Source: Arenicellales bacterium (lineage in GTDB: Bacteria > Pseudomonadota > Gammaproteobacteria > Arenicellales > JAJDZL01). From it: DNA of 64,000 nucleotides. The notes under the pieces were generated by a model that worked only from the letters and a program-made list of their open reading frames with translations, was not told where the DNA came from and did not search any database. The position numbers and the translations under genes were made by a program. The stretch's first letter is position 1; each line of letters opens with the position of its first letter. The stretch is taken from assembly GCA_965213865.1 (NCBI GenBank), contig OZ243928.1, forward strand, positions 2,825,003 through 2,889,002, in the 5' to 3' direction. This document shows, piece after piece, positions 1-64,000 of the stretch.

Positions 1-117
1 TTCCCCATCGCTTCTTCGTCATTCAGGTCCCTCTGATTTTTATCATGATTTCATCAATATCGATAGTAAATCAACACTGTCAGCGGAGAATCCAAACGCA
101 TCCATATATCCCAAGAT

Positions 118-137
118 GCAGTATTCCGCAGTATTCC
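118..137. repeat. Perfect 10-bp tandem direct repeat (GCAGTATTCC x2) upstream of the peroxiredoxin gene
   Basis: GCAGTATTCC occurs at 118-127 and 128-137, followed by an imperfect inverted copy GATATTCTGC at 139-148. It lies ~115-145 nt upstream of the ATG at 263. The repeat itself is certain; a regulatory role is not. Confidence 0.6.
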
Positions 138-262
138 AGATATTCTGCAATAGTGCGGCTGATATACTAAGACGCAGTTGAGACTTTTTCGAAGACGCGC
201 CGCCGGCGCGGATAGTGCCAGCTACCTTACCCCTAATTTTTTTTCAATCAGGATTTATCAAT

Positions 263-742
263 ATGAGTATATCAGTAGGCGATCAAATTCCACCGGCAGA
301 TCTGTATCACATGACCGAAAAGGGACCTGAAAAGATTTCAACAACTGACCTTTTCGCAGGAAAAAAAGTGGTTCTGTTTGCTGTTCCAGGTGCATTTACA
401 CCGACATGCTCAGTCTCTCACCTGCCAAGCTATGTGATCAATGCAGACAAGATCAAAGCCAAAGGTGTCGACACAATTGCCTGCGTTTCCGTTAATGATG
501 TGTTTGTCATGGATGCATGGGGCGATTCTCAAAACGCCAGTGAAATTCTAATGCTGGCGGACGGCAGCGGGATATTCACTCAGGCGATAGGGATTGAGCT
601 TGATCTGACCGACCGCGGACTGGGGGTTCGCTCGGACCGCTATGCCATGATCGTGGAAGACGGCAAAGTCACAACCTTGAATCGTGAAGCGCCAGGAAAA
701 TATGAGGTCAGCGATGCTGAGACAATTCTGAACGAGCTGTGA
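263..742 (+). CDS. Peroxiredoxin, Prx5/PrxD-like (AhpC/TSA-Redoxin superfamily)
   Basis: ORF track 215..742. I prefer the ATG at 263 (MSISVGDQIP...) over the GTG at 215. 'GKKVVLFAVPGAFTPTCS' is the peroxidatic-Cys context of Prx5-type peroxiredoxins, and ~160 aa is the family size. Confidence 0.88.
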   Translation: MSISVGDQIPPADLYHMTEKGPEKISTTDLFAGKKVVLFAVPGAFTPTCSVSHLPSYVINADKIKAKGVDTIACVSVNDVFVMDAWGDSQNASEILMLADGSGIFTQAIGIELDLTDRGLGVRSDRYAMIVEDGKVTTLNREAPGKYEVSDAETILNEL

Positions 743-767
743 CCTCAAGTCGTTGATGCACTGTCCG

Positions 768-800
768 GTATCGGCCGGCAATAATCAATCCGGCCGATAC
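768..800. terminator. Hairpin between convergent genes (possible bidirectional terminator)
   Basis: GTATCGGCCGG (768-778) pairs perfectly with CCGGCCGATAC (790-800), giving an 11-bp stem and 11-nt loop. It lies between the peroxiredoxin stop (742) and the PfkB kinase stop (814). No clear U-tract on either side. Confidence 0.4.
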
Positions 801-813
801 GGCTTGCAGCAGG

Positions 814-1761
814 CTAACGCCGTCCTCCAATGTGCTGTATGACCCGCGCCGCCAGATCAGAACCGCTTTTCATGCAATCGGGAACTGGCAGATTTTTTGA
901 CAATCCATGCAGAAAGCCGGCTGCATACGCGTCCCCTGCCCCGGTTGTATCCCTGACTCGAGAGACTTTAGCGGCCTCACAGACATACTTTTGATCATCC
1001 CTTGCGGCTTCTGATCCTTGGGCGCCGCGGGTAATGACTGCAATCGAAACTTTCGTGCGAAGCATGCCCATTGCTTCCCTCAGGCTTGCTGACCGGTACA
1101 GTTGCAAAGCCTCCTGCTCGTTGCAGATCAGTATATCAACATAGTTCTCAACGTATGCCTGCAGCAAGCTGCGATGCCGCTCCACTAAAAGCGGATCCGA
1201 TAGAGTCAGCGCAATTCGGGTAGCATTCTCAATCGCAATCGAAGTCTGTGCCTCAATCAATTTGACGGCATCGCCTGAGTCCCACAAATACCCCTCCACC
1301 AGCAGACAGTGTGCGTTTGCAATCGACCGGGCATCGACATCATGGACGGACAGATCTGTCGCGGCGCCTAGGTGAGTGCACATGGTGCGCTGCGCATCTT
1401 TTGAAATCAGTACGCAGCATTGACCCGAGGGTTTCGATGACTGCGTCGCGTCTGCTGCAAACCTTACGCCCGCACTCGTCATATCGTGCCTGAACCTTTC
1501 ACCGGCTTGATCATCGGCAATCTTGCCGATGAACTCGCAGCAACTGCCAAGAGCGGCCATTTGCACGATGGTATTGGCAACCGAGCCGCCTGATTGAATT
1601 GTGTCGGGCACTATCTGGCCGCAAATACGCTGCAATTGGGCATGATCAATCAGCTGCATTGTCCCTTTGATCAAACCCATGGACTCCAGCTGCTGATCAC
1701 CTACATACGCCAGATTGTCAACCAGTGCAACACCGACACCGACAACATCAACTGTTTTCAT
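814..1761 (-). CDS. PfkB-family carbohydrate/nucleoside kinase (adenosine-kinase/ribokinase-like)
   Basis: 315-aa ORF with N-terminal 'VVGVGVALVDNLAY' and C-terminal 'VRDTTGAGDAYAAGFLHGL' (PfkB signature DTxGAGD). The start ATG overlaps the stop of the upstream amidohydrolase (ATGA, 1758-1761). Confidence 0.85.
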   Translation of the reverse strand: MKTVDVVGVGVALVDNLAYVGDQQLESMGLIKGTMQLIDHAQLQRICGQIVPDTIQSGGSVANTIVQMAALGSCCEFIGKIADDQAGERFRHDMTSAGVRFAADATQSSKPSGQCCVLISKDAQRTMCTHLGAATDLSVHDVDARSIANAHCLLVEGYLWDSGDAVKLIEAQTSIAIENATRIALTLSDPLLVERHRSLLQAYVENYVDILICNEQEALQLYRSASLREAMGMLRTKVSIAVITRGAQGSEAARDDQKYVCEAAKVSRVRDTTGAGDAYAAGFLHGLSKNLPVPDCMKSGSDLAARVIQHIGGRR

Positions 1762-3008
1762 GCTGGGCTGACGCCCGCTTTTGCCAAGACCGCCTGCAGC
1801 AAGACATTTGCGCCAGCTTCGGCAAATGCCTTTGATGTATTTTCTCTCTCGTTATGGCTGACACCGCCATCACAGGGAATGAAGATCATGGAGGTCGGAG
1901 CGACTTTTGAGATGTGTACCGAGTCGTGTCCGGCGCCGCTGAACATTTCGCGAAAGTCATAGCGACATGCCTGTGCGCCCGAGCGAACCGCCTCGATGCA
2001 ATCAAGATCAAACTGAACGGGCGGCGAGCGCCAAATTCTCTTGATTTGCGCCTCTACATTTGCAACTGCATTGAATCGCTCAACAGTCTGCATAACGGCC
2101 TGATCATAGCGGTCGAATTCCGTCAGAACAGGATGCCGAATATCAATTGTAAACTCTGCACGTGACGGAACCGTATTGCGCGATCCCGGATATGTGCGAA
2201 ACTCACCGATTGTGATTCGTGCATCATCGCCAAAATCCTCAGCGAGCTCATAAAGACTCGGCAGCAGCTCGCTGGCGCCGCGCAGGGCGTCACGGCGTGT
2301 TTTCATGGGTGCGGGGCCTGCATGCGCCTCTTCGCCTGAGATAACAGCATCATACCAAACCGAGCCTTGAACTCCAGTGACTACACCAATCGACATGTTG
2401 TGGTCCTCAAGTATCGGGCCTTGCTCGATGTGAGCTTCAAAAAATGCGGAGAACCCATGATCCGCCGGCAACGTATCGCCTAAATATCCGATACGCCTCA
2501 GCTCGCTGCCTATCGTTGCCCCGTCATGCGCTTGCCGACTGTGTCCGTATTCCAGATCGAATGCACCCGCATACACCGCCGAACCAATCATCGCCGGCGG
2601 AAAGCGAGCGCCCTCCTCATTGGTCCACACAACCAGCTCGACAGGCAGCTGTGTCTGAAGATTGGCATCATGCAGCGTTCTCAGAACTTCAAGTCCGGCA
2701 AGAACGCCATAGGCGCCGTCAAACTTGCCGCCGGTGGGCTGCGAATCCAGATGACTGCCTGTTCCGACTGCCTTTTCATCATCGACCAGTCCTGCACGGC
2801 GGAAAAACATGTTGCCCATTGGATCGACATAGCGCGTACAGCCCAGCTCAGCGCACCATTGAGACAGCAGCTCGCGACTTTCCCGATCAAGGTCAGTCAG
2901 CGCCAGTCGACAGACACCGCCGTTATCGGTTGCGCCGATTTGCGCCATGCGCATCAGCGAATTCCACAGCCGATCACCGTCAACTGCCAGATTTATAGAA
3001 GAATTCAT
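1758..3008 (-). CDS. M20-family amidohydrolase (allantoate amidohydrolase / N-carbamoyl-L-amino-acid hydrolase / beta-ureidopropionase type)
   Basis: ORF track 1758..3476, but the first 156 codons overlap tctA in another frame and look like noise. Family-like sequence starts at the ATG at 3008 (MNSSINLAVDGDRLWNSLMRMAQIGAT...). 'GTGSHLDSQPTGGKFDGAYGVLAGLEVLRTL' is the metal-binding core typical of AmaB/AllC-type enzymes. Confidence 0.85.
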   Translation of the reverse strand: MNSSINLAVDGDRLWNSLMRMAQIGATDNGGVCRLALTDLDRESRELLSQWCAELGCTRYVDPMGNMFFRRAGLVDDEKAVGTGSHLDSQPTGGKFDGAYGVLAGLEVLRTLHDANLQTQLPVELVVWTNEEGARFPPAMIGSAVYAGAFDLEYGHSRQAHDGATIGSELRRIGYLGDTLPADHGFSAFFEAHIEQGPILEDHNMSIGVVTGVQGSVWYDAVISGEEAHAGPAPMKTRRDALRGASELLPSLYELAEDFGDDARITIGEFRTYPGSRNTVPSRAEFTIDIRHPVLTEFDRYDQAVMQTVERFNAVANVEAQIKRIWRSPPVQFDLDCIEAVRSGAQACRYDFREMFSGAGHDSVHISKVAPTSMIFIPCDGGVSHNERENTSKAFAEAGANVLLQAVLAKAGVSPA

Positions 3009-3025
3009 CTGATTGCACACGCCGA

Positions 3026-4537
3026 TCAATTGTTTTCTTCGGTGAATTCGGCGTAGTGCTTGCCAAACAGTTGGCGGTGCCTCACAATGTTCATGGCAAT
3101 CGTAATCAGCCCCAGTGAAATCAGGATGCCGCTGATCGGCTTGGTAAAAAATGCAAAGACATTGTAGTCCAGCAGCACCATTGATCGGGAAAACGTATCT
3201 TCTCCAATCTGGCCGAGAATCACACCCATCACCAAGGCAGGTATCGAGTAGTCGCCCTTGCGCATCAAGAATCCCAGCACACCGGCCGCAAACATGGTAT
3301 AGACATCCACAATGTTGCCACGCAACGCGAACGCGCCGATGGTTGCAAATATCAATATCGTTGGCGCCAGGATCGGAAACGGAATGCGCAGCAGATTGAC
3401 AATGCCTTTGGCCTCGACAACACCGACCGCTAAAATGGCCACTGATGCCCAGAACATCGATGCGAAAAGCACCCACACAAGATCATGCGCCTCGATCATG
3501 ATCAAAGGACCGACATCCATATCATGCAAATTGAAAACACTGATCATCATGGCAGTCAGCGCGCCGCCTGGCAAACCCAGCGCGAGCAGCGGAATCATCG
3601 CTGCACCCGTGGCAGCATTATTGGCGGTTTCCGGGGCAACCACGCCCTCGGGATTGCCCTTGCCAAACTTTTCAGGCGTTTTGGACCAGCGCACGGCTTC
3701 GTTGTATGACATAAACGCCGCCAGCGTGGCGCCGATGCCCGGGAGCACACCGCAGAAAAAACCAATTACGGCAGAGCGCACGACTATGAATTTCATTTTC
3801 CAGAATTCGAAAAATGTGGGGTAAGCCACCGAAATCTTTGGCCTGTCATATTCTCCGCGGGCTAGTTTGAGTCCTTGGGTAAAAACTTCGGCAACTGCAA
3901 AAAAACCAAGAATCAGCGGCACGAAATGAAAACCGCCGTGCAGATACAGCGTGCCGAAATTAAATCGGGGAATACCGCCGACGGGATCGCTGCCAATTGA
4001 GCCGATCAGCAGTCCAGCCAGCAGGGACAGCCAGCCTTTCGCGATGGATTGAGTGCCAATGCCAGCGACAACCGCCAAGCCGAAAAAAATTAGAGCAAAT
4101 ATTTCGACCGGGCCAAAGTTGCGAATCGCAAAATCCGCGACTGGACCGGTAAACGCCATCATGGCAATGGCAGCGCAAGTGCCGCCAAATGCCGAGCACG
4201 TTACGGCATATCCGATTGCCTTGCCGGATTGACCTTTGCGGGTCATCGCATAGCCATCGAAAGCAGTCGGGGCATTCTCCACGGACCCAGGAATATTGAA
4301 CAGGATCGCCGTGATCGCGCCGCCATATACGCCCGCCACATAAAGCACTCCATAAAGCATGATAGCGTGCGTTGACGACATCCAAGCGGTAAATGGCAGC
4401 AGGACTGCAGCCAAAGTCAGCAGACTGAGGCCTGGAACCGCGCCAAAAACCAGTCCGCCGATCAGTGCGGCGATAAAAATGACAATGCCAATTGGATCGG
4501 TAAACAGCTGCTGCGTACCGACGAGGAATTCTCCCAT
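3026..4537 (-). CDS. tctA: Tripartite tricarboxylate transporter, large permease TctA
   Basis: ~500-aa polytopic membrane protein (MGEFLVGTQQLFTDPIGIVIFIAALIGG...) in the tctCBA position. The start is placed at ATG 4537, which overlaps the tctB stop (TAATG). The 54 upstream codons of ORF 3026..4699 lie inside tctB. Confidence 0.9.
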   Translation of the reverse strand: MGEFLVGTQQLFTDPIGIVIFIAALIGGLVFGAVPGLSLLTLAAVLLPFTAWMSSTHAIMLYGVLYVAGVYGGAITAILFNIPGSVENAPTAFDGYAMTRKGQSGKAIGYAVTCSAFGGTCAAIAMMAFTGPVADFAIRNFGPVEIFALIFFGLAVVAGIGTQSIAKGWLSLLAGLLIGSIGSDPVGGIPRFNFGTLYLHGGFHFVPLILGFFAVAEVFTQGLKLARGEYDRPKISVAYPTFFEFWKMKFIVVRSAVIGFFCGVLPGIGATLAAFMSYNEAVRWSKTPEKFGKGNPEGVVAPETANNAATGAAMIPLLALGLPGGALTAMMISVFNLHDMDVGPLIMIEAHDLVWVLFASMFWASVAILAVGVVEAKGIVNLLRIPFPILAPTILIFATIGAFALRGNIVDVYTMFAAGVLGFLMRKGDYSIPALVMGVILGQIGEDTFSRSMVLLDYNVFAFFTKPISGILISLGLITIAMNIVRHRQLFGKHYAEFTEENN

Positions 4538-5106
4538 TACGTCAGCAATCCTATGATATGGCCGTTGATGGTGTTGAATATGCCGGCGCCCGGCGGCAGG
4601 TAGGTGAAGATGACCACCACGAATACCAGCACCAGCGCGGTGTAAATGCATACTGTCATAATCAGCAGAGTGCGCAGCCGCTTGACCCCCATCAGCCACA
4701 TGTAGCTGAACAAAAAGAACGGTGTGACAAGCAAAAATCCCATCTTGTGAATCAGATAGGTATAAAGGACGGGCAGAGTAAAAAGCAGCACGACTCGAAA
4801 CTGCGCTGAGCGATCCAAGGCGGAAAGGTCATCACTGACGGATGCTTTTATCTGCTCCGCTGACGGCGTTGAAGATGTCCGCCAGATGCTGAAAAAGAGC
4901 CAGCCTGCGAACAGCAGCATGCCGATCAATACCATCCGCGGCCAGTGCGCAGGCCCCCATTCGTAAACCGGCAGCGGATCGTCAAACTGAAAAGTATAAA
5001 TCAGTGCGCCAATTGTCAGAATGAGCCAAGTGCCTGATTCAGCGAAGGAAGGCCAAGGACGGCGACTCGAGGCGAGCATATTCATACCTTGGAAATCAGT
5101 TTGCAT
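4537..5106 (-). CDS. tctB: Tripartite tricarboxylate transporter, small membrane subunit TctB
   Basis: Small hydrophobic multi-helix ORF between tctC and tctA in the canonical tctCBA order. The start is not resolved: 5106 or a Met a few codons downstream. Confidence 0.7.
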   Translation of the reverse strand: MQTDFQGMNMLASSRRPWPSFAESGTWLILTIGALIYTFQFDDPLPVYEWGPAHWPRMVLIGMLLFAGWLFFSIWRTSSTPSAEQIKASVSDDLSALDRSAQFRVVLLFTLPVLYTYLIHKMGFLLVTPFFLFSYMWLMGVKRLRTLLIMTVCIYTALVLVFVVVIFTYLPPGAGIFNTINGHIIGLLT

Positions 5107-5165
5107 CGAAAACTGCCGGCGACCCGCTTGGATCGCCGGCAGCTCTCTTGCCCGGGCAGAACGAC

Positions 5166-6194
5166 TTACAGGCCGTCGCGAACTTCAAGGCCTAATTCTT
5201 TCGAGGCGCTGGCGTAAACTCCCAGTGAATCTTCAAGAATCTTGATCGTATCCTCACGGCTGCGGAATGAGTCAACGATGTCAAGGCTTTTACGTACGAC
5301 AAACTCCTGATGCTCTTCTGATCGATAGGCTTGCGCGAAGACTTCCGCCAGATACTCAATAATTTCTTGCGGCGCGCCTTTCTTGATGAACATTCCTCGG
5401 AAGCGCAGCAGCGGATCCCAATCTAAACCATAGTCTTGCCCCAATGCCGGCGTATCCGGAAAGTTTTCAAAGCGCGTTGGCCAAAGCGCCAGTATCGGCT
5501 TGAGCGACCCGCCTTCAACGAACTTCGATACGTCCCCCGGCTGTTCCATCAGCAGATCCAGCTGTCCGCCGACGACGGCGCCGAAACGCTCGCCTGATTT
5601 GCCAGTCAGCACTTGCCTTGACTTGAATCCGAAGTGATTCTCAACCACGGCCATGCTGATCAGCTCAAGCGGAATATTAATATTTGACACGGTCAGCTTG
5701 CCTTCTTCCTGCTGCGCATAGGCAACGAGCTTGTCCCAATCCGGCACACCATCGGTCTGAAACCGCTGGTCCTCAGCATTGATGAACAGCATTGTCGGTG
5801 CGACATTCATAATCACCAGCGGCTCCAGGTCGGTCACTGGATTCAAATCGATGCGGCCTTCGACATAACGGGACGCAACAGTATCGATATGCTGCAGCAG
5901 CGTATAGCCGTCAGCCGGCGCTTGCAGAAATTCCGGCAAGCAGTTGAGTCCTCCACCACCGACAATGTTGATTTTATTAATCTTTGCATTCATAATTTTA
6001 GCGGCAGGCCCGGCAATGGCATCCACTGCCTGATCGGAACCGCCCCCTTTTCCGTAGCAGCAAATGACGGTGATAGGACGGTTTGGATAGCCGTCAGGTC
6101 CAGCCGCACTGGCTGGCAGTGACGCTAGCATCCCAATGCCGGCAACTGCCAAGCCGCAGACAGAAGTCAAAACTTTTCCTAAATAAGATTTCAT
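5166..6194 (-). CDS. tctC: Tripartite tricarboxylate transporter substrate-binding protein TctC (Bug family)
   Basis: 342 aa with a signal peptide (MKSYLGKVLTSVCGLAVAGIGMLASLPASA) and a Bug/TctC-like body ('GYPNRPITVICCYGKGGGSDQ'). It is the first gene of tctCBA. Confidence 0.85.
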   Translation of the reverse strand: MKSYLGKVLTSVCGLAVAGIGMLASLPASAAGPDGYPNRPITVICCYGKGGGSDQAVDAIAGPAAKIMNAKINKINIVGGGGLNCLPEFLQAPADGYTLLQHIDTVASRYVEGRIDLNPVTDLEPLVIMNVAPTMLFINAEDQRFQTDGVPDWDKLVAYAQQEEGKLTVSNINIPLELISMAVVENHFGFKSRQVLTGKSGERFGAVVGGQLDLLMEQPGDVSKFVEGGSLKPILALWPTRFENFPDTPALGQDYGLDWDPLLRFRGMFIKKGAPQEIIEYLAEVFAQAYRSEEHQEFVVRKSLDIVDSFRSREDTIKILEDSLGVYASASKELGLEVRDGL

Positions 6195-6288
6195 ATTGGC
6201 ATTACTCCATAGTTTGAATCGAATACTTGCCGGCTCCTGCGGTCAGTTCCCAAGGCCGGCAAGTTATCTCAGCTGCGATTTATAACCG

Positions 6289-6318
6289 AAATTCAGTTTT
6301 GAATTGAAAAATTCAGTT
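6289..6318 (-). promoter_or_regulatory. Direct repeats in the tctC upstream region (candidate response-regulator site)
   Basis: AAATTCAGTT occurs at 6289-6298 and 6309-6318 (perfect copies in 20-bp register), 95-125 nt upstream of the tctC ATG (6194). A 10-bp-stem hairpin (ACTTGCCGGC 6225-6234 / GCCGGCAAGT 6255-6264) lies between the repeats and the start codon. Confidence 0.3.
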
Positions 6319-6479
6319 CATTTTTGCATACCAATGCGGCATCACTCGTGCAGCCTCGACAGAATTCGATCGATCTTGGCCGCAGCGCCTGCCCGCGGAC
6401 TTCTATCAAACTTGACTCTTGCACCGCGAGGCGAGAGACTCTGCATGACTGTCAACCGACAAAGTTTGCCCGCTAGCAA

Positions 6480-6882
6480 TCACACGATCCATTCGCAGCC
6501 CGCTGACTGTGCCGGGCAGATTGCATCGACGCAAATCCCATATTCTCCGGCCTCTGTCGCGAGTGACCTGGCGCGCCCGGTCACGCTCCGCCTCGCGGAC
6601 GCGCAGGGCGACCGCAACGGGCCGCCATGCATTTCTGCGGTCGACGATAGATTCACAATTGAGCCGCAGCGTCTCGGTCCAATCTCGCAGTGTCAGGTCC
6701 TCGAGCCTGCTGCTGCTCGGCCTAGCAACTCCGGCATTATCGACCAGCATGCCGGGCACAACGCATGTTTCATCCAGTACGTGATCAAGCTGCATATCCA
6801 TATCGGCATCGCAACAGACAGCAGCTGTGCAGTGTTTCAGCCGATGCCAGCTGCCGCCCCTGTTACCAGTGCGTATTGACTC
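6480..6882 (-). pseudogene. Decayed short-chain dehydrogenase/reductase (SDR) remnant
   Basis: My minus-strand translation gives, in one frame (6882 down to ~6660), '..RTGNRGGSWHRL..MLVDNAGVARPSSSRLEDLTLRDWTETLRLN'. This carries TGxxxGxG-like and NNAG-like motifs, but their spacing is too short. After a frame change (6659 down to 6480) it reads 'IVNLSSTAEMHGGPLRSPCASARRSVTGRARSLATEAGEYGICVDAICPAQ..*'. That is the SDR IVNxSS...YxxxK...GIRVNAxxPG block, with the catalytic Tyr/Lys read as Cys/Arg. The remnant therefore shows internal deletions, a frameshift and lost catalytic residues. Confidence 0.6.
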
Positions 6883-6917
6883 TCAAGATTCATTCATCTC
6901 ACCTCTGCATCGGGATT

Positions 6918-8210
6918 CTATAAATCCAGAATCAACTGCGTTTCCCCCTTCAAGGCGCGCGATACGCAAATCATCATCTGATTCTGTCTCTGCTTTTCCG
7001 AATCGCTGAGTACCCAATCACGATGCTCGACCTGACCATGCAGCACAGCAGTCCGGCAGGCGCCGCACAAGCCTTCAGCGCACGAAAAGTCGAGAGCCAG
7101 ATCTGCTTCGCGCAAGGCATCTAGAATGCTTTGGCTGGCTGATACCTGAATCGTTTGCTGGCGCCGTGCAAGCACCACCTTGAATTCATTATTCTCAAAA
7201 TCCTGTTCTGTCGCACTGTGGAAGGCCTCGCAATGCTTCGCTGAATCTGGCCAGTGCGAGCAATGATGGAGTGCCGCATCCATCAGTCCAGAAGGCCCGC
7301 AGACGTACAGGTGAGTTCCATCGCGACAATCGCGAACAACATGCGCTAAATTGATCCAGCGATGCGGCCTGCCATCATCAAAATGCAATGTCAGGCGATC
7401 ACCGCAAACAGCTTGCAGCTGTTCAAGAAACGGTGCACTTTGTTTTGACCTGGCACAGTAGTGCACACTGAATTCGGCCTCGATTTGCCGCAGGCGATAA
7501 CACATGGACAAAATGGGCGCCACGCCGATTCCGCCCGCAATGAGCAGATGCGATGCGGCGGATTCATCCAGTCCAAAATTATTGCTTGGGCAACTTGATT
7601 GCACAACATCGCCGACTCGCAGGTTTTCGTGCAGCCATTGAGAGCCGCCGCGACCGTCTCGCTCGTTCAGCACACCGATGACATAGCGATGGGTTTCCTG
7701 ACTGTTGCCAGCCAGAGAATAGGAGCGGCGCAAGGACGGATTGCCGATTTGCAGATCAATGTGAGCGCCTGCAGTAAATTCTGGCAAAGCGCCGCCTTTG
7801 GCATCTGCAAACTCGATCCGCAGCGTATCTGCGGTCATCTGCTCAATCGCAGCCGTCTTCAGCTGCAGGCGCAAAAAGCCGACAGTACTGGGAAATTGCT
7901 GTCCGTCCTTGAGCAGCAAGCGCTCAACGGGCTGATCCTCAATGACATCACGCTGGAGAATTTCATCAACGTCCCTTGTTGATGCATAGTGATACCAGCG
8001 ACCCTGTGGATAGATGACCATCGTCGGCCCCAGCTCGCAGCGCTCCAGGCAGCCTGCATTATTGACCCGGATATCCTTGAGTCCCAGCTCGCGCGCCCGC
8101 TTTTTCATGTAAGTGCGCAATTTTGCCGAACCGCGCGCCGCGCAGCAGCTGCGCGGATGATCGGCAGGACGCGCGTTAATGCAGCAGAAGATGTGCTTGC
8201 GGTAGTGCAA
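6918..8210 (-). CDS. Three-module iron-sulfur flavoprotein reductase: thioredoxin-like [2Fe-2S] ferredoxin + FNR-like flavin/NAD(P)H module + plant-type [2Fe-2S] ferredoxin (phthalate-dioxygenase-reductase/VanB-like)
   Basis: N-terminus: 'HIFCCINARPADHPRSCCAARGS' ... 'VNNAGCLERCELGPTMVIYPQGRWY' (COG3411-type ferredoxin). Middle: 'LRRSYSLAG' and 'HLLIAGGIGVAPILSM' (FNR-family flavin and nucleotide motifs). C-terminus: 'SCAEGLCGACRTAV' (CxxxxCxxC cluster site). Confidence 0.85.
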   Translation of the reverse strand: MHYRKHIFCCINARPADHPRSCCAARGSAKLRTYMKKRARELGLKDIRVNNAGCLERCELGPTMVIYPQGRWYHYASTRDVDEILQRDVIEDQPVERLLLKDGQQFPSTVGFLRLQLKTAAIEQMTADTLRIEFADAKGGALPEFTAGAHIDLQIGNPSLRRSYSLAGNSQETHRYVIGVLNERDGRGGSQWLHENLRVGDVVQSSCPSNNFGLDESAASHLLIAGGIGVAPILSMCYRLRQIEAEFSVHYCARSKQSAPFLEQLQAVCGDRLTLHFDDGRPHRWINLAHVVRDCRDGTHLYVCGPSGLMDAALHHCSHWPDSAKHCEAFHSATEQDFENNEFKVVLARRQQTIQVSASQSILDALREADLALDFSCAEGLCGACRTAVLHGQVEHRDWVLSDSEKQRQNQMMICVSRALKGETQLILDL

Positions 8211-8219
8211 CCGTATCCC

Positions 8220-9308
8220 CTATCCGAATGCCGGCAAACAGCGCCGGTACTGATCGGGACATTCAAAATCAACGTTCAGAGCGCGCGCAGCGTGCCACGG
8301 CCAGCGCGGGTTGTAAAGCATCGCCCTAGCCAGCGCGACCACGTCCGCACTGCCGCTTTGAACGATATGCTCGGCCTGCAGAGGCTCGGTAATCAAGCCG
8401 ACTGCAACTACTGGAATATCAGCTTGCGCTCGAATTTCAGCGGCCAGCGGCACCTGATATGCAGGTGACGCAACAACATCCTGATGCTGAATCAAGCCGC
8501 CGCTTGAAACATCAATCCAATCGCAGCCGAGACTTTTCAGCTCTTGGGACAAGCGCACTGAATCGCCGACATTCCAGCCGCCCGCAGCCCAATCGGTGGC
8601 GGAGACGCGCACCCCGACCGGCTTGTCCGCAGGCCATGCATCTCTGACCGCCGCAAAAACATCAAGCACCAGCCGCATGCGATTTTTCAGCGAGCCGCCG
8701 AACGCATCGTTTCTTCGGTTCGACAGCGGCGAGAGGAACTGATGCAGCAGATATCCATGCGCGGCATGCAGTTCGATGGCAGCAAAGCCGGCCCGATGTG
8801 CACGTGCGGCAGAATCTGCAAACGCCTCGATGAGTTTGATTACTTCGCTGTACATCAGCTCGCGGGGCACTGGCGCCGCATCGTGCGGCGCAAGCGGTGA
8901 CGGCGCCACAGGCTGCCAGCCGCCATCGTGCGGTGCGATGTAATTCCGACCCATCCAGGGCGGCTGCGTGGATGCCTTGCGGCCGGCATGCGCCAGCTGC
9001 ACCCCGATCGAAACATTGCCATATTGATGACAAAAATCAACGACCTTGGAGACTGCGCGCTCATTTTCATCATTGTACAAGCCAACGCAATGAGGCGATA
9101 TGCGACCGATCGCCTCGACGTTGGTCATTTCCATCATCAGCAAGCCGGCGCCGCTGACCGAGAGTTGCCCCAGATGCATGAGATGCCAGTCCGAAACACT
9201 GCCGCCAGTCGCGGAATACTGGCACATCGGCGAAATCATGATGCGATTTCTCATTTCGAAACTGCGAAATGAAATTGGCGAGAAAAGGACAGATTTCGGT
9301 GAATTCAT
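8220..9308 (-). CDS. NADH:flavin oxidoreductase, Old Yellow Enzyme family (YqjM/NamA-like)
   Basis: 362 aa. 'NRIMISPMCQYSA', 'IGVQLAHAGRKAST' and 'AIELHAAHGYLLHQFLSPLSNRRNDAFGG' are OYE hallmarks. It ends 9 nt upstream of the reductase gene on the same strand. Confidence 0.9.
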   Translation of the reverse strand: MNSPKSVLFSPISFRSFEMRNRIMISPMCQYSATGGSVSDWHLMHLGQLSVSGAGLLMMEMTNVEAIGRISPHCVGLYNDENERAVSKVVDFCHQYGNVSIGVQLAHAGRKASTQPPWMGRNYIAPHDGGWQPVAPSPLAPHDAAPVPRELMYSEVIKLIEAFADSAARAHRAGFAAIELHAAHGYLLHQFLSPLSNRRNDAFGGSLKNRMRLVLDVFAAVRDAWPADKPVGVRVSATDWAAGGWNVGDSVRLSQELKSLGCDWIDVSSGGLIQHQDVVASPAYQVPLAAEIRAQADIPVVAVGLITEPLQAEHIVQSGSADVVALARAMLYNPRWPWHAARALNVDFECPDQYRRCLPAFG

Positions 9309-9584
9309 AATGAGTCAATCCCTTGGAGATGCAGCACATCTGCGGTATTGTAGTGACTCAGCACGGCTGCTGCTGCGAGAATTTCACAGGCGCTGCATAA
9401 ATCCCATCGTGCTCTGCCCGACCTCGGACAGCGCCAAATCCTCAACCCGCGATGATCGAATAAAAGATAATTGGCATCAACTTCACCAAGCAACATGCTG
9501 ACTCTCTCAGTCGATGCAAAGCGCCGCAATAATCGCACTGGAAGGTCCAGGCAAACAAGCCACGACAGCAGTCAAAGCCCATTG

Positions 9585-10391
9585 ATGGACACCCAAAAGT
9601 TCCCAGATCAGGATACTCTGCTTGCATTTTTGCAGCTGGCCAACCTCATGGCCGATCATGCACGGACCATCGCTCTGCAATATTTTCGCAATTCCATGCC
9701 AAACTGGAGAAAATCTGACTCCACACCTGTCACGGAAGCAGATCTGCGCATCGAAAAACGCATACGAGAAATTGCGGCCGAGCACTATCCTCAACACGGA
9801 TTTATCGGGGAGGAGGACGGCGCCACAAATGCTCACTCGAGGCTTCGCTGGTGCGTGGACCCGATTGATGGCACCAAGTCTTTTCTGTATGGTGTGCCCA
9901 CTTTCGGCACCCTGATCTCATTGACGTATGATGCAGCGCCGATCGTGGGGGTTATTGAGCATCCCGCGCTGCAGGAGCGCTGGTGCGCTGTGCGCGGAGG
10001 CACAACCACATATCAGGGCAAGCCGTGTCGCTGCAGTCAGCAGACGGATTTGAATGAAGCCGTTGTCTATGCAACCTCAATCGATATGTTCAATGCCAGG
10101 GAGCGGCGGCAATTCGACCGCGTTACCAAGCAAGCCAGGCGGCGGCAATTCGGAGTCGACTGCTACGCGTACAGCCTGCTGAGCTCCGGGTTCATTGACA
10201 TCGTGATGGAGGCCGACATGAAATCATTCGACATGATGGCTTTGGTTCCTGTGATCGAAGGCGCAGGCGGTATTGTCTCTACCTGGCGCGGCGAGCCGCT
10301 GACGCTCAGCTCGGGGTCACAAATCCTCGCAACCGCTAACGAACATCTGCACCGTCAGTGCCTGGATATTATTTCGGCGAAAGGGCCTTGA
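9585..10391 (+). CDS. Inositol-monophosphatase-family phosphatase (IMPase / histidinol-phosphatase HisN-like)
   Basis: ORF 9471..10391; the ATG at 9585 (MDTQKFPDQDTLLAFLQLAN...) fits family N-termini. Motifs: 'PVTEADLRIEKRIREI', 'GFIGEEDG', 'RWCVDPIDGTKSFL'. Confidence 0.82.
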   Translation: MDTQKFPDQDTLLAFLQLANLMADHARTIALQYFRNSMPNWRKSDSTPVTEADLRIEKRIREIAAEHYPQHGFIGEEDGATNAHSRLRWCVDPIDGTKSFLYGVPTFGTLISLTYDAAPIVGVIEHPALQERWCAVRGGTTTYQGKPCRCSQQTDLNEAVVYATSIDMFNARERRQFDRVTKQARRRQFGVDCYAYSLLSSGFIDIVMEADMKSFDMMALVPVIEGAGGIVSTWRGEPLTLSSGSQILATANEHLHRQCLDIISAKGP

Positions 10392-10394
10392 GAC

Positions 10395-11072
10395 TTACTC
10401 GTCACCCGGCACTCCGAACGACGGCGCCTGCGCCGGGGACACTGCGCGCGTAATGTAATCATCAGCCTGCGGCTGATAGGCTTTCCAGAGCTTGAAGAGC
10501 CCATCCAGCGGGGCATCATCCCAATCAATGCGCAGGTCAACTTCCGGCCATGAACAGTCTCTCGCGACTGCGACGGCAGCCGAGCGCAATGGACCGACCT
10601 CCCCTCCGGCCGCCAGTCCGGCTTGCAACGCTCCGATCAACGCCTCAGCGAGGTGCAAGTCATCATTGCGGCAAGCATAAGCTTCAACGACTGCCTCCAC
10701 GACAGATTCTGCAGCGAGCAGATTGCCGGCCGCGATGCAATCCTCGCTCTCGAGGACTGCGTTGACGCCCAGTATGTGCTGACCGGTAAAGTGTGCTTTG
10801 CTTCCATCGAACGCGATCACCGTCAATTGCCGGTATTCGATATCAGCGCTTGACTGGACAACCTGATCTAACGCGCCCTTGGCGGACACACCGGTCTCAA
10901 GCAGGTCTAGCAACTCGATTCCAAGTGCCGGATCAGTAATATTTTGAGTCACGACCGCACCGACTCGGGCGCGCGTCCATGGACAGCGGCTGCCCACTGC
11001 AATGCTGGATGTCGTTACTGCCGCACCGATGCGATTTGTTGCCCGGTCTCTCGCGACGATCGAAAAAGTCAA
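10395..11072 (-). CDS. DUF1028-family protein (Ntn-hydrolase-like)
   Basis: 225 aa beginning 'MTFSIVARDRATNRIGAAVTTSSIAVGSRCPW...GAVVTQN', the conserved N-terminal pattern I associate with DUF1028 proteins. Confidence 0.72.
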   Translation of the reverse strand: MTFSIVARDRATNRIGAAVTTSSIAVGSRCPWTRARVGAVVTQNITDPALGIELLDLLETGVSAKGALDQVVQSSADIEYRQLTVIAFDGSKAHFTGQHILGVNAVLESEDCIAAGNLLAAESVVEAVVEAYACRNDDLHLAEALIGALQAGLAAGGEVGPLRSAAVAVARDCSWPEVDLRIDWDDAPLDGLFKLWKAYQPQADDYITRAVSPAQAPSFGVPGDE

Positions 11073-11203
11073 GCCGCACTCCTCAAGCTAACAGAACGTT
11101 TTCAAACTTTGTGACGGAACCAAAACGAGCGGGATTCGATCCATGCGAATACTCAGGCATAAACGGCGAGCCATGATGCAGTGCGACTGAGCCAGGCGTG
11201 CAA

Positions 11204-12421
11204 TCAGGCGATCGTATCGCGAGCCGTGCCAGAGCTTTGCATGACTGGAATCTCGCGGCGCCTTATTGTAACGCGAAAGGCATTGCCGTCCCGATCATCT
11301 GTAAATTCGATGTGCGGGTAGGTTTTAAGCGCCCGCTGGATGCCGCTCGCGAGCCCGCGATACGGCAAAAGTTTCGGCGCAAATGAAGCCAAAATTGGAT
11401 TTCTGATATTCGAATTGCCCATTTTGATATTCTCCACAGTCAGATTATTAGGCAAACTGCCGGGGCTTATGATTTCGACGCGATCGGCAAATACCAGCAC
11501 TCTCACCGGAGCTGAAACAAAGTAATCACGGTGAATCAGTGCGTTTGCAATAAGCTCTTGAAAGACGATTCTCGGAATTTCCGGCTCGCCAATGGAGTTT
11601 ACATTCTGATTATTTTGAATATGCCGAATATTCGCCAGCGCGAATATCAGCGCTTCTTGAAACATTTCGGAAAGCTTGCCATTTATTTCTCGACTGTCGA
11701 TGTAGTGCGTGTCGGCAATATCGACTCCGGGAAACGAAACTGCCTTCAAATTGAAAACTGGAAGATGTACCTGCGGCCGAGCGGCGAATAGCAATGTGCC
11801 GGCCCTATTCAATCTTCCCGCTCGCGCCAAATTCATATTTTCAAGCAATTCAGCGAGTGAAGCTGTTTGATCTTCGCAGCTTTCACCGAACTCTTTCTCA
11901 AAGAAACTGCCAAAGAACTTTTCGTCAATGTTTGCCGCTGATGCACCGTCAACAGGCAGACTGTCCGCATGCACCAGAGCTGCAGACTGAAACATTCGCA
12001 GCAGCTCTTCGCGCGCCGTCACTTTGCGTTTATCTGCACCGCTTTTGACATACACATGCAGATTCTTGTCCATATAAGGCTTGCTGACCCCTTCCGCGAC
12101 CGAAACGACGATCACGAGGCCTTCGGACAAAGGAACATTGATCGTCATCGGCGAGATCGATGGTCGGACGTGATCTGTTGCTGCATTGGACACAAGCTGA
12201 TTCAAGCGTCCTATATCTGAACGGGAAAGTCCTGCGATTTCACCTGTGTCGGTCACTCCAATAAAGATTGAGCCGCCTTGAGAGTTGCTCAAAGCGACCA
12301 TTTCTTGCGCCAGGCTTTCTGGGCGGGCGATATCCGCCTTGAATTGATTCTTCGAATCTTCTCCAGCCGCAATGATGCTCAATAATTCTTGCGCTTCCAT
12401 AACAATGCGTTTACCGCCCAC
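11204..12421 (-). CDS. AlbA_2 (Schlafen-like 'divergent AAA') + HATPase_c_4 domain protein, often annotated as a RecG-like putative transcriptional regulator
   Basis: The N-terminus ('ELLSIIAAGEDSKNQFKADI', 'EMVALSNSQGGSIFIGV') resembles the AlbA_2 domain. The C-terminal half ('QELIANALIHRDYFVSAPVRVLVFADRVEIISPGSLP') resembles HATPase_c_4. The start is GTG 12421 or ATG 12400. Confidence 0.62.
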   Translation of the reverse strand: MGGKRIVMEAQELLSIIAAGEDSKNQFKADIARPESLAQEMVALSNSQGGSIFIGVTDTGEIAGLSRSDIGRLNQLVSNAATDHVRPSISPMTINVPLSEGLVIVVSVAEGVSKPYMDKNLHVYVKSGADKRKVTAREELLRMFQSAALVHADSLPVDGASAANIDEKFFGSFFEKEFGESCEDQTASLAELLENMNLARAGRLNRAGTLLFAARPQVHLPVFNLKAVSFPGVDIADTHYIDSREINGKLSEMFQEALIFALANIRHIQNNQNVNSIGEPEIPRIVFQELIANALIHRDYFVSAPVRVLVFADRVEIISPGSLPNNLTVENIKMGNSNIRNPILASFAPKLLPYRGLASGIQRALKTYPHIEFTDDRDGNAFRVTIRRREIPVMQSSGTARDTIA

Positions 12422-12477
12422 AAATAGTGCAACAAAAAGTGGAAGGCAGACTTGCGTTTAGAAAACAGGCTATGGGT

Positions 12478-13062
12478 TTACTCTGTACCGCGGCCCATGT
12501 TATAGAACTCTTCGTTCGGCCGCATCTGCAAAGCGCTGGCCAGTCGATTGCTCATGCCATAAAATGCAACGATTGCAACGATGTCCCAAACATCTTCCTC
12601 ACTGAATCCTGCCTGCATCACACAGCGGTAGTCTTCCTCTCCAATCGCACTTGAATGGTTGCAGACTTTGATTGCGAAATCCAGCATCGCACGCTGCCGA
12701 GGCGTAATATCCGCCTTGTGATAGTTGACTGCGACCTGATCGGCAATAAGCGGATTTTTACTCTGCACTCTGAGTGCCGCGCCATGTGAGACCACGCAAT
12801 ACAGACAGTCATTCTCACTGGAAGTTGCCACCACAATCATTTCCTTATCTGCTTTGCTCAGGCCGCTTTGTTTCTCCATCAAAGCATCGCGATAGTCAAA
12901 AAACAGCTGGCACTCAGCGGGACGATGCGCCAATGCCAGAATGACATTGGGCACAAAGCCGAATTTGCTCTGATAATCCCGAATTCGCTGCTGAATATCT
13001 TCCGGGAGAGTCTCAAGCTCAGGGATTTTGAATCGGCTGGGCGGATTCTTGGTCATGGTCAT
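12478..13062 (-). CDS. Peroxidase-related enzyme, carboxymuconolactone-decarboxylase/AhpD-like family
   Basis: 'SSENDCLYCVVSHGAAL' is the CxxC..H core of AhpD-like proteins. The ATG at 13062 is preceded by GAGGAGGAAT (a strong RBS), so ORF 12478..13095 is trimmed. Confidence 0.8.
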   Translation of the reverse strand: MTMTKNPPSRFKIPELETLPEDIQQRIRDYQSKFGFVPNVILALAHRPAECQLFFDYRDALMEKQSGLSKADKEMIVVATSSENDCLYCVVSHGAALRVQSKNPLIADQVAVNYHKADITPRQRAMLDFAIKVCNHSSAIGEEDYRCVMQAGFSEEDVWDIVAIVAFYGMSNRLASALQMRPNEEFYNMGRGTE

Positions 13063-13496
13063 ATTCCTCCTCACTTTGGCCAATGCATCTATCAATCAGT
13101 CTTAGATTACTGTGTGCGCTACCGCTTGTTAAGGATATAGCCACGGTTGCAGTGAAAAAATTGATCAAATTCAAATCAAAAAATAAAACAGGCATCTTGA
13201 CTGCTCAAAGCTGATATATCGACTTTTGGATACTCAATATGCGCCATACAGCTTGCTTGACTTTAATCTTCGAGTCCTAGACAAGTTGAATCTGGCAAGA
13301 AAGTATGGCATATCTTTCTATTGCAATTGAGCACAGATGCATTACTTGCATCTTTTGGTCATAGATCACATTCAATGACTCAATGCAATGCGAATTTTAC
13401 CAAATGCGACCACACAACTGCGCATGTCACAGTTCAGATTGAATACAATCAAAGCATTCACAATGAATTAACCAATCGACACCGGAAAACCATCGC

Positions 13497-15152
13497 ATGA
13501 AAGCGTCTGACCTTTTTGTCAAGTGCCTGGAAGAAGAAGGCATCGAATATATCTTCGGCGTACCTGGAGAGGAGAACGCCCACTTCATGATCTCGCTCGA
13601 GCAGTCCGAGAAAATCAAGTTTATTTTGTGTCGGCATGAGCAGGGGGCGGCTTTCATGGCAGAGGTTTACGGGCGTCTGACTGGACGGGTAGCCGGCTGT
13701 CTCGGCACTCTTGGACCGGGCGCCACCAACCTTATCACAGGTGTGGCTGACGGCAATATGGACCGTGCCCCCATGCTGGTGCTGACTGGGCAGGGCGCTT
13801 CAACCAGACTGCACAAAGAATCACACCAAATCATGGATGTTGTTGCCATGTACCGTCCGGTTACGAAGTGGGCACAGCAAATTCATCATCCCGATAATGT
13901 TCCTGAGGTCATTCGCAAAGCCGTCCGAACCGCGCAAGTCGAAAAGCCCGGCGCAACCCTCGTTGAGCTGCCAGAAGACATTGCCCATATGGAGGCATCC
14001 ACTAAGCCTTTAGCGCCACAGCGACTGCGACGAGCGGTTCCCGATGACAAAATCATCGACCGGGCATTCGACCTGCTGACGAATGCCCGGCGTCCCATTA
14101 TTCTTGCTGGCAACGGCTGCATTCGAAGGCGCGCCTCTCAGCAGCTTCGAGCATTGTGCGAGAAAACCGGCATCGGAGCAGTCAGCACTTTTATGGCCAA
14201 AGGCTGCGTTGACATGGATTCAGATTACTGCCTGTACACAATCGGCCTGGGTTCAAAAGATTTAGTGGCATGCGCATTGGACGCATCCGACCTGATTATC
14301 ACTCTTGGCTACGACATGGTCGAATACCATCCACATCTTTGGAATCCAAATCAGGACAAGAATATCCTCCATATCGATTTTCTTCCGGCAGAAATCGATC
14401 AGTGCTACAAGCCGCAGCTTGAAGTGGTCGGTGACCTGGCGCACACTCTTTGGATGCTCAATTCAAGGATTGATGCCAATGACCGCCCGCTGTCATTCAA
14501 CCTGTCGCAGCAAGCGGCAACTCGCAGAGAGATGGCGGCGGATTTTGCAATGCATGCAGAAGACAGCACATCCGGAAGCATACGGCCCCAGAAAGCATTA
14601 TGGGATGTACGCGCCGTCATGGGGCCGTCCGACATTCTGCTCTCAGATGTCGGCGCCCATAAAATGTGGATTGCCAGACACTATCACTGTCATGAACCCA
14701 ACACCTGTCTGATCCCGAATGGATTTTGCTCGATGGGATTTGCGCTTCCCGGCGCCATCGCTGCAAGTCTGCTGCACCCGGAGCGCAAAATACTCGCGAT
14801 CTGCGGCGACGCAGGTTTCATGATGAACGTGCAGGAAATGGAAACGGCTACCCGACTCAATGTCAATTCTGTCGTCATGGTCTGGGAAGATAACGCCTAC
14901 GGGCTGATTGCATGGAAACAGCACAATCAGTTCGGACGCCATACAGACCTGAGCTTTGGCAATCCTGACTGGCTGAAACTCGCTGAATCTTTTGGCTGGA
15001 ACGGGCACCGAGTTGAGCATTCGAAAGATCTGCAGACAGTGCTGAGCGCCGCTTTCGAGGAATCGGGGCCTAGTCTTGTCGTTGTGCCAATCGACTACAG
15101 CGAAAATGCAAAACTAACCCAGCGTTTAGGTGACATCGTTTGTCCACTCTAG
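13497..15152 (+). CDS. Thiamine-diphosphate enzyme, acetolactate-synthase (catabolic AlsS)-like
   Basis: 551 aa with 'GIEYIFGVPGEENAHF', 'CRHEQGAAFMAEVYGRLTGR' and 'LGPGATNLITG'. The ThDP-binding segment is 'CGDAGFMMNVQEMETATRLNVNSVVMVWEDNAYGLI'. Confidence 0.85.
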   Translation: MKASDLFVKCLEEEGIEYIFGVPGEENAHFMISLEQSEKIKFILCRHEQGAAFMAEVYGRLTGRVAGCLGTLGPGATNLITGVADGNMDRAPMLVLTGQGASTRLHKESHQIMDVVAMYRPVTKWAQQIHHPDNVPEVIRKAVRTAQVEKPGATLVELPEDIAHMEASTKPLAPQRLRRAVPDDKIIDRAFDLLTNARRPIILAGNGCIRRRASQQLRALCEKTGIGAVSTFMAKGCVDMDSDYCLYTIGLGSKDLVACALDASDLIITLGYDMVEYHPHLWNPNQDKNILHIDFLPAEIDQCYKPQLEVVGDLAHTLWMLNSRIDANDRPLSFNLSQQAATRREMAADFAMHAEDSTSGSIRPQKALWDVRAVMGPSDILLSDVGAHKMWIARHYHCHEPNTCLIPNGFCSMGFALPGAIAASLLHPERKILAICGDAGFMMNVQEMETATRLNVNSVVMVWEDNAYGLIAWKQHNQFGRHTDLSFGNPDWLKLAESFGWNGHRVEHSKDLQTVLSAAFEESGPSLVVVPIDYSENAKLTQRLGDIVCPL

Positions 15153-15697
15153 CAAATCGCGAATGTGTCCGAAAGTTTCTCATGACAATCCGCTTGATTG
15201 CTGCGGCCGCCTGGAACTGCGGGAAGCTGGCTCAACCGATTTGTCGGGCAGCAAAAAGAGTCACTGATCTGCCGCGGCCCGCTCAGGAACGGAATTCTTT
15301 CTTTGGATGTCTTCGTCTGCAGCGCACCTCATGCCGAAAGCCTCTCGCGAACAGAGGCGCCAGTGGCCGGGACTTTCCAGAATGTTGGATGCAAGCGGAC
15401 ATGACAGGGATGATTTTCGGTCTCAACAAGGACGTTCCTGCACTTGACACTAATCAATAATCAAGTCACGGCGGACTTTCACAATCGCTCAATGCACTGG
15501 TCCGTGACAGACTGATGAGCCGACCTCAGTGAGCAGCGCAGCGCTCTGGCAGTGAACTCTTGATGCCGCTGTTGCCGGCATGTTCACACAGTTTTTTTCA
15601 TCTGTTTTTCCTCTAGTTCCAAGGTGCCATCATGCCAAAGTCAGAAACCTCATCTGCCAGTGACAAAACAGCCGCCAACATCCACGATGACTTCTTT

Positions 15698-17401
15698 CCC
15701 TGAATCCGCTTTAGAGAAGCCAGAAACAAGAAAAGCCCTGCCAGCATGACAGGCTGGAACCTAAACCCGTCTCGCCCATTGGGTGAAACTGAACCAGAAT
15801 ACGGAGCAAGGCTGATGAGGATTGTACCGCACTGCCGCGAATCGACCGGCGCGAAATTCACCTCCCGAGCCGGACTGACGGCATTGGCGCATTTCATGAG
15901 CAAGCTGGGGCTCAGCGAGCGGCGCGAGCAGCGGTTTCCGGCCGCCGGCAGCCACCGGGGCTGTCGCGCCAGCGAGTTTCTCCATGTGCTTGTGCTGCTG
16001 CTCATGGAGGGCGGGCGGTGTCTGGAGGATGTGCGTAATCTGCACGCCGAGCGGGGGCTGATGGCGCTGCCGGGCATCCGGCGGATGCCCCAAGCCGACG
16101 CCCTGGGCCGCTGGCTGCGGCGGCTGGGGCGCTGCGGCTCAGGCCGCAAGCGACTGGAGCGGCTCAATGCGAGAGTCATCCAGATGGCGCTGGGCGACCG
16201 GCGGCAGGTGACGCTGGATCTTGATGCAACCGCGGCGCTGTGCGGCAAAAGGCATGCGAGGCGGACTTGTCTTGGACAGCGCGGCTATATGCCGATGGTC
16301 GGACACATGGCTGAGACCGGGCCGGTGGCGGCCTCTGATTTTCGCCGCGGCAATCGCCCGCCGGACTATGACAATTTAGGTTTTATCAAGCGCTGCATCC
16401 GGGCCTTGCCGCCGGGGGTGAAGGTGACCCGGGTGCGCATTGATGCGGCGGGCTGGTCCCAGAAAGTCATCGGGTATTGCCAGGATCACGGCATTGGCTG
16501 TGCGATCCGGGCGAGAAGCTGCGATGACATCCGGCATGCGACTGCGAGCAGCCGCGAAAGCGACTGGCAGCCGCTGCGGCGGCGCGGCGGCGCGCTGTCA
16601 CAGAAAGAATCGACGATGCGCATGCTGCCTGTGACGGGCGGCGCTGAGGCGGCGCTCGCTGTGGTGATCCAGCGCCGCCTGAAAGACGAGGCCGATGACG
16701 GCGGGGCGGCTCAGCAGCGGCTGGAGATGCGGTGCGGGGCGGACGATCAGACGATTGACTGCGACCGGCATGTGTATCGCGCGATCGGGACCCATCTGGA
16801 TGTGCTGGACGGCTGGGACGGCAGCGGCATTGTGCGCTGGCACAGCCGGCGCGGCGACCGCAGCGAGAATCGGCTCCGCGAGATGAGGCAGGATTTTGCC
16901 AGCGGGCGGATGCCGTGCAGCGATCATCAGGCCCATGCGCTGCGGCTGTCGCTCAGCGCGTTTGCGTACAGCCTGTCTGTGCTGTTTCGGTACACGCTGC
17001 CGCAGGAGTCTGAGAGCGCCCGCGCCTCGACGGTGCGCTGCCGGCTGTTTGCGATCAGCGGCCGGATTGCGCATCACGCCCGCCAGACGGCGCTGCGGAT
17101 GCGGCATCGTCACCGGCTGCGGCTGGATCGGGTGATGGCTGGCATTGACCGGCTGCTGCCGGCCGCCTGACTCGGCGCCGCTGCCGGCGGCGCTTTCAAT
17201 CTGACAGATAGCAGCGCTCCGCTGAGGGCTGCGCCTGTACTGAATCGGCCGAAAGGCTGTCCAGGCGGCGCCAGTACGCCGCTTGGACAAGCCGATTCCC
17301 AATTTTTCTCACCGCGGCCGATCGACATGTCAAAATCGGGCTCGAAAAAGGTCGAAATCGACCCATCGATGCGAAAATGCCGCTCTAGCGCGGATTTAGG
17401 G
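15698..17401 (+). mobile_element. IS1380-family insertion sequence (1704 bp) with terminal inverted repeats
   Basis: The left end CCCTGAATCCGCTTTAGAGAAGCC (15698-15721) matches the reverse complement of the right end (17378-17401, read as CCCTAAATCCGCGCTAGAGCGGCA). By hand count, 18/24 positions match, including 16 of the outermost 19. The size, the CC-starting IRs and the single enclosed transposase ORF fit IS1380. No target-site duplication is visible (flanks ..CTTT / CAAA..). Confidence 0.75.
15746..17170 (+). CDS. IS1380-family DDE transposase
   Basis: Uninterrupted 474-aa ORF. 'KFTSRAGLTALAHFMSKLGL', 'VTLDLDATAAL', 'RGYMPMVGHMAETGP', 'RVRIDAAGWSQ' and 'VRWHSRRGDRSENRLREMRQDFASGRMPC' follow the IS1380 transposase pattern. 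It is visibly GC-richer than the flanking DNA. Confidence 0.85.
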   Translation: MTGWNLNPSRPLGETEPEYGARLMRIVPHCRESTGAKFTSRAGLTALAHFMSKLGLSERREQRFPAAGSHRGCRASEFLHVLVLLLMEGGRCLEDVRNLHAERGLMALPGIRRMPQADALGRWLRRLGRCGSGRKRLERLNARVIQMALGDRRQVTLDLDATAALCGKRHARRTCLGQRGYMPMVGHMAETGPVAASDFRRGNRPPDYDNLGFIKRCIRALPPGVKVTRVRIDAAGWSQKVIGYCQDHGIGCAIRARSCDDIRHATASSRESDWQPLRRRGGALSQKESTMRMLPVTGGAEAALAVVIQRRLKDEADDGGAAQQRLEMRCGADDQTIDCDRHVYRAIGTHLDVLDGWDGSGIVRWHSRRGDRSENRLREMRQDFASGRMPCSDHQAHALRLSLSAFAYSLSVLFRYTLPQESESARASTVRCRLFAISGRIAHHARQTALRMRHRHRLRLDRVMAGIDRLLPAA

Positions 17402-17408
17402 CAAATCA

Positions 17409-17944
17409 TTATTCGATCGGGATGACAATGGATCGGGCCGGCTCGTACATGATGATAGAGAGATGATGGCCTGAACCCACATCCTCGCCGCGACCAGTAC
17501 TGATCAGCAGATTCACTTCATTCAGCACCTGTCCAGGAAACACCCCATGTTCAGCAAGCAACCCCGCATTGCAGAATTCCGCACGGCCTTTCTCTGTCCA
17601 CCCGCTGCCCAAATTTACTCCGGCGCCCCCCACATAATCCCCATCGCATCGATTATCAGTGTTCAAACTCTGATCGCATGGACTTCCATCCCAGACAACG
17701 GCGCAAACCTCCAGAGGCGGATTGGTGATCGCGCAATCGGAGGGCAGTTGGAATCTGATGATGACTTGGTCATTGGGACTGAATCTACTCGGATTCCCAA
17801 TTGCTGGCCAGGCCTTGGTAATCTTGACATCACTGAGTGTGCACCGGGCCTCTGCCGTTCCGGCGGCCAGAGTCAAAGCCGCCAGCACAAAGGCGATCAG
17901 CGCTGTTAATTGTCGGGGGGGGAGGAGATAAGTAAAGTGCGCAT
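17409..17944 (-). CDS. Small six-Cys secreted protein, 5' end interrupted at a C8 tract (frameshifted / phase-OFF as sequenced)
   Basis: ORF track 17409..17888 has a GTG start and a truncated signal peptide. The ATG at 17944 opens MRTLLISSPPDN*, stopping at 17906-17908. Adding one C to the C8 tract gives MRTLLISSPPPRQLTALIAFVLAALTLAAGTAEA|RCTLSD..., continuous with the 159-codon ORF (178 aa in total). No family recognised. Confidence 0.55.
17915..17922 (-). repeat. Homopolymeric tract, C8 on the coding (minus) strand
   Basis: GGGGGGGG at 17915-17922 on the plus strand, between the ATG (17944) and the signal-peptide core of the gene above. Confidence 0.95.
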
Positions 17945-17981
17945 TTTCTTATTACTCAAAGCGAAAGACTATTAAAATTAT

Positions 17982-18011
17982 ATTCTAACTGAACTTCGCG
18001 GGTTGTGTCAA
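17982..18011 (-). promoter_or_regulatory. Candidate sigma-70 promoter for the gene starting at 17944
   Basis: The minus strand reads TTGACA (18011-18006), 18 nt, TAGAAT (17987-17982), with an overlapping TATAAT (17982-17977). It lies ~37 nt upstream of the ATG. The -35 overlaps the TGA (18008-18010) of the transposase remnant. Confidence 0.4.
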
Positions 18012-19376
18012 ATCAGCAATTCTAATTTTGGCGTGCGGGTCAGTTCATTGGATATTCGGGTGATTTTAAAAATTCGGGTTCTTCTCAGTGCGGCGGGCTC
18101 TCGTTGCGGCGGGGCGGCGAGCTGCTGGGGCCGGGCCACCGTCTTGAGCAGCTCGGACCAGCTCTTGAAATAGATGTATTCGGTCAGCAGATCCAAGGCG
18201 GCAAAGAAGCGCTTTCTGCGAAAACACTGGTGATGCGCGATTTTCCACAGCGTGCACAGCGGGTCGCACACGCCATGGAACGCAAAGGCCAGCAGGTTGA
18301 GCGTGAGCAGCGTATTGGACAGGCCGTTTTTGCCATCGCCGAAATTGTGCTCCATGTGACAGCCTTGGTTCTTGAGCAGGCTGGAGCCCTCGTTCTCGCA
18401 TTTCCAGCGGGCGCGCCCGGCGGCGATGAGGGTCTCGATATTGCTCTCATCGAGCTTGATGGAGGCGATGAGGCGGAACGTCTGTCCCGCGCGGCGCGCG
18501 CCGGCCTGGCGGATCTCAAGCTCGATCTAGCAGGCTTGCAAGGGTTTTTCCTGGCCGTCAGCGGCAGGCGGTGATAAGTCCACCGCCAGCGCTGCTGCCG
18601 GTTGGGCTTGCGCCGGCCCGGGGTCTTGACCATGCGCTCCCGGTGCGGCCAGTCGATGCCGTCGACATAGCTGAACAGCGTGGTGTGGCCATCGGTTTTC
18701 ACGCGCAGGATGAAGTCGGCGCCGGCCGCCAGGATCTTTCTGCACATCGGCTCTTTGGCGTAGAGGTCATCGCCGAGACAGATCGGCCTGAGGCCGGCAT
18801 GGCGCGCGGCGTTGCGGTCCAGCCAGCGGCAGGCGGCCTTGGTCTCGCAGTCCTGCTTGGCGTCGCCGTCCTGCGGGGTGATGAATTCCGGGCGCAGCGG
18901 CACCGCATGCGGGTGGCCGATCCCGACCAGGACCGCCGCCAGCACGCTGTGACAGTATTCGGTGTACTGGGTGTCCTTGCCTTTGTTCTTGACGCGGGTC
19001 TGGCAGTGCTGGCAGTGGATCTCGCGCGAGTTTGAAACTCAGAGCCGTCGAGCGCGATCGGCGTGCGTCCGCCCAGGGCCTGATAGGGCCCGAGAGCGCT
19101 GAAGGTCTGCAGCTGCTCGAACGCCAGGTCGAAGCCGTCATGCAGGTCGGCGCTGTCGATGCGGTCGAGCTGGGCGCGGATGTGAATGTCAGTCGGCAGG
19201 CGCGCGATGCCGAACAGCGAGCCGGCGGCGCTTTTGCCGTTCGCCTTGTGGAACACCCGCTGGTGGTCCAGAAACGACGGCGACTGGATGAAAAAGCACG
19301 AAAACGCGCTCATGACAATATCGTCAAAGCGGTACTGCTTGTTTCGGCCCCGGCGCGGGTCGGGCACCCGGGCGAA
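18008..19376 (-). pseudogene. Degraded DDE transposase (IS4/IS5-superfamily-like; family not resolved)
   Basis: Transposase-like sequence is spread over three minus-strand frames. Frame 1 (to ~19035): 'ARVPDPRRGRNKQYRFDDIVMSAFSCFFIQSPSFL...LFGIARLPTD...ALDGSEF'. Frame 2 (to ~18555): 'EIHCQHCQTRVKNKGKDTQYTEYCHSVLAAVLVGIGHPHAVPLRPEFITPQDGDAKQDCE...FILRVKTDGHTTLF...WRWTYHRLPLT'. Frame 3: 'ADGQEKPLQAC*IELEIRQ...LIAAGRARWKCENEGSSLLKNQGCHMEHNFGDGKNGLSNTLLTLNLLAFAFH', with an in-frame TAG at 18527-18529. That makes two frameshifts plus one nonsense codon. Confidence 0.75.
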
Positions 19377-20015
19377 CACGGCGACGCGCTCGGCGTGCGG
19401 CAGCGCCCGGCAGCGCCGCCCCCAGTTTTGCGCCTTGCGCTTGATGCGCTGGCGGTCGGTGAAGTTTTTCCCCGCGCAGCGCCACCAGTGGACGCGGTCC
19501 GGCGTGAAGCTGAACCACACCCTTTCGGTGACCACCCCGGCCTGGTTCATGACCTGCAGCGCCAGGGTGTTCCAGTCACTGAGGGCGTCGTCATACAGCG
19601 CCGAGCTGCAGCCGCAGATCATCACCGCGCAGGGCAGGCGCCGCACAATCTCAAGCAGCTCCAGGGGGTCGGATTCCTCATAGTCACAGCGGCAGCGGCA
19701 GCGCTCAGGAGCCTTGCGGGCGGAGGCCAGATAGGGCGGGTCGCAAAACACCAGCTCGGTGCCGTCCCAGTCAAACTGCGCCAGATACGCATGGCAGCAG
19801 CCGTGGACCAGCTCCACCGGACAGTGGCGCTCAAATGCCTTGATGGCGCGCCGGTCCAGATCGATGCCGATGCTGCGCAGCGCCGCCGGCTTTCTCTGCA
19901 TGATGCGCCCGTTGCCCAGGTGCGACTCGATGAAAGTCGCATGGGGCGGCATCAGGGCGATCAGCGGCTGGCACAGTCCTGAGGTGGCTTTGGAGCCGAA
20001 AAAAAGGTTGCCCAT
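19377..20015 (-). CDS. Dam-like N6-adenine DNA methyltransferase (D12 class) lacking its own stop codon
   Basis: This is the N-terminal ~213 codons of ORF 18699..20015. 'NLFFGSKATSGLCQPLIALMPPHATFIESHLGNGRIM' carries the GxK and FxGxG-like SAM region. 'ELVFCDPPYLA' carries the DPPY catalytic motif (19731-19742). 'GKNFTDRQRIKRKAQNWGRR' follows. The reading frame continues directly into transposase-derived sequence; the boundary (~19376) is approximate. Confidence 0.6.
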
Positions 20016-20623
20016 GGGCCTGAGATCCGCGGTCTGAGATGCAATGGCGGAAAAGAACAGCGGAGCCGGGCTGTTTTGTCAAGCGCGGCGGGCGGAAAAA
20101 ACGCCCGCCGCCGGCAGACAAGGCCTGCATGGAGGTGCAGCCGTAAATCCGGGCCTGCGGCGCGTGAAAAAAACTTGGTGCTGGCGATTCTAAGTCTTTC
20201 AGCTTTTCAAATAAAAATAGCTGTTACAGCAGCTTGATGCGCTGCAGGCGGTGAGGAGACTGGGCAGTCAAGCCAAAATTAGAACTGCTGGGCGGCCAGT
20301 CAGACGGATAGTTTTTCGGAGAGTTTTCAGCAAATGCACTGGTGCGGTGGCGCACGGGTGAAAATACAGTGGCAGGCAGGACTGGCATGAGCATCATATC
20401 AGCAGCCATGCAAGCATAGTCTGGATTTTCACCCAGCTACGAGTTGCGGCTTGCGGAAAGGATTGACACACCCAAATGGCGATACGCAATCAACCTCAAT
20501 GAACCGGCCTTGCCTGCAACTCGATTCGTGAGAAAAAATCATAAAAGCAGAACTTTTAGCCATCTGCGCTCGCAGCTGAACTGTTTCGAATTCGATCATA
20601 TCCTGTCCAGCTGTTGATCAGTT

Positions 20624-21397
20624 TCAGAAAAAACTTGAGACAACCTGCCCGGCAAGAATCAGACCCAGTGCGAGCAGAATCAATTTAATTATTTTTCGAA
20701 ACAGCGCCAAGTCAATTCTGGCATGTACCGCCTGCCCCAAAATCAAACCGGCCGCTGCCACCGCTGCCAGCGGCAGCGTTGCAATCGCTACCCGATAGTC
20801 AAAACTGCCAGCAGCTGTGAATACCGCCACCTGTGCAGCTTTCCCAGATAGAAAGCACATATTGAATACCTGTACCATCATCGTTTTCCCCCATCCAGCC
20901 TCGAGAGAATAAATCACCAGAATCGGTACCATGGTGTTGGTCGAGCCAGCTGAAAATCCTGCTGTCATGCCGAACCCGAATTTGGACAGTCGCGGATAAT
21001 GATTGACGATGGAAAGAAATCCGCGATAGGAATGCTCGATCGCAAGATACAGGAAAATCAGCAATGCCAGAAGCATTTTGAATGGAGTCGGGTCGCTGAC
21101 GACGATAAAGTAGGCGCCCGCCACTGAACCGAGCAGGCACCACACAGCCAGCGGCCAGAATTTGCCTAAACTTGCGCTCCAGTTGCCGCCCTTCGCGATG
21201 CTGATCAAATTCACCGTGATGGTAGGCAAAAGCGTGACCAGTATCGCAAGTCTGAGGTCGATGAAAGTTGAGAGAATAGCTGTCGAAAGAAGCGGAAATC
21301 CCAGACCGATAGAGCCATGAACAAAGCCTGCGAACAGCGCAGTTACAATGATTATCGCAAAATTCAGGTAAGTGATTCCTTCAAGCATCGCGGTCAA
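20624..21397 (-). CDS. TauE/SafE-family anion (sulfite/sulfonate) exporter permease
   Basis: 257-aa polytopic membrane protein with the Gly-rich helices typical of TauE/SafE (DUF81): 'GFVHGSIGLGFPLLST' and 'GMTAGFSAGSTNTMVPILVIY'. Confidence 0.8.
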   Translation of the reverse strand: MTAMLEGITYLNFAIIIVTALFAGFVHGSIGLGFPLLSTAILSTFIDLRLAILVTLLPTITVNLISIAKGGNWSASLGKFWPLAVWCLLGSVAGAYFIVVSDPTPFKMLLALLIFLYLAIEHSYRGFLSIVNHYPRLSKFGFGMTAGFSAGSTNTMVPILVIYSLEAGWGKTMMVQVFNMCFLSGKAAQVAVFTAAGSFDYRVAIATLPLAAVAAAGLILGQAVHARIDLALFRKIIKLILLALGLILAGQVVSSFF

Positions 21398-21637
21398 GTT
21401 TACATCACTCAGCGGACTGATTCGCGAAGTTTGAATGCCTTGAGCGCTGACCGTGCCACGACGCAGGCGAACGTAAGCAGCAACCGACTTCAGCGGCTGA
21501 CGGCTAGTTGCCGACTATTAAACCTCGAAGCCTGAACGATTTGCTCGTTTGAAACTCAGATAGGGCCAGGATGAAATCCTGCATGGACTTACAGGGTCAA
21601 GCCGCCAATGACTGAAAACTTCAATCGTTGTATCGCA

Positions 21638-22057
21638 TCAATTGCGGATAAACCGCTCTTTAATGAAATGCTTGACGGAATCACGCTGATATCTTTTCAA
21701 ATTCTTGCCAATCCTACCATCGCGTTTCAAGTCCTTGCGAATCGACGGCCAAGCCTCCTTTACGCTTTCTGCGCTGAGCACTAAATCCGGGTAGATGCAG
21801 GTGTCACAGACAACATTACGATGAAAAATTTTCTTTCCTCGCTCATACATGACCTCTGCATGAATGCTCACACTGCCACCGCCGCCCTCACCAGACCCGC
21901 CGTTCCCTCCCCCGGAGCCGCTGTTTCCTCCGCTAGAACTGCCGCTGCCAGAGCTACTGCCGCTGCCAGCATAGCTATTGGCATCAAAGCCAATTGGCAT
22001 CGCAAGAAGAATCACAAAACTACAAGCTAAAATCTTACCCGCAAGTGTGCCTGACAT
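21638..22057 (-). CDS. Secreted protein: signal peptide + Gly/Ser low-complexity tract + cytochrome-c-like CxxC domain without the heme His (paralogue 1)
   Basis: 139 aa with a hydrophobic N-terminus, then 'GSGSSSGSGSSSGGNSGSGGGNGGSGEGGGGS', then 'MYERGKKIFHRNVVCDTCIYPDL...GKNLKRYQRDSVKHFIKERF'. 42 of 77 gapless-aligned C-terminal positions are identical to the next gene (hand count). Confidence 0.7.
   Translation of the reverse strand: MSGTLAGKILACSFVILLAMPIGFDANSYAGSGSSSGSGSSSGGNSGSGGGNGGSGEGGGGSVSIHAEVMYERGKKIFHRNVVCDTCIYPDLVLSAESVKEAWPSIRKDLKRDGRIGKNLKRYQRDSVKHFIKERFIRN
21932..21967 (-). repeat. Imperfect 18-bp tandem duplication inside the Gly/Ser tract
   Basis: Plus strand GCTAGAACTGCCGCTGCC (21932-21949) / AGAGCTACTGCCGCTGCC (21950-21967). 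It encodes GSGSSS-GSGSSS on the minus strand. Confidence 0.7.
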
Positions 22058-22176
22058 TTCTCCTACCCAATCTCAAACGATTATTGAACAATGAACACAG
22101 GGGAAACTGCAGCCTTAAGTTAAAACACTCGACTGCCAAAAATGATTGCCCTGCCGCATCAGGAGCGAAAAAAAAA

Positions 22177-22554
22177 CTACCTGACTTTGTAACGCTGTTT
22201 GATGTATTTTCTCAATGAAGTACGCTGATATCGCTTCAGGTTTTTGCCGATCTCTCCATCGCGCCTAAGATCCGATTGCAAATCGGGCCAAATCGCAGCG
22301 ACCGCATCCGCTTCAAGACTTAAATCCGCATAGGGACAGGTTTCGCACACAACGTGCTTGCCAAACAGTTTTTTGCCGCGCTCATACAGCATCTCCTCGT
22401 GGACACTGCTGCCAGCGCCGCCGCCGGAACCTCCGCCGGAAGCGAATGCCAATGGCGCAGCGAGCAGCAGTGTCGCCAAGGCGGTTGATGAAAAGCGGAT
22501 AAATGACTTGCATGCGGAATGAATCACTTGAATAATCCTCGTAAAGCTACGCAC
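22177..22554 (-). CDS. Secreted protein: signal peptide + Gly/Ser tract + cytochrome-c-like CxxC domain without the heme His (paralogue 2)
   Basis: 125 aa with a 'STALATLLLAAPLAFA' signal-like core, 'SGGGSGGGAGSS', then 'LYERGKKLFGKHVVCETCPYADL...GKNLKRYQRTSLRKYIKQRY'. The true start may lie downstream of 22554. Confidence 0.7.
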   Translation of the reverse strand: MRSFTRIIQVIHSACKSFIRFSSTALATLLLAAPLAFASGGGSGGGAGSSVHEEMLYERGKKLFGKHVVCETCPYADLSLEADAVAAIWPDLQSDLRRDGEIGKNLKRYQRTSLRKYIKQRYKVR

Positions 22555-22736
22555 TGAGTGAATAATTTCTCATTGACTTCACTGACTGGGTGCAACGCTG
22601 ATCCTTGCGCAGCATGGCGTATTTTTTTGAAGCCTGCCATGAAACAAAAATTATAGTAACCCCAAAGTCAATATAGAAGATCTGACCGATATATGAGTAC
22701 ATTAGACTATCGCTGCCGTATAAAGTTATCCCATTC

Positions 22737-24059
22737 GTGAAAACGCATCTTGCCGGAAGATCGGCCCAAAAATTCATCTATTTCCTCGCTGGGCCACTCA
22801 TTGCGATTGTCTTGATTCTGGTCGCCGGCGCCTCAAGAATGCCGGCTGGCATTGAGCTGGCACCTTTTCTGACTGGACATTTTCTATGCGCTGCGATTGT
22901 ACTCGCCTATTGGCAGTGGCTGCGCCGCAATCAAATCGCGATCACCTCAGCCATGGTCATCACCTGGGCCATCGTGTTCCGGCTGATTGGCATCTGGGGA
23001 GAGCCTATTCTGGAAGATGACTACTTTCGGTTCATACTGGATGGCTGCAATTTTGTCCTGAGCGGCACACCCTATGGCATCGTGCCGTCATCTTTATTTG
23101 CCGACAGCTCAATGCCACCCGAGTGTCAAGAAGCATTGACTTGGATGAACAATCCAGATCTGCCAACCATCTATGCGCCTGCACTCCAGTATCTTTTTGC
23201 ATTGGCTTATCTGGCAGCGCCGGGAAGCATTGATGTTCTGCAGGCAGCGATAGCGAGTTTCGATCTCGCAATTATCGTTCTGCTCGTTAGACTCGCTCCA
23301 GCCAAAAATGTTCTTCTCTATGCATGGTGTCCGCTCATCCTGAAAGAATTTGCCTTTACCGCGCACCCGGATGTGATTGGCGTACTGGCCTTGCTCGCAG
23401 CGTTTTATGCACATCGCAACTCATCACAAGCCGCAGCCTCGGTGTTGCTTGGCATCGCCTGCTGCGTCAAGGTGTTTGCAGTACTGGCCCTGCCCTTCAT
23501 TCTCTTGCGCTATGCGCCAAAATACTGGCTCATGACGCTGGCAACCATCGGTTTGCTGTATCTGCCGTTTGTCATTCAAGGGGCGACAGATCTGGCAATT
23601 CTCGGCCACTTCGCATACCATTGGAACTTCAATGGGTTTTTCTTCAACGGGGTTGCCGCATGGACAGGCGATGCAGTCGCTCGTTACGTATGCGGCGCCT
23701 TGTTTGCCGGATGGTTTGTGTTCTATCTGAGGCATTTCAGCATGAATGCATCTGCGACCGACTGGCCGCGCATGGACTGGGTATTCGGACTGCTCCTGTT
23801 TGTCTCTCCCGTAATCAACCCGTGGTATCTGGCTTGGATTCTCCCGTTTGCAGTCATTCGTCCAAGTTGCTGGGCTTGGACAGCGGCGACTGTCAGCGTT
23901 CTTTCGTATATCACAGGACTCAACCTCTTCGACGACAATCTTCTGCCGTATGAAGTGGCCAAGTCGGCTTGGCTGATCGAGTATGGCTGTATCGCCTTGG
24001 CTCTGGCTTTCGATTGCCGCAGCTACCGAAAGCAGCAAAAAGTCGGGGAAAGCGTCTGA
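22737..24059 (+). CDS. Polytopic membrane protein, GT-C-fold glycosyltransferase-like (DUF2029/GT87-like)
   Basis: 440 aa with many hydrophobic helices. An early loop carries the acidic motif 'GEPILEDDYFRFILDG', as in GT-C enzymes that use polyprenyl-phosphate sugars. GTG start at 22737. The family assignment is by pattern only. Confidence 0.55.
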   Translation: MKTHLAGRSAQKFIYFLAGPLIAIVLILVAGASRMPAGIELAPFLTGHFLCAAIVLAYWQWLRRNQIAITSAMVITWAIVFRLIGIWGEPILEDDYFRFILDGCNFVLSGTPYGIVPSSLFADSSMPPECQEALTWMNNPDLPTIYAPALQYLFALAYLAAPGSIDVLQAAIASFDLAIIVLLVRLAPAKNVLLYAWCPLILKEFAFTAHPDVIGVLALLAAFYAHRNSSQAAASVLLGIACCVKVFAVLALPFILLRYAPKYWLMTLATIGLLYLPFVIQGATDLAILGHFAYHWNFNGFFFNGVAAWTGDAVARYVCGALFAGWFVFYLRHFSMNASATDWPRMDWVFGLLLFVSPVINPWYLAWILPFAVIRPSCWAWTAATVSVLSYITGLNLFDDNLLPYEVAKSAWLIEYGCIALALAFDCRSYRKQQKVGESV

Positions 24060-24065
24060 AATATC

Positions 24066-24770
24066 CTAGCGTCTGAAAAAGAAAAGCCGGAATATCCAAT
24101 AAAACATCTTGGAGCCGGCCAGCAGGGAGCCTTTCACCGTCCCGGATATCTTCGATCTGCCGATGCGCTTGCGATACTGAACAGGCACTTGGTCAATGAG
24201 CCTGCCCTGTAAATGGGCTTTGAGCTGCATCTCAACAGTCCAGCCATAGTTTGTATCCTGCATATTGAGCTCACGCAGCGTCTGCGCCCGAATGCAGCGC
24301 ATCGGTCCCAAATCATCAAACTTCACCCGAAACAGCGCCCATATCACCCAGCACACCAGTTGAGTACCCAATCTTTGGTGCGCAAATCTTCCTTTTGCCT
24401 CACCTTCGGCATCCGCTCGACAGCCGATTGCAAGCTCGCAGCGCTGGGCCGATACCGGCTCAATCACACGGATGGCTTCATGCGGATAGTCACTGAAACC
24501 TGCGCCAATGAATACGATGATTTGCGCATCTTCGGCGGCACGGATGCCCGCCAGACAAGCTGCGCCATAACCGCTTTGACTTTCACGAACAACAGCCGCA
24601 CCTGCGGCCTGCGCAAGCTTGACTGTTGCATCGGCAGAATCTTTATCGACTACGATGATTTGATCCACACATTCTGGAAGACCATCAATGACTCTGGTGA
24701 TGGAACGTTCTTCGTTAAAAGCTGGAATAATGACCGTAACCTGCTGCTGATTATGCATTGTCGGGTTCAT
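24066..24770 (-). CDS. GT2-family glycosyltransferase, DPM1/ArnC-like (polyprenyl-phosphate-sugar synthase type)
   Basis: 'VTVIIPAFNEERSI', 'QIIVVDKDSADATV', then C-terminal 'VPVQYRKRIGRSKISG' followed by a hydrophobic tail. Where the DxD motif is expected I read 'IIVFIGAGFSDYP'. The start may be ATG 24758 rather than 24770. Confidence 0.8.
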   Translation of the reverse strand: MNPTMHNQQQVTVIIPAFNEERSITRVIDGLPECVDQIIVVDKDSADATVKLAQAAGAAVVRESQSGYGAACLAGIRAAEDAQIIVFIGAGFSDYPHEAIRVIEPVSAQRCELAIGCRADAEGEAKGRFAHQRLGTQLVCWVIWALFRVKFDDLGPMRCIRAQTLRELNMQDTNYGWTVEMQLKAHLQGRLIDQVPVQYRKRIGRSKISGTVKGSLLAGSKMFYWIFRLFFFRR

Positions 24771-25596
24771 TCAAATTCCAGTTGTACTCGTAATCGTCGA
24801 TTGCATCGCGCGACTTGAGCCGCACATCCAGCTCATCGTCCGCATACTCCCGAAGGTGCTCAATCACTTGTGCCTCATTCTCGCCAAAATCACGCCTGTA
24901 CCAGTCAAATATAGAGGAAACAATCAGCTCTCCATCCTCGAAACGCACCCCTCGCGGGTGATTGATGAATTGCTGTGCCGCTTGTTCAAGCAATGACTCA
25001 AGATTGGCTGCGGTAAACGCACGGCGCTGCAGATTCGGGCAGCCGATCGACGCGCAATTGACGGCATAGTGGATGCGAGGATCCGCGAAGATCGGCCTCA
25101 GTATGTCGTGTTCAATATTGTCCAGCGACAGCTCTCTGCCCTCGACCTGAACCAGCGGCTCTTTCCACGGCCCGCGAGACAGGAGACTGTATGAGATGTC
25201 CCGAATGCTTGCAATCGGGTAATGCTCCAAAACAACCCAGATCGTCAGCGCGTTGTAAAGGTTGACCCAATAGGCGAATTGCTCATCTTCACCGAGATCA
25301 ACCACCGTCACCGACTCAAGCATCTGAAGATAGGCGTCCAGCGCCACTTGATCCGCGGCCGCGACTTGCGAATACTTGAAGTAGCTCAAGCCCTGCACCT
25401 CAATGAGATAGGCATCCAGGATGCGGTCCCACTCGCTGTGATCAATCTCAGCGGTACTGGCAGAGTTGGATTGGCTCCAATGCACGGCCAAATCATCGCT
25501 GCCCTGTACGGTAAAACCGGCAATCAGCAGCAGACCGCAAATCAAAACAGATCGACTCCAATTCATAACTCGCTTAAATTCATTGCCATGCGGCAC
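24751..25596 (-). CDS. DUF547 domain protein (probably exported)
   Basis: 'QFAYWVNLYNALTIWVVLEHYP' and 'LSLDNIEHDILRPIFADPRIHYAVNCASIGCPNL' form the DUF547 core. The N-terminus is hydrophobic (MNWSRSVLICGLLLIAGF; alternative start 25566). Confidence 0.8.
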   Translation of the reverse strand: MPHGNEFKRVMNWSRSVLICGLLLIAGFTVQGSDDLAVHWSQSNSASTAEIDHSEWDRILDAYLIEVQGLSYFKYSQVAAADQVALDAYLQMLESVTVVDLGEDEQFAYWVNLYNALTIWVVLEHYPIASIRDISYSLLSRGPWKEPLVQVEGRELSLDNIEHDILRPIFADPRIHYAVNCASIGCPNLQRRAFTAANLESLLEQAAQQFINHPRGVRFEDGELIVSSIFDWYRRDFGENEAQVIEHLREYADDELDVRLKSRDAIDDYEYNWNLNEPDNA

Positions 25597-25706
25597 TGCC
25601 TGTCAGCGCCAAGAAACGCCGAACCGACGCGAATGCGGCCTGGCGATCGACTTTGGCTTCAGATTGCCGCTTGAGATTTTTACACATTTCGATGGCGAAC
25701 CTGATC

Positions 25707-26942
25707 TTAAAAGTGATAGGCAAAAACCAGCTCGATATAGTCATCCTGACGAGTTGGATACTGTACAGTATCGTTTGGATCTGTGTTGATGAAACCCGTG
25801 GCATTCACTTCCACTGACCATTCGTCATCAAGACGCCGACTGAATTCGAATGTAAGCGTCTCCGAGTCGTAATCGAAGTCCTGAATCAGTCCGAAAACAA
25901 ACTGCGTCCCCTCCACGTCATTCAGATCCAGCCGCAGTGCCGTAAACAAATCATCCTGGTTCGGATTCGCGGCCCGCTCTTCGCGCTCATCACGATACCA
26001 TTCGCCGATGAAGTCGACACTCACTTCAGAGTCAAAAACTTCGAAAAAAGTGTACTCCGCACCCAGCATGTAAGCGAGATAATCTTCTTTTCTAATGATA
26101 GGATTTTTTACAGGATGCCAATTATTCGAGAAATTTTCACGCTTTATCGCCTCAGCCTTGATCAGAAAATCACCTGCAACAATACTCATATCAAGTCCAT
26201 ACTGTCGAATCTGCTCGTACACCTGAACCAACTGAGCCTTCTTTGGGCGCATTTGTATCGAGGGCTCGCGCGCAGTGCCCTTGAACGCACTGAGCGCAAA
26301 GTCGACAGCACCGACACTGTTGCTGTATCGCGCTGCGAAATCAACGTGATCATCACCCTTTCTGTCTTCGTATTCTACCGCGTCATTATCGATTGAGGGC
26401 TCAGCGCGCAGCCGGCCTTTGGCACCCGGATAGACACGGCTGCGATGATTGGGCAATATGAAGAATTCCGACACGCCCCAGTCACTCGCAAAGACCAGCT
26501 GAACCATGGATTGTCCCAGGTTGATTTTGCCGAAAAAATCCTCGCCAATATCATCCTGATTGACAATATCAACCAGCGTAGTGAGCTCTCCAACGCCCCA
26601 GAGGACGTGATCAATGCCAATCTTAAACTCCCACTCGCCGTTGCCGACATCGCCATAATTCGCAAAATAAGCCTCGCGGATATCCGCATGCCGGCGCTGA
26701 TCATCACTATTGTCGTAGCGGTAAAATGGCGCAAACTTGAAAACCGCCCCCTGATCGGTCTCGACGTAGAATTCAGGCTCAATTACAAAGCCGGTTGCTT
26801 GCTGGGCCTGTTTCGGATACGCGCCGGTCTTGACATACCCGCGTGATTCAAATCTCACCTCGCCGGAAAGCTCGACTGTCGATTCGGCATTAGAGGCGCC
26901 TGCCACGAAGCCGAGCACCAGTGCACTCAGATAACGTGCCAT
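25707..26942 (-). CDS. Outer-membrane beta-barrel protein, family unknown
   Basis: ORF 25707..27053 is trimmed to ATG 26942 (MARYLSALVLGFVAGASNA, signal-peptide-like). It shows alternating amphipathic strands, Asp/Asn/Gly-rich turns and a C-terminal '...IELVFAYHF' aromatic terminus typical of OMPs. Confidence 0.6.
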   Translation of the reverse strand: MARYLSALVLGFVAGASNAESTVELSGEVRFESRGYVKTGAYPKQAQQATGFVIEPEFYVETDQGAVFKFAPFYRYDNSDDQRRHADIREAYFANYGDVGNGEWEFKIGIDHVLWGVGELTTLVDIVNQDDIGEDFFGKINLGQSMVQLVFASDWGVSEFFILPNHRSRVYPGAKGRLRAEPSIDNDAVEYEDRKGDDHVDFAARYSNSVGAVDFALSAFKGTAREPSIQMRPKKAQLVQVYEQIRQYGLDMSIVAGDFLIKAEAIKRENFSNNWHPVKNPIIRKEDYLAYMLGAEYTFFEVFDSEVSVDFIGEWYRDEREERAANPNQDDLFTALRLDLNDVEGTQFVFGLIQDFDYDSETLTFEFSRRLDDEWSVEVNATGFINTDPNDTVQYPTRQDDYIELVFAYHF

Positions 26943-27182
26943 TCGAATCGCACTCAGAAATATTCCGCAAGCAGTCGATCTCTGGGGGATCAGCTTTGTC
27001 ATTTGCACGACGCTTGGACTTTGTTTGACAGATTGCAGGAACCACAGCGGCACCTATATCGGCAGCTGCAAATGATCCATTATATTGATCGAAGGCAATG
27101 GCCCAGTTTGAAAATCATCCCATTCTGCGGGCTGGAATTGGTATACTTTACCGGAAGTGTATTCAACTTTGGCAGAGCAAAA

Positions 27183-27894
27183 ATGAAGCATTCAGCAAAA
27201 TTCAATTCACCCCCCCCCTCCTCATCATAAGCGGCTGACGGCCCTCGCCGCGGCACTGCTGGCGCTGCCTGCGGCTGCGCAGGTGGACTGGTCGATTGTG
27301 GGTGGGACAGGACCCGGTTTCTGCACCGGGGGCAAGACTGAGATGCAAGCCACCCTTTTTACCGTAACGAGCACTCCCGATAAAAACAGCATAGGATTGG
27401 GCACGTCGGCGCTTACATCCAATCAGGTCAGAGGCTTTATCGGCGGCGGCAGTTTTTCAAAGGTCGCTCTGAGAGTGCTGGAAAGCGAGACGAACCGGGA
27501 GGTTCGCAGCATAAACCTCGGAGAAGTCAATTTTCCCTCCCCCAGCATAGCGGCGAAGACCCACAACATTGCCGGCCTCAAGCAGAACCGGGCCTATGTC
27601 ACCGTTCTTTCTGCCGGGAATCCGGACCCCAAAAACCGGACTTTCGCGAGGCTGTGCTTCCGCACGGCGGCCGATCTGGAGATCCCCCTTGGCTCGGGTC
27701 GCGGCGACGCCGGTCCCGGCGATTCGTTTTCGAGCGGGTGCTACGCCTTCAGCAAGGACCCGAATCAGATCCGGGCCTGCTTTTGCGGAGCCCGGAACTC
27801 GTCAGGCAGCTGGGCGCGCACGGATGCCGAAGACGGCTACGAGTATATGCTGGGCGCCGCCTGGAGACAAAACGTGGGCTGCACGACGAACTGA
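27183..27894 (+). CDS. Six-Cys secreted protein, 5' end interrupted at a C9 tract (frameshifted / phase-OFF as sequenced)
   Basis: ORF track 27283..27894 has a GTG start and no signal peptide. The ATG at 27183 opens MKHSAKFNSPPPSSS*, stopping at 27228-27230. Removing one C from the C9 tract gives MKHSAKFNSPPPPHHKRLTALAAALLALPAAAQVDWSIVGG..., continuous with the 203-codon ORF (236 aa in total). No family recognised. Confidence 0.55.
27210..27218 (+). repeat. Homopolymeric tract, C9 on the coding (plus) strand
   Basis: CCCCCCCCC at 27210-27218, between the ATG (27183) and the signal-peptide core of the gene above. Confidence 0.95.
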
Positions 27895-27980
27895 CGGCGC
27901 TGCGGGCGATTGCCGTCAGGCGGCTTTCGGCCGGCGGCGGCATCTGCCGGACTGGCTGAGGCAGACCGGCAGCCTGATGA

Positions 27981-28008
27981 CCGGAGGCGGCCTGCGGGCC
28001 GCCTCCGG
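27981..28008. terminator. GC-rich hairpin between convergent genes
   Basis: CCGGAGGCGGCC (27981-27992), TGCG, GGCCGCCTCCGG (27997-28008): a perfect 12-bp stem with a 4-nt loop. It lies between stop 27894 (+) and stop 28063 (-). No adjacent U-tract. Confidence 0.45.
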
Positions 28009-28062
28009 TCCGGCAGTTTCAGGCTGAGGCGCTGCCTGATCGAGCATGTGCGCCGCATCGGT

Positions 28063-28749
28063 TCAGCCAATCCCTACAATTGGCAGCAGCTCCCGCAAAT
28101 TCTTGATTTCAGCCTGCGGAATTCTCGGAAGACGATCAAGCGGCTGCTCGAATCGATTGCACCAGGCAACTTGATAGCCAAAGTTTGCGCCGCCTATAGC
28201 ATCCCAGCAGTTAGACGATTGAAAACTGATCTGGAAAGGCTTGATTCCAAACAAGTCACAGGGTATCTGATAAACGGTGCTGGCGGGCTTGTAGATTTTT
28301 TTCTCGTCAGCCGACAGGCACGCGTCGAGATGCTCGGCAATGCCCGTATAACGGACCACCGACTCCAGCATCGCAGGTGAGCCATTGGACAAGACAGCAG
28401 TTTTGATGCCGTGCGCCCGCAACGCCTTCAGCACCTCAATGACCTCTTCGTAGCAGCTTAGACGCAGATAGGCATTCATCAGATCATCCCGAAGCTCCGC
28501 ATCCTGGATGCCACACGAAGCCAGTGAATAATCCAGTGCGTTCTGCGTGACTGTCCAAAAATCCTCATAGACATTCATCAGACTGAGCAGCCACGTGTAT
28601 TGCAGTTGCTTGGCGCGCCATAACTCAGAGACCGCACTCTCATGCTCGCCCAGTCGGCCGGTGTGCGCTGCGGCGGCGGAGTGCACGTCAAACAATGTTC
28701 CGTATGCATCAAACACGCAGACACGAATATCTTTAAAAAGAGCTGGCAT
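28063..28749 (-). CDS. HAD-superfamily hydrolase, (S)-2-haloacid dehalogenase type
   Basis: 'IRVCVFDAYGTLFDVHS' carries the nucleophile-Asp motif DxYGTLxD of L-2-haloacid dehalogenases. Also 'AVLSNGSPAMLES' and 'KKIYKPASTVYQ'. Confidence 0.85.
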   Translation of the reverse strand: MPALFKDIRVCVFDAYGTLFDVHSAAAAHTGRLGEHESAVSELWRAKQLQYTWLLSLMNVYEDFWTVTQNALDYSLASCGIQDAELRDDLMNAYLRLSCYEEVIEVLKALRAHGIKTAVLSNGSPAMLESVVRYTGIAEHLDACLSADEKKIYKPASTVYQIPCDLFGIKPFQISFQSSNCWDAIGGANFGYQVAWCNRFEQPLDRLPRIPQAEIKNLRELLPIVGIG

Positions 28750-29198
28750 CAGCCTGTCCCCGAAAAAACCGATTGCGGGGGCGGCAGCGAATAAGTGCAG
28801 GTGACATGCGCCACCAGGTCTTTGGCCTCATTGCCAGTCAGATCTACCTCTCCGACTGCCAGTCGCTTGCCGAATTTGAAAAGTTTGGCAACTGCGACGA
28901 TGTCACCGGGCTGCGGCCGAATCAAAAAGTTGATGTTCAGATTGGTGGTCAGCGCCATTTGCACATGTCCGGCCCGCGACATAATGGCGCCAAACATCGC
29001 AAAATCAGCCAATGCCATCATCACCGGTCCCGAAATCGTACCGCCGGGTCTGAGATAGTCATCCCGATATACTGCTCGTGCAACGCACTGCCCGGCAGCC
29101 AGATCTTCGACCACAAACCCGAGCGACTCAGCCAGCGGCAAGTGCTCTTTCGTCACTTGATTGAACTGCTCCACCGTGATGGTCATGACAATAAACAA
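28749..29198 (-). CDS. PaaI/YigI-like hotdog-fold thioesterase
   Basis: 149 aa. 'YLRPGGTISGPVMMALADFAMFGAIMS' matches the PaaI-family core. The stop overlaps the dehalogenase ATG (ATGA at 28749). Confidence 0.78.
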   Translation of the reverse strand: MFIVMTITVEQFNQVTKEHLPLAESLGFVVEDLAAGQCVARAVYRDDYLRPGGTISGPVMMALADFAMFGAIMSRAGHVQMALTTNLNINFLIRPQPGDIVAVAKLFKFGKRLAVGEVDLTGNEAKDLVAHVTCTYSLPPPQSVFSGTG

Positions 29199-29258
29199 TT
29201 ATTCCTGTCTTTTTATTTGTAAAATAAAAGACTTATAAACTTACTTCAATTTGACTCT

Positions 29259-30080
29259 ATGACTGAGCACCATATCACCCATCCGCCGAGCGCCGCATCT
29301 GCCTTAGTACTCCGGGAAAACTTCGGCACCATCGCCAAATTGACCTTGAATCGGCCTCATCAGTATAACCCGCTGTCTGATGGCATGCTGACAGAACTGC
29401 AAGCTTCACTGGATGACCTGTCCACTGACAAATCCATACATACAGTCATCATCGCAGCAGCTGGAAAAGCTTTCTGCGCTGGGCACGACCTAAAGGAAAT
29501 TCGCAGTCACGATGTGGATTTCGCACGCCAGCTGTTCGCGAAGTGCAGTGCAATGATGATGTCAATTTTGCGTTTGCCGCAGCCCGTCATCGCGCAAGTG
29601 CAGGGGATTGCAACCGCTGCGGGCTGTCAGCTGGTCGCCAGCTGCGACCTGGCGATGGCCTCGAGCGAAGCTGAGTTTGCCGTTTCTGGCGCAAATCTGG
29701 GACTGTTCTGCTCAACGCCCGCCGTTGCGCTGAGCCGCAGCGTATCTCGCAAAACTGCATTGGAGATGCTATTTACCGGCGAATTTATAGACGCTGATAC
29801 AGCCGTCGCCAAAGGCTTGGTGAATCGTGCAGTCGATGCCGTCGAGCTGGAAAACTGCACTATGCAGCTCGCCCGGTCGATTGCGGAAAAGCCGCGAGAG
29901 GCGCTGGCACTAGGCAAGCGCGTTTTCTATGAGCAGATCGAGCAAGGCGTTTCGCGCGCATATGCAACGGCCAGTGACGGGATGGTGTGCAACTTGAGGT
30001 ATCCAGAGACCGCTGAAGGCATTGATGCCTTTATACAGAAACGCAAGCCCTCGTGGCTGACTGTGGATCATCTGGCATAG
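29259..30080 (+). CDS. Enoyl-CoA hydratase/isomerase (crotonase) family protein
   Basis: 'IIAAAGKAFCAGHDLKEI' (oxyanion-hole segment) and 'VQGIATAAGCQLVASCDLAMA'. Confidence 0.85.
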   Translation: MTEHHITHPPSAASALVLRENFGTIAKLTLNRPHQYNPLSDGMLTELQASLDDLSTDKSIHTVIIAAAGKAFCAGHDLKEIRSHDVDFARQLFAKCSAMMMSILRLPQPVIAQVQGIATAAGCQLVASCDLAMASSEAEFAVSGANLGLFCSTPAVALSRSVSRKTALEMLFTGEFIDADTAVAKGLVNRAVDAVELENCTMQLARSIAEKPREALALGKRVFYEQIEQGVSRAYATASDGMVCNLRYPETAEGIDAFIQKRKPSWLTVDHLA

Positions 30081-30132
30081 ACCCAGTCATCCTCTGGCAT
30101 CCGCTTGCCAATCTGAATCCAGCTGCCAGCGA

Positions 30133-31896
30133 CTACAGCTTTACATACGTGCCGGGCGCATCCGCCAGCGGCATGAATGCATCGCTGCCCGCCTGGCGGG
30201 CGGGCACCTTCTCACCACTGAATCTTGCATTCCACTCAGCCCATTCCGGCCACCAGGAGCCGCTCTTGTAGACCGCTCGGCTGCGCCATTGATCAGGCGA
30301 GTTCGCGAGACGATAGCGATGGGTCCAATAGCCGTACTTTTTCCTAGCGGGCGGATTGATAATGCCAGCGATATGTCCGGACTCACCTAAAAGAAACTTT
30401 TTGTTGCCTGAGAATTGCCGAGTGCCGGCATAGGCAGATTTCCACGGTGCGATGTGGTCCTGCTCCGTAGCTACGAAACAGGTCGGAATATCAACTTTGG
30501 ATAAATCGATCGCCACATCAAGCACTTCCAGCCCGCCGGGCTGCACGAGGCGATTTTCCAGATACATTTTTCGCAAATACTGGCTGTGCATGACAGCGGG
30601 CATCCGAGTCGAGTCAGAATTCCAATGCAGCAGATCGAACTTGCCAGGCGATTTGCCCAGCATGTAATTATTGATGACGAAGTGCCATATCAAATCATTC
30701 GCGCGCATCATGCTGAACGCTGATGCCATTGACTTTCCATCAAGATAGCCAGTTTGCTGCATGGTTTTTTCCAGTTCTGCGACACTGTTCTCGTCGACAA
30801 AGACACCCAAATCACCCGGCTCCGAAAAATCGATCATGGTCGTGAAAAAAGTTGCGCATTGAACACAGCGAGCGCTTTCGGGCTGCTGAGCCAGATAGCC
30901 CAGATAAGTCGCCAGCAGCGTGCCGCCGAGGCAATATCCAATCGCGCTGATTTTCGGTGACGCGGCAACTGACCGAATGATGTCAGCCGCCCAAACAGGA
31001 CCCAAGCGCAGATAATCCTGATATTCCATGTCTTTGTATGACTCGTCAGGATTCATCCATGACAAGACAAAAACCGTAAAACCCTGTTCCACAGCCCACC
31101 GGATAAATGAATTTTTCTCAGACAGATCTAAAATGTAGTACTTGTTGATCCATGGCGGTATGATCATCAGCGGAACCTCGCTGACCTCATCAGTACTCGG
31201 TGAGTATTGAATCAGCTCAACGAGCTCATTGCGGGCGATGACTTTGCCAGGTGCGGTCGCAATGTTCTCCCCAAGCCTGAAAGCCTGGTCTTCGACCATC
31301 CGCACACCCCTGCCCCGCTCAAGATCGTCCGCAAAATTCTTCAGCCCGCTGACCAGACTGCGTCCTTCTGTCGCCTTCAGCTCCTCCAGCACCACTGGAT
31401 TGGTCAGAACGCTGTTGGTCGGCGCCAGAGCATCAATCCACTGCTGTTTGAAAAACTCAAGCTTGTGCTGCTCTTTCTCTGACAGGTTTGCCGGGTTTGC
31501 AAAAATACGGTCTAGGAATTCGGACTGAATCAGATAGAATTGCTTAAGCACATCAAACCAGAGGTTGTCACGCCACTGCGGCGCTGTGAATCTCGCATCA
31601 TTCACTGCGGGCTGGATGACCGGCTCAGCCTCCAAACCTTGATTTTTCAGCAATGCGTAGCGCGTCAATTGCGCCAGATGCCCGAAGCCTTGCGCATAAG
31701 ACTGTGAAATTTGCTCCAGATTCTGTCCGAATGCCGCCTTGAGAAAAAGAGTGCTTAATTCCATCGAATGCAAGGTGGCATCAGATTGTGATGAGCTCTT
31801 GCTGATTGCGGCGGCAACACGTGCATACTGTCGATGAAACTCTTGCACTGCCTCAGCCTGCCGCTCAGTTGGCGCCTGCGGTTGTGAATGCATCAT
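30133..31896 (-). CDS. phaC: Class I poly(3-hydroxyalkanoate) synthase
   Basis: 587 aa. The lipase-box-like 'ISAIGYCLGGTLLA' carries the catalytic Cys. Also 'PLMIIPPWINKYYILDLS' and 'GESGHIAGIINPPA'. Confidence 0.9.
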   Translation of the reverse strand: MMHSQPQAPTERQAEAVQEFHRQYARVAAAISKSSSQSDATLHSMELSTLFLKAAFGQNLEQISQSYAQGFGHLAQLTRYALLKNQGLEAEPVIQPAVNDARFTAPQWRDNLWFDVLKQFYLIQSEFLDRIFANPANLSEKEQHKLEFFKQQWIDALAPTNSVLTNPVVLEELKATEGRSLVSGLKNFADDLERGRGVRMVEDQAFRLGENIATAPGKVIARNELVELIQYSPSTDEVSEVPLMIIPPWINKYYILDLSEKNSFIRWAVEQGFTVFVLSWMNPDESYKDMEYQDYLRLGPVWAADIIRSVAASPKISAIGYCLGGTLLATYLGYLAQQPESARCVQCATFFTTMIDFSEPGDLGVFVDENSVAELEKTMQQTGYLDGKSMASAFSMMRANDLIWHFVINNYMLGKSPGKFDLLHWNSDSTRMPAVMHSQYLRKMYLENRLVQPGGLEVLDVAIDLSKVDIPTCFVATEQDHIAPWKSAYAGTRQFSGNKKFLLGESGHIAGIINPPARKKYGYWTHRYRLANSPDQWRSRAVYKSGSWWPEWAEWNARFSGEKVPARQAGSDAFMPLADAPGTYVKL

Positions 31897-32426
31897 TGTC
31901 GAACTCTCCGAATATTCTTGCCCTTGGCTGAGCCTTGGTCGACTCCATTTGCGGTGACTTTTTGCCGTGCCTTGAAGCGGCCGTTCTTGCAGGGAACTTT
32001 GACTTTCGCCTCACCGGTCAATACGACCTCGTCGCCCACCAAGCAGGCTGTCTCAAGCGTTGCAAACGGACGCTCTTCATCCAGCTTGACAATCTTGACC
32101 CGGGCTGTCACCGTATCTCCGACTTTCACCGGATGGGTAAACTTCAAGCTTTGATCCATATAAATGCACCCTGGGCCCGGCAGCCTCGTACCGATTAGAG
32201 TTGAAATCAAGCTCGCAGTCAGCATACCGTGCACAATCGGTTCACCGAATTTCGTTCGGCTGGCAAATTCATGGTTCTGGTGCAGGGGATTGGTATCTCC
32301 CGAAACACCGGTGAACATCAAAACATCCGCATCAGTCAGAGTCTTGCCGTAGTATGCCGACATGCCAACACGCAAATCTTCGTAATAGTAGCCATGCAAA
32401 TCAGAGATTGTCTGCTCGTCAACCAT
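31893..32426 (-). CDS. phaJ: (R)-specific enoyl-CoA hydratase, MaoC/PhaJ type
   Basis: 'FTGVSGDTNPLHQN' is the hydratase-2 motif. The stop overlaps the phaC ATG (ATGA at 31893-31896). Confidence 0.85.
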   Translation of the reverse strand: MVDEQTISDLHGYYYEDLRVGMSAYYGKTLTDADVLMFTGVSGDTNPLHQNHEFASRTKFGEPIVHGMLTASLISTLIGTRLPGPGCIYMDQSLKFTHPVKVGDTVTARVKIVKLDEERPFATLETACLVGDEVVLTGEAKVKVPCKNGRFKARQKVTANGVDQGSAKGKNIRRVRQ

Positions 32427-32573
32427 AATTCAACCTATAGTCCCTTCATTTTGTGGTACAAGTAAATTTCAATCATCAATTCATTCAATATAATCTTGCA
32501 TCGCTTGCATGGGCGCTTGGCGGCTGCAGGCATAAAGGCAAATCGCATCCGCAGTATCGTTCATTCACTTGAT

Positions 32574-34229
32574 ATGCACTCTCAATTCAACCCTCGCGAA
32601 CAGCATCTCGGGAAAAACGCCGCCAACTGTGTTCCGCTTTCGCCGCTGAGTTTTCTGGAACGCAGCGCAGCAGTTTATCCGCAGCGCGCATCGGTTGTTT
32701 ATCGCCAGACGCGGCATACATGGGCACAGACTTACCGGCGCTGCCGCCAACTGGCCAGCTCATTGGTCGGCTTGGGGGCAGCACGGCAAGATACCGTTTC
32801 TGTGATCGCACCGAATATACCGGCATTGTATGAGATGCATTTCGCAGTTCCGATGGCCGGCGCTGTGCTCAACACCATCAACACCCGACTGGATGCGAAA
32901 ACAATCGCTTTCATGCTGAACCATGCCGATACAAAAGTCTTATTCGCAGACACTGAATTTGCCGAGGTTGCTGCCAGCGCCCTGAAGGATGTTAGCCATG
33001 ATATCCATATTGTATACATTCAAGATGACGCAGTGCAATATATTTTGCCCAATGGCGCACTTGAATACGAGACATTGATCGCTCAGGGCGATGCGAATTT
33101 TCTCTGGTCACAGCCTGAAGACGAGTGGGATGCAATCTCATTGAACTACACTTCAGGTACGACAGGTAATCCAAAAGGTGTGGTCTACCATTATCGCGGC
33201 GCATATCTTAACTCTCTAAGTAACGCATTAAATTGGAATATTTCAGGATTTCCAATATATCTTTGGACATTGCCGATGTTTCATTGCAACGGCTGGTGCT
33301 TTCCCTGGACCCTCGCCATGCTTGGCGGAACAAGCATTTGCCTGCGCAAAGTGGATGCTGCAAGTATTTTTCAGGCCATAGAGAAATATCAGGTTACCCA
33401 TTTTTGCGGTGCGCCAATCATACTCGGAATGATTGTCAATGCCACTGCATCCGAGCGACGATCTCTCAACCGCACAATTGAGGTCATGACAGCCGCTGCG
33501 CCGCCGCCGTGCGCAGTCCTTGAGCGCATGGAAAAAGCCGGTTTCAATATGACCCACGTCTATGGACTGACTGAAACGTATGGACCGGCCGTCATCTGCG
33601 AATGGAAAGATGACTGGAATCAGCTGTCTGATTCTGAGCGAGCTCAATATAAATCGCGGCAGGGCGTGCCCTATTCCGTACTCGAAGACCTGGAGGTGAT
33701 AGACAGCGCTGACCTGTCTTGGGTGGCCGCCGACAGCGTCAGTCTCGGGGAAGTGATGTTTCGCGGCAATAATGTGATGAAGGGCTACCTCAAGGATCCA
33801 GCTGCTACCCAAGAGGCTTTTGCAGGCGGCTGGTTTCGCTCAGGTGATCTTGGGGTCATGCATCCCGATCGCTACATCCAGCTTAAAGACCGCTCCAAGG
33901 ACATTATCATCTCTGGCGGTGAAAATATTTCTTCCATCGAGGTCGAAGATGCACTGTTCTCTCACCCGGCCGTGATTGAGGCTGCGGTCGTTGCGAAACA
34001 AGATAAAAAATGGGGCGAGACACCATGCGCATTTGTCAAACTCAATCCCGACTGCCAGCCTCAGCCGACACAGCAGGATTTGATCGAGCACTGCAAGAAT
34101 ACGATCGCTCGCTTCAAGGCGCCAAAGGAAGTGATTTTCGGCGAGCTGCCCAAAACCTCGACTGGAAAAATTCAGAAGTATCTGCTTCGCGAAAGAGCCA
34201 ATGCGCTTCCCGCGCATATTCAAAAATGA
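32574..34229 (+). CDS. AMP-forming acyl-CoA synthetase
   Basis: ORF 32496..34229 is trimmed to ATG 32574. 'NYTSGTTGNPKGVVY' is the AMP-binding motif; also 'GGWFRSGDLGV' and 'TSTGKIQKYLLRE'. Confidence 0.85.
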   Translation: MHSQFNPREQHLGKNAANCVPLSPLSFLERSAAVYPQRASVVYRQTRHTWAQTYRRCRQLASSLVGLGAARQDTVSVIAPNIPALYEMHFAVPMAGAVLNTINTRLDAKTIAFMLNHADTKVLFADTEFAEVAASALKDVSHDIHIVYIQDDAVQYILPNGALEYETLIAQGDANFLWSQPEDEWDAISLNYTSGTTGNPKGVVYHYRGAYLNSLSNALNWNISGFPIYLWTLPMFHCNGWCFPWTLAMLGGTSICLRKVDAASIFQAIEKYQVTHFCGAPIILGMIVNATASERRSLNRTIEVMTAAAPPPCAVLERMEKAGFNMTHVYGLTETYGPAVICEWKDDWNQLSDSERAQYKSRQGVPYSVLEDLEVIDSADLSWVAADSVSLGEVMFRGNNVMKGYLKDPAATQEAFAGGWFRSGDLGVMHPDRYIQLKDRSKDIIISGGENISSIEVEDALFSHPAVIEAAVVAKQDKKWGETPCAFVKLNPDCQPQPTQQDLIEHCKNTIARFKAPKEVIFGELPKTSTGKIQKYLLRERANALPAHIQK

Positions 34230-34834
34230 AATCAGTTGACTTTTACTTCGATTACGTTTCGCCGTTTGCCTATCTGCTGTATAAACAGCTGGATCAGCTT
34301 CCCTCAGGTACCCAGATCAACTTCATTCCCGTTTTATTTGCCGGCTTGCTCAAACACTGGGGACATTTGGGACCGGCAGAAATTGATCGAAAAAAATTGT
34401 TCACCTACCAGCACACGACCTGGCTGGCGGCAAGAATGAATATTCCGTTTCGCATTCCGGATACTCACCCGTTTGTCCCGTTGCCCTATCTGCGGCTGAC
34501 ACTCGCCAAAGACTGCGACCCGCAGCTGATTTCGCAGCTTTTTGATGCAATCTGGACAGAAAATCTCGACCCGGGCACCGATGCAGGGCGCTGGCAAATA
34601 TTCAGCCAAATCGGATTGGACGATGCTGAAGCATTAATCCATGATTCAGCAATCAAGGCCCAGCTCATCAGCAACACCCAAAAAGCCGCTGCAAGCGGCA
34701 TTTTCGGAGTGCCAACGATGACTGCGGATGGACATCTTTTTTGGGGGTTGGACTCTCTCGAAATGCTCTCTGACTACCTCAGCAGCCCCTCGATTCTATC
34801 AACCCAGGCCATGCAAAGACTGGCCGGCATTTGA
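34226..34834 (+). CDS. DsbA-family 2-hydroxychromene-2-carboxylate isomerase-like protein
   Basis: ORF 34010..34834 is trimmed to ATG 34226 (MKSVDFYFDYVSPFAYLL...), which overlaps the ligase stop (ATGA). 'ASGIFGVPTMTADGHLFWGLDS' fits the HCCA-isomerase pattern. No CxxC. Confidence 0.78.
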   Translation: MKSVDFYFDYVSPFAYLLYKQLDQLPSGTQINFIPVLFAGLLKHWGHLGPAEIDRKKLFTYQHTTWLAARMNIPFRIPDTHPFVPLPYLRLTLAKDCDPQLISQLFDAIWTENLDPGTDAGRWQIFSQIGLDDAEALIHDSAIKAQLISNTQKAAASGIFGVPTMTADGHLFWGLDSLEMLSDYLSSPSILSTQAMQRLAGI

Positions 34835-34904
34835 CTGCAAGGACATGGAACTGAATCCGACGGATTTCGTGCCCTTTCTTGCAGAATGCGTCTTCCCTTG
34901 CTGA

Positions 34905-35669
34905 TCAGCGCGGCTGCATGCGGATTGCGCCATCCAAGCGGATCACTTCCCCATTGAGCATCTGGTTTGCAATGATGTGCCCAACCAGTTGCGCAAACTC
35001 TTGGGGCTGTCCGAGTCGCTTGGGAAACGGCACCTGACGCGCCAAGCTCTCTTGCACCTCGTCAGGCATGCCGAGCAGCATAGGGGTCGCAATCAGCCCC
35101 GGCGCGACCGTCATCACCCGAATGCCGGCACTTGAGAATTCCCGCGCGGCCTGAAGGGTCAGCGCGACAATTGCCCCTTTGGACGCGCTGTAGGCAGCCT
35201 GCCCAATCTGCCCCTCGAATGCCGAAACCGACGCGGCATTGACAATCACACCGCGCTCGCCGGCATCGTCCAGGACCGGTGCATTGCGTAATGCGGCCGC
35301 CATCACCCGAATTGCGTTGAAGGTGCCATTCAAATTGACATCGATCACATGCTTGAACTCCTCAAGCGGCATCGGTCCGTCGCGTCCGACTATACGTCTG
35401 GCGGGTGCGATTCCAGCGCAATTCACGAGAATTCTCGCCACTCCATTCGCATTCTGCGCTCTGGACACTGCGTCTTCCATCGACTGTGCTGAAGTGACAT
35501 CGACAGCGACTGCTGTCATGCTGTGCTCGATTGCGATTTTATTGACTGCATCCTCATTGATATCCAGCAGCGTCACTTTGGCGCCGTTTGCCGCGAGAAA
35601 CTCGGCAGTCGCCTTGCCCATGCCAGAGGCAGCGCCCGTAACCAGTGCGGCCTGTCCTTTAATTTTCAT
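34905..35669 (-). CDS. SDR, 3-hydroxyacyl-CoA dehydrogenase type-2-like
   Basis: 'AALVTGAASGMGKATA', 'LVNCAGIA', 'AAYSASKGAIVALT', and C-terminal 'NGEVIRLDGAIRMQP'. Confidence 0.85.
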   Translation of the reverse strand: MKIKGQAALVTGAASGMGKATAEFLAANGAKVTLLDINEDAVNKIAIEHSMTAVAVDVTSAQSMEDAVSRAQNANGVARILVNCAGIAPARRIVGRDGPMPLEEFKHVIDVNLNGTFNAIRVMAAALRNAPVLDDAGERGVIVNAASVSAFEGQIGQAAYSASKGAIVALTLQAAREFSSAGIRVMTVAPGLIATPMLLGMPDEVQESLARQVPFPKRLGQPQEFAQLVGHIIANQMLNGEVIRLDGAIRMQPR

Positions 35670-36651
35670 ATCCGCAACATCACATCCCAGTTGTCATTCT
35701 AAAACCAAACAAAACTCTGTTTATACTCAACCTCGCATAGGCTGGAAGCAATTAATCGAATAGGATTTGATCCGCTGAGCGCTTTGCTCAAGTCGTGTCG
35801 CGCCATATGCCGAGCAATGCCTGCGGCGGACAGAAAGCCGAGCAGAGCCAGCGGCATTCAAGCGAGATTCAATGCTGCTCATAGAAGAACTCGCGATTCA
35901 AATTGCGAAATGGAAAACGATAGCAGCCTGCCTCAGCTGACAGCGCAGAATACCCAATCTGCTTGCCAAATCAACTCAGGCCCTGTACAGTCGGAAAATC
36001 GGTGTCTGAGCAAATTGGGACAGCTGCGGTATCAGTAAAGTCTTAATTTAAAATGCAGGCGATGATGCAAATTCTTGCCGTCCAAATCCATTGCGCCTCA
36101 ATTTATTTGAGCCATCCTGATTCCGCATGGCTCCGCCCAATGCTCTGATCAGCTCCTCAACACCCAATCGAATCGCCGCCTGATCTCATTTCGCGGCACT
36201 TCCACAGTTCCAGACCAGATTCGCTGTACTTTTCACGCAAATTACTTGCACCGCTATCTACCCGAGTTGGATACAATGGAAATCATGAGACCGAAGGTTA
36301 AGTACCTGGAATGCGACCCGAGTTGATGCCAAAGCAAGAGCCGCGGAATAGTACGACGCATGAAACTTGCCAGCGGCGGAGTGATAAACCCGGTCTTTCG
36401 ATCTTCAGCCGATTAAATGGCTGCCGACTTGAACGAAGCACGGCATTCGGCAAATGGCTTCATGAAATCAGTCGAAGCATTGCCCGCTGTGTCAGTTGCA
36501 CACGGAATACTTGGCACCCCGGAAATCCAATCTAAAAAACGAGATCTCTTCGCTGCCAAGTTCATAATACGGATTTCAGAATTTCAATAGACATTTGGCC
36601 TGCAGCAGGTCAGCAGGATCTGTTTGCCCTAATTCCCAACCGGTATGATTC

Positions 36652-38280
36652 ATGACCTCAGAACGCGACACCCTCGAATATGATGTAATCATTGTCGGAG
36701 CCGGTCCCTCCGGGCTTGCAGCCGCCATCCGCCTGCGTCAAATGTCTATCAAGCACGAAAAAGACATATCAATCTGCGTTCTGGAAAAAGGCTCCGAAGT
36801 CGGCGCCCACATCCTGTCAGGCGCAGTCCTGCAGCCAACGGCTCTGAACGAATTGCTGCCCGACTGGAAAGATAAAGACGCCCCGCTGAAGACACCGGCA
36901 ACCCGCGATTCGATGATGTTTCTGACCGCGAAGTCAGCGATTCGTCTGCCGACTCTGCCGCAGATGAAAAACCATGGCAACTACATTATATCCCTTGGCA
37001 ATCTGTGTCGCTGGCTGGCGGACCAAGCCACCGCAATCGGAGTCGATATTTTTCCCGGCTTCGCGGCCGCCGAGGTACTGTATGACGATAATCGTGTCGC
37101 AGGCGTGGCGACTGGAGATATGGGAATTGGCAAAGACGGAGAGCAGACCGCCAATTTTACCCGCGGCGTTGAGCTGCGCTCTCGCTATACCCTGTTTGCA
37201 GAAGGCTGCCGAGGATCGCTCACCAAAATGCTTTTCGAAAAGTACCGCCTGAGAGACAATGTCGATCCGCAGACTTTCGGAATTGGAATCAAGGAATTAT
37301 GGGAAATCAATCCTGACCGGCACGAACCGGGCCATGTCTGGCACAGCATCGGCTGGCCGCTTGACCGCCGGACCTACGGCGGCTCATTCATCTATCACCT
37401 CGAAAACAATCAGGTGGCGCTCGGATTTGTGGTCGGCCTTGATTATCAAAATCCGCATCTCAGTCCGTTCCAAGAGCTGCAAAGATTCAAGCACCACCCT
37501 TGTGTGCAGCCGCTCCTTGAGGACGGCCAGCGAATTGTCTACGGCGCCCGGGCTCTGAACGAGGGCGGTTTCCAATCGATACCGAAGTTAACATTTCCAG
37601 GCGGCGCTCTGATTGGCGACTGCGCTGGCTTTCTGAACACGCCGAAAATCAAAGGCACTCATACAAGCATGAAATCCGGCATGCTGGCGGCGGAGGCGGT
37701 TTTCAGCAAGTTTGCCGACGGCAGCGACAGCGAACTGACTGACTATCCGGAAAAACTGAAAAACTCATGGGTCTGGGACGAGCTGTATCGGGCACGAAAT
37801 ATTCGACCCGCCTTTCAAAAGGGCTTGTGGGCCGGGATGATGCATGCCGGACTGGATACATTCGTTTTTCGCGGCCGCGCGCCCTGGACAATGCATCACC
37901 ACGAGGATCACAAGGCGACCAAGAAAGCATCGCAATGCACTCCGATTGAGTATCCAAAGCCTGATGGCATCATTAGTTTCGATAGAAATTCTTCTGTCTA
38001 TCTGTCCAACACCAATCATGAAGAGAATCAGCCTGCTCATTTGACACTGAAAGATCATGCGGTGCCGATCGAAGTCAACCTGAAAGACTACGATGCGCCC
38101 GAGCAGCGCTACTGTCCCGCCGGGGTCTATGAGATTGTGCGTGAGAACGAAAGCGCCAAGCTTGTGATCAATGCGCAAAACTGTGTGCACTGCAAGACTT
38201 GTGATATCAAAGATATGACGCAAAACATCAACTGGGTGGTTCCAGAAGGCGGCGGCGGACCGAATTACCCCAATATGTAG
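36652..38280 (+). CDS. Electron-transfer flavoprotein:ubiquinone oxidoreductase (ETF-QO)
   Basis: 542 aa. '[19 protein letters not shown]' is the FAD motif. The C-terminal 4Fe-4S region is '[10 protein letters not shown]' ... '[15 protein letters not shown]'. Confidence 0.92.
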
Positions 38281-38652
38281 ACACTGCTGGATGCCAGCAT
38301 CGCAGTTGCAACGATCCGCTCGGGAGCGCCACATGAGATTGGCGAATCATGCTTGAGGGTTTGCGAAAACAATTGAACCTGCTGCGGTGTCGGATGGGGA
38401 TTCATCAATTCGAGACGATTGAGGTTAAATTTTCATTCGGATCAGCCGGTCGCGTAGAAATAGTCGAATGCAAGCACTGCAAACTGAAGCTATCCCGGCA
38501 GCTGCAAGAAAATTCCTAAGCAAATAACTCAAACCTCGCGCCTTTGGCGAATGAGCCATGCACTTTACAATCTCGCTCACTCAACAGCCCGAGTATCAGC
38601 TGATAACGCTCAAGCATGACACCAGATGAAACCAGCCAGTCAACCGCCCCAT

Positions 38653-40053
38653 ATGTCATCCGAAGAATTTCGGCTCTCCGGTCATGAGACAATCGATTTT
38701 ATCAGCCGCTACATGGATCAGATTGAATCGTATCCCGTTCTCTCACCCGTTGCACCCGGCAGTGTTTACCAAAGCTTTCCAGCCCACCCGCCCCAGTATG
38801 GAGAATCTTATGCGGACGTTCTCAAAGACCTTGAGGATAAAATTATTCCAGGTTTGACGCACTGGCAGTCACCGAATTTTTATGCCTATTTCCCGACCCA
38901 TGCATCAGGTCCGTCAATTTTGGGTGATCTGCTTTCGTCCGGCTTTGGCATACAGGGAATGCTGTGGTCAACCAGCCCGGCCTGCACCGAGCTCGAAACA
39001 CTGGTATTGGACTGGATGGTGGAAATTGCCGGCTTGCCAGAGCACTTTCACTCCGCTCACTCAGGCGGCGGCGTCATTCAGGATTCAGCTTCTTCCGCTT
39101 GCCTATGCGCGGTCGTCGCAGCCCGCGAAAAAGTTTTCACTGCAAAGCCGCACCTGCACCTGCCTGACCTTACGGCCTATATCTCCGATCAGACTCACTC
39201 ATCCGGCGAGAAAGGACTGAAGATCGCGGGCTTTCGTGATGATCAGATTCGCAAAATTGATGTGGATGAACGTTTCCGAATGCGCTTCGATCGACTCGCA
39301 GGCGCAATCGCCGCGGATATCGCGGCCGGCAAGCAGCCAGCGTTTGTGTGTGCAACTATCGGCACGACATCCTCGCTGGCCGTTGATCCAATCGCCGAAA
39401 TCGCGGCACTCGCACGGCAGCATGACATCTGGCTTCATGTCGATGCTGCGCACAGCGGCAGTGCGACAGTCTGCCCGGAATACCGGTATTTGCTAGACGG
39501 CCTTGAGCACGCAAACAGCTATTGCTTCAATCCACACAAGTGGCTTCTGACCAACTTTGACTGCGACTTGTTTTACGTCGCGCACAAGCAAGACCTGGTT
39601 GACGCGCTGACTTTCTCTCCAGAATACCTGAAAAACAAAGCCACTGATTCCGGTCATGTGTTTGACTACAGCGGCTGGCAGGTTTCACTTGGCAGACGCT
39701 TTCGCTCCCTTAAGCTTTGGCTCGTCATCCGGCATTATGGCATCGAAGGACTGCGGGCTCATATCCGCAAGCACACTGAGCTGGCAGCATATCTCACCGA
39801 CTGGATCAAGCAGGATGACGAATTCGAGCTGTTTCAGCCCACCAGCCTCAACCTAGTCTGTTTCAGGCACAAGCAGGGCAACGCAAAAACCAAGCAGGTG
39901 GCAGATCAGGTCAACTCTTCTGGGAAAGCGTTTATCACGCACACGATACTCGACGGTGTCTATGTGATTCGTCTTGCCGTCGGCGCAATCCGAACCGAGC
40001 TGAGCCATCTGGAGGAGACTTGGCGGGTCATCAAGCTCGCGGCGCGCGACTGA
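38653..40053 (+). CDS. PLP-dependent aromatic-L-amino-acid/tyrosine decarboxylase (group II)
   Basis: 'LTHWQSPNFYAYFP' and 'LHVDAAHSGSA', with the PLP-Lys context 'NSYCFNPHKWLLTNFDC'. ATG 38653 (MSSEEFR...) is preferred to 38626. Confidence 0.85.
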   Translation: MSSEEFRLSGHETIDFISRYMDQIESYPVLSPVAPGSVYQSFPAHPPQYGESYADVLKDLEDKIIPGLTHWQSPNFYAYFPTHASGPSILGDLLSSGFGIQGMLWSTSPACTELETLVLDWMVEIAGLPEHFHSAHSGGGVIQDSASSACLCAVVAAREKVFTAKPHLHLPDLTAYISDQTHSSGEKGLKIAGFRDDQIRKIDVDERFRMRFDRLAGAIAADIAAGKQPAFVCATIGTTSSLAVDPIAEIAALARQHDIWLHVDAAHSGSATVCPEYRYLLDGLEHANSYCFNPHKWLLTNFDCDLFYVAHKQDLVDALTFSPEYLKNKATDSGHVFDYSGWQVSLGRRFRSLKLWLVIRHYGIEGLRAHIRKHTELAAYLTDWIKQDDEFELFQPTSLNLVCFRHKQGNAKTKQVADQVNSSGKAFITHTILDGVYVIRLAVGAIRTELSHLEETWRVIKLAARD

Positions 40054-40086
40054 CAGCAGCACGGCAGCTTGACCGATCGAAGGCGC

Positions 40087-41643
40087 TCAGCGGCTGGCCG
40101 ACATTTGCGCAATGATCGTATTGGCAACCTGCAGTCTTTGTATCTTGCCGGACGGCCCCTTGGGCAGATCATCCATAAAGAAGATTCGCTTCGGACTTCG
40201 AAACTGTCCCAGTTCTGCGTTGCAAAATTCTATCAATTCTGATTCTGAGCAGCTCTGTCCGTCCTTGAGCGCTACCGCAACCGCGATCTCCTGACCATAG
40301 GCTTCGTCTGGAAAGCCGAACGCCCCAGCTTCCCGCACGGCAGAATGGTGATATAAGACATCATCGATTTCGCGCGGTGAGATGTTTTCTCCGCCTTTGA
40401 TGATGAGCTCCTTGATTCGGCCGGTGATAAAAAAGTATCCATTTTCATCCTGATAGCCAAGATCTCCAGTTGCAAACCAGCCGTCTTCAGTAAATGCAGA
40501 CTGTGTTGCTTCGGTATCGTTATAGTATTCACGGATGACATTGTCGCCTTTGACGACAATCTGACCCGCTTGCCCGACTGGCATCTCAAGATTCTTTTCA
40601 TCGACAACTTTCACTTGATTGCCAAAAGCGATCCCGACTGAACCTGCAATACGTTTTGCAGGCGGCAGGGGATTTGCCAGTATCGGAGCCGCTGTTTCGG
40701 TGAGTCCCATGGTTTCAAGCATTGGAATGTTGAACGTTTTTTCGAAATCAGCATGCATGCCGGCCGGCATTGCAGAGGATGCCGAGCGTCCCATGCGCAA
40801 TCGCTGCAAGTCCGAGGAATCGACTGCAAAACCATTTTTATGCGCATGATCAAGCAGATATTTTGCCATCGTTGGCACGATACTGATCCAGCTGCATTGA
40901 TACTGCTTGACGTGCGTCCAGAATTGCCGGGCACTGAACTTATGCGGCATAACGACCGCTGAGCCGCTGACCAGCGGCGCGATGCAAGTGACAATCTGAC
41001 CGTTGATGTGATATAGCGGCAAAACACAATAGGCAATGTCTTCTTTTGCAAGCTGATGCGCCAAAGCCACATTGTGACCGCCAGCAATCATGTTGGCATG
41101 AGTCAGAACGGCGCCTTTTGGCAGCCCGACCGTGCCGGAAGTATGCAAAATCATGCCAGTCGAACTGCCGCTGAGCGACTTGAGCGGTCTGGGTTCAATC
41201 TCGCGCGGCGCATCAATGCCGTCTATCCCGTCCACCGAATGCACAGCAATCTCGCGAATGCTTGACTTCAAATTTTCACCGCCGAGTATGTCTGCAAGCA
41301 ATTCGCGGTAATTTTCACTCACAAATACAATTTCAACCTGCGCATTTCTCAAAGCATGGCGCAAATTGGCTTTACTGGCCACGGCGTTCAGCGGCACAGT
41401 CACGTGGCCGCTGTAAATCGTCCCAAGCATGACTACCGCGGTCCAGTAGCCGTTATCCATAAGAAACCCGACTTTCGCAGGCTCGTCCAAGCCGGCTTTT
41501 GAAAGAAAATCGCTCAGCTGCTGGCAGCGGGTGCGCAGGCCGCCGAACGTCAGCGATAAATTTGAATCCGGATCAATCAGATAAGTTCGCTCGCCGTGGA
41601 CAGCTGCGCTGTGATCAACAAGTGACCGAACTGACTGAGACAT
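40087..41643 (-). CDS. AMP-dependent acyl-CoA ligase
   Basis: 'MILHTSGTVGLPKGAVLTH', 'DGWFATGDLGYQD', 'KGPSGKIQRLQ'. Confidence 0.85.
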   Translation of the reverse strand: MSQSVRSLVDHSAAVHGERTYLIDPDSNLSLTFGGLRTRCQQLSDFLSKAGLDEPAKVGFLMDNGYWTAVVMLGTIYSGHVTVPLNAVASKANLRHALRNAQVEIVFVSENYRELLADILGGENLKSSIREIAVHSVDGIDGIDAPREIEPRPLKSLSGSSTGMILHTSGTVGLPKGAVLTHANMIAGGHNVALAHQLAKEDIAYCVLPLYHINGQIVTCIAPLVSGSAVVMPHKFSARQFWTHVKQYQCSWISIVPTMAKYLLDHAHKNGFAVDSSDLQRLRMGRSASSAMPAGMHADFEKTFNIPMLETMGLTETAAPILANPLPPAKRIAGSVGIAFGNQVKVVDEKNLEMPVGQAGQIVVKGDNVIREYYNDTEATQSAFTEDGWFATGDLGYQDENGYFFITGRIKELIIKGGENISPREIDDVLYHHSAVREAGAFGFPDEAYGQEIAVAVALKDGQSCSESELIEFCNAELGQFRSPKRIFFMDDLPKGPSGKIQRLQVANTIIAQMSASR

Positions 41644-41654
41644 AAAAAAACTCC

Positions 41655-43091
41655 TCAGACGGAGGCAGATGGGTGATACTTCTGAAGATACTGGCCAAAA
41701 AGGCTTTTCTCGGAAGGCTTGTCTTCGGGGATTTCAGTCGACAGGTGAGTAATGTTCAGAAAATGCCGATAGTTTAAGTTTTCGGTAATGCTGTTGCCGC
41801 CCCAGGTGCCGCAGCCCATGCTCAGCGTGAAATTCAATCCACTGGCAAAACCGCCCCCGTTACCAAATGTATGCGCCTGATTGACCAGCACTCGAACAAC
41901 ATCTATGTTTTGAGCCATGTAACGCGCCTGCTTGAGGTCTGTGGTATGAATGCCGCAGGAATGGCCCGCCCCTTGGTAATTCAGGATTGCTTTGACCTTG
42001 CTGACCGCAGCATCGAAGTCACCGGCACGATAAACAGTCAGGATTACGCTGAGTTTCTCCCCTGAAAGCGGATGCTCAGGCCCAATCCCGTCCTCCTCAA
42101 CCATAATGAACCGAGTGTCGGCCGGCGCATCATCAAGCTGAAAATGCTGTGTCAGGACTTGAGGGTCTTTGGCAATCAGCTCACGATTCAAAGAGCCTGG
42201 CTTGGACCACAGCTGCTGCTCAATTCGCTTTTTCTCAGCAGCGGTCGCGAGATAGCCGCCCTGATTGGCGAATTCACGCAGCATCGCATCATAAACAGCA
42301 TCCACAATGATCACTGAATTTTCAGATGAGCATGATGTGCCGTTGTCAAATGTCTTGGACATGCGAATGCATTCGGCCGCCTTGCCAAGATTGGCGCTCG
42401 CATCAATGACAACCGGGACATTGCCGACCCCCACCCCGATTGCAGGCTTGCCGCTTGAGTAGGCGCCCCGAACATTATTCTGAGAACCAGTGACGACGAT
42501 CAAGTCTACCGCCTGCATCAGTGCTTGCGTTGCCTCGCGGCTGACAGGCGCTGGCAGTATCTGCACCAGATTCTCGGGCACACCGATGACCGCCAGCTCA
42601 GCTCGAATCAAATCGATCGCGAGATTGGTCGCATTCCAGCCTGCAGGCGATGGCGCCACGATGATGGCGTTGCGCCCTTTGACTGCCATCATGCATTTAT
42701 TGATCGGTGTTGCGGCCGGGTTGGTTGACGGAGTGACCGCACCGACAATGCCAACGGGCTTGGCATACTTGACCAGTCCACGCTCTCGATTGTCTTCAAT
42801 CACCCCTACCGTCTGAACCCGCATCAGGTCGCGCAGTGTGCCGAAAGTCTTGCGCTTGTTTTTGATAATCTTATCGGCAACATTGCCTAACGCAGTATCA
42901 CTGACCGCCAGCTCGGCCAGACGAACTGCATTGCAGTTTTGGTAAAGCGACCAGGCGATGGCCGTCACTGCTTCATCAACACGCTGCTGATCGGCATCGC
43001 GAAACTCATCAAACGCTTCGCGAGCTTGGTCCACAACCGCATGGACACTGGACTGGGGGCTTGTCATATTTATATTTGCATTCTTGGGCAT
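41655..43091 (-). CDS. CoA-acylating aldehyde dehydrogenase (AdhE N-domain / EutE / SauS-like)
   Basis: 'IVGAVTPSTNPAATPINK' and 'IVVTGSQNNVR', with the catalytic-Cys context 'SKTFDNGTSCSSENSV'. It ends 11 nt upstream of the ligase gene on the same strand. Confidence 0.78.
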   Translation of the reverse strand: MPKNANINMTSPQSSVHAVVDQAREAFDEFRDADQQRVDEAVTAIAWSLYQNCNAVRLAELAVSDTALGNVADKIIKNKRKTFGTLRDLMRVQTVGVIEDNRERGLVKYAKPVGIVGAVTPSTNPAATPINKCMMAVKGRNAIIVAPSPAGWNATNLAIDLIRAELAVIGVPENLVQILPAPVSREATQALMQAVDLIVVTGSQNNVRGAYSSGKPAIGVGVGNVPVVIDASANLGKAAECIRMSKTFDNGTSCSSENSVIIVDAVYDAMLREFANQGGYLATAAEKKRIEQQLWSKPGSLNRELIAKDPQVLTQHFQLDDAPADTRFIMVEEDGIGPEHPLSGEKLSVILTVYRAGDFDAAVSKVKAILNYQGAGHSCGIHTTDLKQARYMAQNIDVVRVLVNQAHTFGNGGGFASGLNFTLSMGCGTWGGNSITENLNYRHFLNITHLSTEIPEDKPSEKSLFGQYLQKYHPSASV

Positions 43092-43166
43092 CTAAGCTCT
43101 GCAGCAGATCGGCTGCTCATTATAATTGGCAAACTTTTGCGCATAGGCAATTCAAGCGGAAGACAA

Positions 43167-43505
43167 ATGAATCAGATTCAATGGCATGATTTCGAAAAGA
43201 TTGAGCTTCGGGTCGGCACGGTTACGGAAGTAGAGGCGTTTCCGCAGGCACGACGGCCAGCGTATAAAGTATATGCCGATTTCGGATCGGAAATTGGTAC
43301 ACTCAAATCCAGTGCACAAATTACAGATCTATACCAGCCTGATGATTTGGTTGGCCAGCAGATTGTTGCGGTTGTCAATTTTCCAGTCAAGCAGATCGGT
43401 CCATTCATGTCGCAATTTCTGCTGACTGGATTTACTCAGGAAAATGGCTCAGTCGTCATCGTCAAGCCTGAGCGCCCGGTCGCCAATGGGCTGAAACTGG
43501 GGTGA
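43167..43505 (+). CDS. tRNA-binding-domain protein (CsaA/YgjH family)
   Basis: ORF 42939..43505 is trimmed to ATG 43167. The 112-aa product carries 'FEKIELRVGTVTEVEAFPQARRPAYKVYADFG'. Confidence 0.85.
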   Translation: MNQIQWHDFEKIELRVGTVTEVEAFPQARRPAYKVYADFGSEIGTLKSSAQITDLYQPDDLVGQQIVAVVNFPVKQIGPFMSQFLLTGFTQENGSVVIVKPERPVANGLKLG

Positions 43506-43512
43506 CACAGCA

Positions 43513-45300
43513 TCAACGCTGCATCTGCTCATCGCTTAGCGCCATCACGTTCGAAACACAGGATTGAATCGTTTCCGCATAACACCTTGAGCGAGGCATA
43601 ATCTCACCGGCGAAGAATCTGGCGGTCGCAACTTTGGCTTCCAGAAAACTCCTGTCGAATTGGTCCGAATCGAACAGGCGGACGGCTCGCGCCGCCGATA
43701 AAGCCATCAGCCAGCCTGCCACCGTCAGTGAAAACAAGTGCATATACGCCACGCTGGCAGCTGTAATATTGGGATCTTCTCCACCCGTTTCATAAATCCA
43801 GTCTGTCGCCGACTTGAGCTGTCTCAGACTTTTCTTTGCTGCTTTGACAATGCCGGCACTCAATGCAGTACCGCTGCATTCGCAGCGCAGTGACTCGGCA
43901 ATCTTCTCGACCATGAAATAAATCGCTTTGTCATCATCTTTCAGAATTTTGCGACTGATCAGATCGTTTGCCTGAATTCCTGTGGTCCCTTCGTAAATCG
44001 GCGTAATGCGCGCGTCACGCATATGCTGCGCCGCCCCCGTTTCCTCAATAAAGCCCATGCCGCCATGCACCTGCACCCCAATGTAGGTCACCTCATTGCC
44101 AATTTCGGCACACCAGCCTTTGACCAGCGGGATCAGCAGACCTAAATCTTTTTGAGCATTTTCACGAATCCGCGCATCTGGATGAGAGTTGGACAAATCG
44201 AAAACGCTGGACGCATAATATGCCAGACAGCGCATTGATTCATTCAGTGACTTCATCGTCATCAGCATGCGCCGCACATCCGGATGATGCATGATCGCCA
44301 CTTTTTCGCGCGACCCCGGCATACTGCCTTGAACTCTGCCTCTGGCATAATCAAGAGCTTGCTGATACGCGCGCTCGCCGACCGCCAGGCCTTCGACACC
44401 TACAGCATGACGCGCCAGGTTCATCATTGTGAACATATACTCCAGACCGCGGTTTTTCTCACCGACCAGATAACCGATCGCACCGCCATTGTCACCGTAT
44501 GACATCACCGCTGTCGGACTGGCGCGAATGCCCAGCTTGTGTTCCAGTGACACGCAGCGGAGATCGTTTCTCTCGCCGAGACTGCCATCTGGGTTCACCA
44601 GGAATTTCGGCACAATGAACAAGGAAATCCCTTTCACCCCTGCGGGTGAATCAGTACAGCGTGCAAGAACAAAGTGAATAATATTTTCGGTCAGGTCATG
44701 CTCGCCATAGGTGATGAATATTTTCTGCCCGGCAATGCGATAGCAGTCACCGTGCGGCTCGGCTTTGGTGCGTATCGCAGCTAAATCCGAACCTGCATGC
44801 GACTCGGTTAGATTCATGGTTCCAGACCATTGGCCAGAGACCAATTTCTGCATGTACTTCTCGCACTGCTCAGGCGAGCCGTGTGACTCCAAGGCGCGAA
44901 CCGCACCTTGGGTAAGCAATGGACACAGCCCGAATGACATATTGGCAGAGTGCCACATTTCCTGTACCGGTGTGGCAACCGACCAGGGCAATCCTTGTCC
45001 GCCGATCTGCGAGCTGAAAGCCAGGCCATTCCAGCCGCCATCAATGAATTGCTGGTAGGCGTTTTTCCAGCCGGGCGGAGTCGACACCTCGCCCTCAATA
45101 CAAGTTGAGCTGACCTGATCACCGACCTTGTTCAGAGGTGCGAGAACCTCAGCGGTAAACTTTGCAGATTCTTCCAAGATTGCACTGACCAATGAATCGT
45201 CAATATCTGCATAGACCTCCAAAGAGAGAATATGAGCAAGATCGACAACATGGTTCAGAACGAACCGCATATCGGTGATTGGGGCGCGATAGTCTGGCAT
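43513..45300 (-). CDS. Large acyl-CoA dehydrogenase (FadE/DmdC-like, with C-terminal extension)
   Basis: 595 aa with 'MPDYRAPITDMRFVL', 'QWSGTMNLTESHAGSDL', 'GQKIFITYGEHDL' and 'TPIYEGTTGIQANDLI'. Confidence 0.88.
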   Translation of the reverse strand: MPDYRAPITDMRFVLNHVVDLAHILSLEVYADIDDSLVSAILEESAKFTAEVLAPLNKVGDQVSSTCIEGEVSTPPGWKNAYQQFIDGGWNGLAFSSQIGGQGLPWSVATPVQEMWHSANMSFGLCPLLTQGAVRALESHGSPEQCEKYMQKLVSGQWSGTMNLTESHAGSDLAAIRTKAEPHGDCYRIAGQKIFITYGEHDLTENIIHFVLARCTDSPAGVKGISLFIVPKFLVNPDGSLGERNDLRCVSLEHKLGIRASPTAVMSYGDNGGAIGYLVGEKNRGLEYMFTMMNLARHAVGVEGLAVGERAYQQALDYARGRVQGSMPGSREKVAIMHHPDVRRMLMTMKSLNESMRCLAYYASSVFDLSNSHPDARIRENAQKDLGLLIPLVKGWCAEIGNEVTYIGVQVHGGMGFIEETGAAQHMRDARITPIYEGTTGIQANDLISRKILKDDDKAIYFMVEKIAESLRCECSGTALSAGIVKAAKKSLRQLKSATDWIYETGGEDPNITAASVAYMHLFSLTVAGWLMALSAARAVRLFDSDQFDRSFLEAKVATARFFAGEIMPRSRCYAETIQSCVSNVMALSDEQMQR

Positions 45301-45462
45301 GGCGGCGGTAAAGTCTCAGGTGTCAATCGGCGCAGACAAAACTAGTCAGGATTGTATTTGAGCTGCACAGACTGACATAAAAATAAGTACAAGCTGAAAC
45401 GCGATTCAATTTACCGTATTCATGCACCTTGCCCACAAAATTTCCGCATATGGAGTATACCG

Positions 45463-46827
45463 TCAAATTGCAGTGGGGTATCTTTCATTGATTTCGATTT
45501 TGATTTGCTGGTTTCGCTGATCTGGCTCAAGTGAGGCGGCTGCGAGGTGAATGTCAGTAACAGTCTCAATGACACTCGCCAAAAAGCCGGCATCGTCTTG
45601 GGGATCAGGCGGCAGCCGCAGCACTGTGTCTCCGCCGAAAGTCGGGACCGGACTGCGCTCAGTACCTTGTGGCATTACAATCGACTCACCCTTTGCGATA
45701 CGCTTGATATCACGCCGCAGACGCGATCGAAGCAAAACGATGCCCGCATCTGTCTGTCCCAGATATTCACGCTGATGAGCATTCATGGCGCCCTGACTGG
45801 TCCATGCCTCCCAGTCACCAGGATTTTCTTGCCGCTCTTCATAACTGCGATGCCCCGTCTGCCCGTAGAAATCAACACTTTCCCAGCCGACTGACTCTCG
45901 GCTGCCCTGACGCAGCACTTCGTCGGCATCGTTAAAATGGCGCCACCCGAACTTGCGGCTGTTGGTGTCATCTAAAGGTACCACCCACTTCGTCAGGCTG
46001 GTGCGCCCAAATGCCTTGGGCTTGTCCATGACTTGGAACATCCCGCCGTTCTGCGCCAAATTCGGATACAGATAATCGTGAAAGCGCAAGCGGACCAAGT
46101 CATCGGTTCCGCTGCGTCGTGCGTGTGCGTACACAATGCCGCCATCTCGCTCGCGGTAACGGACGACCGGCAGATCAACAAAATGCTCAAGGCCTGGAAA
46201 CTGCGGTCCGCTGATGCGGCCGTGAAGAAACACACTGTGAAAAGGATCGATTGCGTTTTCCGTCTCCTGCAGCCAGTTGTTCGGCGAATGAATTGAATAG
46301 GGCACGAGCTCGTGGCCTTCAATCTGCATAGAGTCCAGGCAGGGAAAATCTGGCATTTCAGCAGGCGGCCCCATGTAGCAGAATACAAGCCCATGCAGTT
46401 CTTTTGCGGGATAGGCCCCTTGGCAAATCTGGCGGCGGATTTGGCTGTCTTGCGGCTCTCCAGGTGTATCCAGAATTGTGCCATCGACATCAAAGTGCCA
46501 GCCGTGATAGCAGCATCGGATGCCGTGCGTTTCGATGCGGCCGAATTCAAGTGACGCGCGTCGATGAGCGCAGTGCCTGTGCAGCACACCGACTGAGCCG
46601 CTCAGGTCCCGAAAGACAACCAAGTCTTCACATAAAATACGGATCGCGACAGGTTTGCCGGTATCAAGCTGAGTCGACATAGCGACCGGATGCCAGAAAC
46701 GGCGGAAGTACTCGCCCGCAGAGGTAGCGGGCCCCACTTTGAGAAACTCTTCATCTGGCTTTGCTGGCTCTCGAATCGCATAGCCATCGTACGGGCGCGT
46801 TGCCCATCGAACCTGCTTCATTGCCAT
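45463..46827 (-). CDS. Rieske [2Fe-2S] non-heme-iron oxygenase, alpha-subunit-like
   Basis: 'HCAHRRASLEFGRIETHGIRCCYHGWHF' is the CxH...CxxH Rieske site. 'IDPFHSVFLHGR' is a candidate mononuclear-iron His pair. Confidence 0.82.
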   Translation of the reverse strand: MAMKQVRWATRPYDGYAIREPAKPDEEFLKVGPATSAGEYFRRFWHPVAMSTQLDTGKPVAIRILCEDLVVFRDLSGSVGVLHRHCAHRRASLEFGRIETHGIRCCYHGWHFDVDGTILDTPGEPQDSQIRRQICQGAYPAKELHGLVFCYMGPPAEMPDFPCLDSMQIEGHELVPYSIHSPNNWLQETENAIDPFHSVFLHGRISGPQFPGLEHFVDLPVVRYRERDGGIVYAHARRSGTDDLVRLRFHDYLYPNLAQNGGMFQVMDKPKAFGRTSLTKWVVPLDDTNSRKFGWRHFNDADEVLRQGSRESVGWESVDFYGQTGHRSYEERQENPGDWEAWTSQGAMNAHQREYLGQTDAGIVLLRSRLRRDIKRIAKGESIVMPQGTERSPVPTFGGDTVLRLPPDPQDDAGFLASVIETVTDIHLAAASLEPDQRNQQIKIEINERYPTAI

Positions 46828-47192
46828 ATGCTTTCCCGTCTTTGCTTCTGGTTTATATGCTGTGCCCGCTGCATATTATATGAACAGCAAAGCAGCCACC
46901 CTAGCAGGGGCACCGAATATCGATCAATATGGAATTTTCAAAAAACCGCATTGAATCTTTAAAATCACAAAACAGGGCGCAATTCTCGACTGAAAGCCAG
47001 CAGCACTTGATTCAAGCTTACGCGTATTGAACCAGCATAAGACATGCTCACATCCGCCGGCACCTTTTGCTTTGCCATTTTTCCACCAAAGTGACTGTGT
47101 GCGGTGATTTCCTAAGAGCTGTCGAACTTCAAGAGTCGCTTTGGGCATGCATCGCTGCCGTAAACCCCTCACAGTTCGGATATGATCTGCCG

Positions 47193-48485
47193 CTAGACCG
47201 GCAAGTCCCGCAGATAATCGCAAAAAGATGGAATTGGAAACTGATAGTGGTATGGCAAATCCGTCATGGGAGCGAGCAGACCCGCGTACAGGGCGTTTGC
47301 CATAAAATCATCAAACGATTCCTGTGAATCCTCCAGCGCAGGCGAAACAAGAAGCCGCAATTGCTTGCGACTCAAAATTCCGTTTGGTCTCTCAAATGCT
47401 GCCAGAGCAATTTGTCTATATAAAGCAGGGTCCTGAGAGCCCACAGCGAGGCGGCCTGCATAATAGTCTTTTTTTCTCTCCGCCCCTTTTGCCAGCACTT
47501 GCTCGAGCAGATGGCTTTGCAAATGACTGTTGTTTAAACGCAGCATCCGACCAGCGGCCACCCCAACTCGGCTGATGTGCTGTGGCCAGCCTTGGGAAAG
47601 CTCTCCAAGCGCACTGGCCCAAGCCGCTTTATCCTCGCCTGCACCCTCATAGTAAGTGTCTAGCATGCAGCGCAGAGCGCCCACTGCATGCAATTTCGAA
47701 AGTCGCTTGAGAGTGATGACCCGCTCATCTGCAAATCTCGAAATTCCGCACTGATGCAGCACGCCAAGTGTATTGCTCAATCCGAAAAACAATGCCACCA
47801 AGGGGATCTTGCAAGGCGGATTATGCAAGCAGTCCATAACGCCGCGAGTCGTTTTCTCTACAGGGGTATTTTGGGCCTCATCCACAAATACAACTATGCG
47901 GCATTCTTTGAGCAGAGACGCTGCCGCGCCAAAGAGTCTTCCTGCCGATGCGGACGATGCCAACTGACTATCGATTTTCGGTCTGGCTCCCAGTGAGAAT
48001 CCTGCAATTCCAAAGCCACGACGCGCGAGCTCTTCATGGAGACTTGAGCCTAACGCTGCCATTTTGTTGATTTTTTCTGCCTTGGTTTTGGGCGCGATTT
48101 CTGCAAGCCTGCTGCTCTCAGCGTTGACAGCATCAATCAAAGTTGCGACTGTGTCAATCGGGGATGCCAATGCTTCAGGTCGAATCTGAACTGCAACCCA
48201 AGCATCATCTGGACTTGAGTGGCGCCTTACGGCTTCCATGCACTCCAGCATCAAAGCGGATTTTCCGGCTCCAGGAGCACCTTGAACAATGATTGTGCCG
48301 CCGCCAATATGCCCTGAATTGAGGCTGTTCACCGCTCTTTGAAAGATCTCATATTCGCTATCACGGCCGTGGAAGAAAGGTTCCCGCCCAACTTCAGCGC
48401 GATCAGCCAAATCCAGCCATTCATCCAAAGGCGGAGGAGTCGCAGGTTTCGGTTTTGGAAAAATACTTGGATTCATGCAAGTCAA
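47193..48485 (-). CDS. P-loop ATPase, AAA_22 / ExeA / TniB-like
   Basis: Walker A 'VQGAPGAGKSALM' and Walker B 'RIVVFVDEAQNTP'. Then 'LVALFFGLSNTLGVL...RFADERVITLKRLS', as in ExeA/TniB-like ATPases. Flanked by 365-bp and 338-bp non-coding gaps with no obvious partner gene. Confidence 0.6.
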   Translation of the reverse strand: MTCMNPSIFPKPKPATPPPLDEWLDLADRAEVGREPFFHGRDSEYEIFQRAVNSLNSGHIGGGTIIVQGAPGAGKSALMLECMEAVRRHSSPDDAWVAVQIRPEALASPIDTVATLIDAVNAESSRLAEIAPKTKAEKINKMAALGSSLHEELARRGFGIAGFSLGARPKIDSQLASSASAGRLFGAAASLLKECRIVVFVDEAQNTPVEKTTRGVMDCLHNPPCKIPLVALFFGLSNTLGVLHQCGISRFADERVITLKRLSKLHAVGALRCMLDTYYEGAGEDKAAWASALGELSQGWPQHISRVGVAAGRMLRLNNSHLQSHLLEQVLAKGAERKKDYYAGRLAVGSQDPALYRQIALAAFERPNGILSRKQLRLLVSPALEDSQESFDDFMANALYAGLLAPMTDLPYHYQFPIPSFCDYLRDLPV

Positions 48486-48823
48486 TTTTACCCAATAGAC
48501 CTTGGTACAACTTATCTAATGATGGGGTTGTCGGCGTTGGTCGAAAAATGGTTCCGGCGAATAAAGGCGAGTAAAAAAAGAAAAAGTACCGAAGCACACT
48601 ATCAATTCAATCTAGAATAAACTGCGCAGTGGTATCGAAATCTGCGTAAAACTTAATCGCTATAGGCACCTGAACGCCTGCAAGTGTAGAAATGGCTCAC
48701 CAGAAACGTATCAGTTTCCAGCTCTCGAATGATGCTATTTGGGAAAGATCGCTCTCCCGCCTGATTGCGATACAGCACAATAGCATCAATTCCCCCGGCA
48801 GAAGGAAAGTGAATTGATCTGCT

Positions 48824-50167
48824 CTACTCGTTTGAATGAATCTCCAGAACTGGCAGACCGGTCATCAAATTGATCTCGCCCCAAAGCAGTGCGATCTGAT
48901 AGCGGATACGATTCATCTGATAGACAGCATGCAGCTGTTCAGCCTGCGCATCCCCCAAGTCGGCCGCCTCCTCCAGCTCATACAGCGCACGGCTGCGGTC
49001 CATGTAGTGGTCTCGATAGTCAGATTCAACCTTCGCCGCCGCAAGCTCCAAATGAAGAACCCTCAACTGACGCCATAAATCATAGGCTTTCTCGCGGATG
49101 GAGTGCTCTGTGTCTGCTAATTCAAGGTGAGCCTGCTCAACTTTGATCTGGCCAATGCGGACATCCCGGTTTTTCTGAGTGCCGGAGGCCAACGGCAGAT
49201 TCAGGCGCAATCCAATCATTGCAGCATCGCGACTTCCTGTATCTTGAGCCCATTGTGTACCCTCCAGCACAGCATCCAGTTGGGGTGCAAATTTGCTTCT
49301 GGCGGCTGCCAGCTGCGACATCGACTGCCCCAGATTTAGCCTCGCCTCGGCCATCTCAATACTCTCAGCCACAATGTGTGCCATCAGTCCTTCAAATTCT
49401 GGCACCGTCTGATCCACAATGGGTGACAAGTCCGGCTCCAGCAGATCGCGCGGAACATAGCCATCAAGACTGCTCGCACCCATTGCCAGCGCAAGATTGC
49501 GCCGCGCCGCAGTTCGCTGAATGCGCGCGTCCTCTCGAATAACAAACAACTCCCGATAAAGCGTTTCCTTGGCCAATACATCTACCTGCGCATGCGCGCC
49601 GTAGGCAGCATTTTCCTCGACCATGCGGTTGTAGCGCAAAAACGCCAAAGTCATTTTCTCATCTCTGAACGCGTAGTCAAGATCCGCCAGAAGCACATCG
49701 AAATAACTTCGCATGGTCTCAAGCAGCTGGCGATTAAGCTGCAGCTGTTGCTGCAGCTGCGCACGTTCCAGAGATGCAAAAGACACTTCTGCCGCAGCAG
49801 CCGCCCGTCCAAAGTCGTAAACCGGCTGAATAATTCGCAAAGTTGCGCGGCTGTCATCAAGCGAGTCTGAGGCGGCCGGTGCTGCACGGTCTGCTCGTCT
49901 CGGCAAAACGAGCACCTCAACGGCCGGCAGATGCGGCGCACGATCAGATTCGTGACGGATATGGGCTATTGCGGTCTCAAGATCTGCATTTCTGATTGAC
50001 GAGTGGTGCTCCGCCGTCCACTGCATCGCCGCACTCAGAGTCAGGGGCTCGACAGGCAATTCCTCAGCGCAAGCAACCGTCGCAACCCATACGCTGATTC
50101 CAATCGCAACAAAACTTCGCAAACCGAATCGGCTCACTGCAGCATTCCTCTGCAGCCAGATACACAA
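48824..50167 (-). CDS. TolC-family outer-membrane efflux protein
   Basis: 447 aa with a signal-like N-terminus and a two-fold repeat of long helical Leu/Gln/Arg-rich segments ('LERAQLQQQLQLNRQLLETMRSYFDVLLAD', 'LHLELAAAKVESDYRDHY'). Confidence 0.7.
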   Translation of the reverse strand: MCIWLQRNAAVSRFGLRSFVAIGISVWVATVACAEELPVEPLTLSAAMQWTAEHHSSIRNADLETAIAHIRHESDRAPHLPAVEVLVLPRRADRAAPAASDSLDDSRATLRIIQPVYDFGRAAAAAEVSFASLERAQLQQQLQLNRQLLETMRSYFDVLLADLDYAFRDEKMTLAFLRYNRMVEENAAYGAHAQVDVLAKETLYRELFVIREDARIQRTAARRNLALAMGASSLDGYVPRDLLEPDLSPIVDQTVPEFEGLMAHIVAESIEMAEARLNLGQSMSQLAAARSKFAPQLDAVLEGTQWAQDTGSRDAAMIGLRLNLPLASGTQKNRDVRIGQIKVEQAHLELADTEHSIREKAYDLWRQLRVLHLELAAAKVESDYRDHYMDRSRALYELEEAADLGDAQAEQLHAVYQMNRIRYQIALLWGEINLMTGLPVLEIHSNE

Positions 50168-50195
50168 TCGCGGCCAATTCGCACTGACGACAGGC

Positions 50196-50732
50196 CTACT
50201 GTCCTGATTGGCTTCGCTTGTATTTCACGAAGTTGGTATGCTCATAATGCTTTTCGGCAACAAACTGCCCCAGCAGCATGAATTCCTCAGCGTTTTTTGT
50301 AGCGCCAGTAAATCGGGCCACAGGATTGCCTTCAAGATCAAGGAATAAAAATACAGGAGTCGCCCGAATCCGATTGTGCCTGAGAGCAAAATCTTTTTCC
50401 AGCACATCCTCGCCTGAAAAATCGGTAATGATGTTATCGCCCTCCACATTCATCATCAAGATGCGAAAATGCTGACGGAAATAATCCTGCACTTCTGACC
50501 GGTTCAAAACGGTCGCTTTCATACGCTCGCACCACGGACAGTCGTTCAATTCAAACATGACCATAATCGAAACTTGTCCCTCTTCCTGGGCAAGTTGCAC
50601 TTCTTCGGTCAAATCTCCAAAGGTCTGATGAAAAAAATAATCATCCGGCGACCGAATATCGGCGATTGCAGCTGTGCCGCCAAGCATCAGACTCGCAAGC
50701 AAGCCGAACGTCCATTGGCGAGCGGCTTTCAT
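50196..50732 (-). CDS. soxW: Periplasmic thioredoxin-fold protein (SoxW-like)
   Basis: Signal peptide, then the 'ELNDCPWCERMK' CxxC site. The ATG overlaps the soxB stop (ATGA, 50729-50732). Confidence 0.7.
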   Translation of the reverse strand: MKAARQWTFGLLASLMLGGTAAIADIRSPDDYFFHQTFGDLTEEVQLAQEEGQVSIMVMFELNDCPWCERMKATVLNRSEVQDYFRQHFRILMMNVEGDNIITDFSGEDVLEKDFALRHNRIRATPVFLFLDLEGNPVARFTGATKNAEEFMLLGQFVAEKHYEHTNFVKYKRSQSGQ

Positions 50733-52489
50733 GACTTCAGATTCCAGCTTCCTATCCCAGGATTTTTCTGTTTCAAGACAATTTTTGGAAGTGTCAGATG
50801 ATCAACCCTGATCGTCTGCTCTTGACGCAGGTAGTCAGCCACCACCTCCCATACCGGCGGCCCGGGCGATACTTCACCGACCGTCGCCCATCCAGCAACC
50901 GAGTAGCTGCGATTGGCCTCAATCAATTCGCCTGAATTCAAACGCATGTCTGAGATGCGCGTGCCGAATGTCCCTTCAGGCTCAATCGTATACGACATGC
51001 CCGACAGCCTCACCATATCCCCGCCTTGCTGATAGAACGGATCTGGATTAAACGAGTTGTCTGCGACATCTTCCAAGATCAGCTTAAGAGTCTCGCCAGA
51101 CATCTCGCGAACATACGTTTCTGGATACGTAGTGGCCGTCTGATTGAGCACATCCTCCATCGTAATTGCCTGACCAGGCAAAATCGAAGTTCCCCAGCGA
51201 AAGCCTGGCGACAGTGCAATCTGTGCATCCCCCATCTTCTGCAGCGCATTGCAGATCACCTCATCAAACGTGCCATTGAAATTCCCACGGCGAAAAAGCA
51301 ATGAGTCAGTCAGTGCCAGCTCCTCGCCAAGCTGATCAGCATAAGGCATGCGCAACTCATCGATCAAAGCTTGCATGGCCGCATCAGGCTCAAGATAATT
51401 CGCCATGACAGGCACCAGTCGATAACGAAAATCCTGCATGCCTTTTCGGCCAAGCTTCAGGTCCAGGACACCGACAAACTTGGCGTTTGAACCCGCGTTG
51501 GTAACATAAGTGATCCCGCCCGAATTTTTCACAGCGAGCGCACCCGGGACCGCATCATGCGTATGCCCGCCCATGATGATGTCCAGTCCGCTGACAACGC
51601 TCGCCAACTTCATATCCACATCGAATCCATTATGCGACAAGAGCACAATGGCATCGGGATTGTCATCAGCGCGAATCCGCTCAATCAGTCCCTGCAGCTC
51701 GTCGGCACGAATACCGAACGACCAGTCAGGAACATTGCGGATGGGATTGGCAATCGGTGTGTAGGGAAACGCTTGTCCAATGACTGCAATATCATAGCCG
51801 CCAAGCGTTTTCAAGGTATAGGGGGGAAATGCATGACCGGTTAACTCATCATGCACTGGCTTTTCGTCGAACAGAGCTTCCTCTGTCAAAAAAATGTTCT
51901 GCGCCACAAACTCGCCAGAAAAAGCCGCAAGATTGCTGGCAACCTGCTCCGGCGCATAGGTGAATTCCCAATGACCAGTCGCAATATCAACGCCGAGCTG
52001 GTTGTTCGCTCGAATCATATCCATGCCGCGGCTCCATAATGCCGGGCCGCTGCCTTGCCAGCTGTCCCCGCCATCAAGAAGCAGGGTTCGCTCATGGCCG
52101 AATTCACCGCGCAGCCGATCTGCCAGTGTTTTCAGATGCGCGTAGCCGCCCGCTTTGCCAAACTTTTCTGAAAGCTCCGTAAAGTCAAGGTATGTAAAGG
52201 CATAGGTCTCCAGCGAATTCGCAGGCAGATCAAATTCATCCAGCAGAGCTTTGCCGACCAGGTGCGGCGCCCGTCCAAAGGCGTCTGCAAAACCTAGATT
52301 GACATGCGGCTCGCGAAAATAGATCGGATTCAGCTGCGCATGCGTATCCGTGATGTGAAGGAGGCGGACATCACCAAAATTGTCGAATTGATAAAGGTCT
52401 GAGCGACCAGCGGACGCATTCGGCAGCATGCCGCACGCACCCGCCGCCGCCAGCAGCTGCAGAAACTCCCGACGGTTCATGGAGTTCAT
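50729..52489 (-). CDS. soxB: Thiosulfohydrolase SoxB
   Basis: 586 aa. Tat-like 'MNRREFLQLLAAAGA', metallophosphoesterase motifs 'VRLLHITDTHAQL' and 'TLLLDGGDSWQGSG', and a 5'-nucleotidase-like C-terminal half. Confidence 0.9.
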   Translation of the reverse strand: MNSMNRREFLQLLAAAGACGMLPNASAGRSDLYQFDNFGDVRLLHITDTHAQLNPIYFREPHVNLGFADAFGRAPHLVGKALLDEFDLPANSLETYAFTYLDFTELSEKFGKAGGYAHLKTLADRLRGEFGHERTLLLDGGDSWQGSGPALWSRGMDMIRANNQLGVDIATGHWEFTYAPEQVASNLAAFSGEFVAQNIFLTEEALFDEKPVHDELTGHAFPPYTLKTLGGYDIAVIGQAFPYTPIANPIRNVPDWSFGIRADELQGLIERIRADDNPDAIVLLSHNGFDVDMKLASVVSGLDIIMGGHTHDAVPGALAVKNSGGITYVTNAGSNAKFVGVLDLKLGRKGMQDFRYRLVPVMANYLEPDAAMQALIDELRMPYADQLGEELALTDSLLFRRGNFNGTFDEVICNALQKMGDAQIALSPGFRWGTSILPGQAITMEDVLNQTATTYPETYVREMSGETLKLILEDVADNSFNPDPFYQQGGDMVRLSGMSYTIEPEGTFGTRISDMRLNSGELIEANRSYSVAGWATVGEVSPGPPVWEVVADYLRQEQTIRVDHLTLPKIVLKQKNPGIGSWNLKS

Positions 52490-52599
52490 AACTTCTGCTT
52501 GCCCAAGATATTTACGGCACGCCGAGAGTGAAACAGATCAAACCGTCTGCAGCTTGCTGCGAGTTGTCTTCCTGGTTGCTTGTCTGATCGCTCGGCGTG

Positions 52600-52938
52600 T
52601 CACCGAATAATGCGGCCCAGCCACAGAGTCTCTTCGCGCTCAGCCTGCACAACGCCCTGATCAGCCTGATGCTGGGCTTGCGCAACCAGCTCCATCGCTT
52701 CGACCAGTTGTCCGGCTTCAGCACTTTCTTGCGCTGTTTTCAGGATTTTTGCCGTATCACGCCACTCATGACCCAGCTCAGCCGCCATCTTGCGGGTTTC
52801 GTTGGCTTTGGTGAAAGCAGTATTGAAGTCATCCGCAGATGGATCTGAAGCCAATACTGTTCCGGCCGCTGCGAGCACAGAAGCAGCGAGCAAGTTTTTT
52901 CCAGTCAATCGTTTGATGGTCTTTTTCATCTTATTCAC
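52600..52938 (-). CDS. Small exported helical protein in the soxA-soxB gap (SoxK position; identity uncertain)
   Basis: 112 aa with the signal peptide core 'LLAASVLAAAGTVLA' and an Ala/Glu/Gln-rich remainder. It starts 6 nt after the soxA stop. Confidence 0.5.
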   Translation of the reverse strand: MNKMKKTIKRLTGKNLLAASVLAAAGTVLASDPSADDFNTAFTKANETRKMAAELGHEWRDTAKILKTAQESAEAGQLVEAMELVAQAQHQADQGVVQAEREETLWLGRIIR

Positions 52939-52944
52939 CGCCCC

Positions 52945-53781
52945 TTACTTGCGGACACCGGGTCCGTTGAATTCAAGTCCGTTGCTCATGTAAGTGAGAA
53001 AGTACTCAAGATTTCGGTATTCCGGACCTTGTGCCTTGAAAGGCTTGGCTCGCACTTGAGAATTGCAGCCGCCAATTCTGCGGTGCAGGGTGCCGATCGC
53101 TCCCCACTTGAGGCGGTACACCGGAAAATGGCTGACATGACCTAAAGCCGGACTGAGCAATTCAGTTCGAATATAACCACCCGAACCGCTCACATGGCAA
53201 TCTGCACAGGCGAAATTCAACTGACCGCGTTTCGTGTAATAAAAACGCTTGCCTTCCTCATAGGCGGCCATGGCTCTGGGGTCATCTGGAATCTCCACAT
53301 TGATTGGCTCGCCGCGTGACGTATACGCCATGTATGCAGAAATTTCTGCGATTGCACCGCGCTTGTACTTGAGCGGTTTCTCGCCATTGGCCTCGCGACA
53401 CTGATTGATCGCCAGCTCCAGCGTGATCACCTGTCCTTGCTCGGTATCGAAATAAGGATAGTTCTGCCGAATGCCAATTCCTCCGTTATCAAAACAGTCG
53501 GCATAGGTTTTGCCATTCGCAAACGGTGTATTGAACCTTTCCTCTCCAGCGCTGATTGCCAGCTCATAGGGTGGAAACTCCTCAAGTGTCATCCATTGCT
53601 CACGCGAGGGCGCATCGATCGAGTAGACGCCATTGATGAAATCCGCTTTCGGTGTTTCCGGAAATTTCGTGAGATAAAAATTCTGAAATGCTTGCCGATC
53701 CTCTTCAGGATTGGCAAACGCCAGATACGAGATGCCGGCCAGCGCACAACCGACCGCGATTGCAATTAACTTTTTGATCAT
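52945..53781 (-). CDS. soxA: SoxA, c-type cytochrome subunit of SoxAX (single CxxCH)
   Basis: 278 aa with a signal peptide. There is one heme site, 'NFACADCH', plus 'RRIGGCNSQV' (the Cys-ligand region). No second CxxCH is present in the ORF. Confidence 0.87.
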   Translation of the reverse strand: MIKKLIAIAVGCALAGISYLAFANPEEDRQAFQNFYLTKFPETPKADFINGVYSIDAPSREQWMTLEEFPPYELAISAGEERFNTPFANGKTYADCFDNGGIGIRQNYPYFDTEQGQVITLELAINQCREANGEKPLKYKRGAIAEISAYMAYTSRGEPINVEIPDDPRAMAAYEEGKRFYYTKRGQLNFACADCHVSGSGGYIRTELLSPALGHVSHFPVYRLKWGAIGTLHRRIGGCNSQVRAKPFKAQGPEYRNLEYFLTYMSNGLEFNGPGVRK

Positions 53782-53805
53782 TGCTCATTCTCCTCAGCTC
53801 AATAC

Positions 53806-54117
53806 TCAAGCGATTGTGGCCTCAATCTGGCCTGATTCTTTATGATTGTCATGCCAGTTCAGGATCAAGACATCGCCTTTTTGAGGGCCGCTCAGCTTGA
53901 ACGAAAGATAGGGGTTTTTAGAAATCGCCGGGCCCCAATGGGCACGAATGACTTCTTTGCCCTGCCACTCGCAAGTGACGACATCAACGAAATGGGCAGG
54001 TATCGGCTGCCCCGTCTTGCTGTCCTTGCGCTGCCCCGTCTCCATTGGATGCTTGATCAGCATTTTGACCTCGACAGTGCCGTCGCTGAGCAGCTTAGAT
54101 TTCGCTTTCATTGTCAT
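53806..54117 (-). CDS. soxZ: SoxZ
   Basis: 103 aa with 'VKMLIKHPMETGQ' and 'AHFVDVVTCEWQGKEV'. Directly downstream of soxY. Confidence 0.87.
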   Translation of the reverse strand: MTMKAKSKLLSDGTVEVKMLIKHPMETGQRKDSKTGQPIPAHFVDVVTCEWQGKEVIRAHWGPAISKNPYLSFKLSGPQKGDVLILNWHDNHKESGQIEATIA

Positions 54118-54139
54118 GATTTATGTCCTCTTATCCAAT

Positions 54140-54610
54140 TTAACCGCCGCAGCCGCCAATCGTGACTTTGACTTCCTGCGAACCGCGATAGACCTGACCG
54201 TTGGCTTTCACCAAAGCGATCACATCCGAAGTTTTGCCCATTTTGATGCGCACGGAAACATCCGGCACTGCACCCGGCTGCATATCGAAAGATGCAACCA
54301 TCGGTGCGGGATTCTCCGGCACCACAATCGCAATGGACTCGACATTGTCGAGCGCTGCCGAGACCCGGATCGGCACAACAGCCCCGTTTTCTGCGATCTC
54401 AGGGCCTTTGACATTGACTTCGGGACTGTCCTGAATGCTGGTCTCGCCAAACAGAGCTTTGAGGGTGTCGTCCAGTTGATCTGCATCAAAAGCCATCTGC
54501 GGACGCGCAGCGTATGCGGACTGGCCTAGCAAGCCCCACGACGCGGCAAGTCCTGCCAGCCCCGATGCCAGAAGTCCTTTGACGACTTTTCTTCTCGGTT
54601 CAGATTTCAT
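54140..54610 (-). CDS. soxY: SoxY sulfur-carrier protein
   Basis: Ends with the diagnostic 'VKVTIGGCGG' carrier-Cys arm. N-terminus is signal/Tat-like. Confidence 0.92.
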   Translation of the reverse strand: MKSEPRRKVVKGLLASGLAGLAASWGLLGQSAYAARPQMAFDADQLDDTLKALFGETSIQDSPEVNVKGPEIAENGAVVPIRVSAALDNVESIAIVVPENPAPMVASFDMQPGAVPDVSVRIKMGKTSDVIALVKANGQVYRGSQEVKVTIGGCGG

Positions 54611-54622
54611 GAAAATACCTCG

Positions 54623-54988
54623 TTACAGTGTGTAAATATACTCAGTGATTTTGTCGATATCCGCATCCGACAAAATGCCATGACGGCCAAAAGGCGGCAT
54701 CATCGAGTTCGGATTCAATGCGGTCGCATCATAAATCTGAGCCCGCAGCTTGGCTTTGTCGGGGAAGCGCTGTTTCATAAAAATCAGCGGCGGTCCATGC
54801 GAACCCGGGAAGGTTCCATCACCGATAATGTGGCACGAAAGGCAATTGCCTTTTTTGCGATCAACCGTAAGTTTCTTGCCTTCCGCAATCACATCGGCAC
54901 TGACCTCTGCCATTCCCGCAGGCGAGTAGGCAATCGGCACCAGAAGCAACGCACAAACAGCCGTAATTGCAAATACTGACTTTTTCAT
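54623..54988 (-). CDS. soxX: SoxX monoheme cytochrome c
   Basis: ORF 54623..55078 is trimmed to ATG 54988 (MKKSVFAITAVCALLL...). 'GNCLSCH' is the heme site; also 'NSMMPPFG'. Confidence 0.85.
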   Translation of the reverse strand: MKKSVFAITAVCALLLVPIAYSPAGMAEVSADVIAEGKKLTVDRKKGNCLSCHIIGDGTFPGSHGPPLIFMKQRFPDKAKLRAQIYDATALNPNSMMPPFGRHGILSDADIDKITEYIYTL

Positions 54989-55276
54989 GGCAATTGAATT
55001 AGACCTCCTTAAGTTTAATTTGTTATGCCCTTCTCGCGGATGCAGCAATGCATCAGTACCGCAGGCAGATGCGAACATTTATACACAAAATATTGCGCTG
55101 AATTGAAAAAAATTGACGCGCTCCTGACGGCGGGATAGCGGCGGCAAATAATAATCCTGCGGCCGGCGCGCCAGCCGTTCAGCTCAGATCCAGGCAAAGC
55201 GGCCCCTCTTCGGACAAATCGGAGACTATAATTTCGAAACAGTCGGACTGTTTTGGAATCATAATCATAGTCTCCA

Positions 55277-56240
55277 ATGCACTATCAGCGCTCTTGCCAG
55301 ATTTTTCTGCCGCCGGGTCAATCCACGTTTTTGCGGGGCGCCCGCCAGACTGGCAAATCGACTCTTCTTGCAGGCAAGTTTTTCGAACAGCGTTCGATTC
55401 GACCTGCTCGACAGCGGCATCCTGTTTCGCTTTTTGTCGCAGTCCCGAGCGCCGGGAGAGGAGCCCGAGCCATTCGGAGAAACTGCATTGGCAAATCCGC
55501 TGGTGATTGATGAAATCCAGAAAGTACCTGAGCTGATTGATGAGGTGCATCGGCTGACTGAAAGTGAAGGCACAAGTTTCATCCTTTGCCGCTCAAGCGG
55601 GCGTAAATTGAAAGCGAGCGGTGCAAACACAATCTCTGCCCCTTGACTTGGCGCGAAGCGCCCGGCTTCGGTCTGCTCACTGCAATGAGCACGGGATTGC
55701 TGCCGAGACTCTATGCAAAAAAAAACTCGACGCACAATCGGAACATACGTTCGCGACCACCTGACTCAGGAAGCGCTCAACGAGGCGCTGGTCAGGAAAA
55801 GCGCCGCGTTCTCGCGATTCTTCGACACATTGGCTTTGTGTCACGGCGAGCAGCTGAACTACTCGGCCATCGCCCGTGACTGCGGCGCGGACGCAGTACG
55901 ATTGCCGCTGCGCCAAAGCTCTGCCTGTTCGATGCGGGTGTCGCAAACTATATCACCGACAATTCGATTCTAAGCCTGGATAGCATAGGTTTTGGCAGCA
56001 GTTTCGAGCCCTTATATATTCCTGGAACTGGTCGCGGCAAGCAGCTACTTGGAATGGGAAGAGAAAATCAGTACTGGTGCACAAAAAGCGGGCTTGAGGC
56101 TGATATCATCCTCAGCCGCAGACTGCTGCCCATTGCAGCAAAGAACCGAGTTCGCAATAGAGGCCTCAAAAAGCCATCAAAGCGCACAGAGGCCAGTTTC
56201 AGCCCCGACGCTCGATCATTGTTACCGCTGAGTCAGTGAA
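55277..56240 (+). pseudogene. Decayed AAA_14 + DUF4143 ATPase gene
   Basis: Family-like pieces lie in different frames. 'FLRGARQTGKSTLL' (Walker A) is in the frame of 55277. 'RFDLLDS...LVIDEIQKVPELIDEVHRLTESEGTSFILCRSSGRKLKASGAN' is in the frame of 55368 and ends at TGA 55644-55646. 'HLTQEALNEALVRKSAAFSRFFDTLALCHGEQLNYSAIARDCG' is in the frame of 55713. 'GLEADIIL' is in the frame of 56054. Confidence 0.7.
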
Positions 56241-56435
56241 TCGAGCGGCGGATGGAATTGAGGTGTTGAGCTATGAAACCTTTCATAGAAGATTTACACA
56301 CCGGAAAAATAGTCTGATGCACCATGACTGGAAGCGGCAGACCGCGAAAAGGCTGATCGACCGCATCTGCAAAGCCTTGATACCGGCCGCCCCGGCGGTG
56401 CCAAGGCAGATTGATGAGCTTCGCGTCAAGTGTAA

Positions 56436-59400
56436 ATGATCATGCCGTCAACAGCACCCGTCGCAGTCATTGCAATGGCATGCAATTTTCCCGGCGGCGC
56501 CAGCACACCCGACCAGTACTGGAAGAACATCATTGTTCGGCGCGACTGCGTCGGCCCGATTCCATCCAATCGCTGGGACAGAGCGATTTTCGACTCAATC
56601 GGACTCAGCAAAGCGACCGAGTTCGCCGAAGTCGGCGGCTTTATCGACGATATTGGCAAGTTTGATGCAGCTTTGTTTCAGATCTCGCCGAAAGAGGCCC
56701 AGCAGATCGACCCGCAGCAAAGACTTTTGCTTGAGCTGGCCTGGCAGTGCGCTGAAAATGCCGGCGTGTCGGCAAATCTTCTTTCCAACAAGAGGGCCAG
56801 CGTTCATGTAGGCGTCATCAACCATGACTACGAGCGCCTGCTGCTCGCTGACCAGCAGTCTATCTCCGCATATACTGGATTAGGCCGCTCAGCCAGCATT
56901 GCCGCCAATCGCATCTCTTATCATTTCAGCCTGACTGGCCCAAGCATGACCATTGACACCGCATGCTCTTCGTCGCTGGTCGCAGTGAACGCGGCCTGCC
57001 AGGCCTTGAGCAGTGGAAAAGCCGACTTTGCATTTGCAGGCGGAAGCAATGCGATCTTGCTGCCGGACAGCTATATTGAGTTTTCGAGAGCCTCGATGCT
57101 TTCCAAATCCGGCAGATGTCATGTCTTTGACCGGCGCGCGGACGGTTTTGTGCGCGCCGAGGGCGGCGGCATGGTATTGCTGAAACGGCTGGGGGACGCA
57201 CTGGCCGATGGCGATCCTATCCATGCGGTCATTGCATCGACTGCCGTCAATCAGGATGGCAAAACCAGCGGGCTGATGTCGCCGAGCATTGGAGCCCAGA
57301 TCGCCATGATGCGCGACGCATTGAAACACAGCGGCCTGACTGAAAATGATATTGGATATATCGAGGCTCATGGGACGGGAACCCAAGCGGGCGACACCGC
57401 TGAAATCACTTCGCTCAGCGAAGTCTATGGGCAATCGACACGCCATCACCCGTGTTATGTCGGCTCCGTCAAAAGCAATATCGGACACACAGAGTCAGCC
57501 GCGGGAATAGCCGGCCTGATCAAAGCGATACTGGCTGTCAGCCACAGCATTATCCCGCCGAACATTCACTTTGAGACACCGAATCCAGCGGTTGATTTCA
57601 AGCAGCTGCAAATCCCGACTGAAGCCAAGCCGTGGGGTGAGTCGATGCAGCGGCCGAGGGCGGCGGCTGTCAATTCATTCGGTTTTGGCGGAACCAATGC
57701 GCACGCCATCATCCAGCAGGCACCCGTCGATCTGCCAAGGCGGAAACCGGACACAGCCGGACACCTGCTGCTGCCGCTGTCGGCCCCCAGCCGGGCTGAT
57801 CTCGGGAGTTTCCGTCTTCGGATACAAAACCGCCTGGACTTGGACAATGCTCAGAATATTGCTTGCACCATCGGTCGGCAGACACTGCACAAATTCCGGT
57901 CCGGCGCAATTGTGCGTCACGATCCGACCGCCGCCCCGCAGCTCTCCTTTGAGACGGTCAAGACCGCGACGGCGGCAGCTGTAAAAAAAGACCGGCGCCT
58001 TGCTTTTGTATTCAATGGAATGGGCTCGGAATTCGGCAAAGGCGCAGCCGAGCTGTATCACAGTTACCCGTGTTTCGCCCGCGTCGCGGATCTGTGCGAT
58101 TCGATTGCGCAGCGCGAGTACGGGATCGATGCGATCAGCAGCTATGTCCAGACAGGGCAGCTTCCGCCGATCGAAAACCTAGCGGCATGCCACGCGCTTC
58201 ACTTTGCGCTGCAAGTCGCTGCGTGCGAGCTTTGGAAGGACTGGGGAATTGTGCCGCAGGCCGTGGTTGGACACAGTCTGGGAGAGATCTCCGCTGCTGT
58301 CAGCGTCGGCGCAATCAGTCTGCCCGGCGGCATCAAAGTTGCGATCGAGCGCGCAGACGCGCTTTCACAGTTTGTCGGCGCACAATCGATGCTGGCCGCC
58401 GCCGCAACTCAAAAGCAGGCGCAGCGAATCATCAAAGCGAATTCCGGCGCACTGTTTATGGCTGCCGAAAACAGCCCTGATGACATCACCTTGTCCGGCT
58501 CGCCGAAAGCGATCCGCGCAGTCGCAGACCAGCTGCAAGCGCTAGGAAAATTTTACCGGCAGCTGAACATCCCAGTACCGTTTCACAGCCCGCTGATCGA
58601 GGGTGGAAAAGCTCAGTTTCAACGGTCCTGCCCTGTCCTTGAGCGCCGCCGCGGCACACACCCGTGGTTTTCTTCAGTTACCGGCAAACCCATTGATTCG
58701 AGCCAAATCGATGAATCCTTCTGGTGGGACAATTTCAGAAATCCAGTGCGATTCAAAGATGCGCTTGAGGCGGCGCTCGACTCAGGCATCGACTGCTTTG
58801 TCGAAATCGGCGCACATCCGATTCTATCGCATGCCATCAGCAATTGCCTCAAGCACAAGCAATCAGACGGACACTGTCTGCATACACTGCAGCGCGAGCA
58901 ATCGGGCCTTGGCATCCTCTATGCCAATGCCGCGCAGCTGTTCAATCTCGGATTTGACTTAAATTGGGCAAAAATCAATCCGCCAGGCCAGGTGATCACG
59001 AATTTGCAGCGAACACTGCACCGAAAGTTTTACTGGCTGCAGGCGGCGCCGGATGCAATGGCGCCAAGCCAGATCGATGCCATCAGCAGCCCCTGCGGTC
59101 TGCTTGACACCCGCAATCAGAAGGCTGAAAACTGCTGGCCGCTGGCGCCGGATGCAAACGCTGCGGCCTGGCTGCGCAGTCACCGCCTGCATGATGAGGT
59201 GATTTTCCCAGCCGCCGGCTACATTGAGGCAGCGCTAGAGGCGGGTCAAATTTTGACTCGTCAATCGCCGCTGGAACTCTTTGAAGTGAAATTTGAGCGG
59301 ATGTTGCATCTGCCCCGCCATAATGGCGCTCAGCCGCTCAGCCGCTGCCAGCTGCGCACGAAAAAAATCGGCGCTGCCCACCAATTCCGATTTGAGGATG

Positions 59401-62400
59401 CAGCCGCGACGCAGGCAACGGCCTTCTGCAGCGGGAACCTGCGGCGGGTCGAAAGCCCTGCACCCGCATTGCCAGACTGTTTCAGCGACTATCCAGATAC
59501 AGAGATGGAAACTGAGGACAATGCGCTCGAACAAATTAAGCAGGGCTTGCAAAACCTGAAAATCCAAGGTGATCATGCGTCATGGTCGATCGACGCAGTT
59601 CGCCGCATAAGCGGATCTGAGCTGATCGCGCGATTGAGCCATACAGAGGCAGACACAATGCCGAATCGACGTTACTTGATCGACCCGGCCCTGCTTGACT
59701 TGTGCTTGCGTCTGCCTTTCGCTGCGCCTGATACCGCTGCAATCCATGTACCGCGCAGCTGGGGCAGCCTGCGTCTTTATGGCATCTGTTCCAAGCAGGT
59801 TTGGTGCCGAGTGCAGGCAAACTTCCATGAAAGCGGCGAGGCTGAGCTGAATCTGCAGCTGCTTGATGATAAACTGAGCTGGATTGCGAGTGCAAAACGA
59901 CTGATGCTCGCACCCGCGAATGCGTCCCATCCAGCCTCGTCCGAGCGCCTGCCGCAATTGTCTGTTCCGCGCTGGGCAATGATCGACCCAATTGTCAGTC
60001 ATGCGCAGTGGTTCATGGATCAGTCGCAGCGGGTGCGTCGGGTGATTCAGGCTGACATTCAAAATCGGGCGGCATATTATCAGCGCGATCAATACTACGC
60101 AGACACGACCTGCGAGCTTACGCGAATCGTGCTGGCTTTCATTGGGGACTGTTTTGCTACGCACGGCTTTTGCCAGCGCGGTGACAGCCTGCGGCTGGCG
60201 GACTTGGCGACTCAGCTGAAAACGACCGAGCGGCAGCAGCCGCTGTTTTGCTCGCTGGTTGAGCTGCTCTATCGGCATCAATTGATCGAAATCACCGGCA
60301 GCGATGAGAGCCCGCTCATGGAAAAGCGCCTGACCGCACGACGCGATTTGCCGCAAGCGGGCCGGCAAGCGGTATCTGAATTTATGCAAAATTCCAAATC
60401 ATCGCAGCAACTGAGTGAATTGCTGCTGCTGGATCGCTGCGGAAAACTGCTGCCGGATGTGCTTGCAGGCGAGAAAAATGGTTTGGATGCGCTTTTTCCG
60501 AATGGGGACATGTCAGTTCTGGCGCAGTTCTATCGAGCGTCGCCCATCTGCCGCATCTATAACGAAGCGCTCAGTCGCAGCGTTTGCGAACTGCTGCGCT
60601 GCTGGCCGCTGCGCAGAAAGTGCAGAATTCTTGAAATTGGAGGCGGTACCGGCGCGCTGCTTTCCAATCTCTATCCGGCATTATCCAATCAGCGAGTCGA
60701 ATACACCTTTACTGACATCGCCAGCTCTTTTGTTCGCAGCCAAAAAAAGGCCTGCCGAGACACCGAATGGCTTGCATTTGCGGAATTCGACTTCAACAGC
60801 GATCCGCTGATTCAAGGCTTTCTGGAAGGTTACTTTGACCTTGTGCTGGCGAGCGACTGCCTGCATCTGGCGCGGGACCTTGAATTCACCTTGTCAAGCT
60901 TGCAAGCCATCATGCACCCTGGCGGATTTTTGCTGTTCAGCGAATTGGCCGCAGAGCCGGATTGGGCCCGCTTGATGTTCGGCATGTCAGGCGACTGGTG
61001 GCACAGCGCGAAGAGCACCCAGCTGCACAATTCACCCTGCCGCTCAGTCGCCGCCTGGCGCCAGCAATTGGAATCGGCCGGCTTTCGAGCGCTGGAGATT
61101 TTGTCTGACCGAAACGATGGCAAACCGCCATGGCACAGCGTCTATATCTGCGAGACGAAGAAAGCATCAGCGCCGACAAGACTGCTGAATCAAACTGTTG
61201 CTCAGCAAACCTTGATTCTGTCCGACGACAGCGATTTTTCCAATGCGCTGGCGGCCGCTTTTGCTTTAGAATCAATTGAGCATGCTGTCAGCTGCGCGTC
61301 GCGTCGGTCGAGTGACTGGCGCCGCATTCGCCCTGACTGCGCTCAAGACTATGTGACTCTCATTGAGAACCTGATGGCCGCCGATCGCTTGCCAGATCGC
61401 ATTATCATGCTGTGGAACTTTGGCGCTGAGCCGGCCAAATCGAAGAGTTTCGAGCAGCTGGCAGCGCAAACGCCGTTCGCGCTGAAGCTGGCCTATCTGA
61501 TTCAGGCTTACGATCATCTCGCCCAGCCGCTGCCGCTGCTGACTCTTGTATCAAGTCGCACTCACCCGGCGGCGGACAGATCAATGGAGCTGTCCGACTG
61601 TTTTGACTCAGCGATCTGGGCGATCGGGCGCACCGTGCGCAACGAATATCCACACTCAAAATGCCGCATCATTGAAGTGGATCCCAAACAGACTGACAGT
61701 ATCGATCAAATTGTCGCCGCCCTCGCTCAGCCGCCTCGTGAACCGGAGCTTTCGATTCGTGAATCCGGCCGGTTTGCTCCATTCATCGAACCTGTTTCAG
61801 CTGTGGAAAGTCTGAGCCACAGCGAACAGAATCTGACACTCACCTGCACCCGGCCAGGTGACCTCGGCAGTTTGATGCTGACGCCAGAGGCAATGCCGTC
61901 TTGCGCCGAGAACGAGGTCGTCATCGCGGTGATGGCTGCCTCGTTGAATTTCCGCGATGTGATGGTTGCCTTGGATGCACTGCCGAATGAAGCTGTCACA
62001 CAGGGCCATGCGCAAAGCTCTGCAGGCATTGAGTGCGCAGGTACCGTTATCAAAGCCGGCACCAAGGTAACTGCCTGCAAAGCCGGCGATCAAGTGGCAG
62101 CGCTCTCAAAAAATGCAATCTCAAAATTCGTCAGCGTCAACGAGGCCTTTGTTTTTCCGATCTGCTCACGTTTATTTCATGCCGAGCAGATCAGCACGAT
62201 CCCGACGGCATTGGTCACTGCGCTGCAAAGTTTCGACTGCCTTGAGAATTTCGAGAATCTTGATTCAATCCTGATCCATGCGGCTTCTGGCGGGGTGGGT
62301 GTAATGCTGGTGCACTTGGCTCGAGCCAAGGGATTCAAAATATTTGCGACCGCTGGCAGTGCGGGCAAAATTGCATTCTTGAATTCACTCGGTGTCAGTC

Positions 62401-63872
62401 AAGTGTCGGATTCGCGCTCGGAAAAGTTTGTCATGGATATACTGAGCTGGACAGGCGATGCGGGCGTTGACATCGTTATCAACACCTTAAGTGACGATCT
62501 GGCCGCCGCCAACCTCAGAATTCTCAAGCCTGGCGGACACTTTATTGAACTCGGAAAATATAAAAATTCAAAGCAAGTGCATCGACTGATCACAGCATCA
62601 AAACTGTCATTGGGTCTGCATGTGATTGACATTGATCGCATGTGGCATGAGCATCCTGAGCGTCTGTCGAAGATTTTCAAAAATGCGATGCGACTCGCCG
62701 CTGCGGGCAAAATAGCGCTGCCCGCATATCGGTCATTCCCCGCTCAATGCGCCGTTGAGGCGTTCAGATTCATGGCGGGCGCCAAGCACATTGGCAAAGT
62801 TGTCTTGGCACTGCAGGATTTGCACCATGCGCCATCATCACACCTGGCCAGCCCAATCACAATATCCCCCAGCGCGACCTACGTGATCAGCGGCGGCAGC
62901 CGTGGATTTGGACTGGCGACTGCAAAATGGCTGTGCGACCTGGGTGCCGCACACCTGATTGTTATCGGTCGCAATCTGAACAGATGCAGTCATATCAGCC
63001 AGCTCAAGAGTCAATTCAAAACTGCTGGAGTCTCGCTTGAGACGGTGGCATGCGATATTGCTGATTTGGAAGCGCTGCACAATAAAATCAGTCATGCGCT
63101 CGGCAAAATGCCGCCAGTGCGAGGTATTTTTCATTGTGCAATGCAAATTGATGACCGCGCATTGGTCAATCTGGACCTAGACAGCTACGCGACTGCGACT
63201 GACACCAAAATCAAAGGCGCCTGGAATCTTTACCAGGCGGTTCCGACTCAAGAACTGGATCTGTTCGTGCTGTTTTCGTCCATCACTTCGCTCATCGGAC
63301 CAGCCGGGCAAGGCGCCTACAGCGCCGCCAACGCATTCATTGACTCGTTTGCAAGCTATCTGCGCACAATGGGCATCAAAGCGCTGGCCATCAACTGGGG
63401 AGCCGTTTCTGACTGTGGCCACGTCGCAGAAAGTGCGGCGGCGCAAAAAAAATATGGAGATACGGCTGCAGCTGCGGACAAGATGCTGCAGACGCTTCAG
63501 TGCGCATTGCGGGTACCGTGCGAGTCACAGTATGTAATTGCCGCTGGAAACTGGCAGCAGCAGACGCAGTATGACAGTCTCAGCGATTCATCTGCCACTG
63601 ACGGTGAATGGAGCGAGAGTCCAGAGCAAGCGGCCGATCGGATGACAGAAACAGGTGGAAGCGAAGCTCATGTGCTGAAATGTATTGCGGAGGTTGTCGG
63701 GGTTGCGAGACAAGAAATTGACTTGCAGGAATCACTGGCTGATCTTGGAATTGACAGCTTGCAAGCAGTTGAGCTGTCTCACCAGCTCCGACTTGAGAGC
63801 GGACTCCATATCAGCGCTACAGCGCTGCTGGAATCTTCATCGATAAAGGATATTGTCAAGCGCGCGCCTTAA
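56436..63872 (+). CDS. Type I polyketide synthase, single fully reducing module with C-methyltransferase: KS-AT-DH-MT-ER-KR-ACP
   Basis: Uninterrupted 2478-aa ORF. All seven domains carry their signature motifs (see the domain features below). There is no thioesterase or reductase release domain after the ACP. Confidence 0.95.
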   Translation: MIMPSTAPVAVIAMACNFPGGASTPDQYWKNIIVRRDCVGPIPSNRWDRAIFDSIGLSKATEFAEVGGFIDDIGKFDAALFQISPKEAQQIDPQQRLLLELAWQCAENAGVSANLLSNKRASVHVGVINHDYERLLLADQQSISAYTGLGRSASIAANRISYHFSLTGPSMTIDTACSSSLVAVNAACQALSSGKADFAFAGGSNAILLPDSYIEFSRASMLSKSGRCHVFDRRADGFVRAEGGGMVLLKRLGDALADGDPIHAVIASTAVNQDGKTSGLMSPSIGAQIAMMRDALKHSGLTENDIGYIEAHGTGTQAGDTAEITSLSEVYGQSTRHHPCYVGSVKSNIGHTESAAGIAGLIKAILAVSHSIIPPNIHFETPNPAVDFKQLQIPTEAKPWGESMQRPRAAAVNSFGFGGTNAHAIIQQAPVDLPRRKPDTAGHLLLPLSAPSRADLGSFRLRIQNRLDLDNAQNIACTIGRQTLHKFRSGAIVRHDPTAAPQLSFETVKTATAAAVKKDRRLAFVFNGMGSEFGKGAAELYHSYPCFARVADLCDSIAQREYGIDAISSYVQTGQLPPIENLAACHALHFALQVAACELWKDWGIVPQAVVGHSLGEISAAVSVGAISLPGGIKVAIERADALSQFVGAQSMLAAAATQKQAQRIIKANSGALFMAAENSPDDITLSGSPKAIRAVADQLQALGKFYRQLNIPVPFHSPLIEGGKAQFQRSCPVLERRRGTHPWFSSVTGKPIDSSQIDESFWWDNFRNPVRFKDALEAALDSGIDCFVEIGAHPILSHAISNCLKHKQSDGHCLHTLQREQSGLGILYANAAQLFNLGFDLNWAKINPPGQVITNLQRTLHRKFYWLQAAPDAMAPSQIDAISSPCGLLDTRNQKAENCWPLAPDANAAAWLRSHRLHDEVIFPAAGYIEAALEAGQILTRQSPLELFEVKFERMLHLPRHNGAQPLSRCQLRTKKIGAAHQFRFEDAAATQATAFCSGNLRRVESPAPALPDCFSDYPDTEMETEDNALEQIKQGLQNLKIQGDHASWSIDAVRRISGSELIARLSHTEADTMPNRRYLIDPALLDLCLRLPFAAPDTAAIHVPRSWGSLRLYGICSKQVWCRVQANFHESGEAELNLQLLDDKLSWIASAKRLMLAPANASHPASSERLPQLSVPRWAMIDPIVSHAQWFMDQSQRVRRVIQADIQNRAAYYQRDQYYADTTCELTRIVLAFIGDCFATHGFCQRGDSLRLADLATQLKTTERQQPLFCSLVELLYRHQLIEITGSDESPLMEKRLTARRDLPQAGRQAVSEFMQNSKSSQQLSELLLLDRCGKLLPDVLAGEKNGLDALFPNGDMSVLAQFYRASPICRIYNEALSRSVCELLRCWPLRRKCRILEIGGGTGALLSNLYPALSNQRVEYTFTDIASSFVRSQKKACRDTEWLAFAEFDFNSDPLIQGFLEGYFDLVLASDCLHLARDLEFTLSSLQAIMHPGGFLLFSELAAEPDWARLMFGMSGDWWHSAKSTQLHNSPCRSVAAWRQQLESAGFRALEILSDRNDGKPPWHSVYICETKKASAPTRLLNQTVAQQTLILSDDSDFSNALAAAFALESIEHAVSCASRRSSDWRRIRPDCAQDYVTLIENLMAADRLPDRIIMLWNFGAEPAKSKSFEQLAAQTPFALKLAYLIQAYDHLAQPLPLLTLVSSRTHPAADRSMELSDCFDSAIWAIGRTVRNEYPHSKCRIIEVDPKQTDSIDQIVAALAQPPREPELSIRESGRFAPFIEPVSAVESLSHSEQNLTLTCTRPGDLGSLMLTPEAMPSCAENEVVIAVMAASLNFRDVMVALDALPNEAVTQGHAQSSAGIECAGTVIKAGTKVTACKAGDQVAALSKNAISKFVSVNEAFVFPICSRLFHAEQISTIPTALVTALQSFDCLENFENLDSILIHAASGGVGVMLVHLARAKGFKIFATAGSAGKIAFLNSLGVSQVSDSRSEKFVMDILSWTGDAGVDIVINTLSDDLAAANLRILKPGGHFIELGKYKNSKQVHRLITASKLSLGLHVIDIDRMWHEHPERLSKIFKNAMRLAAAGKIALPAYRSFPAQCAVEAFRFMAGAKHIGKVVLALQDLHHAPSSHLASPITISPSATYVISGGSRGFGLATAKWLCDLGAAHLIVIGRNLNRCSHISQLKSQFKTAGVSLETVACDIADLEALHNKISHALGKMPPVRGIFHCAMQIDDRALVNLDLDSYATATDTKIKGAWNLYQAVPTQELDLFVLFSSITSLIGPAGQGAYSAANAFIDSFASYLRTMGIKALAINWGAVSDCGHVAESAAAQKKYGDTAAAADKMLQTLQCALRVPCESQYVIAAGNWQQQTQYDSLSDSSATDGEWSESPEQAADRMTETGGSEAHVLKCIAEVVGVARQEIDLQESLADLGIDSLQAVELSHQLRLESGLHISATALLESSSIKDIVKRAP
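56451..57719 (+). other. PKS ketosynthase (KS) domain
   Basis: 'TIDTACSSSLVA' (active Cys177 codon at 56964-56966), 'EAHGTGTQAGD', 'KSNIGHTESAAG'. Boundaries approximate. Confidence 0.85.
57996..58925 (+). other. PKS acyltransferase (AT) domain
   Basis: 'GHSLGEISAA' (Ser614 codon at 58275-58277). The specificity region reads 'VPFHSPL' (xxFH, closer to the malonyl HAFH than to the methylmalonyl YASH). Boundaries approximate. Confidence 0.8.
59148..59975 (+). other. PKS dehydratase (DH) domain
   Basis: 'LRSHRLHDEVIFPAAGYIE' is an HxxxGxxxxP-type motif with Asp in the Gly position (His916 codon at 59181-59183). Boundaries approximate. Confidence 0.7.
60453..61025 (+). other. PKS C-methyltransferase (MT) domain
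   Basis: SAM motif I 'ILEIGGGTGALL' begins at 60627. Downstream 'FDLVLASDCLH' and 'MHPGGFLLFSE' resemble motifs II/III. Boundaries approximate. Confidence 0.75.
61833..62816 (+). other. PKS enoylreductase (ER) domain
   Basis: MDR-type fold with the NADPH site 'LIHAASGGVGVMLV' (His codon at 62277). Boundaries approximate. Confidence 0.75.
62874..63425 (+). other. PKS ketoreductase (KR) domain
   Basis: 'VISGGSRGFGLA' is the Rossmann motif. 'QIDDRAL' is LDD-like, suggesting a B-type KR. The catalytic Tyr lies in 'AYSAANAF' (codon 63318-63320). Boundaries approximate. Confidence 0.8.
63657..63860 (+). other. PKS acyl carrier protein (ACP) domain
   Basis: 'LGIDSLQAVEL' with the phosphopantetheine Ser2441 codon at 63756-63758. 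The protein ends 37 residues later. Confidence 0.85.
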
Positions 63873-64000
63873 GTGCGGCATTCATCAGCGAGCTTCAGGG
63901 CGAATGGCCTGCATGAGCCAGGGGACTCGCTGTCTGGCGTCGAAACAGCTCGTGAAATCCGCCAGCAAGCCAGCCCGCACGATTGATCGGCATCAACCAG

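Follow-up and report, generated by a model that had tools for sequence, protein, structure and literature searches.

Phase variation by slippage in homopolymeric tracts is textbook knowledge for mucosal pathogens. In Neisseria, the poly-G tract of pilC and the CTCTT repeats of opa lie within the leader-peptide coding region of multi-copy families with surface or host-interaction functions. The gene described here (gene 1), located on the minus strand of the 64-kb stretch of DNA that we analysed (the window), resembles these families in that a conserved 5′ module precedes a variable mature part. The proteins have no relationship to one another, however; Neisseria is a human pathogen available in culture, and the neisserial genes are not known to be passengers of IS-type cassettes. 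Our search of the literature on sponges and symbionts in combination with phase variation or contingency loci retrieved no relevant report.

The nanH3 sialidase gene of Gardnerella piotii has a poly-C tract of 8–14 bases beside the signal peptide, and variation of its length within cultures was verified experimentally (bioRxiv 10.1101/2020.09.16.300947). As in nanH3, a C homopolymer adjoins the signal-peptide region of gene 1 and some lengths alone would give a full-length exported protein, while the leader is missed by automated annotation where the genome is out of frame (bioRxiv 10.1101/2020.09.16.300947). However, the tract of nanH3 follows the signal peptide, whereas that of gene 1 is situated inside the n-region, before the hydrophobic core, and, unlike the gene 1 product, NanH3 is a large enzyme located in the cell wall of a Gram-positive bacterium. 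Switching of nanH3 was shown experimentally, while we infer it for gene 1. Homopolymers in 5′ coding regions are also known as reversible inactivators from the poly-A tract of Listeria inlA, where frameshifts exceed the rate of point mutation about 1000-fold (Orsi et al. 2010, PMC2831843). There, as here, an out-of-frame 5′ tract yields a very short peptide (PMC2831843), but those tracts are poly-A or poly-T of up to ∼7 bases, whereas the tracts in our study are poly-C of 8–25 bases, a type strongly under-represented by base composition.

A third related system are the mobile insertion cassettes (MICs), such as Bacillus MIC231 or the TnXax1-type elements of Xanthomonas with TALE/T3SE genes, which are devoid of a transposase and presumably mobilised in trans (PMC4337579). 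The cassettes described below share with them host-interaction passenger genes between IS-type inverted repeats and target duplications. Unlike those MICs, they have IS1-type ends (GGnnnTG), 8-bp duplications and a passenger with its own poly-C switch and leader, and gene 1 of the window has lost both ends.

The following features of gene 1 were located:

17942–17944, minus strand: start codon ATG, homologous to the ATG of the relatives, which have ATG..CACTTTA before the tract in common
17915–17922, minus strand: poly-C tract C8 (G8 on the plus strand), an OFF length
17906–17908, minus strand: premature TAA, which at C8 limits the product to the 12-aa peptide MRTLLISSPPDN
17847–17944, minus strand: leader coding region, 33 aa after repair (MRTLLISSPPRQ / LTALIAFVLAALTLAA / GTAEA), with predicted cleavage before RC
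17412–17846, minus strand: mature protein of 145 aa with six Cys, a predicted all-beta sandwich; the stop is at 17409–17411

The 5′ end of the gene on the minus strand reads ATG CGC ACT TTA CTT ATC TCC TCC CCC CCC GAC AAT TAA, so that start codon, tract and stop are exactly where the original prediction had placed them. It had also proposed that one extra C opens a 178-aa reading frame. In-silico edits bear this out, as C9 joins the ATG to the ORF ending at 17409, and they show that loss of two C (C6) works equally well, while the frame stays interrupted at C7, C8 and C10. The repaired precursor is MRTLLISSPPRQLTALIAFVLAALTLAAGTAEA followed by RCTLSDVK...; the six Cys announced for its mature part are present in the translation. 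The repaired leader had been written as SSPPPRQL, which is one Pro too many: C9 gives ...SSPPRQL..., because the ninth C begins the CGA codon for Arg. Without repair the gene could, as predicted, only start at a GTG in the hydrophobic core, namely GTG 17888.

We consider gene 1 to be probably a slipped-strand phase-variable contingency gene that was caught in its OFF state. In this reading the poly-C tract separates the start codon from the hydrophobic core of a predicted Sec signal peptide, and slipped-strand mispairing in replication would alter its length. At C9 or C6 the full 178-aa precursor would be translated, exported and cut after AEA to release a 145-aa disulfide-rich beta-sandwich protein, while C8 would allow synthesis of the 12-aa peptide only. 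The family would normally ride as passenger of a transposase-less IS1-type cassette, of which the window copy is a putatively stranded member.

Tracts of this kind are exceptional in the window. The only G/C runs longer than six are G8 at 17915–17922 and C9 at 27210–27218, and runs of exactly six occur just twice. Counts of G/C runs drop ∼0.15-fold with each extra base, giving an expectation of 0.08 runs of at least eight in 64 kb, compared to two observed. Both stand 22–27 nt after an ATG, immediately before the hydrophobic core of a leader; the run counts thus confirm the earlier remark that the window has just two C/G runs of eight or more, both in the same gene context. CCC accounts for 19% of the Pro codons in the genes of the window, whereas the tracts use CCC exclusively, and seven consecutive CCC codons would arise by chance with a probability of ∼9e-6. 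The all-CCC run is therefore a feature at the DNA level and not a requirement for proline. The longest A/T runs of the window are A9 at 22168–22176 and 55717–55725, A8 at 63445–63452 and T8 at 237–244.

The gene 1 family is very small. A search of 5.8 billion proteins returned 16 homologues at 50–65% identity and no allele of gene 1 at ≥90% identity, and a profile search of 1.84 billion cluster representatives yielded just 26 proteins at E ≤1e-3. A metagenome scan with the protein profile gave no confirmed relative. The genomic scan for homologues, which comprised one genome per species, located 16 loci, which are distributed over six metagenome-assembled genomes; a single genome has as many as six copies. 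These bins belong to Paracoccaceae, Aestuariivita sp., Ca. Poriferihabitaceae and Ca. Poriferihabitans (the latter Gammaproteobacteria, Arenicellales), i.e. to two proteobacterial classes. Bins of Ca. Poriferihabitaceae were reported from a sponge (PMC12859430), and from just the family name and this report we infer a sponge source of the homologue bins.

A poly-C tract is present at the homologous codon position in 15 of the 16 loci, while L016 has no run. Tract lengths in the 15 loci are 9, 10, 11 (four loci), 12 (two), 13, 14, 15, 20 (two), 22 and 25, so that the C8 of gene 1 is the shortest in a family range of C8–C25. In-frame (ON) copies are L002 (C10), L004 (C22), L010 (C20) and L012 (C12). 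L001, L003, L005, L007, L008, L009, L011, L013, L015 and the window copy are out of frame (OFF) and occupy both wrong phases; these counts leave out L006, which was not phased by the script, and the degraded L014. All 10 OFF copies, including that of the window, keep 151–161 open codons after the AGTAEA motif. One further tract, in L019 from a JGI metagenome, is C11 and in frame. Phase-variable genes are recognised by a homopolymer of at least about 7–8 nt in the 5′ coding region, in which a change of 1–2 bases toggles the frame, and by length-polymorphic alleles or paralogues with ON and OFF forms and intact OFF reading frames. Gene 1 has such a tract, and such a polymorphism is found among the 16 copies. 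The ATG-polyC-leader arrangement recurs in a second, independent family, which is found in this window and in the same bins. The comparative data hence strongly favour a real, conserved hypermutable tract, and the homopolymer-interrupted gene for a secreted protein that was originally predicted is supported by the conserved tract at 15 of 16 loci, the ON and OFF lengths and the intact OFF reading frames. The ON:OFF ratio among assemblies is about 1:2, a value that neutral drift of tract length would give as well.

The distribution of phases also bears on the idea that RNA-polymerase slippage or −1 ribosomal slippage on C8 yields the full protein and that the tract tunes expression. A run of C is formally a slippery site of the X XXY YYZ type, and the homologue tracts of 20–25 bases exceed the RNA:DNA hybrid, making transcriptional slippage plausible there. 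However, since the OFF homologues are found in both wrong phases, no single programmed direction of shift fits them, and we rejected a single programmed frameshift as main explanation. Efficient transcriptional slippage is mainly known from A/T runs of at least nine, compared to which C8 is short; neither a downstream stimulatory structure was noticed nor an Rfam element found in 17300–18100. We therefore regard recoding as very improbable.

Phase variation presupposes that the tract length is correct. Homopolymer indels dominate the errors of HiFi reads, and consensus sequences of the HiFi/metaMDBG type can mis-size long homopolymers. The related bins derive from PacBio HiFi and metaMDBG-type pipelines, an assembly route described for a comparable sponge data set (PMC12859430; contig names e.g. 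ctg10143_232x). The true tract might accordingly be C9, with gene 1 intact and the frameshift a long-read artefact. We consider this quite unlikely, as an 8-mer is short for a systematic error at high coverage and the tract of the second poly-C gene of the window (gene 2) is C9 in two independent contigs. Even if the length were wrong, the conserved and length-variable tract at 15 loci would turn gene 1 into a contingency locus caught ON.

Some tracts have a more complex structure. Two are compound, C15A9 (L006 3932–3955) and C9A8 (L007 3927–3943). L007 also has a 5′ repeat, leader and C25 at 1365–1487, 2.4 kb away from the gene body that bears its own C9A8. The tracts may be sites of recombination, as these compound forms and swapped 5′ modules suggest. 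Among the annotated homologues, about half start with M-x(3-5)-PPPPP(PPP)-RQLTALIA and the remainder were called from inside the leader; relatives at about 25–39% identity retain the PPP.. block at the N-terminus.

Constraint on the window copy is indicated by several observations. No stop or frameshift interrupts the 159 codons of the gene 1 body, whereas stops abound in the alternative frames. The window copy retains 43 of the 48 residues invariant in 15 homologues, the five changes being mostly conservative, and, at the variable columns, agrees with the majority in 47 of 93 cases; it was thus constrained for most of its history. Between clades the mature part shows a dS of ∼0.5 and dN/dS of 0.45–0.78, and between close paralogues dN/dS is about 0.7–2.5 (Nei-Gojobori). 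Values for the window copy against the others (0.53–0.78) are no higher than those among other clades. On the other hand, no other member of its clade has diverged as far as this copy (61–65% identity). In most comparisons pN of the leader is 0.02–0.11, several-fold lower than in the mature part (∼0.26). A leader more conserved than a never-interrupted, fast-evolving body is typical of diversifying families of surface or secreted proteins, to which gene 1 may belong. The coding GC of the family is 55–60% regardless of the GC of the host locus (48–61%), and synonymous sites of alpha- and gammaproteobacterial copies are far from saturation (dS about 0.5). This uniform GC and unsaturated divergence suggest horizontal transfer across the two proteobacterial classes.

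The surroundings of gene 1 comprise the following elements:

15698–17401, plus strand: IS1380-family element with transposase at 15746–17170 (NF033539, E=2e-65), adjoining the 3′ end of gene 1
18014–20290, minus strand: second IS with 22-nt inverted repeats at 18014–18035 and 20269–20290 and a transposase distributed over three or more frames, adjoining the promoter region
17982–18011, minus strand: predicted sigma-70-like promoter TTGACA-18-TAGAAT, matching the consensus at 11 of 12 positions and beginning at a distance of 2 nt from the second IS
17975–17992, minus strand: possible remnant of the inner half of a cassette 5′ repeat, TCAGTTAGAATATAATTT; marginal, with the outer GGTAGTG missing

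The inverted repeats of the IS1380 element are CCCTGAATCCGC... at 15698 and CCCTAAATCCGC... at 17401, without a target duplication (CTTT vs CAAA). The stop of gene 1 (17411–17409) lies 7 nt from the right repeat, as had been predicted, and since the element starts so close to it, the 3′ UTR and 3′ repeat conserved in the cassettes are absent. On the other side, the second IS has weak DDE_Tnp_1 and DDE_Tnp_1_assoc matches and ends 70 nt upstream of the ATG, at 18014, in line with the suggested position of gene 1 directly downstream of the end of a degraded second transposase. No target duplication of this IS was found. Both elements have a GC content of ∼62–64%, compared to 54% for the window. 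Because neither of them has a target duplication, the 612-bp segment with gene 1 lies in a rearranged patch. The promoter had been proposed at the same position, and it is a candidate by its near-consensus match. An Rfam scan of 17300–18100 gave chance-level matches only.

Local alignment of the putative repeat remnant against L005 and L008 scored 24, while shuffled sequences had a mean of 13.7 (sd 2.4) and maxima of 24–26. Terminal repeats of a cassette were thus found at gene 1 only as this marginal inner half, with no 8-bp duplication, and no homology to the missing halves was detected in 15162–15697, 20291–20383 or the sister strain. With both ends lost to the IS1380 element and the second IS, the gene 1 copy would be immobile. 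The earlier description of a gene wedged between two IS holds, but it missed the carriage by IS1-type cassettes and the loss of their ends.

The sister strain is represented by contig L018 of ENA assembly ERZ25070844, which is also the source of the Aestuariivita bin. On either side of the gene 1 locus, L018 and the window are colinear (94.6% and 98.4% identity), while positions 15162–20383 of the window are replaced (L018 1568–3084) by an unrelated insert of 1.5 kb with a different poly-C cassette gene. This gene is on the minus strand and OFF, with C9 at 2424–2432; by inspection, its cassette (gX) extends from 2553 to 1631 with flanks GAAACTTT / GAAGCTTT that match at 7/8. The locus between the TPP-enzyme and TauE genes is therefore a variable island.

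These data could also mean that gene 1 is a decaying relic, stranded by two IS, and that C8 is a fixed frameshift in a non-switching pseudogene. Consistent with this are the loss of both cassette ends and the 3′ UTR, the rearranged patch, the shortest tract of the family and the different poly-C gene of the sister strain, and L014 and L016 are decayed copies showing that members of the family do decay. However, the uninterrupted body between stop-rich alternative frames, the retained invariant residues, dN/dS values like those of other clades and the near-consensus promoter speak against a relic, which we regard as unlikely. For a phase-variable gene 1, the short C8 may mean that its switching rate is low.

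Most other copies of the family have the motif GGTAGTGNCTCAGTTTGAAA ∼85–110 nt upstream of the tract and its reverse complement ∼130 nt past the stop codon. Sigma-54, sigma-32, ECF and CRP-type promoters were compared with the 5′ motif by eye and none fitted; the motif is a terminal inverted repeat. No sigma-70 consensus promoter was found in the intact cassettes. The elements have 20-nt inverted ends (GGTAGTGNCTCAGTTTGAAA) and 8-bp target duplications, but lack a transposase:

L001 3904–4650: cassette, duplication AACCGCGC
L003 3897–4643: cassette, duplication GGATATTC
L004 3878–4634: cassette, duplication GAAGCGCC
L006 3833–4601: cassette, duplication ATTCTTGC
L008 3811–4583: cassette, duplication AAGTAAAA
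L016 5812–6833: cassette with different cargo, duplication GGACAATG
L002 5354–5449: empty 96-bp mini-element of two inverted repeats only (the same as L017 7372–7467), GAGATGTG / GAGATCTG, 7/8
Window 27094–28036, plus strand: gene 2 cassette, TGATCGAA (27086–27093) / TGATCGAG (28037–28044)

Six of the duplications are perfect over 8 bp and two match at 7/8 (the window gene 2 cassette with its L018 copy, and the L002 mini-element). Terminal repeats of the GGnnnTG type are present in L001, L003, L004, L006, L008, L016 and the gene 2 cassette of the window. We call the elements IS1-type on the ground of GGnnnTG ends and 8–9-bp duplications, which we take to be characteristic of the IS1 family (ISfinder).

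The exact 20-nt repeat was found in at least 120 metagenome stretches (L020–L139, JGI and ENA contigs). Some repeat pairs are 130–580 bp apart and resemble mini-elements, while a ∼1.5-kb pair (L042 329–1866) encloses a secreted alpha/beta-hydrolase only. Pairs of ∼3 kb enclose an IS1-family transposase, e.g. L037 1772–4676, with a match to NF033558 below the curated cut-off (E=8e-20) and one to PF03400 above its cut-off; relatives of the L037 transposase are encoded at more than 20 further loci. Repeat pairs with 8-bp duplications but no transposase indicate that the poly-C genes are passengers of IS1-type cassettes. The cassettes belong to the known class of mobile insertion cassettes (PMC4337579), and the carriage of poly-C genes by IS1-type elements is a new result of our analysis.

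The repaired leader of gene 1 has R2 and R11, a 16-residue h-region and A-E-A before R34, judged by inspection with the n-h-c/AXA rules, which call for a positively charged n-region, a hydrophobic stretch of about 10–16 residues and small residues at −3 and −1; AGTAEA is invariant in 17 sequences. A lipoprotein (SPase II) signal was rejected due to the missing lipobox [LVI][ASTVI][GAS]C, as the sequence up to the first Cys is A-E-A-R-C, with Arg at −1. Neither poly-C protein of the window matched Pfam or NCBIfam, and a PDB profile search with the gene 1 protein gave nothing credible (best E=0.13). AlphaFold2 with 16 close sequences reached a pLDDT of 42, and addition of distant relatives (28 sequences) led to a confident all-beta model (pLDDT 91.7, pTM 0.86). 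Foldseek retrieved no match at E ≤1e-3 from PDB or BFVD (viral models). The best, non-significant neighbour was the CLIPPER adhesin domain 9ifr (E=7e-3, TM 0.43–0.48), and other non-significant top neighbours were pilins and Ig-like adhesin domains of antigen I/II, ClfB and SdrD. One profile match lies in a fn3-repeat protein (E=5e-6), and relatives of the gene 2 product have fn3 matches below threshold. We read the model as a disulfide-stabilised beta-sandwich, for which "adhesin-like" is a lead. The gene 1 protein is probably a surface or host-interaction factor.

Taken at face value, two unrelated secreted-protein families with the same start-polyC-leader design are confined to a handful of symbiont-type bins and reside on transposable cassettes. 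It is possible, although we would not yet call it probable, that co-resident alpha- and gammaproteobacterial symbionts share a pool of IS1-derived "plug-and-play" cassettes and that gene 1 is a stranded member of it. Each cassette of such a pool would deliver a 5′ end, start codon, poly-C switch, conserved signal peptide and fast-evolving secreted beta-sandwich. The pool would thereby provide an uncultured mutualistic community with a horizontally transmissible, phase-variable gene set for interaction with host cells or phages. If the switch works, symbiont populations would hedge the display of exported proteins, and the exported poly-C proteins are candidates for the recognition or evasion of host cells or phages. 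In OFF assemblies gene callers truncate or miss these genes, and about half of the database entries start inside the leader.

Gene 2 is located on the plus strand, with ATG at 27183, C9 at 27210–27218 (OFF) and the stop at 27892–27894. C9 gives MKHSAKFNSPPPSSS followed by a stop, while C8 or C11 gives MKHSAKFNSPPPPHHKRLTALAAALLALPAAAQ followed by VDW... up to 27894. Its family comprises 49 homologues in the same genome bins, where an N-terminal poly-Pro is also seen. The gene 2 cassette of the window and that of L018 (9797–10739) share C9 and are identical at all but 1 of 943 nt, so that the tract shows no length variation there, but in a cassette that is otherwise almost identical as well. 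This near-identity despite flanks of 98.4% suggests recent transfer, gene conversion or a sweep. In addition, C9 (L016 5424–5432, minus strand) and C18 (L010 6282–6299, plus strand) directly follow the ATG of unrelated signal-peptide genes, and C13 follows the ATG of another one within the L016 cassette (5812–6833). The hosts of these further tracts are Ca. Poriferihabitans and Poriferihabitaceae bins, whose genomes seem to hold many ATG-polyC-leader genes.

What the first reader, a model, noticed from the sequence alone, without database searches (positions are those of the whole stretch)
27183..27894. C9 tract separates a start codon from an out-of-frame signal peptide: candidate phase-variable secreted protein (OFF as sequenced)
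The ATG at 27183 opens MKHSAKFNSPPPSSS* and stops at 27228-27230; nine consecutive C (27210-27218) lie inside it. In the +1 frame, the sequence right after the tract reads PPPPHHKRLTALAAALLALPAAAQ-VDWSIVGG. That is a basic n-region, a hydrophobic core and an Ala-rich cleavage-like site, and it runs without a stop into ORF 27283..27894. I checked every codon of that frame back to the TGA at 27184-27186 and found no ATG/GTG/TTG upstream of the GTG at 27283. As sequenced, the mature domain therefore has no export signal of its own.

Removing one C (C8) or adding two (C11) fuses ATG, signal peptide and a six-Cys mature domain into a 236-aa product. A homopolymer placed exactly between start codon and export signal is the classic slipped-strand contingency-gene layout known from Neisseria, Haemophilus, Campylobacter and Bordetella. 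The gene also looks GC-richer than its neighbours and is followed by a 12-bp GC hairpin. I recognise no family for the mature domain.
Basis: partly seen in the sequence, partly recalled or inferred. Interest (0 to 1): 0.72.

Follow-up and report, generated by a model that had tools for sequence, protein, structure and literature searches.

The report
Mobile, switchable secreted-protein gene cassette
A run of nine C's has switched off a small exported-protein gene that rides on a 943-bp jumping-gene cassette; dozens of copies with C-runs of 7 to 29 occur in distantly related, apparently sponge-associated bacteria, which points to a shared, randomly switching family of secreted proteins.

Summary
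ATG 27183, a C9 tract (27210-27218) and a stop at 27228 are followed, one frame over, by a signal peptide and an intact 204-codon ORF.

The interpretation (slipped-strand ON/OFF switch, OFF as sequenced) is strongly supported by comparison, though not by reads. Thirty paralogues and orthologues keep the layout SD-ATG-(1-9 codons)-polyC-signal peptide, with tracts of C7 to C29. Only 3 are in frame, 16 need -1 and 11 need +1. Of the 27 OFF copies, 26 keep an intact mature ORF. Copies with identical flanks differ only in tract length. An independent 99x assembly also has C9.

New findings:
- The gene is the cargo of a transposase-less cassette (27094-28036) with 20-bp terminal inverted repeats and an 8-bp target duplication. 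The ends are IS1-family-type.
- The same ends carry a second, unrelated secreted-protein family with the same poly-C switch. One copy lies in this window (17409-17944, minus strand, C8, OFF).
- The protein has a variable FN3-like domain and a conserved orphan Cys-rich domain.
- Copies occur in Gamma- and Alphaproteobacteria.

The mechanism is classic. The family, its vehicle and its setting appear undescribed.

The parts
27086..27093 (+). Left copy of the target-site duplication (TGATCGAA)
   Evidence: It matches 28037-28044 (TGATCGAG) at 7 of 8 positions, directly outside the two terminal repeats. Eight related loci have perfect 8/8 duplications.
27094..27113 (+). 5' terminal inverted repeat of the cassette (GGCAATGGCCCAGTTTGAAA)
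   Evidence: It has 4 mismatches to the family consensus GGTAGTGTCTCAGTTTGAAA and is the best plus-strand match in the whole 64-kb window. The same motif sits 70-80 nt upstream of the ATG in most copies.
27142..27147 (+). Putative -10 box (TATACT). Inferred only.
   Evidence: It occupies the position of the conserved TATAAT of the paralogues. The sigma-70 consensus scan did not call it, because no -35 hexamer lies at the right spacing.
27171..27177 (+). Shine-Dalgarno-like GGCAGAG, weaker than the GGAGAG of the paralogues
   Evidence: The upstream 16-mers of all loci are listed.
27183..27230 (+). Start codon plus the 15-codon dead-end ORF read in the OFF state (MKHSAKFNSPPPSSS*)
27210..27218 (+). 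C9 homopolymer, the candidate slipped-strand switch. C8 or C11 would restore the frame.
   Evidence: The homologous tracts range from C7 to C29 in 30 loci. Copies with identical flanks differ only here.
27229..27279 (+). Signal peptide in the +1 frame (KRLTALAAALLALPAAA). Predicted signal peptidase I cut after A32, before QVDWS.
   Evidence: Hydropathy profile. The A-x-A / QVDWS junction is conserved in the family alignment.
27280..27894 (+). Mature protein of 204 codons plus the stop codon, intact but out of frame with the ATG
   Evidence: It has 49 homologues, none with a Pfam domain.
27337..27669 (+). Variable FN3-like beta-sandwich domain (mature residues about 20-130)
   Evidence: AlphaFold2 pLDDT is above 90 here. 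The top Foldseek hits are FN3 domains. The family profile hits giant fn3-repeat proteins. At DNA level this stretch resembles only L001, at 80%.
27655..27891 (+). Conserved Cys-rich C-terminal module (CFRT...CGARN...GCTTN) with an orphan fold
   Evidence: It is about 85-92% identical in nucleotides to many copies in other orders, and 89.8% to a copy in another class (L005). Its Cys residues are invariant. No structural match covers it.
27979..28010 (+). Perfect 14-bp GC hairpin, a likely terminator that travels with the cassette
   Evidence: Similar GC hairpins lie just inside the 3' repeat of other copies.
28017..28036 (-). 3' terminal inverted repeat (TTTCAGGCTGAGGCGCTGCC on the + strand)
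   Evidence: It has 5 mismatches to the reverse complement of the consensus, all of them A-to-G. It is the best minus-strand match in the whole window.
28037..28044 (+). Right copy of the target-site duplication (TGATCGAG)
17409..17944 (-). Second gene with the same switch design: ATG 17944, then MRTLLISS, a C8 tract (G8 on the + strand, 17915-17922) and an out-of-frame signal peptide RQLTALIAFVLAALTLAAGTAEA, followed by a 146-aa Cys-rich mature domain of an unrelated family. It is OFF; C9 would restore the frame.
   Evidence: Homologues have poly-Pro N-termini of 3-8 residues or are called from internal Met codons. Tracts are C11, C13 and C25 in L057-L059, inside cassettes with the same terminal repeats and perfect 8-bp duplications.

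Best explanation
The gene is a contingency (phase-variable) gene carried by a small non-autonomous transposable cassette.

The cassette spans 27094-28036. It brings its own promoter region, ribosome-binding site, ATG, poly-C tract, Sec-type signal peptide, coding sequence and terminator hairpin.

Switch (inferred): replication slippage changes the C-run by one base or more. With C8 or C11, translation from ATG 27183 yields a 236/237-aa precursor. That precursor would be exported by Sec, cut after A32 and folded with disulfides into a secreted or envelope protein. With C9, as sequenced, ribosomes stop after 15 codons and the gene is OFF.

Protein: a hypervariable FN3-like domain joined to a conserved Cys-rich domain.

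Spread (inferred): the cassette has IS1-family-type ends and is presumably moved in trans by an IS1-family transposase. This would explain 2 to 11 or more copies per genome and its presence in Gamma- and Alphaproteobacterial MAGs that appear to be sponge-associated. Each copy then switches independently, so a population presents changing subsets of variants to its host, its phages or its neighbours.

Shown here: the anatomy, tract-length polymorphism, the frame statistics, intact ORFs, TIRs and TSDs, and the fold.

Inferred: the switching rate, export, mobilisation in trans, and the selective agent.
For: 1. Conserved position, variable length. Thirty loci share SD-ATG-(1-9 codons)-Cn-signal peptide, with n from 7 to 29.

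2. All three frame states occur (3 ON, 16 needing -1, 11 needing +1). None of the 27 OFF copies has an in-frame start upstream of its tract.

3. Of the 27 OFF copies, 26 keep intact mature ORFs of 197-214 codons. Median dN/dS is about 0.43 in the C-terminal module, and 0.17-0.23 for the window copy against L003, L005 and L015.

4. The tract mutates faster than its surroundings. L054 (C13, ON) and L055 (C12, OFF) are the same syntenic locus with 100% identical flanks. L008 and L009 are a 2.78-kb duplicate, 99.5% identical, whose only gaps are the 6 nt separating C23 from C29. In 8 of 12 locus pairs with flanks at least 90% identical, the tract lengths differ.

5. C9 is reproduced in an independent 99x assembly that has no indel over 6.6 kb.

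6. The repaired N-terminus has signal-peptide features, and the Cys residues are invariant.

7. Mobile cassette. The best plus-strand and best minus-strand TIR matches in the window flank the gene with a 7/8 duplication. Of 24 loci with both TIRs, 8 have perfect 8-bp duplications. Identical TIRs with perfect 8-bp duplications enclose a PF03400 (IS1) transposase in Acidiphilium and Hoeflea plasmids.

8. A second, unrelated cargo family uses the same switch and the same cassette ends.
Against: - No reads were available, so heterogeneity within a population and reversibility are not shown.
- The two assemblies of this particular locus both have C9, so no variation has been seen at this locus itself.
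- Only 3 of 30 copies are ON, fewer than the one third a neutral walk would give (P about 0.003). This needs an extra assumption, either selection for OFF in the majority population or some decay.
- Many fragmentary copies exist.
- The window copy has degenerate TIRs, a weaker -10 (TATACT) and a weaker SD (GGCAGAG) than its paralogues, so it may be an ageing copy.
- dN/dS is only moderately below 1.
- The related assemblies come from PacBio HiFi reads and metaMDBG, where long homopolymers are the main error class. Exact lengths such as C23 or C29 are therefore uncertain.
- The ON allele L054 comes from a contig with only 2x coverage.
- No cognate transposase has been shown in the sponge MAGs.
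Confidence: 0.8

Rival explanations
1. Decaying cargo of a selfish cassette. The poly-C run is simply a mutational weak spot (or encodes a poly-proline linker). Most copies, this one included, are dead or dying pseudogenes, with no adaptive switching.
For: 27 of 30 copies are out of frame. At least 19 further loci are fragments, or are frameshifted internally. The window copy has degenerate TIRs, SD and -10. dN/dS is 0.4-0.7, not far below 1.
Against: 26 of 27 out-of-frame copies still have uninterrupted mature ORFs of 197-214 codons, and the lesion is always at the tract. Random decay would scatter stops and indels through the gene. dN/dS below 1 persists in OFF-OFF comparisons (median 0.46 in the C-terminal module). 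Tracts are kept long (up to C29), whereas a tract under no selection would be expected to erode. A second, unrelated cargo family shows the same design.
Confidence: 0.1
2. Recoding rather than DNA switching. RNA polymerase slippage or ribosome slippage on the C-run (a run of CCC proline codons) produces some in-frame product from templates that look OFF, so the tract would tune expression level instead of switching it.
For: Inference only. Long homopolymers allow realignment without mismatch. The excess of out-of-frame consensus states would matter less if low-level rescue occurs.
Against: A programmed frameshift would keep one fixed frame relation. Here 16 copies need -1, 11 need +1 and 3 need none. 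Tract lengths differ between otherwise identical DNA copies, so DNA-level change certainly happens. From general knowledge, G/C tracts of this size give clean ON/OFF phenotypes in Neisseria and Campylobacter.
Confidence: 0.06
3. Homopolymer miscall in the assembly. The true tract is C8 (or C11) and the gene is an ordinary intact gene.
For: Homopolymer indels are the main error class of long-read data. The related MAGs were made with PacBio HiFi and metaMDBG.
Against: An independent assembly from another sample, at 99x, has the same C9 and no indel in 6597 nt. Across the family the frames are a mixture, which neither rare random errors nor a uniform bias could produce.
Confidence: 0.03

Closest known systems
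Neisseria Opa proteins (multi-copy family; CTCTT repeats in the leader-peptide coding region)
   Same: Both are multi-copy families of envelope or secreted proteins. In both, a simple repeat in the part of the gene that encodes the leader peptide shifts the frame by slipped-strand mispairing, each locus switches on its own, and variable and conserved segments form a mosaic reshuffled by recombination (PMC3960869; this family).
   Different: The repeat here is a homopolymer, not a pentamer. The protein is unrelated (FN3-like plus a Cys-rich domain, not a beta-barrel) and has no sequence similarity to any Pfam family. Each copy is a transposable cassette. The hosts are invertebrate-associated MAGs of two classes, not a human pathogen.
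Homopolymer switches in 5' coding regions: Neisseria pilC (G tract in the signal-peptide region), Campylobacter and Haemophilus poly-G/C genes (named from my own knowledge; no paper was read for them), and Listeria inlA poly-A
   Same: A homopolymer close to the start codon gives reversible frameshift inactivation. HTs at the 5' ends of genes are described as a general device, with a roughly 1000-fold raised mutation frequency measured in inlA (PMC2831843).
   Different: Those are single chromosomal genes in cultured pathogens. Here the switch is part of a horizontally mobile module, shared by two unrelated cargo families and by two proteobacterial classes.
Mobile insertion cassettes (MICs, e.g. 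MIC231 of Bacillus cereus) and IS1-family elements with passenger genes
   Same: Terminal inverted repeats of an IS flank passenger gene(s) without a transposase, target-site duplications are present, and there are multiple copies. MICs depend on a transposase supplied in trans (PMC6542083). Identical TIRs bound elements holding a PF03400 transposase.
   Different: The cargo is a self-contained phase-variable secreted-protein gene. I found no described MIC or MITE with such cargo.
Eukaryotic-like proteins of sponge symbionts (ankyrin, TPR, LRR, fibronectin type III)
   Same: FN3-type domains in secreted proteins of sponge-associated bacteria are a recognised signature (papers found, e.g. PMC11706023, PMC6506613; abstracts only were read).
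   Different: Those proteins are recognised by Pfam fn3 and related models, and none of the papers listed ties them to phase variation or cassettes (titles and abstract openings only were seen). This family escapes Pfam and has an extra orphan Cys-rich domain.

Membership tests
Simple-sequence-repeat contingency (phase-variable) locus | A hypermutable repeat lies inside the ORF or promoter, so that length changes alter expression | tested here: met
   A C9 tract lies between the ATG and the signal peptide. C8 or C11 restores a 236/237-aa ORF.
Simple-sequence-repeat contingency (phase-variable) locus | Repeat length is polymorphic between closely related strains or copies while the flanks stay constant | tested here: met
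   L054 C13 against L055 C12 with identical flanks. L008 C23 against L009 C29 in a 99.5% identical duplicate. Lengths differ in 8 of 12 pairs with near-identical flanks. At the window locus itself, both assemblies have C9.
Simple-sequence-repeat contingency (phase-variable) locus | Reversible, high-frequency ON/OFF switching within a clonal population | not testable with these tools
   This needs read pile-ups or culture and reporter assays. No reads were available.
Simple-sequence-repeat contingency (phase-variable) locus | The OFF alleles remain otherwise functional (maintained ORF) | tested here: met
   26 of 27 OFF copies have intact ORFs of 197-214 codons. dN/dS is below 1.
Sec-dependent signal peptide (signal peptidase I type) | A basic n-region, a hydrophobic h-region of 10-15 residues, and small residues at -3 and -1 | tested here: inconclusive
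   K16-R17, then L18-A32 (peak Kyte-Doolittle score 2.48), then A-A-A before Q33. The A-x-A/QVDWS junction is conserved. No dedicated predictor or experiment was available. There is no lipobox Cys.
Fibronectin type III domain (Pfam PF00041) | Seven-stranded beta-sandwich with FN3 topology | tested here: met
   The AlphaFold2 model has pLDDT 87.9 and pTM 0.82. The top Foldseek PDB hits are FN3 domains and monobodies, with E about 1e-4 and TM 0.55-0.66 normalised to the target.
Fibronectin type III domain (Pfam PF00041) | A match to the Pfam fn3 HMM above the gathering score | tested here: not met
   The window protein has no Pfam hit at E <= 1. A relative, P0069, reaches 24.9 bits against a cut-off of 25. 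The family profile does hit fn3-repeat giants such as P0086. It is best called FN3-like, not a PF00041 member.
Mobile insertion cassette / non-autonomous IS derivative | Terminal inverted repeats at both ends | tested here: met
   Window 27094-27113 and 28017-28036 have 4 and 5 mismatches to the consensus and are the best hits in the 64 kb. 24 loci have both ends.
Mobile insertion cassette / non-autonomous IS derivative | A target-site duplication flanks the repeats | tested here: met
   The window has 7/8 (TGATCGAA / TGATCGAG). Eight loci have perfect 8/8 and four have 7/8. The chance of an 8/8 match is about 1.5e-5 per locus.
Mobile insertion cassette / non-autonomous IS derivative | No transposase inside; multiple copies per genome | tested here: met
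   The 943-bp element holds only the cargo gene. There are up to 11 loci on one chromosome.
Mobile insertion cassette / non-autonomous IS derivative | A cognate transposase in the same genome able to act in trans | not tested
   Identical TIRs enclose an IS1-family transposase (PF03400) in Acidiphilium and Hoeflea plasmids.
Neisseria Opa / PilC families | Sequence or fold homology to Opa (PF02462) or PilC | tested here: not met
   No Pfam or NCBIfam hit. The fold is FN3-like. This is an analogy of mechanism only.

The most novel reading that the evidence does not exclude
Sponge-associated bacteria of different classes share a pool of IS1-derived mini-cassettes. Each cassette is a complete plug-in contingency gene: promoter, poly-C switch, signal peptide and a hypervariable FN3-like (or other Cys-rich) secreted domain. 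Transposition and horizontal transfer spread the cassettes, recombination shuffles the variable and conserved modules, and slippage switches each copy independently. Mutualists of an animal without adaptive immunity would thereby have a Neisseria-style variable surface or secretome for dealing with host recognition, phagocytosis or phages.
Probability: 0.5. Interest if true: 0.85.

Novelty: new variant of a known kind. Interest (0 to 1): 0.74.

Why it matters
Homopolymer phase variation is textbook biology, but almost all of it comes from cultured animal pathogens. Here the same logic appears in uncultured symbiont MAGs, apparently of sponges, as a multi-copy family (2 to 11 or more loci per chromosome).

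The switch is also packaged on a transposable cassette that has crossed between Gamma- and Alphaproteobacteria and carries at least two unrelated cargo families. If confirmed, this gives three things:
- a concrete, testable handle on how symbionts vary what they show to a host that has only innate immunity, or to phages;
- an example of a mobile element whose cargo is a ready-made contingency gene;
- a warning for MAG annotation. Gene callers truncated nearly all of these genes at internal Met codons, hiding both the signal peptide and the family.

Tried and rejected
- Pfam and NCBIfam scans of the repaired protein found nothing. Pfam also found nothing for the second family.
- A profile search against PDB sequences gave only marginal ephrin-receptor FN3 hits, E = 0.075 and 0.43.
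- The first AlphaFold2 run (42 sequences) left the C-terminal domain at pLDDT below 50. A deeper alignment fixed that, but Foldseek still found no match for the C-terminal domain.
- The look-up of encoding contigs could not return the window's own paralogues P0001, P0011 and P0023, so the other two copies in this genome were not examined at DNA level.
- JGI metagenome scans, by protein pattern and by DNA pattern, found nothing. There are no relatives in viral contigs or plasmids, so a phage or plasmid vehicle for the gene itself is not supported.
- No gene is consistently adjacent to the cassettes, so there is no dedicated secretion or partner gene.
- I first read the conserved upstream motif as a promoter or regulator site. 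The spacing fits no sigma-70 -35/-10 pair, and it turned out to be the terminal inverted repeat.
- IS3, IS6 and IS1595 transposases annotated near TIR matches in plasmids were considered as the parent element. They were rejected because no second TIR was found near them (only the IS3 case showed IS ends of its own). Only the IS1-family elements are bounded by both TIRs plus a duplication.
- No TIRs could be recognised around the second gene at 17409-17944 in the window, allowing up to 6 mismatches.
- Literature searches found no description of this family, of the TIR sequence, or of phase variation in sponge symbionts.
Full report
**1. The observation**

- ATG is at 27183 and the run of nine C's at 27210-27218. 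The ATG frame stops at TAA 27228-27230 after 15 codons.
- The +1 frame is open from TGA 27184 to TGA 27892-27894. It encodes PPPPHHKRLTALAAALLALPAAAQVDWS... with no ATG/GTG/TTG before GTG 27283.
- Deleting one C gives a 236-aa protein. The mature part has six Cys.
- GC rises to 0.59-0.68 across 27200-28200, against 0.537 for the window.
- A perfect 14-bp GC hairpin lies at 27979-28010.

Composition alone does not make a C8+ run remarkable. Shuffles give 0.67 matches on average, and 6 of 100 shuffles reach the 3 observed. The case therefore rests on position and comparison.

**2. The family**

The repaired protein has no Pfam or NCBIfam match. It has 49 relatives among 5.8 billion clustered proteins, often several on the same chromosome-sized contig. 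An exhaustive profile search of 1.84 billion representatives finds only 120 clusters.

Homologues whose N-terminus was called in full carry a poly-proline stretch right after the start, for example MTRFTPPPPPPLAKLA and MKQYRNSPPPPPPLAKLA. Most of the others were called from a Met inside the signal peptide, for example MAQVDWS....

A scan of species-representative genomes returned 52 loci.
- All are in MAGs of Arenicellales / Ca. Poriferihabitaceae and Pseudomonadales / Ca. Azotimanducus (Gammaproteobacteria), or of Paracoccaceae / Aestuariivita and one unclassified alphaproteobacterium (Alphaproteobacteria).
- Up to 11 loci lie on one chromosome.
- A genome note ties Ca. Poriferihabitaceae MAGs to the sponge Phakellia ventilabrum. 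It also shows that such MAGs are made from PacBio HiFi reads with metaMDBG (PMC12859430).
- That all the hosts are sponges is an inference from names and accession series.

**3. The tract across the family**

In the window and 29 genome loci the layout is the same: SD, ATG, 1-9 codons, poly-C, signal peptide. Tract lengths run from C7 to C29.
- The frame relation between the ATG and the mature ORF is in frame in 3 loci (L003 C13, L014 C19, L038 C10). Sixteen loci need -1 and 11 need +1.
- No OFF copy has an alternative in-frame start upstream of its tract.
- 26 of the 27 OFF copies keep an uninterrupted mature ORF of 197-214 codons.

A mixture of frames cannot come from rare random sequencing errors on in-frame genes, from a uniform homopolymer bias, or from a programmed frameshift with a fixed direction.

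In 331 kb of fetched loci there are 45 G/C runs of 8 or more. About 30 of them are the tracts at the 5' ends of the family genes, and several others belong to second copies in the same locus. In the window, both G/C runs of 8 or more sit at the 5' ends of such genes.

**4. The tract changes faster than its surroundings**
- L054 (C13, ON) and L055 (C12, OFF) are the same syntenic locus from two samples. Their flanks are 100% identical. L054 has only 2x coverage.
- L008 and L009 are a 2.78-kb duplicate within one chromosome, 99.5% identical. The only gaps are the 6 nt between C23 and C29.
- Of 12 locus pairs with flanks at least 90% identical, 8 differ in tract length.

At the window locus itself, an independent assembly (L053; ERZ25070844, 99x) matches over 6597 nt with 4 SNPs and no indel, and also has C9. 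C9 is therefore the real majority state, but no variation has yet been seen at this locus.

**5. Selection**

Nei-Gojobori estimates over all intact copies give a median dN/dS of about 0.43 for the conserved C-terminal module and about 0.66 for the variable domain. OFF-OFF pairs give the same values. The window copy against L003, L005 and L015 gives 0.17-0.23 in the C-terminal module.

Median dS is 0.34 in the C-terminal module and 1.35 in the variable domain. The last 245 nt of the window gene (27655-27900) are about 85-92% identical to many copies in other orders, and 89.8% to a copy in another class (L005). The middle of the gene resembles only L001. The gene is thus a mosaic: a shared 5' module, a hypervariable middle and a homogenised 3' module. 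This fits recombination or gene conversion among copies.

**6. The protein**

The repaired N-terminus has K16-R17, a 15-residue hydrophobic core and A-A-A before the conserved QVDWS (alignment). No signal-peptide predictor was available.

With 63 aligned sequences, AlphaFold2 gives pLDDT 87.9 and pTM 0.82.
- Residues about 20-130 form a beta-sandwich. Its best PDB matches are fibronectin type III domains, with E about 1e-4 and TM 0.55-0.66 normalised to the target.
- The family profile also hits giant proteins made of Pfam fn3 repeats.
- The Cys-rich C-terminal domain has no structural match.

The function is unknown. I infer a secreted or envelope binding protein with a diversifying FN3-like face.

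**7. The vehicle**

The motif conserved upstream of the genes (GGTAGTGTCTCAGTTTGAAA) recurs in reverse complement 60-600 nt downstream of the stop.
- Of 24 loci with both ends, 8 have perfect 8-bp direct repeats immediately outside them (for example GAGATATT in L012 and CAATGGGT in L022). Four more match at 7 of 8.
- In the window, the best plus-strand match (27094-27113, 4 mismatches) and the best minus-strand match (28017-28036, 5 mismatches) of the whole 64 kb flank the gene. They are bordered by TGATCGAA and TGATCGAG.
- The 943-bp element coincides with the GC-rich island.
- It holds no transposase. No gene is consistently adjacent to it.

The same 20-mer, with 0-1 mismatch and perfect 8-bp duplications, bounds a 2.6-kb element in an Acidiphilium plasmid and a 4.2-kb element in a Hoeflea plasmid. 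Each contains a single-ORF IS1-family transposase (PF03400) plus other cargo.

The ends (GGnnnTG) and the 8-bp duplication fit what I recall of the IS1 family. The sponge elements are best described as mobile insertion cassettes (for the concept, PMC6542083). Whether the symbiont genomes encode the matching transposase was not established.

**8. A second family with the same design**

On the minus strand, ATG 17944 is followed by MRTLLISS, a C8 tract (17915-17922 on the + strand) and a stop. One frame over lies the signal peptide RQLTALIAFVLAALTLAAGTAEA, followed by a Cys-rich domain unrelated to the first family. C9 would restore the frame.

Its 14 homologues have 3-8 prolines after the start, or are truncated. 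Three fetched loci have C11, C13 and C25. They sit in 747-777-bp cassettes with the same TIRs, and two of them have perfect 8-bp duplications.

A divergent subfamily with a different C-terminal motif also rides the same cassette with a C11 tract, OFF (L010 96-987).

**9. Verdict**

The mechanism is the classic leader-region repeat switch. It is closest in logic to Neisseria Opa (PMC3960869) and to 5' homopolymer switches (PMC2831843).

What appears new is the protein family, its packaging as transposable plug-in cassettes shared by two cargo families and two proteobacterial classes, and the symbiotic setting. Literature searches found no description of any of these.

The main caveats are:
- there is no read-level evidence of switching;
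- ON copies are fewer than expected (3 of 30, P about 0.003);
- many copies are decayed;
- the window copy shows signs of ageing.

I put 0.8 on the contingency-gene-on-a-cassette explanation, 0.10 on decaying cargo without adaptive switching, 0.06 on recoding as the main route, and 0.03 on assembly error.

Noticed in passing
window 17409-17944 (minus strand); G8 at 17915-17922: A second OFF gene has the same ATG / poly-C / out-of-frame signal peptide layout but an unrelated Cys-rich mature domain. Its homologues show 3-8 N-terminal prolines, or truncated calls, and tracts of C11 to C25. No TIRs were recognisable around the window copy.
   Followed up: yes
L011 about 2865-2874 and L023 about 2902-2910 (Paracoccaceae OZ244066): These copies have an ordinary signal peptide with no tract in the ORF. 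Instead, a C10 or C9 run lies between TTGAAT and TACAGT about 70 nt upstream of the ATG (spacer of 19 or 18 nt). This looks like a promoter-spacer switch of the opc/fim type in the same family.
   Followed up: no
L062 6001-10224 (Hoeflea plasmid NZ_CP011481) and L063 4001-6634 (Acidiphilium plasmid NZ_CP041717): The same 20-bp TIR with perfect 8-bp duplications bounds larger elements. They carry an IS1-family transposase plus other cargo (an HTH/Peptidase_M78 regulator and hypothetical proteins). Single TIR copies also occur in Bradyrhizobium, Mesorhizobium, Methylocystis and other plasmids.
   Followed up: partly
L001 3988-4886; L022 about 5567-6386; L010 96-987: Second cassettes lie next to the first in some genomes. 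The one in L010 carries a divergent subfamily with a C-terminal CxCxGTRxG-type motif instead of CGARN, and a C11 tract (OFF).
   Followed up: partly
L008 / L009 (OZ244914), 2406-2623 versus 3919-4139: A direct repeat of about 220 bp, roughly 90% identical, brackets the cassette inside the 2.78-kb duplicated segment. Its nature is unknown.
   Followed up: no
window 28017-28036: All five departures of the window's 3' TIR from the consensus are A-to-G changes, and the whole cassette is GC-rich relative to the host. This suggests a GC-rich donor or a GC-biased mutation or repair process acting on the element.
   Followed up: no
family alignment A1 / A4, last five residues: The proteins end in a nearly invariant G-C-T-T-N carboxy terminus. 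This could be a sorting or anchoring signal, but nothing was tested.
   Followed up: no
window 27104-27147 and the paralogues: Inside the 5' TIR region many copies carry GTTTGAAA twice, about 30 nt apart (the second copy as GGTTGAAAC just before TATAAT). No -35 hexamer lies at sigma-70 spacing, so an activator or an unusual promoter may drive these genes.
   Followed up: partly
(protein database entries): Automated gene calling truncated nearly all family members at internal Met or Val codons (P0001 is 183 aa against 236 aa for the repaired product). Database entries therefore lack the signal peptide, and the family looks cytoplasmic.
   Followed up: yes

Follow-up and report, generated by a model that had tools for sequence, protein, structure and literature searches.

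Poly-C tracts as putative ON/OFF switches in small mobile cassettes for predicted exported proteins of sponge-associated bacteria

The DNA analyzed in this work, a 64-kb stretch from an Arenicellales bacterium that is referred to here as the window, contains two genes, A and B, in which a start codon is followed by a run of cytosines and is out of frame with the protein encoded downstream. This raises the question of whether these are two unrelated accidents or two examples of the same device. The initial annotation, made from the sequence of the window, favored a small family of switchable exported proteins over accidents. The idea of a switchable family was strengthened, since the tract is conserved, relatives occur in all three frames and further cargo proteins were found, but the family is large and not small. 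Both genes are probably the cargo of one type of small mobile expression cassette, in which the length of the tract would act as a heritable and reversible ON/OFF switch. This cassette type is common in sponge-associated bacteria.

According to the model proposed here, a cassette would have IS1-like inverted repeats at its two ends, flanked by an 8-bp target duplication. Between them would follow, in this order, a -10 box, a Shine-Dalgarno site, an ATG with 3-9 free codons and a C7-C29 tract, then stops that close the two wrong frames within about 20 nt, the Sec-type signal peptide, the cargo, which is a small beta-sandwich protein rich in Cys, and a G+C hairpin. Depending on tract length, the ATG would or would not share the frame of signal peptide and cargo. 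This length would be altered by slipped-strand mispairing during replication, which would cause translational phase variation, and translation in a wrong frame would be ended after a few codons by the stop trap. Both switches of the window would currently be OFF. Homopolymer phase variation is textbook biology of mucosal pathogens. Slipped-strand phase variation of the classical kind, known from Neisseria pilC, is the most likely mechanism.

Anatomy of the two window genes

Only two G/C runs of at least 7 nt are present in the 64-kb window, namely, the C9 run of locus A (27183-27894, plus strand) and the C8 run of locus B (17944-17409, minus strand). Each is located 7-9 codons past an ATG and shifts it out of the frame that encodes a signal peptide and, as an intact ORF, a protein with six Cys (Table 1). 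Dinucleotide shuffles of the window contained 0.67 +/- 0.99 C8 matches, and the observed number of 3 was reached in 6 of 100 shuffles. The count of tracts by itself is not significant, and the case therefore rests on the placement of the tracts and on their conservation in relatives.

At locus A, the current C9 frame is ended by a TAA and the gene is OFF, but it is in frame at C8 or C11. The C8 version of the frame reads SPPPPHHKRLTALAAALLALPAAAQVDW and is open as far as position 27894, and the frame shifted by one base, PHHKRLTALAAALLALPAAAQVDWS..., comprises 224 codons with the same end (protein P0001). The TGA that closes the third frame is formed by the Leu-Thr codons CTG ACG. Gene B is OFF at C8 and in frame at C9 or C6; its C9 version, SSPPRQLTALIAFVLAALTLAAGTAEARC, is open as far as position 17409 (protein P0002), where the neighboring frame, RQLTALIAFVLAALTLAAGTAEARC..., also ends, and its third frame is open for 82 nt. 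It was thus correct to describe both ATGs as out of frame by opposite single-C changes, as the initial annotation did, because A needs C8 and B needs C9. The leader strings that it gave were also accurate, except for locus B, where one added C gives two Pro (SSPP) and not three (SSPPP).

Table 1. Coordinates of the features identified at loci A and B, in positions of the window
Feature	Position	Strand	Remark
Left target-site duplication, cassette A (TGATCGAA)	27086..27093	.	7/8 match to 28037-28044
Left terminal inverted repeat, cassette A (gGCAATGGCCCAGTTTGAAAATC vs consensus GGTAGTG.CTCAGTTTGAAAAT)	27094..27116	+	first bases degenerate
-10-like box TATACT, locus A	27142..27147	+	about 36 nt 5' of ATG; aligns with conserved box of other cassettes
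Shine-Dalgarno-like GGCAGAG, locus A	27171..27177	+	GGAGAG or GGAGGA at equal distance in relatives
ATG and nine-codon N-peptide MKHSAKFNS, locus A	27183..27209	+	sequence reading
Poly-C tract, C9, locus A	27210..27218	+	same length in contigs of runs X1-X5
Putative signal-peptide frame PHHKRLTALAAALLALPAAAQ, locus A	27220..27282	+	read by eye; basic n-region, hydrophobic core, AAA-Q cleavage-like site
Putative stop trap, locus A	27228..27238	+	TAA 27228-27230 in current frame; TGA 27236-27238 in third frame
Mature family-A protein and stop codon	27283..27894	+	variable FN3-like beta-sandwich, then conserved Cys-rich C-terminal domain (six Cys)
Candidate terminator, cassette A	27980..28009	+	13-bp G+C stem-loop just inside right end; z = -5.2
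Right terminal inverted repeat, cassette A (reverse complement GGCAGCGCCTCAGCCTGAAACTG)	28014..28036	-	degenerate
Right target-site duplication, cassette A (TGATCGAG)	28037..28044	.	7/8 vs left copy
Second transposase gene (DDE_Tnp_1_4)	15746..17170	+	opposite side of gene B
Mature family-B protein and stop codon	17409..17846	-	six invariant Cys, beta-rich
Putative signal-peptide frame RQLTALIAFVLAALTLAAGTAEA, gene B	17847..17915	-	read by eye; RQLTALIAFVLAALTLAAGTAEA-R at cleavage-like site
TAA closing current frame, gene B	17906..17908	-	6 nt past tract; spelled by CAA TTA ACA (Gln-Leu-Thr)
Poly-C tract, C8 (G8 on + strand), gene B	17915..17922	-	same length in contigs of runs X1, X2, X4, X8
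ATG and N-peptide MRTLLIS(S), gene B	17923..17944	-	5' module without homology to other family-B cassettes
TATAAT box, candidate -10, gene B	17977..17982	-	32 nt 5' of ATG; geometry as in cassettes
IS element with 22-nt inverted ends, DDE_Tnp_1_assoc transposase	18014..20290	-	ends 69 nt upstream of gene B ATG

Information on the tract lengths is also available from public sequencing runs. C9 was found at locus A in contigs of runs X1-X5, and C8 at locus B in those of runs X1, X2, X4 and X8, in each case with no gaps and no other form; the evidence comprises five runs from four samples with two host labels. These are assembler contigs, which drop minority variants and show the majority state, namely, one OFF length per locus. 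C8 and C9 are the shortest tracts of the set. Slippage switching would be predicted at both of them, although its rate may be slow, and either gene could be drifting to permanent inactivation. A search of a plasmid collection gave no match, and comparison of the window and of the leader with Rfam identified no RNA family.

A conserved GTATAAT, GTACAAT or GTATTAT box is found in nearly all cassettes about 35 nt before the Shine-Dalgarno site and ATG. We infer that this -10 box serves as the promoter of the cassettes, including those of window genes A and B. It was not reported by a sigma-70 consensus scan, because the scan requires a -35 element and none fits. All leaders show, by eye, the pattern of a Sec-type signal (n-region, h-region and small-x-small motif), as in KRLTALAAALLALPAAA-Q, RQLTALIAFVLAALTLAAGTAEA-R and PSMA-QVDW, and are predicted to be Sec (type I) signal peptides that would direct the export of the cargo.

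The initial annotation ascribed one leader design to both genes and suggested a comparison of the leaders with shuffled controls. In register, the two leaders are identical at 8 of 18 residues (P = 0.027 in composition-preserving shuffles), and the LTAL run that was pointed out as identical is indeed common to both (P = 0.047). The in-register match is marginal, and the codons mostly differ, with the same codon used at 2 of the 8 identical residues and a nucleotide identity of 22/54. Identity between A and B amounts to 51, 59 and 50 % for the upstream region, the leader and the cargo, respectively, as compared to a cross-family baseline of about 52 %. The recent duplication of one leader onto both genes was rejected, because identity is at the baseline and codons differ. 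The sequences favor a common design, which is also found in relatives and with other cargo, but no recent common sequence ancestry of the two leaders. The LTAL run can be explained as part of the stop trap described below, its Leu-Thr codons hiding TGA or TAA.

Tract length, reading frame and stop codons in the relatives

A total of 43 homologues were identified for P0001 (family A) and 16 for P0002 (family B). Nearly all full-length copies of both families possess a run of C7-C29 at the same position, just 5' of the signal peptide; at the DNA level, the tracts range from C7 to C29 in family A, for which 49 loci were taken from species-representative genomes, and from C11 to C25 at the five family-B loci. 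At the position of MKHSAKFNS, relatives have the N-peptides MKHYRNS, MKRSTRF, MKHSTRL or MTRF. In-frame members of family A start with MKHYRNSPPPPLNKLA..., MKQYRNSPPPPPPLAKLA... or MTRFTPPPPPPLAKLA..., those of family B with MRQSSPPPPPPPPRQLTAL... or MKQITPPPPPPSPCGIAQLKRLTAL..., and a further in-frame relative reads MKQITPPPPCGIAQLKRLTAL.... For many other relatives, the called protein is truncated and begins at an internal start, for example MLAVPTMAQVDWS or MTALIAIAL, a signature of out-of-frame tracts. This is of relevance for annotation, as these genes are routinely given a wrong start within the signal peptide by gene callers.

The family-A loci stem from MAGs titled Arenicellales, Candidatus Poriferihabitans / Poriferihabitaceae, Candidatus Azotimanducus, Pseudomonadales, Paracoccaceae, Aestuariivita and Alphaproteobacteria. 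One paper ties MAGs of the Poriferihabitaceae to a sponge metagenome whose assembly was based on HiFi reads. One family-A variant, from a Paracoccaceae-labelled MAG, differs in that its C run has TTGAAT on one side and TACAGT on the other and would thus determine the length of a promoter spacer.

When the frame states of 37 non-identical leaders were determined, 10 were in frame (ON), 14 needed -1 and 13 needed +1, with the reservation that ON/OFF calls for C15 and above are uncertain, since the relatives are PacBio HiFi metagenome assemblies in which long homopolymers are error-prone, and that many leaders are paralogues, so that the counts are not independent events. The ORF set behind these statistics was filtered at >=150 aa. 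This mixture of needed corrections indicates that there is no fixed recoding offset and fits a random walk of tract length; a programmed frameshift of fixed offset was consequently rejected. Tract length was also seen to evolve faster than the surrounding DNA: L010 and L011, which are copies from a single MAG, are identical over 745 nt of tract flank and show 6 mismatches in total over the shared 2.7 kb, but carry C23 and C29, respectively.

Another feature common to the leaders is the early closure of the wrong frames. Both of these are closed within 21 nt past the tract in 26 of the 37 leaders, as compared to 5 % for internal in-frame positions of the same genes. Synonymous recoding with the codon usage of the genes themselves gave 4.7 +/- 1.5 of 37, and none of 2000 trials exceeded 10. 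The variety of sequence solutions is a stronger point than these counts: GCT AAA CTA GCG (AKLA) hides TAA and TAG, CGT AGA CTG ACA (RRLT) hides TAG and TGA, CAT AAG CGG CTG ACG of window gene A hides TAA and TGA, and CAA TTA ACA of window gene B hides TAA. In family B, only one wrong frame is closed early. We read the motif after the tract as a stop trap that would end wrong-frame translation at once. The recurrence of a basic residue followed by Leu-Thr, or of Ala-Lys-Leu-Ala, would result from the fact that CTG, TTA or TTG gives an out-of-frame TGA or TAA when the next codon is ACN.

A different view of the same tracts would be that correction takes place at the level of the RNA or the ribosome, where slippage of RNA polymerase or a ribosome shift would give some in-frame product from every copy, regardless of its length at the DNA level, so that the tract would tune dosage instead of acting as a heritable switch. 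Runs of C12-C29 are of a length prone to polymerase stuttering, as known from transcriptional slippage in bacteria, and are far longer than DNA slippage needs; in addition, the presence of an OFF length at both window loci in all sampled populations is easier to understand if OFF is not fully off. However, the mixed corrections described above argue against a programmed shift, and the closure of both wrong frames within a few codons fits the discarding of products rather than their rescue. Stuttering on runs of 8-9 C, as in the window, is moreover thought to be inefficient. Such a dosage function is thus considered unlikely, and switching by slipped-strand mispairing is retained as the preferred reading.

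Cassette ends, module exchange and mobility

The initial annotation proposed a conserved switch cassette, and this proposal was found to hold well beyond the leader, extending to inverted ends, 8-bp duplications, the -10 box, the Shine-Dalgarno site and the two-frame stop trap. In both families, a 19-nt motif, GTAGTG.CTCAGTTTGAAA, is located 78-112 nt 5' of the tract and is repeated as its reverse complement about 100 nt 3' of the stop codon. With one more G, this motif corresponds in most cassettes to terminal inverted repeats of the GGnnnTG type (GGTAGTG.CTCAGTTTGAAA). Target duplications of 8 bp are perfect in 9 cassettes and match at 7/8 positions in 3 more; cassette A of the window is of the 7/8 type, and the perfect duplications of its relatives are found at the same offsets. 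A G+C hairpin precedes the right end. Complete cassettes are 0.75-1.6 kb long, mostly about 0.9 kb.

The IS1-like GGnnnTG ends are degenerate in cassette A and absent around gene B. A contig of run X5 contains the 5' half of cassette A with an intact ...CGGTAG-TGGCCCAGTTTGAAAA end and another flank, with a loose end at 27099. From its sequence, cassette A (27094-28036) is a complete cassette whose ends have decayed. The homology of gene B to other family-B cassettes starts exactly at the tract and stops shortly past the stop codon, and no inverted ends remain around it; gene B, which sits between two IS elements, appears to have lost these ends together with its original 5' module.

The same ends with 8-bp duplications were also found in unrelated soil, peat and water metagenomes, where they delimit MITEs of 130-580 bp as well as elements of 3-4 kb that encode a protein with HTH and DDE_Tnp_IS1 domains. 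ORFs of two elements with these ends (L073 and L133) match Pfam DDE_Tnp_IS1 with E values of 1.5e-7 and 2.8e-6, and the top rank in NCBIfam is transpos_IS1 (E 2e-16), at 60.5 bits and hence below the cut-off of 100, and the assignment of the vehicle to the IS1 family is tentative. Among the symbiont loci examined, none contained an autonomous partner. In general metagenomes, a G/C run is present near the inverted-end motif in only 1 of 136 occurrences. As the ends are common without such a run, they would represent a widespread IS1-like vehicle, and the poly-C leader would be a passenger specific to the symbiont cassettes. Integron gene cassettes, which have one attC each, lie in arrays beside an integrase and cause no target duplication, were rejected in view of the paired inverted ends, the 8-bp duplications and the scattered chromosomal sites. 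The IS30 transposase adjoining the cassette at L052 was found to have no relationship to the cassette ends.

The same leader is used by P0062 and by at least four more cargo families (C, D, E and F), which are unrelated. The cargo detected with this leader in the flanks of the loci comprises a divergent A-like protein (L003:2566, L043), a CTSSxCT protein (L012 minus strand, L038), an HNNYKPT protein (L025, L034) and L054:766, and the leader is also present in the region upstream of a 1235-aa protein (L052:4905). A search with the leader alone (residues 1-40 of P0038) yielded just one further protein, P0062, because most copies are out of frame and are called as proteins without the leader. Across this wider set of cassettes, the sequences clearly indicate that modules move. 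In the family-E cassette of L025, the upstream module of the family-A cassette of L032 (81 % identity) extends as far as the tract, where it meets the post-tract leader of the family-A cassette of L009, which is followed by unrelated cargo. Similarly, the family-D cassette of L038 has a post-tract leader in common with the family-A cassette of L021, and its upstream module and cargo differ.

The tract is identical in every cassette, which would allow the re-assortment of modules at this position. In a broader reading, which is put forward tentatively, poly-C would therefore serve both as a recombination joint and as a switch, with start modules (made up of inverted end, promoter, Shine-Dalgarno site and ATG), stop-trap signal peptides and cargo being re-assorted, and IS1-like transposition together with horizontal transfer would have spread the units across symbiont orders and, judging by the record labels, classes. 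The outcome would be a modular, community-wide stochastic display of host-facing proteins in the microbiome of an animal, one that is mutualistic.

The state of the window copies might also be accounted for by decay, in which case both genes would be ordinary pseudogenes, their frameshifts fixed damage at mutation-prone homopolymers and the likeness of their leaders a matter of generic signal-peptide composition. This would agree with the OFF state of both genes in every run, with the degenerate ends of cassette A, with the position of gene B, without ends and between two IS elements, with the marginal match of the two leaders and with the truncated family-A fragments that were found elsewhere (L028, L031, L033, L036 and L043). 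However, decay would erase the tract, and yet dozens of copies from several genera and with cargo of several families have it at one position. In the OFF copies examined, the ORFs past the tract are intact and full length, with all six Cys invariant, and the codon choice past the tract is enriched for out-of-frame stops beyond the needs of the peptide. Decay is thus regarded as a rather improbable explanation. The last explanation, that the frameshifts are errors of sequencing or assembly in intact genes, is suggested by the class of this genome, a HiFi metagenome assembly with homopolymer indels as its main error type, and had been named as a caveat in the initial annotation, but it is largely refuted and has very little probability left, since independently assembled contigs of the five public runs have exactly C9 or C8.

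Known systems and cargo proteins

Clear parallels exist with pilC of Neisseria and other genes subject to translational phase variation by poly-G/C, such as those of Neisseria autotransporters, the poly-G genes of Campylobacter and the repeats of Helicobacter outer-membrane protein genes. All have the same kind of homopolymer a few codons past the start, in or before the export signal; its length sets the frame, alleles of all three frames occur, and surface or secreted proteins are made by a bacterium that is associated with a host. In contrast to these genes, with which there is no sequence homology, the putative switch described here is a portable unit found on at least six unrelated cargo proteins, is part of transposon-like cassettes, is followed by a stop trap and reaches C29. 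It occurs in sponge symbionts instead of mucosal pathogens. Promoter-spacer switches, as in Neisseria porA and opc or Bordetella fim, resemble the family-A variant of the Paracoccaceae-labelled MAG, whereas the window genes would be of the translational type.

Another link is that to mobile insertion cassettes (MICs) and passenger-carrying derivatives of the IS1 family (ISMhu11-like group), which likewise have GGnnnTG ends, an 8-bp duplication, no transposase and an internal passenger gene. The difference is that the passenger here is a self-contained, putatively phase-variable gene for a secreted protein, and the cassettes clearly exemplify how IS1-like elements capture passenger genes. The stop trap is reminiscent of the ambush (hidden stop) hypothesis, in which off-frame stops end frameshifted translation early, but the enrichment observed here is local, within 21 nt past a slippery tract, and not a genome-wide trend in codon usage.

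Among the papers searched, none describes homopolymer phase variation for sponge symbionts. The new aspect is the switch as a standard portable part, with many cassette copies per genome and in several symbiont lineages. Provided that switching does occur, beneficial symbionts in one of the animal groups that branched off earliest would display FN3-like and other Cys-rich surface or secreted proteins stochastically, which would bear on how symbionts avoid phagocytosis by the host, phage attack or competition. The combination of promoter, ATG, tract, stop trap and signal peptide would then also be a compact natural part for studies of slippage.

For the mature proteins of both families, Pfam and NCBIfam contain no match, and PDB sequence profiles gave nothing significant. 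The model of the family-A protein has an overall pLDDT of 74 and comprises a confident beta-sandwich at residues 30-150 (pLDDT 84-95). FN3 domains were its best matches in the PDB (5dft, E 1.6e-4, target TM 0.60), and the N-terminal part is, with confidence in the model, a predicted fibronectin type III-like domain; the model is poor for the last 75 residues, which form the conserved Cys-rich C-terminal part. The family-B model is beta-rich, with a pLDDT of 61, and all of its PDB matches have E values of 0.02 or worse. A shared fold of the two mature domains, raised as a possibility in the initial annotation, did not emerge, as the B model is of low confidence. Its remark that the mature sequences lack obvious similarity agrees with the hhalign comparison of A and B, in which only 20 columns of the signal peptide aligned (probability 31 %); homology between the mature parts was detected neither in sequence nor in fold with these models. 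The six Cys that it counted in each mature part are all invariant within the respective family, and their equal number is a coincidence of two small disulfide-rich exported proteins.

The family-A profile matched only 110 clusters among 1.84 billion representatives, and some of these matches are proteins of 700-3300 aa that repeat the N-domain. For the same family-A genes, the median dS is 0.36 for the C-domain and 1.15 for the N-domain, which suggests that the C-domain has been homogenized or exchanged between copies. In sponge runs, the depth of C-domain DNA is 70-150 times that of unique flanks. P0013 and P0023 are paralogues in the genome from which the window was taken.

Cassette ends and mobility

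The exact 19-nt end of the cassette, a mobile unit of about 1 kb in which IS1-like inverted ends enclose a poly-C tract, a signal peptide and cargo, is widespread in metagenome contigs from soil, peat, freshwater and marine sources. In those contigs it marks the borders of MITEs (130-580 bp) as well as of elements of 3-4 kb that contain an IS1-like transposase and passengers, such as a STAND/AAA NTPase (contig L133), and 8-bp duplications were present at all these MITEs and larger elements. The 5' half of cassette A was found without differences, C9 tract included, in the public metagenome run X5, which represents a second host label and study. One X5 contig carries this half with an intact GGTAGTG end and a different left flank, which suggests that this copy was recently mobile or transferred. 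The left end is doubled in three cassettes from relatives' genomes, where the usual left repeat is directly adjoined by a repeat of the right-end type (GTAGTGGCTCATTTTGAACATTGCG). In one of these cassettes, L018, it is the outer repeat copy that is paired with the target duplication.

Features located in the window and in retrieved loci
Feature	Location	Description
Cassette A, 5' half	window 27087-27395	
Family-A C-terminal domain	window 27650-27890	conserved
Doubled left end	L004:1353-1402; L018:1362-1411; L029:1300-1349	
Duplicated segment	L010:906-3618; L011:900-3618	at least 2.7 kb, one MAG
C18 run	L052:4905-4922	after MRPCNL, ahead of signal-peptide-like stretch
Family-A cassette with C run	L012:1326-1400; L023:1363-1440	run between TTGAAT and TACAGT; Paracoccaceae-labelled MAG
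Toxin-antitoxin pairs	L002:3862-5561; L054:1513-2104	adjoin family-B cassettes
G+C-rich island	window 15600-20300	62-64 % G+C vs about 53 %
Inverted ends of second IS element	window 18014-18035; 20269-20290	22 nt

Position and length of the C tracts

The two copies of the duplicated segment lie 1.3 Mb apart. They differ at 6 positions by mismatch, and their tracts measure C23 and C29. The C18 run of L052 is placed at the start of the gene for a 1235-aa protein, so that the candidate switch is not confined to small cargo. In L012 and L023, a C10 or C9 run lies in the TTGAAT-TACAGT spacer of 19 or 18, with the family-A gene starting at an ATG of its own some 70 nt downstream. This arrangement looks like a homopolymer switch of the promoter-spacer type with the same cargo as family A.

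Divergence and abundance of the family-A domains

Among the family-A coding sequences of 26 loci, the variable N-domain had a median synonymous divergence of 1.15 and a dN/dS of 0.62, as against 0.36 and 0.43 for the C-domain of those genes. This unequal synonymous divergence suggests that the C-domain has undergone gene conversion or that N-domains have been swapped. In sponge metagenome runs, DNA encoding the conserved C-terminal domain reached 70-150 times the word depth of the unique flanks (for example, 23,687 vs 155 in run X3), which implies very many near-identical copies in the community.

Surroundings of family-B cassettes

The toxin-antitoxin neighbours of the family-B cassettes are AbiEii/AbiEi and BrnT/HTH antitoxin, and additional cassette ends occur close by; these neighbourhoods could represent hot spots of insertion, or else composite islands. 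In the window, the G+C-rich island consists of two IS elements that bracket gene B, with transposases of the DDE_Tnp_1_4 and DDE_Tnp_1_assoc types.
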